NCBI GenBank assembly: GCA_964510585.1
Contig: CAZECW010000106.1
Span: 1-10,948 of the forward strand
Length of the DNA stretch: 10,948 bases
Reading direction: 5' to 3'
Source of the DNA: an uncultured archaeon
Lineage (GTDB): Archaea > Asgardarchaeota > Jordiarchaeia > Jordiarchaeales > Jordiarchaeaceae
In this document: positions 1 to 10,948 of the stretch, piece after piece
How positions within the stretch are numbered: the stretch's first letter is position 1
Layout of the letters: each line of letters starts with the position of its first letter
The notes under the pieces: generated by a model
Databases searched by the model: none
What the model was told of the DNA's origin: nothing
Seen by the model: the letters and a program-made list of their open reading frames with translations, nothing else
Program-made: the position numbers and the translations under genes

Positions 1-1
1 C

Positions 2-547
2 GGCTTCCACGTGCTTGCGCCCTATCCGGGTACTGAGGTTAGGGAGAGGGCTGAGGAGCTGGGGCTAAAAATTCTGCATAATGACTGGTTGAGGTATGAT
101 GCCAACCAGGCGGTTTCAGAAACAAAAGACGTCAGCGCCGATTACATAAACAAGGTAATTAGGGAGTTTAAGGATTCCATAGAAGCAGCTGTGGAAAGGA
201 AGGAGGAACTTAAAAAGCAGGGGCTTCTCAGTAAGAAGGATGAGGAGGAAATCGAGCTTAGGAAGAGAAGATTGGTAGCTTGGCAAATATTGAAGAACGA
301 TTACGTAGAAAGGCACGGTAAATTTTCAGGAGACGGGGATCCAGTTGGACTCCTTACAGAGAAACTATACGCTATAAAAACCGTTTCATCTATTTTAACG
401 AAGGAGGAGCTCGCAGAAGAAATAAGGAAAATGCTTGAGGAAGGTATTCTAAACTATACGCGGAGTGACGGTTCAGTGACTTGGTTCTGGGCCAATATAG
501 GTGGGCGGGAGAAGCTTCAAGCAGGACTCGGGCAAAATGTCAAATAG
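2..547 (+). CDS. Cobalamin-binding (class B) radical SAM protein, C-terminal part only (5' end outside window); paralogue 1
   Basis: Frame is open from base 2 (GFHVLAPYPGTEVRERAEELG...). It aligns colinearly with the C-termini of 679..2286 and 6488..8080: LAP[FY]PGTEVRE, NxWLRYDAN, RRRxLxAWxxLKND, W-x-W near the end. The track's start at 11 is an internal GTG. Confidence 0.9.
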   Translation, partial: GFHVLAPYPGTEVRERAEELGLKILHNDWLRYDANQAVSETKDVSADYINKVIREFKDSIEAAVERKEELKKQGLLSKKDEEEIELRKRRLVAWQILKNDYVERHGKFSGDGDPVGLLTEKLYAIKTVSSILTKEELAEEIRKMLEEGILNYTRSDGSVTWFWANIGGREKLQAGLGQNVK

Positions 548-599
548 CCACATTCCTATTTGGCTTTACAGCAAATTGGAATCCGTTAGATTTGGAGTA

Positions 600-623
600 T
601 TTACGTAAAATTTAAGTACTTAA
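600..623 (+). promoter_or_regulatory. Probable BRE/TATA promoter of radical SAM paralogue 2 (AAAATTTAAGTA, 607-618) overlapped by two palindromes
   Basis: AAAATTTAAGTA matches AAAACTTAAGTA upstream of paralogue 3. Perfect palindromes TTTACGTAAA (600-609) and TTAAGTACTTAA (612-623). Confidence 0.5.
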
Positions 624-678
624 TTGCTATGTTTTTGCGTTAAACTCATTCAAGCTAAAGGTTGTGTGGTTGAGTGAT

Positions 679-2286
679 ATGAGAACCTTGTTGATAAATG
701 TTCCCTATCCTTTCTCAGAGTGTCCAACTCTGCCTCTGGGATTAACTTACTTGGCTGCGGTACTTGAGAAGAATGGCTACGAAGTTCAAATTCTTGACAT
801 GGTTATTTCGAGATTTTCATTAAAGAAGATTAAGGAGAAAATCTTGGAGTTCAAACCAGACATTTGTGGCGCTGGGCCGGTTACTATGAATTATCCCACG
901 GCTCTACGGGCGCTTAAGGTTTGTAAGGAAATGGGTTGTATGACTGTAATAGGTGGGTGTCATGTTACCTTTTGGGATGAGGAATGTTTGACAGAGGCAC
1001 CCTACATCGATGTTGTGGTTAGGAGGGAGGGAGAATACACCTTGCTTGATTTGGTCAAGGGTAGGGACTTCAAAGATATCTTGGGCATAACTTACAGAGA
1101 AGATGGACAAATTGTGGTTAATCCAGACAGGCCTTTCATTCAGAATCTGGATGAGCTACCATTTCCAGCGCGCCATCTTCTTCCCTTGGCGAAGTATCAC
1201 GCCTACAAAACTGGGGCCAGTATGATCACTGCGCGGGGTTGTCCCTACCACTGTATCTTCTGTGTTGGGCATAAAATGGTTGGTTCCAAAGTTCGCTACC
1301 GTAACCCCAAGCTGGTTGTAGACGAAATTGAGGAAATCCTTAGTTTGGGATTCAAGGACATATGCATAGAGGACGACCAGCTGACCATGAATCACAAACA
1401 TGTCTTCGCCATTTGCGACGAGATTATCAGTAGAGGGTTAAAGTTTGATTGGGCTGCGTTCTCCAGATGTGACACTGTTACACCTGAACTTGTGAAAAAG
1501 ATGAGGGAGGCCGGTTGCTACTATTTCTGCTACGGCGTTGAGAGCGGGAACCAAAGGATTCTTGATTTAGCCAGAAAAAGACAGACTCGAGAAAAAATAG
1601 TGAGAGGCGTAAAAATAGCTAAGCAGGGAGGAATTAATGTTCTCGCCTCGTTCATAATGGGGCTTCCTGGAGAAACTCCCCAAACCATGAAGGAATCGCT
1701 GGAGTTTGGAGCTTCACTGAACACATCCTACGGGTACCATATTCTTGCACCGTTCCCAGGAACAGAGGTTAGAGAGAAGGCCAAAGAGTTTGGAATAAGG
1801 ATACTTCACAATAACTGGCTTAGATACGATGCTAACCAGGCAGTTACAGAGAGTGATGAGGTGCCCAAAGAACTCCTAAACAAGGTAGTGGGCGAATTTA
1901 ACGCCGCCATAGAGGAATGCATTAGAGACACTGAGAGACAAGTGGAACAGGGCACTGCTACACCCGACATGGTTGCGGAAATCAACCTGAGGAGAAGACG
2001 CAAACTGGCCTGGCTGCTCCTGAAAAATGACCGCATAGAGAGACACGGGATAACTGAAAACAATGGGGAGGAACCAGTAAAACTCTTAGCAGACAAGATG
2101 CACTCCTTCGGATCCATATCCCGAATTCTCAAAAGAGACCAAGTGGAAACAGTGCTAGGACAGTTTGTAAAGGAAGGCTTACTGGAATACAAGGCGGATG
2201 ACAACAAAATACAGTGGAACTGGGTGGACATTGGGGCAAAGGTGAGAAAAAAACAAATCCCAGAAATACAAAAAATGAAGACTTAA
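679..2286 (+). CDS. Cobalamin-binding (class B) radical SAM protein, paralogue 2 (535 aa from ATG 679)
   Basis: N-terminal B12-binding domain (PLGLTYLAAVLEKNGYEVQILD, IGGCHVTF, VVRREGEYT). Radical SAM triad RGCPYHCIFC (CxxxCxxC), then EDD, YGVESGN, FIMGLPGET and APFPGT motifs. ATG 679 follows GAGTGA and gives MRTLLIN, matching paralogue 3; the track's GTG 664 is less likely. Confidence 0.93.
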   Translation: MRTLLINVPYPFSECPTLPLGLTYLAAVLEKNGYEVQILDMVISRFSLKKIKEKILEFKPDICGAGPVTMNYPTALRALKVCKEMGCMTVIGGCHVTFWDEECLTEAPYIDVVVRREGEYTLLDLVKGRDFKDILGITYREDGQIVVNPDRPFIQNLDELPFPARHLLPLAKYHAYKTGASMITARGCPYHCIFCVGHKMVGSKVRYRNPKLVVDEIEEILSLGFKDICIEDDQLTMNHKHVFAICDEIISRGLKFDWAAFSRCDTVTPELVKKMREAGCYYFCYGVESGNQRILDLARKRQTREKIVRGVKIAKQGGINVLASFIMGLPGETPQTMKESLEFGASLNTSYGYHILAPFPGTEVREKAKEFGIRILHNNWLRYDANQAVTESDEVPKELLNKVVGEFNAAIEECIRDTERQVEQGTATPDMVAEINLRRRRKLAWLLLKNDRIERHGITENNGEEPVKLLADKMHSFGSISRILKRDQVETVLGQFVKEGLLEYKADDNKIQWNWVDIGAKVRKKQIPEIQKMKT

Positions 2287-2354
2287 GATAACAAAAATTA
2301 TTCTGCCCTTAAATTTTCATTTTTCCAGTGATTTTTTCTTTGTCCTTGTTTGTT
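2287..2354. terminator. Convergent intergenic region with T-tracts, probable archaeal-type terminators for both strands
   Basis: The + strand carries TTTTCATTTTT and ATTTTTTCTTTGTCCTTGTTTGTT. The - strand carries a T5 tract (forward ACAAAAATTA, about 2291-2300). It lies between converging stop codons. Confidence 0.45.
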
Positions 2355-3509
2355 TCAATCCTGCGCGATGTAGTAGAGCGAGGGGTCGTCTTTTTTCTCT
2401 TCTTCGCTTCTGAAGAGTCTGGGTATTGCGGGGTCAAAATCGTTTTCCATGAAGTAGGGTACATACTTCTTCATTGTTCTTTCTGTGAGGTTCCAGTCTA
2501 TTTTGTCCGTGATTCCTACAAAGTTGGTATACCGGGCATACCCATAGCAGTAGGCAAATGCTCCCGCGATTAGGCGCTGTCTTTTATCCCATTCCGAGAA
2601 GCGCATATAGAGTTCCGCCTGGGCGCTCTGGGCAAACTCATTAAATGCTTCTAATACGTCCAAGTCTAAAGGCTCCACTTTGTCTCCTTTTCGTGTGAAT
2701 AGAGCTACTCCCGTAATTTTTTCTGTGTAGTCTACTGGTTCTGTGGTCATGGTTGAAAAATCGTCGAATTTGGCTTTTACACCCTTTAATCGATAGGCGC
2801 AGGCGATGTTGCTGTAGGGTGCTTTGGCTTCTGTTGCTGACCAGGGAAAGTGTGGTTTTCCTCCATCATAAATGTGTAATATTTCGCTGAAGACTAGGAT
2901 TTCATCTTTACCTATTTTGTAGGGTCCGTGGTCGCAGAGTTTGGCTCTTGCCTCACACTCGTCTAAAAACGCGTAGACCTCTAGGTTAGTCATAACCCTT
3001 TTTATCTTGGCTCCTTCCTCGGGTGTTATGTCTATGATTTGTTCTTTAACCCAATCTATGTCGGATTGATTCAGGGCCAAGTTCTCCCAGTTTGAATCAT
3101 AAACTGTTAGTTTTCCTCCTGGAAAATATGAGGATGCCAACCTTTTCCAGAAGTCGAGTATGAAGGCAGTCTGCTCCCTCTTCTCCTTGGGCTCCGATCT
3201 GGGGTCTCCCTTGTTGGCGAAAATCTCCCCCATTCTGCCACACATGTAGTAGAGTGGAATGTAAAATATGGTCATGGCGTGTAGCTCTGAGAGTATCTTT
3301 CTGCTCTCCCTACCCATTCTTTCTGGAGTGGTCTTCTCTGATACCTTCTTTAATATGTTGAAGAGTATGTCATAACTGTTATAAAAAGAGACGCAAATAT
3401 AGGCGGTTACTGGGAAGAGCTGTGACTCTAGTAGGCCTCTGCTGGTAACTTGGTAATCCACGACTCTTGAAATGTGGGGTATAAGCTTGTTAGCTTCTGC
3501 AATACTCAT
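2355..3509 (-). CDS. Uncharacterised ~384-aa protein A, paralogue of 4987..6159
   Basis: Long ORF with GGTGGAAGGTG RBS upstream of the ATG. Shares blocks with 4987..6159: ESQLFxVTAY, GRM, FxLDFWxRxASxYF, KxKRVMxxL, AFLxxCExRA, GPYxIGxDEILxF, FTRxGDKxEPxxLD, FAxxAQxELY. No function recognised. Confidence 0.88.
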   Translation of the reverse strand: MSIAEANKLIPHISRVVDYQVTSRGLLESQLFPVTAYICVSFYNSYDILFNILKKVSEKTTPERMGRESRKILSELHAMTIFYIPLYYMCGRMGEIFANKGDPRSEPKEKREQTAFILDFWKRLASSYFPGGKLTVYDSNWENLALNQSDIDWVKEQIIDITPEEGAKIKRVMTNLEVYAFLDECEARAKLCDHGPYKIGKDEILVFSEILHIYDGGKPHFPWSATEAKAPYSNIACAYRLKGVKAKFDDFSTMTTEPVDYTEKITGVALFTRKGDKVEPLDLDVLEAFNEFAQSAQAELYMRFSEWDKRQRLIAGAFAYCYGYARYTNFVGITDKIDWNLTERTMKKYVPYFMENDFDPAIPRLFRSEEEKKDDPSLYYIAQD

Positions 3510-3603
3510 TAAGAAACACCTTCCACCTTTTTATTTTTCAATTTTTATGATTGGTTTTGTCCATTCCTCAAAACTTAAATTTGTATCTGTTTTTGTTCCT
3601 GTT

Positions 3604-3969
3604 TTATTCTTCTAAAATGTATAGTTCTCCTTTGGAGCCTCCGAGGGCGACGATTTTTGCCTTTTTTCCGTTTAATTCGCCGTTGTATCGAATTTCTGTT
3701 CCCATTAGCCCCGGTATGCCGAATTCTCTTGTCACTATGGCTAAATGTGCCCCTAGGCCTCCTGATAGGCACACTACTCCGGATACGCGTGAAAGTACTG
3801 GTGCTAGGGTGGTGGTTCCCGCGTCTTGGACCACTGGTATTTTTCCTTGCGGGCCTGATTTGAGGAGGGAAACCACATCCTGAACCGTTTTTATTACCAC
3901 CAGTTGGCCCTCGGCATTCTTTTCACAGCTTATCATTCCTTCAGCAATTTTTTTGTAGCTCATACTCAT
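3604..3969 (-). CDS. Stand-alone PEP-utilizing-enzyme mobile (swivel) domain with putative phosphorylatable His75
   Basis: Motif VSGVVCLSGGLGAHLAIVTREFGIPGLMG closely resembles the GGxxxH-x-AI[VI]xRExGIP phosphohistidine signature of PEP synthase, PPDK and PTS enzyme I. The His codon is at 3747-3745. The protein is only 121 aa; the start could be 3969 or 3963, with GAGG upstream. Confidence 0.88.
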   Translation of the reverse strand: MSMSYKKIAEGMISCEKNAEGQLVVIKTVQDVVSLLKSGPQGKIPVVQDAGTTTLAPVLSRVSGVVCLSGGLGAHLAIVTREFGIPGLMGTEIRYNGELNGKKAKIVALGGSKGELYILEE

Positions 3970-4001
3970 CCCTCGTAATACTACCTATAGAAAAACATAC
4001 T

Positions 4002-4022
4002 CTTATAAATCAATTGGAAGAA
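4002..4022 (-). promoter_or_regulatory. Promoter for swivel gene and protein A: TTCTTCCAATTGATTTATAAG, including TATA box TTTATAAG
   Basis: TATA box lies about 33 bp upstream of ATG 3969. It is 19/21 identical to 6211..6231. Confidence 0.65.
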
Positions 4023-4087
4023 TTCATACTTCAATAACTGATTTTTTTGTTGCGGTTAGGCAAATCTAGTGGTTTATTTTTTCACTT

Positions 4088-4990
4088 TTAAACCTTGGTG
4101 GTTACTAGGTATTCTGAGATGCCGTAGCCTTTTTCCTGTTCTCCTCGGACTTGGAACTCTGAAAAGTTTTCGTAAATATCTGTGCGGGCCCCTTCTTTAG
4201 ATTGGCGTGGCGGATAAACTATTCCATACACTTTTTTTGAAATAATTGTCCTAGACACTCCATTTTCGTCTTTGGCGATGTAGGTAGATTCTCTGGGTGT
4301 TTTTCCGTCTCTCTCGTATTTGGTTTCGATTTTTGCATCTAATACTTCAACGTTGCCTTCACTGTTTGATACGAATCCGCTGATTTCGGTTTTTTTACCA
4401 ATTGTTAGCCTTATTACGTTTATGGCGTAGTTATCGAATTGGGCTTGCATCCAGTCCCACTTTGTAATTTTTGAGTAGTCTCTCAGGCCCCAAGAGTGGT
4501 CGCGGTGCCCGTAGCTGTCAACTTTTATGGCGGCTCCATCAGGGAATCTGATTACCCCATTCACTTTACAGCTTTGCTCATAATGCTCCTGTTCAAGAAC
4601 ATCCTTTACGTATGATTTTTTGGGGTCGAATCTAAATACTGGGAATCTGCCAAGAAACGTGAAGTCCATGTTCACCTTTTCCGTTTCTAGGAAAACGTTC
4701 CATCTTTTTTGGGGCTTTACCAGGTCAAAGGTCAACTTTCCATCGCTTATACTTTTCAGTTTGCCGCTCACCCCTGTGGAGTTCATATAACCGTCAACTT
4801 TTCCATCAACCACATATGTTGCGAGGAAGTCTGTTCTCCCATTGTTGGGATAAGTGGATATGTAGAAAACCCCGCAGACCTTACTTTTACCGTCCATGTA
4901 TGTAAAATACCAGGATTCCTTCCAATCAATTCTCGGAGGATAGTCGTGGGGATACTCCTCCCAGTCCTCAATTGTTCTACCTAAACTCAT
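4088..4990 (-). CDS. CrtC/AttH/tocopherol-cyclase-like beta-barrel protein (resembles DUF7064/DUF7065-type proteins), 300 aa
   Basis: Motifs WKESWYF, HYEQ and GHRDHSWGLR in a beta-rich, aromatic-rich sequence. ATG at 4990 overlaps the TGA of the upstream gene (ATGA) and follows GGTGG, so the track's start at 5080 is probably too long. The family label is recalled, not searched. Confidence 0.7.
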   Translation of the reverse strand: MSLGRTIEDWEEYPHDYPPRIDWKESWYFTYMDGKSKVCGVFYISTYPNNGRTDFLATYVVDGKVDGYMNSTGVSGKLKSISDGKLTFDLVKPQKRWNVFLETEKVNMDFTFLGRFPVFRFDPKKSYVKDVLEQEHYEQSCKVNGVIRFPDGAAIKVDSYGHRDHSWGLRDYSKITKWDWMQAQFDNYAINVIRLTIGKKTEISGFVSNSEGNVEVLDAKIETKYERDGKTPRESTYIAKDENGVSRTIISKKVYGIVYPPRQSKEGARTDIYENFSEFQVRGEQEKGYGISEYLVTTKV

Positions 4991-6159
4991 TTTTCCACCA
5001 TCCAGTAGAATGTGGGGTCCCTTGCCCACTCCTCCTTTGGTCTGAAGATTCTTGCCCATGAGGGATGCATAATTTTCCACTCATTCATAACTTTGGGTAA
5101 CCATTTTTCTCTTGTTTCCTCAGTTATACCAAATTTGAACTTGTTTGTTATTCCCGCCAAGTCTGTGAACACGAAAAGGTAGGTTGTGAAAACTTGGGCC
5201 CCGGAGAGAATCTTCATTTCTTCTGGCCACTCAGCAAATTTTAGGTAAAGCTCGCTTTGCGCGTCTGTTGCAAATTGGTTCAGTGGATCAAGCATGTCCA
5301 GCTCCACGGGTTCTATCTTGTCGCCTCTACGGGTAAAAATTGCCACCTTACGAATGTTATTGGTGTAATCTTCAGGTTTAATGAACATTGTTCCGTAGTC
5401 CGTAAACTCTGCAGATTCGATTCCCTTAAGAGTTAAAGCGAAACACACATTGGGCAATGGAGATTTAGCATCTAGGTCACCCCACTCAAATTTGAGGTTT
5501 GTTCCATCCCAAAGAGGCGAGAACTCCCTGAATATCAATATTTCGTCCTCACCTATCCTGTAAGGCCCCATTTCATGTATGGAAGCTCTACACTCACAAT
5601 AGTAGAGAAAAGCAGTTAACTGCAGCTGAGCCATAACCCTCTTCAACTTGGAAACCTTTTCCCTACCCAGCTCTACGAGGTTCTCCTTAACCAATCTGAG
5701 TATGGAGCCCGGAAGTATGTTTATTCTGAAACGGTTATCATCCGCAAATAGGTTCCCGTCAAAGTAAGCACTGGCCATCCTCTGCCAGAAATCAAGCATG
5801 AAGTTAACTTCCTTCCTCCTCTCCTCAGGCTCATTCTCCGGTCCTCCCAACTCCCATAATGTCTGCATCCTCCCTATCATATATAGCCCAATAAATGCCC
5901 ACATTCCCAAAGTATTGGGCACCATTGCAAGCGTCTTGCTTCTCCTACCTATTTCAGCCGGGTCAATATGCTTTGCTAACTCCCTCATAATATTGTACTG
6001 GTACCCGTTGTAAAGCTGGAAACAAGCCAGACAATTATAGGCAGTAACATTAAACAGCTGTGACTCTACAAGCGTCCTTTCCGAGAGAAGCCTCGTAGAC
6101 ACATCACTAACTCTACTTATTAATTGATTAACTCTATCAATGTTAAGATCACCCAACAT
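4987..6159 (-). CDS. Uncharacterised ~390-aa protein B, paralogue of 2355..3509
   Basis: Long ORF with GGAGGG RBS (6171-6166). Shares extensive colinear blocks with protein A. No function recognised. Confidence 0.88.
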   Translation of the reverse strand: MLGDLNIDRVNQLISRVSDVSTRLLSERTLVESQLFNVTAYNCLACFQLYNGYQYNIMRELAKHIDPAEIGRRSKTLAMVPNTLGMWAFIGLYMIGRMQTLWELGGPENEPEERRKEVNFMLDFWQRMASAYFDGNLFADDNRFRINILPGSILRLVKENLVELGREKVSKLKRVMAQLQLTAFLYYCECRASIHEMGPYRIGEDEILIFREFSPLWDGTNLKFEWGDLDAKSPLPNVCFALTLKGIESAEFTDYGTMFIKPEDYTNNIRKVAIFTRRGDKIEPVELDMLDPLNQFATDAQSELYLKFAEWPEEMKILSGAQVFTTYLFVFTDLAGITNKFKFGITEETREKWLPKVMNEWKIMHPSWARIFRPKEEWARDPTFYWMVEK

Positions 6160-6210
6160 GGAAAACCCTCCAAAAACAATTTTTTAAGTTTTTAATTATC
6201 TCTCTCTTAA

Positions 6211-6231
6211 CTTATAAACTAATTGGAAGAA
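6211..6231 (-). promoter_or_regulatory. Promoter for protein B and beta-barrel gene: TTCTTCCAATTAGTTTATAAG, including TATA box TTTATAAG
   Basis: TATA box lies about 52 bp upstream of ATG 6159, leaving room for an SD-containing leader. It is 19/21 identical to 4002..4022. Confidence 0.65.
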
Positions 6232-6451
6232 ACGTTTTATCGCATAATTGCCTAGTTTTTTCCTTATTGGGAGGGAGCAAAATTTTCTCGAACCACATTT
6301 TAAACCCTTTTTCTGCGGATTTCAGTCACCATACAAATACAGTAAACAAACGCAATATTGTTCAAAAACAGCAGGAGGAAGAAAGGAAACCAGAGAAAAA
6401 CCTACAACCATTAAAAGGGGGGTTAGTAATTTATCAAACGTTATTTTGGGC

Positions 6452-6463
6452 AAAACTTAAGTA
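6452..6463 (+). promoter_or_regulatory. BRE/TATA promoter of radical SAM paralogue 3 (AAAACTTAAGTA), probably leaderless transcript
   Basis: Ends 24 bp before ATG 6488, the usual TATA-to-start spacing for leaderless archaeal mRNAs. No SD is visible. Matches 607-618 at 11/12 positions. Confidence 0.55.
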
Positions 6464-6487
6464 TTAGTATTTATGGTTGTACCACTT

Positions 6488-8080
6488 ATGTCAACAAGAA
6501 CGCTTCTAATAAATACACCGTATCCCTTCACGGAGTGCCCCACAATTCCATTGGGGTTGACTTATCTGGCGGCGGTTCTTGAGGACAGGGGGTTTGATGT
6601 GGATATACTGGACATGGTGGTCTACAAGTTCTCCAGAGAAAAGATTATTGAAAAAATTAGGGAGTACAAGCCGGACATTGTGGGAGCGGGCTCCGTTACC
6701 ATGAATTATCCACACGCTAAACGCATACTTCAAATCGCAAAGAATGAAGGCGCAACTACAATCATTGGAGGCCCACATGCTACCTTCGCGGACAGGGAGG
6801 TTCTCAGTGAAGCACCCTGGATTGACATAGTAGTGAGAAGAGAGGGCGAGTACACACTACTTGACATTGTCAGGGGCAGAGACCTAAAAGACGTTAAAGG
6901 CATAACTTATAGGGAGGATGGAGAAATAGTCCGAAACCCGGACCGCGAATTACTAATGAATCTGGATGAGCTACCCTTCCCCGCCAGACACTTAGTACCC
7001 CTATCCAAATACATTGCCTATAAAACCGGCTGCAGTATGGTGACCGGTAGAGGTTGCCCCAACAGGTGCATTTTTTGCGTGGGGCCCAAGATGACCAGTA
7101 GAAAGATGAGGTTCCGCAACCCTAAACTCTGCGTGGACGAGATGGAGGAAATTCTTGATTATGGTTTTGATGAAATAATTGTGGAGGACGACACCTTCAC
7201 TATAAACAAGAACCACGTCTTCAGCATTTGTGATGAGATCATAAGCCGGGGACTAAAGTTTAAGTGGAGTGCTAACGCCCGCGTTAACACAGTAACCAAA
7301 GAGATGCTTCAAAAAATGTACGAAGCGGGATGCATATTTATCCAGTTTGGCGTGGAGAGTGGAAACCCCGAAATTTTGAGAACGTGTAAAAAGGGAATAA
7401 CACTTGAGCAGGTACGGAAAGCCACCCAAATAGCCAAGGAAGTTGGTATAGGAGTCCTATCCTCCTTCATAATAGGATTGCCTGGGGAAACAGAAGAAAC
7501 CATAAAGGAAACCATGGAATTCGCGCGGAGTCTGGGAACCTATTACGGCTACCACGTTTTAGCTCCCTTTCCCGGAACAGAGGTCAGAGAAAGGGCAGAC
7601 GAACTGGGAGTAAAAATCCTTACAAACAACTGGTTAAGGTACGACGCCAACCGTGCAGTAACCGAAACAGAAGGAGTCTCAGCAGAATACATGAACAAAA
7701 TTGTTAGGGACTTCTACAAGGGAGTGACCAAATACGTAAAGAACCAAGTGAAAGCCGAAGAGGCCGGAACCGCCAGCGAAGCCGATTTAAAAGATGTAGC
7801 AATCAGGAGAAGAAGATCCCTAGCATGGCACCTGCTTAAAAACGATTTAATAGAAACATATGGCAAATTCAAGGACGAAGCAGAAGATCCCGTAAAAAAG
7901 CTCGCAGACAACCTATACAGTTATCGGGGAATCAAAAACAACTTCACAAAACAATACATAGATAAAGAGATTGCCCAAATGGTCAAAGAAAAACTGTTCA
8001 CCTACAAAAACGAAAACGGCACCATCGTGTGGCAGTGGAAAATGCCGGAAAAACCCATAAGAGCAAAAACAAAAGAATAA
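6488..8080 (+). CDS. Cobalamin-binding (class B) radical SAM protein, paralogue 3 (530 aa from ATG 6488)
   Basis: Motifs PLGLTYLAAVLE, IGGPHATF, RGCPNRCIFC (CxxxCxxC), EDD, FGVESGN, FIIGLPGET and APFPGT. Colinear with paralogue 2. ATG 6488 (MSTRTLLIN) is preferred over 6473, which is too close to the TATA box. Confidence 0.93.
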   Translation: MSTRTLLINTPYPFTECPTIPLGLTYLAAVLEDRGFDVDILDMVVYKFSREKIIEKIREYKPDIVGAGSVTMNYPHAKRILQIAKNEGATTIIGGPHATFADREVLSEAPWIDIVVRREGEYTLLDIVRGRDLKDVKGITYREDGEIVRNPDRELLMNLDELPFPARHLVPLSKYIAYKTGCSMVTGRGCPNRCIFCVGPKMTSRKMRFRNPKLCVDEMEEILDYGFDEIIVEDDTFTINKNHVFSICDEIISRGLKFKWSANARVNTVTKEMLQKMYEAGCIFIQFGVESGNPEILRTCKKGITLEQVRKATQIAKEVGIGVLSSFIIGLPGETEETIKETMEFARSLGTYYGYHVLAPFPGTEVRERADELGVKILTNNWLRYDANRAVTETEGVSAEYMNKIVRDFYKGVTKYVKNQVKAEEAGTASEADLKDVAIRRRRSLAWHLLKNDLIETYGKFKDEAEDPVKKLADNLYSYRGIKNNFTKQYIDKEIAQMVKEKLFTYKNENGTIVWQWKMPEKPIRAKTKE

Positions 8081-8113
8081 CTAACCTTCCCACAAAAACA
8101 CCCACACACTCAG

Positions 8114-8176
8114 AGTAGGTTCGAAAAGTTAATATCTAAGCCCCGAACTACTGTATGCTAGACATGTCTATTTTTT
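8114..8176 (+). promoter_or_regulatory. Probable promoter of the HEAT-repeat gene (GAAAAGTTAATA, 8123-8134) with flanking inverted repeat and downstream palindrome
   Basis: Purine-rich BRE followed by TTAATA. Imperfect inverted repeat AGTAGGTTCG (8114-8123) / CGAACTACT (8144-8152). Perfect palindrome TAGACATGTCTA (8159-8170) followed by T6. Confidence 0.4.
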
Positions 8177-8194
8177 AGATAATGGGGAAAAAAT

Positions 8195-8854
8195 ATGGCT
8201 AGCAATGGGCTACGCCACGTAGTAGAACAACTATTTAGCAAAAATAGAAAGATACGTGAAAGGGCGGCTGAAACTCTGGGAAGATACGCTGAAGGCGAAA
8301 TAGTCGATGAGAACGCATTAGACCCCCTCATAAAACTTCTAGACGATAAACATCACAGAGTCAGGAGAACCGCAGCCTACGCCCTTGGAAGATACGCAGA
8401 GCAAGGATTAGTAAAAGAATCAGCTCTAGACAAACTCGTGGCACTAATGCAGGATAAAAATGTTAACGTCCGCCAAAACGTCACCTTCGCCCTACTAATG
8501 TACTCCTACCAAAACTTTATGGACCCAAGAGCCCTCAAATTTCTAGTAAAAATGCTTGAGGAATCCGACTTTCTAGCAAGCGGCGAAGCCGCCTACACCC
8601 TAGCCAAATACGCAGAAAAAGGACTGGTGGACGAGTCAGCCCTCAAACCCCTAACCAAACTCCTAGAATCCAAAGACCAACTAGCTCGAGCCAACGCAGC
8701 CTACGCCCTAGCCAAATACGCAGAAAAAGGATTCCTAAACCCACAAGCAGTAAAAATACTAGTCAAACTTTTAGAAGACAAAGACTACCGAGTCCGAGAA
8801 AACTCCACCATGGCCATGAACGAATACATAAAGAACGGAATCACAATAAACTAA
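8195..8854 (+). CDS. HEAT/PBS-lyase-like alpha-solenoid repeat protein, six 36-aa repeats
   Basis: Consensus approximately xxxALxxLxxLLxDKxxxVRxxAAYALxxYAExGLV, repeated six times without gaps from Ala2 to Thr217. Confidence 0.9.
   Translation: MASNGLRHVVEQLFSKNRKIRERAAETLGRYAEGEIVDENALDPLIKLLDDKHHRVRRTAAYALGRYAEQGLVKESALDKLVALMQDKNVNVRQNVTFALLMYSYQNFMDPRALKFLVKMLEESDFLASGEAAYTLAKYAEKGLVDESALKPLTKLLESKDQLARANAAYALAKYAEKGFLNPQAVKILVKLLEDKDYRVRENSTMAMNEYIKNGITIN
8591..8731 (+). repeat. Intragenic direct repeat underlying HEAT units 4 and 5
   Basis: GCCTACACCCTAGCCAAATACGCAGAAAAAGGA (8591) and GCCTACGCCCTAGCCAAATACGCAGAAAAAGGA (8699) are 32/33 identical and 108 bp apart. GGAAGATACGC at 8279 and 8387 is also 108 bp apart. 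Confidence 0.9.
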
Positions 8855-9316
8855 TTATTAAAAATAATCACCACCAACCAACTACTAATTTATAAACTCA
8901 AAGTGATGCAAAAACCACATTTTCACACACGGACACATGCTTCCCCCTCTAAGACTACCGTAAAAGGGACTTGTAGAATCTTCTTCAAAACCAAAACTTA
9001 CGGGATTTGGATAGAATGCTCCCACATAACAAAAAGTTATATGTTTTACACAATTTTGCAACGCTTGGATCTACGCCACTAATTTTTGAAAATTTTCTGA
9101 CTTGGCTCCATATTTTTGATTGACTTGTTCTGCCCTATTTTTTTTGGGTGAATCTGGCTGCCTGCCCCGCATCTTCCCTCTCCCCTATACATAATTGTGA
9201 TAAAAAAGAGGAACACATGCTCTAAAGTTTCTTTAAAACTGGGAGCGTTATTCAAAAAGTAGATCTCTACAAAAAGGGGTGCAACTAAACATTAGGGTGA
9301 ACTTGCATCGAAGCTG

Positions 9317-9377
9317 GAAAAAGGTTTATAATAGAGAAAGATTAGAGACATATTCAAATTTATGGAGGAGTAGGAGA
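9317..9377 (+). promoter_or_regulatory. BRE/TATA (GAAAAAGG-TTTATAAT, 9317-9332) and SD (GGAGG 9364-9368, AGGAGA 9372-9377) for the acylase gene
   Basis: Near-canonical archaeal BRE plus TATA about 48 bp upstream of GTG 9380, with purine-rich SD elements before the start. Confidence 0.6.
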
Positions 9378-9379
9378 GA

Positions 9380-10813
9380 GTGCAAAGAAAGAAAATGTTA
9401 TCACTATCTATAGCCGCTCTCTTCGTCAGTATGCTACTATTGGCAGGCTTCACCATAGCCGCGTCAAACCCAGCAACGTATGGGTCTCTAAACTTGCCAG
9501 CAGTCCAAGAAAGCACAGCTAAGCAAACCGGGAGAAATGTAACCATAATTTGGGACATTTACGGTATCCCACACATTAATGGAATAACCCAAGCAGACAC
9601 ATTCTTCGGCCACGGATACGCCCAAGCAGTAGACGGCATCGAACTACTAATGCTAAACCTCATCACCGCAAAAGGCAGACTATCAGCAACATTCGGATAC
9701 GACAAATACAATAACACTTGGTATCCCGGCTACAAGCTCAGAGCCCAAGGAATAATTAGAGAAGGTGAACCGAATAACGCCATGAGTGACGGTTTACTTT
9801 GGAAATTAAAGATTCCAGTAAGCCACTCCCAATACCTCAAAATAAATCAAACTATGAGAGAAATAATGATAGAACCCTTCGCCGCAGGCATCAACTATTA
9901 CATCTATGAACACTGGGACACCCTACCCTCATGGATAAAGCAAAACGCACCAGTAACGGGAGAAGACATAGCCTCAATGGCCGCCCTCATCAACTTTCTA
10001 TTTGCAGAAGACATTGTAAGCTGGCTAACCGCAGAGGCCACACTAAAGGCTTTGAACTGGGACGTCGAAACATACCTACTACAACACAATTTAGGACCTG
10101 TTCCAATGCCCCCCTCAGTAGGATCTTCCGGCCTGCTATATAAGGGGAGTAACGAGTATCTTGTGAATGGAAGTCTTTCTAGCACTGGTTACCCTATTTT
10201 GGGTGCTGATCCACACTTGGAATGGGATGGAATAACCCAGTGGCACGAGGCGCACCTAATGGCGCCAGCAGAGGGCACACTACCCGAATTAAACGTGCAT
10301 GGCGTAATCTTTTATGGACTGCCATTCATAGGAATTGGGCACAACGAGTACCTTGCCTGGATGTCAACAGTTAACCAGCCCGACACCATGGACGTTTGGA
10401 TTGAAAAACTAGACTCTACCAACACCAAGTACTACTACGATGGTTCTTGGGTTCCCCTCACAAAAGAAGTAATAAAACTGCCAGTACTAGTTCCCGGAAT
10501 AGGTATAATGATTCAAGAACTACCCACATACTATTCTCACCACGGAGTCCTATTAACCATAAATGAGACAGCACACTACGCCCTTGCAGTAAACTATTCC
10601 ACAAGTGGTCAATGGACCGGCGTAGAACAGTTCTACCTCATGAACACTGCACAAAACATAACACAGTGGAAAGAAGCCATGTCCCTACTTGGAGTAGGCA
10701 TATTCAACTACATGGTGGCAACCAAATACAATGAAACCTTCTATGTTTGGAACGCAATGTGCCCACAAAGAAATGACATGTGGAACTGGAACTTGGCTGT
10801 ACCAGGGCTATAG
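9380..10813 (+). CDS. Secreted penicillin-acylase-family Ntn hydrolase, apparently C-terminally truncated (possible pseudogene or split gene)
   Basis: Signal peptide (MQRKK plus hydrophobic stretch). Alpha-chain motif WDIYGIPHI..FFGHGYAQAVD. Autoproteolysis and nucleophile site G|SNEY (Ser257, 10148-10150), followed by GYPILGADPHL and WHEAHL. Eight N-x-S/T sequons. The beta chain is only 221 aa. Confidence 0.85.
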   Translation: MQRKKMLSLSIAALFVSMLLLAGFTIAASNPATYGSLNLPAVQESTAKQTGRNVTIIWDIYGIPHINGITQADTFFGHGYAQAVDGIELLMLNLITAKGRLSATFGYDKYNNTWYPGYKLRAQGIIREGEPNNAMSDGLLWKLKIPVSHSQYLKINQTMREIMIEPFAAGINYYIYEHWDTLPSWIKQNAPVTGEDIASMAALINFLFAEDIVSWLTAEATLKALNWDVETYLLQHNLGPVPMPPSVGSSGLLYKGSNEYLVNGSLSSTGYPILGADPHLEWDGITQWHEAHLMAPAEGTLPELNVHGVIFYGLPFIGIGHNEYLAWMSTVNQPDTMDVWIEKLDSTNTKYYYDGSWVPLTKEVIKLPVLVPGIGIMIQELPTYYSHHGVLLTINETAHYALAVNYSTSGQWTGVEQFYLMNTAQNITQWKEAMSLLGVGIFNYMVATKYNETFYVWNAMCPQRNDMWNWNLAVPGL

Positions 10814-10916
10814 ATTCGGATAAACTGGGCTTTTTTTCTGGTTGATCCTGCTTTTTGTAGCGTTTCTTGTGGGGCTGAGGGAAAAATAATGTAGGAGAAC
10901 GACACGTATAAAGGAT

Positions 10917-10948
10917 ATGAAGCCGGAGAGACTCATTCTAATAAACCA
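10917..10948 (+). CDS. Possible start of a downstream gene running off the window (MKPERLILIN...)
   Basis: ATG 10917 is open to the window end and lies after T-tracts. The hydrophobic L-I-L-I-N loosely resembles the TLLIN start of the radical SAM paralogues. Only 10 codons are visible. Confidence 0.2.
   Translation, partial: MKPERLILIN

Follow-up and report, generated by a model that had tools for sequence, protein, structure and literature searches.

PEP synthase, pyruvate phosphate dikinase (PPDK) and rifampicin phosphotransferase each contain a mobile domain with an invariant catalytic histidine, and a domain of the same kind is encoded in a minus-strand gene block (A, barrel, swivel and B) of the Asgard archaeon considered here. 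The likeness extends to a PPDK_N ATP-grasp domain, which is paired with the swivel in 40 of 62 related loci, and to a third component on the substrate side. The block differs from these enzymes in that its parts are all separate genes, in that its third component is an A/B protein rather than a PEP-utilizers_C TIM barrel or a rifampicin-binding domain, in that a fourth partner, a DUF7065/7064 protein, is almost always present, and in that, within the genus of this archaeon, the block lacks the ATP-grasp and has a second A paralogue.

The genes that flank the block resemble HpnJ and the BchE/HpnJ-like enzymes, which likewise have a B12-binding domain ahead of the radical SAM core. HpnJ acts downstream of the glycosyltransferase HpnI and has been proposed to contract the sugar head group which a glycosyltransferase places on the lipid (PMC13459092). 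Relatives of the flanking genes also have glycosyltransferase neighbours, but the radical SAM proteins of this locus score far below the HpnJ cut-off and belong to a clade with its own C-terminal extension, and neither the window (the whole stretch of 10,948 nucleotides that was analyzed) nor the loci examined showed any hopanoid gene. The same enzyme class includes Gmm, HpnP, HpnR, whose cut-off is also missed (125 against 650 bits), and GrsA/GrsB, which act stepwise on one lipid (PMC13459092).

The original prediction for this locus was that seven genes, comprising the block and three flanking radical SAM paralogues, form a single pathway of a kind not previously described. A literature search found no published pathway that combines these genes. 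The evidence presented below makes it reasonably probable, however, that the locus consists of two functionally separate modules which lie side by side in one Jordarchaeia/Freyarchaeia genus.

Layout of the locus

The window is one entire contig (C106) of a Jordarchaeia/Freyarchaeia (Asgard) genome, the host genus being known from hot springs. Gene calls and profile matches place all seven genes where they had first been located (Table 1), with the exception of the start of the barrel gene: this had been put at 5080 and is corrected to 4990, where its ATG overlaps the stop codon of A as ATGA, an overlap by which the barrel is predicted to be translationally coupled to A.

Table 1. Features of the window, with coordinates, strand and supporting matches.
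Feature	Position	Strand	Remarks
rSAM1 fragment, C-terminal 181 aa	2..547	+	cut by contig start; aligns to rSAM3 residues 359-523
rSAM2, 540 aa, class B (B12-binding) radical SAM	664..2286	+	PF02310 64.5 bits, PF04055 81.9 bits, CxxxCxxC
B, 384 aa, paralogue of A	2355..3509	-	no Pfam or NCBIfam family; 38% identical to A
Swivel, stand-alone PEP-utilizer mobile domain, 121 aa	3604..3969	-	PF00391 35.3 bits (cut-off 23.1)
21-bp promoter/operator-like motif, copy 1	4002..4022	-	upstream of swivel-B unit; contains TATA-like TTTATAAG
Barrel, DUF7065/DUF7064 protein, 300 aa	4088..4990	-	PF23213 55.3 bits (cut-off 27), PF23212 30.9 bits (cut-off 24.7)
A, 390 aa, unnamed family	4987..6159	-	321 representative clusters; AF2 model pLDDT 85
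21-bp promoter/operator-like motif, copy 2	6211..6231	-	upstream of A-barrel unit
rSAM3, 535 aa, class B radical SAM, divergent from A	6473..8080	+	PF02310 87.6 bits, PF04055 109.4 bits
HEAT/PBS-lyase-type repeat protein, 219 aa	8195..8854	+	PF13646 99 bits; downstream of rSAM3
Penicillin-amidase (Ntn hydrolase) gene, hydrophobic N-terminal segment	9380..10813	+	PF01804 237 bits

The arrangement originally described, in which two tandem radical SAM genes converge on B and a third diverges from A, is real, but three is only a minimum count of the paralogues. Contig C93 shares its final 141 bases exactly with the starts of contigs C109 and C106, C109 shares its final 126 exactly with the same two starts, and contiguous assemblies from the same genus (L024, L089 and G118:C389) have four tandem radical SAM genes followed by the block and then by rSAM3. 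These overlaps and assemblies bring the number of paralogues to five, with four in the tandem set; rSAM2 is the last gene of this array, and the rSAM1 fragment is most likely the third.

The HEAT gene keeps its link with rSAM3 throughout the genus and adjoins it in five loci (L008, L009, L022, L023 and L024), and in three of these (L008, L009 and L024) the amidase gene remains linked to the pair. The amidase gene aligns to residues 1-415 of a 786-aa Freyarchaeum homologue before reaching a stop codon, and the final 135 bases do not carry the frame on, so that the gene is truncated in comparison with the homologue. A TnpB gene adjoins the radical SAM array, and the layout varies within the genus, with three or four tandem copies and one inversion. 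The junction between the array and B persists through this rearrangement in Freyarchaeum deiterrae, where the rSAM3-HEAT-amidase group lies at the far end of the array, away from A.

The phosphotransfer-like block

The suggestion that the minus-strand block has a phosphotransfer-like character is borne out by its phosphohistidine carrier. A swivel was recognized by a PF00391 match above the cut-off together with a histidine in the motif G-x-H-x-A-I-x-x-R-E, and the protein encoded in the block has both: its His75, in GAHLAIVTRE, is invariant across 8 aligned swivels, both free and fused to A. Fusions of swivel and A occur in four bacterial protein clusters (P0040, P0066, P0125 and P0157) and in one AFDB entry, and we infer that A is the partner domain of the swivel. 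A structure search with the AF2 model of A gave no match in the PDB or the Atlas. A founds a family that has neither a name nor a match among solved structures; B is the paralogue of A (E 3e-98) and retains every invariant column of alignment A2. The barrel matches both of its DUF families above their cut-offs and falls short of the narrower NCBIfam Rv3169_fam (71.5 bits against 150). In the language-model features of the Atlas it resembles tocopherol-cyclase/AttH-type proteins, a likeness that serves as a lead only.

The block is a real, conserved module: among the 62 genome loci with an A homologue, the barrel is found in 61 and the swivel in 53, in addition to the 40 with a PPDK_N ATP-grasp, while the radical SAM clade is found in 5. 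In a profile search, the proteins of the window matched neither PPDK_N nor PF02896 (the PEP-utilizers_C TIM barrel), so the window does not hold a complete PPDK/PEP synthase-type system; the TIM barrel was seen in one related locus only, the Lokiarchaeal L005. No stand-alone PPDK_N was found in the genus, which includes one complete genome, and the sole PPDK_N of the window's genome and of that complete genome belongs to a full-length PEP-synthase-like gene elsewhere. Gene maps show that B occupies the position held by the PPDK_N ATP-grasp gene in most related loci.

The swivel-A fusions, the invariant histidine, the ATGA coupling and the absence of a stand-alone PPDK_N from the genus together suggest that the block is the local version of a split, dikinase-like phosphotransfer system that is conserved in Asgard archaea. 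By analogy with PPDK, PEP synthase and rifampicin phosphotransferase, distant relatives from which each chemical step is drawn, a donor domain would phosphorylate the invariant histidine of the free swivel, and a site on the A-type protein would then receive the phosphoryl group from the swivel, with the DUF7065/7064 barrel binding or processing a possibly hydrophobic substrate. The donor in most Asgard loci would be the stand-alone PPDK_N ATP-grasp; in this genus, where B stands in its place, the candidate donors are B, A and the housekeeping PEP synthase. The block would be transcribed, under this explanation, as two units, A-barrel and swivel-B, with a common 21-bp motif. The pattern of this motif has 2 occurrences in the 3.78-Mb genome, both at block promoters (0.01 are expected in the window), and the same genome scan found it at no radical SAM gene. 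The radical SAM genes lie on the plus strand and the block on the minus strand, and because of this opposite orientation the two sets are not co-transcribed.

The radical SAM clade and its neighbourhoods

The identification of the flanking genes as class B radical SAM paralogues stands, since rSAM2 and rSAM3 both match PF02310 and PF04055 above the cut-offs. Both have a B12-binding domain and a radical SAM core, with cluster motifs CPYHCIFC and CPNRCIFC, and are predicted from their sequences to use cobalamin. They are 58% identical to each other; identity to rSAM3 is 56-59% across the paralogues, and Freyarchaeum deiterrae has an orthologue of each of them, which indicates that they are old and maintained. 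The C-terminal extension, which takes up about 120-180 residues at the end of the protein and is not covered by the HpnJ model, is common to all three, as had been noted, but it is not peculiar to them: it marks a wide and mostly bacterial clade of 99 clusters, with at least 498 metagenome stretches. In the structure model, the final ~90 residues of the extension form a winged-helix-like domain (pLDDT about 90), for which the best VIA-align matches (Z 5-6) are all winged-helix domains, although such Z scores are in the range of common arrangements.

The named radical SAM equivalogs among the NCBIfam models all score far under their cut-offs. HpnJ (TIGR03471) is the top-scoring named family, with 230.6 bits for rSAM3 and 191.5 for rSAM2 against a cut-off of 577.6, and rSAM3 scores 200.4 bits with BchE (TIGR02026; cut-off 481) and 125.4 with HpnR (TIGR04367; cut-off 650). 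Among solved structures, the closest relative of rSAM3 is AprD4, a sugar-acting enzyme; this relationship and the rank of HpnJ would fit a sugar-type role.

The neighbourhoods of the clade contain recurrent transferase genes. A methyltransferase (MT) gene is present in 38 and a GT4 glycosyltransferase gene in 20 of 80 metagenome loci of the clade, and in 22/39 and 16/39, respectively, of those of at least 8 kb; loci with such neighbours annotated by Pfam include L010/L011, L012 and L021. The closest relative of rSAM3 from outside the genus (45% identity, with the same extension) lies in a six-gene GT4-GT4-MT-rSAM-MT-MT cluster of Jordarchaeales which has bacterial GT4/MT/rSAM counterparts. There the radical SAM gene is single and inside the transferase cluster, whereas in the window's genome it is found outside, in five copies next to the phosphotransfer module. 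The window's genome retains an orthologue of the cluster, GT4-GT4-MT-MT (63% and 51% identity), in which the place of the sister family's radical SAM gene is taken by a gap of only 223 bp. In the tree, the archaeal sequences make up a single clade (SH-aLRT 96) that lies within bacterial sequences (98); the copies of the tandem array, rSAM2 included, form a separate clade (99), and rSAM3 is sister (80) to the single-copy protein of the Jordarchaeales cluster.

Relationship between the two gene sets

Co-occurrence was surveyed in 400 Asgard genomes from 85 genera, together with the 62 genome loci and 80 metagenome loci described above. A/B is present in 113 of the genomes (29 genera) and the radical SAM C-extension clade in 10, and the two coincide only in the six genomes of one genus, where the clade is multi-copy and always adjoins the block. 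In the sister family, the clade is present as a single copy in 4/5 genomes and A/B in 0/5. The five A loci with the clade all belong to the same genus, with A proteins at least 82% identical; the clade is found in none of the 57 A loci outside it, and the block in one of the 80 metagenome loci, L089, which is again from this genus (A 85% identical). The original prediction was to fail if homologues of the A/B/swivel block never co-occurred with this radical SAM clade in other genomes, and this is what is found everywhere outside the one genus; the seven genes also have neither the motif nor the strand in common, and the claim that they form one pathway is not upheld. Because the A proteins within the genus are 82-96% identical, synteny among these genomes is expected by descent alone, and synteny which is restricted to close relatives does not of itself demonstrate functional coupling.

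Two separate modules are favoured because the clade and the A/B block are independently distributed outside the genus, because the motif is limited to the block promoters, because rSAM3-HEAT-amidase has moved from A in Freyarchaeum deiterrae, because the clade elsewhere neighbours GT4 and methyltransferase genes of which the window's genome retains the cluster without the radical SAM gene, and because rSAM3 groups with the protein of that cluster in the tree. The second module would comprise the array, rSAM3 and the HEAT protein, as a genus-specific expansion of a class B clade which elsewhere, in the sister family and many bacteria, is a single gene surrounded by genes for GT4 glycosyltransferases and for class I SAM methyltransferases. 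Ancestrally, the clade may have modified a sugar or glycolipid by radical C-methylation or rearrangement, and the present copies probably act on glycoconjugates or diversified derivatives rather than on the product of the first module.

Two other readings leave the block aside. The winged-helix-like end of the extension might recognize a leader peptide, with the radical SAM proteins acting as RiPP-type peptide maturases, the amidase trimming the product and the block unrelated. A peptide-bond hydrolase gene does lie downstream, and ApyD, a RiPP enzyme, ranks with the best of the NCBIfam matches, but its 197 bits compare with a cut-off of 750, no structure of PqqD or of another RiPP recognition element is among the matches listed for the extension end, no precursor-like small gene was identified, and the recurrent neighbours of the clade are transferase rather than peptide-pathway genes, so that we consider this very improbable. 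More improbable still is that the array consists mostly of redundant or decaying duplicates, produced by unequal recombination and lacking distinct functions: the exact repeats of 126-141 bases between paralogues, which break the assembly, and the variable layout with its adjacent TnpB gene would fit such a history, but the copies examined are all full-length open frames with CxxxCxxC intact and no internal stops, and their divergence from rSAM3 and their individual orthologues in Freyarchaeum deiterrae speak against it.

A single pathway confined to the genus is unlikely, but it has more in its favour. The radical SAM gene would have left the GT4/MT cluster, been recruited to the phosphotransfer module and been duplicated, so that the barrel would hold a hydrophobic or hydroxylated substrate, which A and B would phosphorylate via the swivel and five regiospecific radical SAM enzymes would modify at several carbons. 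The array abuts the block in each of the six genomes from the genus, as well as in the additional contigs examined, and its junction with B has outlasted the inversion; the loss of PPDK_N, the gain of B and the radical SAM expansion fall on one branch and could conceivably be a joint innovation. The resemblance of the barrel to tocopherol cyclase and AttH, and of the radical SAM proteins to class B enzymes that modify lipids, would agree with a single lipid pathway, for which GrsA/GrsB provide the precedent of paralogues working stepwise on one lipid (PMC13459092). Against this stand the absence of co-occurrence beyond the genus, the opposite orientation with no co-transcription, the lack of the block motif at the radical SAM genes, the separation of rSAM3 from A in Freyarchaeum deiterrae, and the expectation of synteny by descent. 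That the genus has a specific pathway in which a novel-fold His-swivel system, minus its ATP-grasp and with a second A-type subunit, is joined to a multiplied B12 radical SAM enzyme of glycan type is improbable; if it were true, it would constitute a new pathway in which a hydrophobic substrate bound by the barrel is phosphorylated and, at as many as five positions, alkylated or rearranged.

Gene layout and copy number

The window holds nine genes (see table), among them class B (B12-binding) radical SAM genes and a minus-strand block made up of A, a barrel, a swivel and B, and the layout originally described was borne out by domain content, coordinates and paralogue comparisons. rSAM2 and rSAM3 are 58% identical, and rSAM1, rSAM2 and rSAM3 have a C-terminal region in common; A and B are paralogues with 38% identity, neither of which matched a Pfam or NCBIfam family, and the stop of A overlaps the start codon of the barrel as ATGA. 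An Rfam search of the window gave no match, and a scan of the convergent junction for sigma-70 promoters and terminators was disregarded as not applicable to archaea. DNA of the window is found in public hot-spring or sediment DNA runs, and the source names that near-identical proteins and loci carry place it in Candidatus Jordarchaeia / Freyarchaeota (Asgard archaea).

Genes of the window, with position, strand and content
Gene	Position	Strand	Content
rSAM1, C-terminal 181 aa	2-547	+	radical SAM fragment
rSAM2	664-2286	+	B12-binding and radical SAM domains, CxxxCxxC motif
B	2355-3509	-	paralogue of A
Swivel, 121 aa	3604-3969	-	PEP-utilizer swivel
Barrel	4088-4990	-	DUF7065/DUF7064 protein
A	4987-6159	-	without Pfam or NCBIfam family
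rSAM3	6473-8080	+	B12-binding and radical SAM domains, CxxxCxxC motif
HEAT-repeat protein	8195-8854	+	
Penicillin-amidase gene	9380-10813	+	

Up to its stop at 10813, the penicillin-amidase gene (window 9380-10948) matches residues 1-415 of a 786-aa homologue from Freyarchaeum deiterrae, and the 135 bases left before the contig end do not carry its frame further; the early stop reflects either disruption of the gene or an artefact of the contig end.

The three radical SAM paralogues originally counted are all present, but both contig-end overlaps and contiguous assemblies from the window's own genus show that there are more than three. Further copies lie in the same genome: contig C109 carries one complete gene together with two partial ones, a C-terminal and an N-terminal fragment, and contig C93 ends in another N-terminal fragment, which follows ilvD. 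Because C109 and C106, the contig of which the window is the whole, both start with the 141 bases that end C93, and the 126 bases that end C109 likewise open C106 and C109, the assembly broke at a repeat inside the radical SAM paralogues; joining C93, C109 and C106 in that order would yield four tandem genes. Four tandem radical SAM genes, then B, swivel, barrel and A, and then rSAM3, are contiguous in G118:C389, L024 and L089, all from the same genus.

In the F. deiterrae locus (L009) the tandem array still adjoins B, and a unit of rSAM3, HEAT-repeat and amidase genes lies beyond the array, beside a TnpB gene and away from A. This TnpB/IS605 OrfB-like gene (L009 8725-9903) sits between the array and rSAM3, at the rearrangement boundary. 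The same locus has an extra 205-aa ORF without known family (917-1534) between barrel and swivel; the corresponding place in L089 is a gap of about 1 kb. A separate radical SAM pair is found elsewhere in the window's genome (L019, G000:C94, 5723-8336), in which a SPASM-domain gene is directly followed by a class B gene of 463 aa, as against 535 aa for rSAM3, to which it is 46% identical over the core.

One pathway or two modules

The original prediction was that seven genes, radical SAM and block together, may form one pathway acting on a hydroxylated hydrophobic compound. In favour of this reading, the radical SAM clade marked by the C-terminal extension is present in 6 of 6 genomes of the window's genus, in multiple copies, and adjoins the block every time; since A is 82-96% identical within the genus, however, such synteny is expected by descent. 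The wider distribution does not bear the prediction out, because clade and block occur together only in this genus. Among 400 Asgard genomes the A/B family is found in 113, from 29 of 85 genera, and the radical SAM clade in 10. The sister family has the clade in single copy in 4 of 5 genomes and A/B in none of the 5. The neighbourhood comparison gave the same result from both sides, as none of 57 A loci outside the genus carries a member of the clade, and among 80 metagenome loci that carry the clade, the only one to include the block comes from the genus itself (A 85% identical).

Three of the 57 A loci (L043, L071 and L082) do have a class B radical SAM gene 4-8 kb away, not adjacent; these were rejected as members of the clade (120-173 bits, without the C-terminal extension), and by a rough estimate their frequency is about that expected by chance for so abundant a gene class. 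The 21-bp motif TTCTTCCAATTRRTTTATAAG precedes both transcription units of the block, A-barrel and swivel-B, and has no other occurrence in the 3.78-Mb genome. The radical SAM genes lie on the opposite strand to the block without this promoter motif, and an alignment of their five upstream regions revealed no clear common promoter motif. As proposed, the seven genes are probably not one unit, and we consider a single pathway unlikely; the reading favoured over it, with moderate confidence, is that the block and the radical SAM array are two independent modules lying side by side in one genus. Each is real, and each is uncharacterised.

The conserved module around A

The block stands up as a genuine and conserved module. 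In a survey of 62 genome loci encoding an A homologue, all from Asgard archaea except two labelled Thermoplasmata, the barrel is near A in 61, the swivel in 53 and a PPDK_N ATP-grasp domain in 40, and the commonest layout is a PPDK_N-swivel pair adjoining an A-barrel pair. In some loci of the Loki type, A is present as two tandem genes. Hermod/Thor-type loci (L001, L003, L006, L007, L027-L035) have a PAS-repeat protein of about 900-1200 aa between PPDK_N and A and a dual-specificity phosphatase after the barrel, which hints at a role in signalling or regulated phosphorylation. The Lokiarchaeal locus L005 (7410-12553) has a stand-alone PEP-utilizers_C TIM barrel beside its DUF7064 gene and, after A, a protein of 411 aa that matches GCS2 weakly; the module can thus be combined with donor or acceptor parts of more than one kind.

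A word-index search found A homologues in Asgard archaea only, and an exhaustive profile search gave a family of 321 representative clusters, four of which (P0040, P0066, P0125 and P0157) fuse an N-terminal PEP-utilizer swivel to the A domain, as does one AlphaFold DB entry. The context of P0125, a 5.5-kb contig with SDR and enoyl-CoA hydratase genes upstream, is uninformative. The swivel histidine is invariant in free and A-fused forms alike. Structure searches with an AF2 prediction for A (pLDDT 85) found nothing convincing in the PDB by Foldseek (best E 0.22), by wide VIA-align (best Z 4.6) or in the ESM Atlas (TM <=0.30); such weak matches of a predicted structure are no proof of a new fold. 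By language-model features the barrel lies close to DUF7064/7065, tocopherol-cyclase and AttH proteins, a likeness that serves as a lead only; a sequence search of the barrel against the PDB gave no match at E <=1, and a literature search on DUF7064 found no paper.

In the window's genus, B is present in the block instead of PPDK_N, and the sole PPDK_N of the window's genome and of a complete genome from this genus belongs to a full-length PEP-synthase-like gene elsewhere. That gene is interrupted in both (G000:C56:8872-9836 and G117:C1:1660684-1662003), being broken near profile position 114 into frames of 141 and 677 aa in the former and carrying one in-frame TAA in the latter; the interruption could reflect a conserved split of the gene, a frameshift or else recoding. 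Jordarchaeia are reported to recode stop codons (PMC9723677).

By analogy, phosphotransfer would run from the donor to the histidine of the swivel and from there to an A-type site, with the barrel as putative substrate partner.

The radical SAM clade and the meaning of the two parts

The C-terminal extension is common to at least 99 protein clusters, and those with a named source are mostly bacterial (Chloroflexota, Thermodesulfobacteriota, Desulfobacterales). Folded alone (pLDDT 85.5), it is predicted to form a long helix followed by a winged-helix-like domain, with weak structural matches (Z 5-6). Outside the window's genus, the gene order around members of the clade is GT4-GT4-MT-rSAM-MT-MT in Jordarchaeales (MT, methyltransferase); GT4, MT, hexapeptide transferase, rSAM and another MT on one bacterial contig; and MT, rSAM, MT, GT4 and flippase on a second; at one further locus the context is not telling. 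Methyltransferase genes occur in 38 and GT4 genes in 20 of the 80 metagenome loci (22 and 16, respectively, when just the 39 loci spanning 8 kb or more are counted).

In a rapid maximum-likelihood tree with a distant paralogue as root, the Jordarchaeia proteins form a single clade (SH-aLRT 96) inside bacterial sequences (98). The tandem-array copies form a clade of their own (99), with a F. deiterrae orthologue for each, and rSAM3 groups with the single-copy protein of the GT4/methyltransferase cluster (80). The window's genome keeps orthologous GT4-GT4-MT-MT genes (L084, G000:C55, 435-4639), with a 223-bp gap (3661-3884) where the sister family's six-gene cluster has its radical SAM gene. A literature search for Freyarchaeia with radical SAM found no paper.

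Among relatives with a solved structure, AprD4, a sugar-modifying radical SAM enzyme, comes nearest to rSAM3. The best named model for the window's radical SAM proteins is HpnJ, although their score falls far below its cut-off. According to a recent review, HpnJ is a proposed ring-contracting enzyme whose substrate sugar is put on the hopanoid by a glycosyltransferase, and GrsA and GrsB are counted among the B12-binding radical SAM enzymes (PMC13459092). From gene context and these distant relatives we infer, by analogy, that the clade may act on glycoconjugates.

The seven genes should thus not be pursued as one pathway without expression data, and the parts merit attention separately. A, barrel, swivel and usually PPDK_N constitute a widespread, undescribed four-component module of Asgard archaea, the closest prokaryotic relatives of eukaryotes; because A is without a solved-structure match and is fused to a swivel in some bacteria, the module points to a new acceptor branch of PEP-synthase/dikinase enzyme logic. 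The uncharacterised class B radical SAM clade, whose members repeatedly sit within sets of GT4 and methyltransferase genes and which has undergone a five-fold expansion in one archaeal genus, is a candidate for new radical chemistry on glycans or glycolipids.
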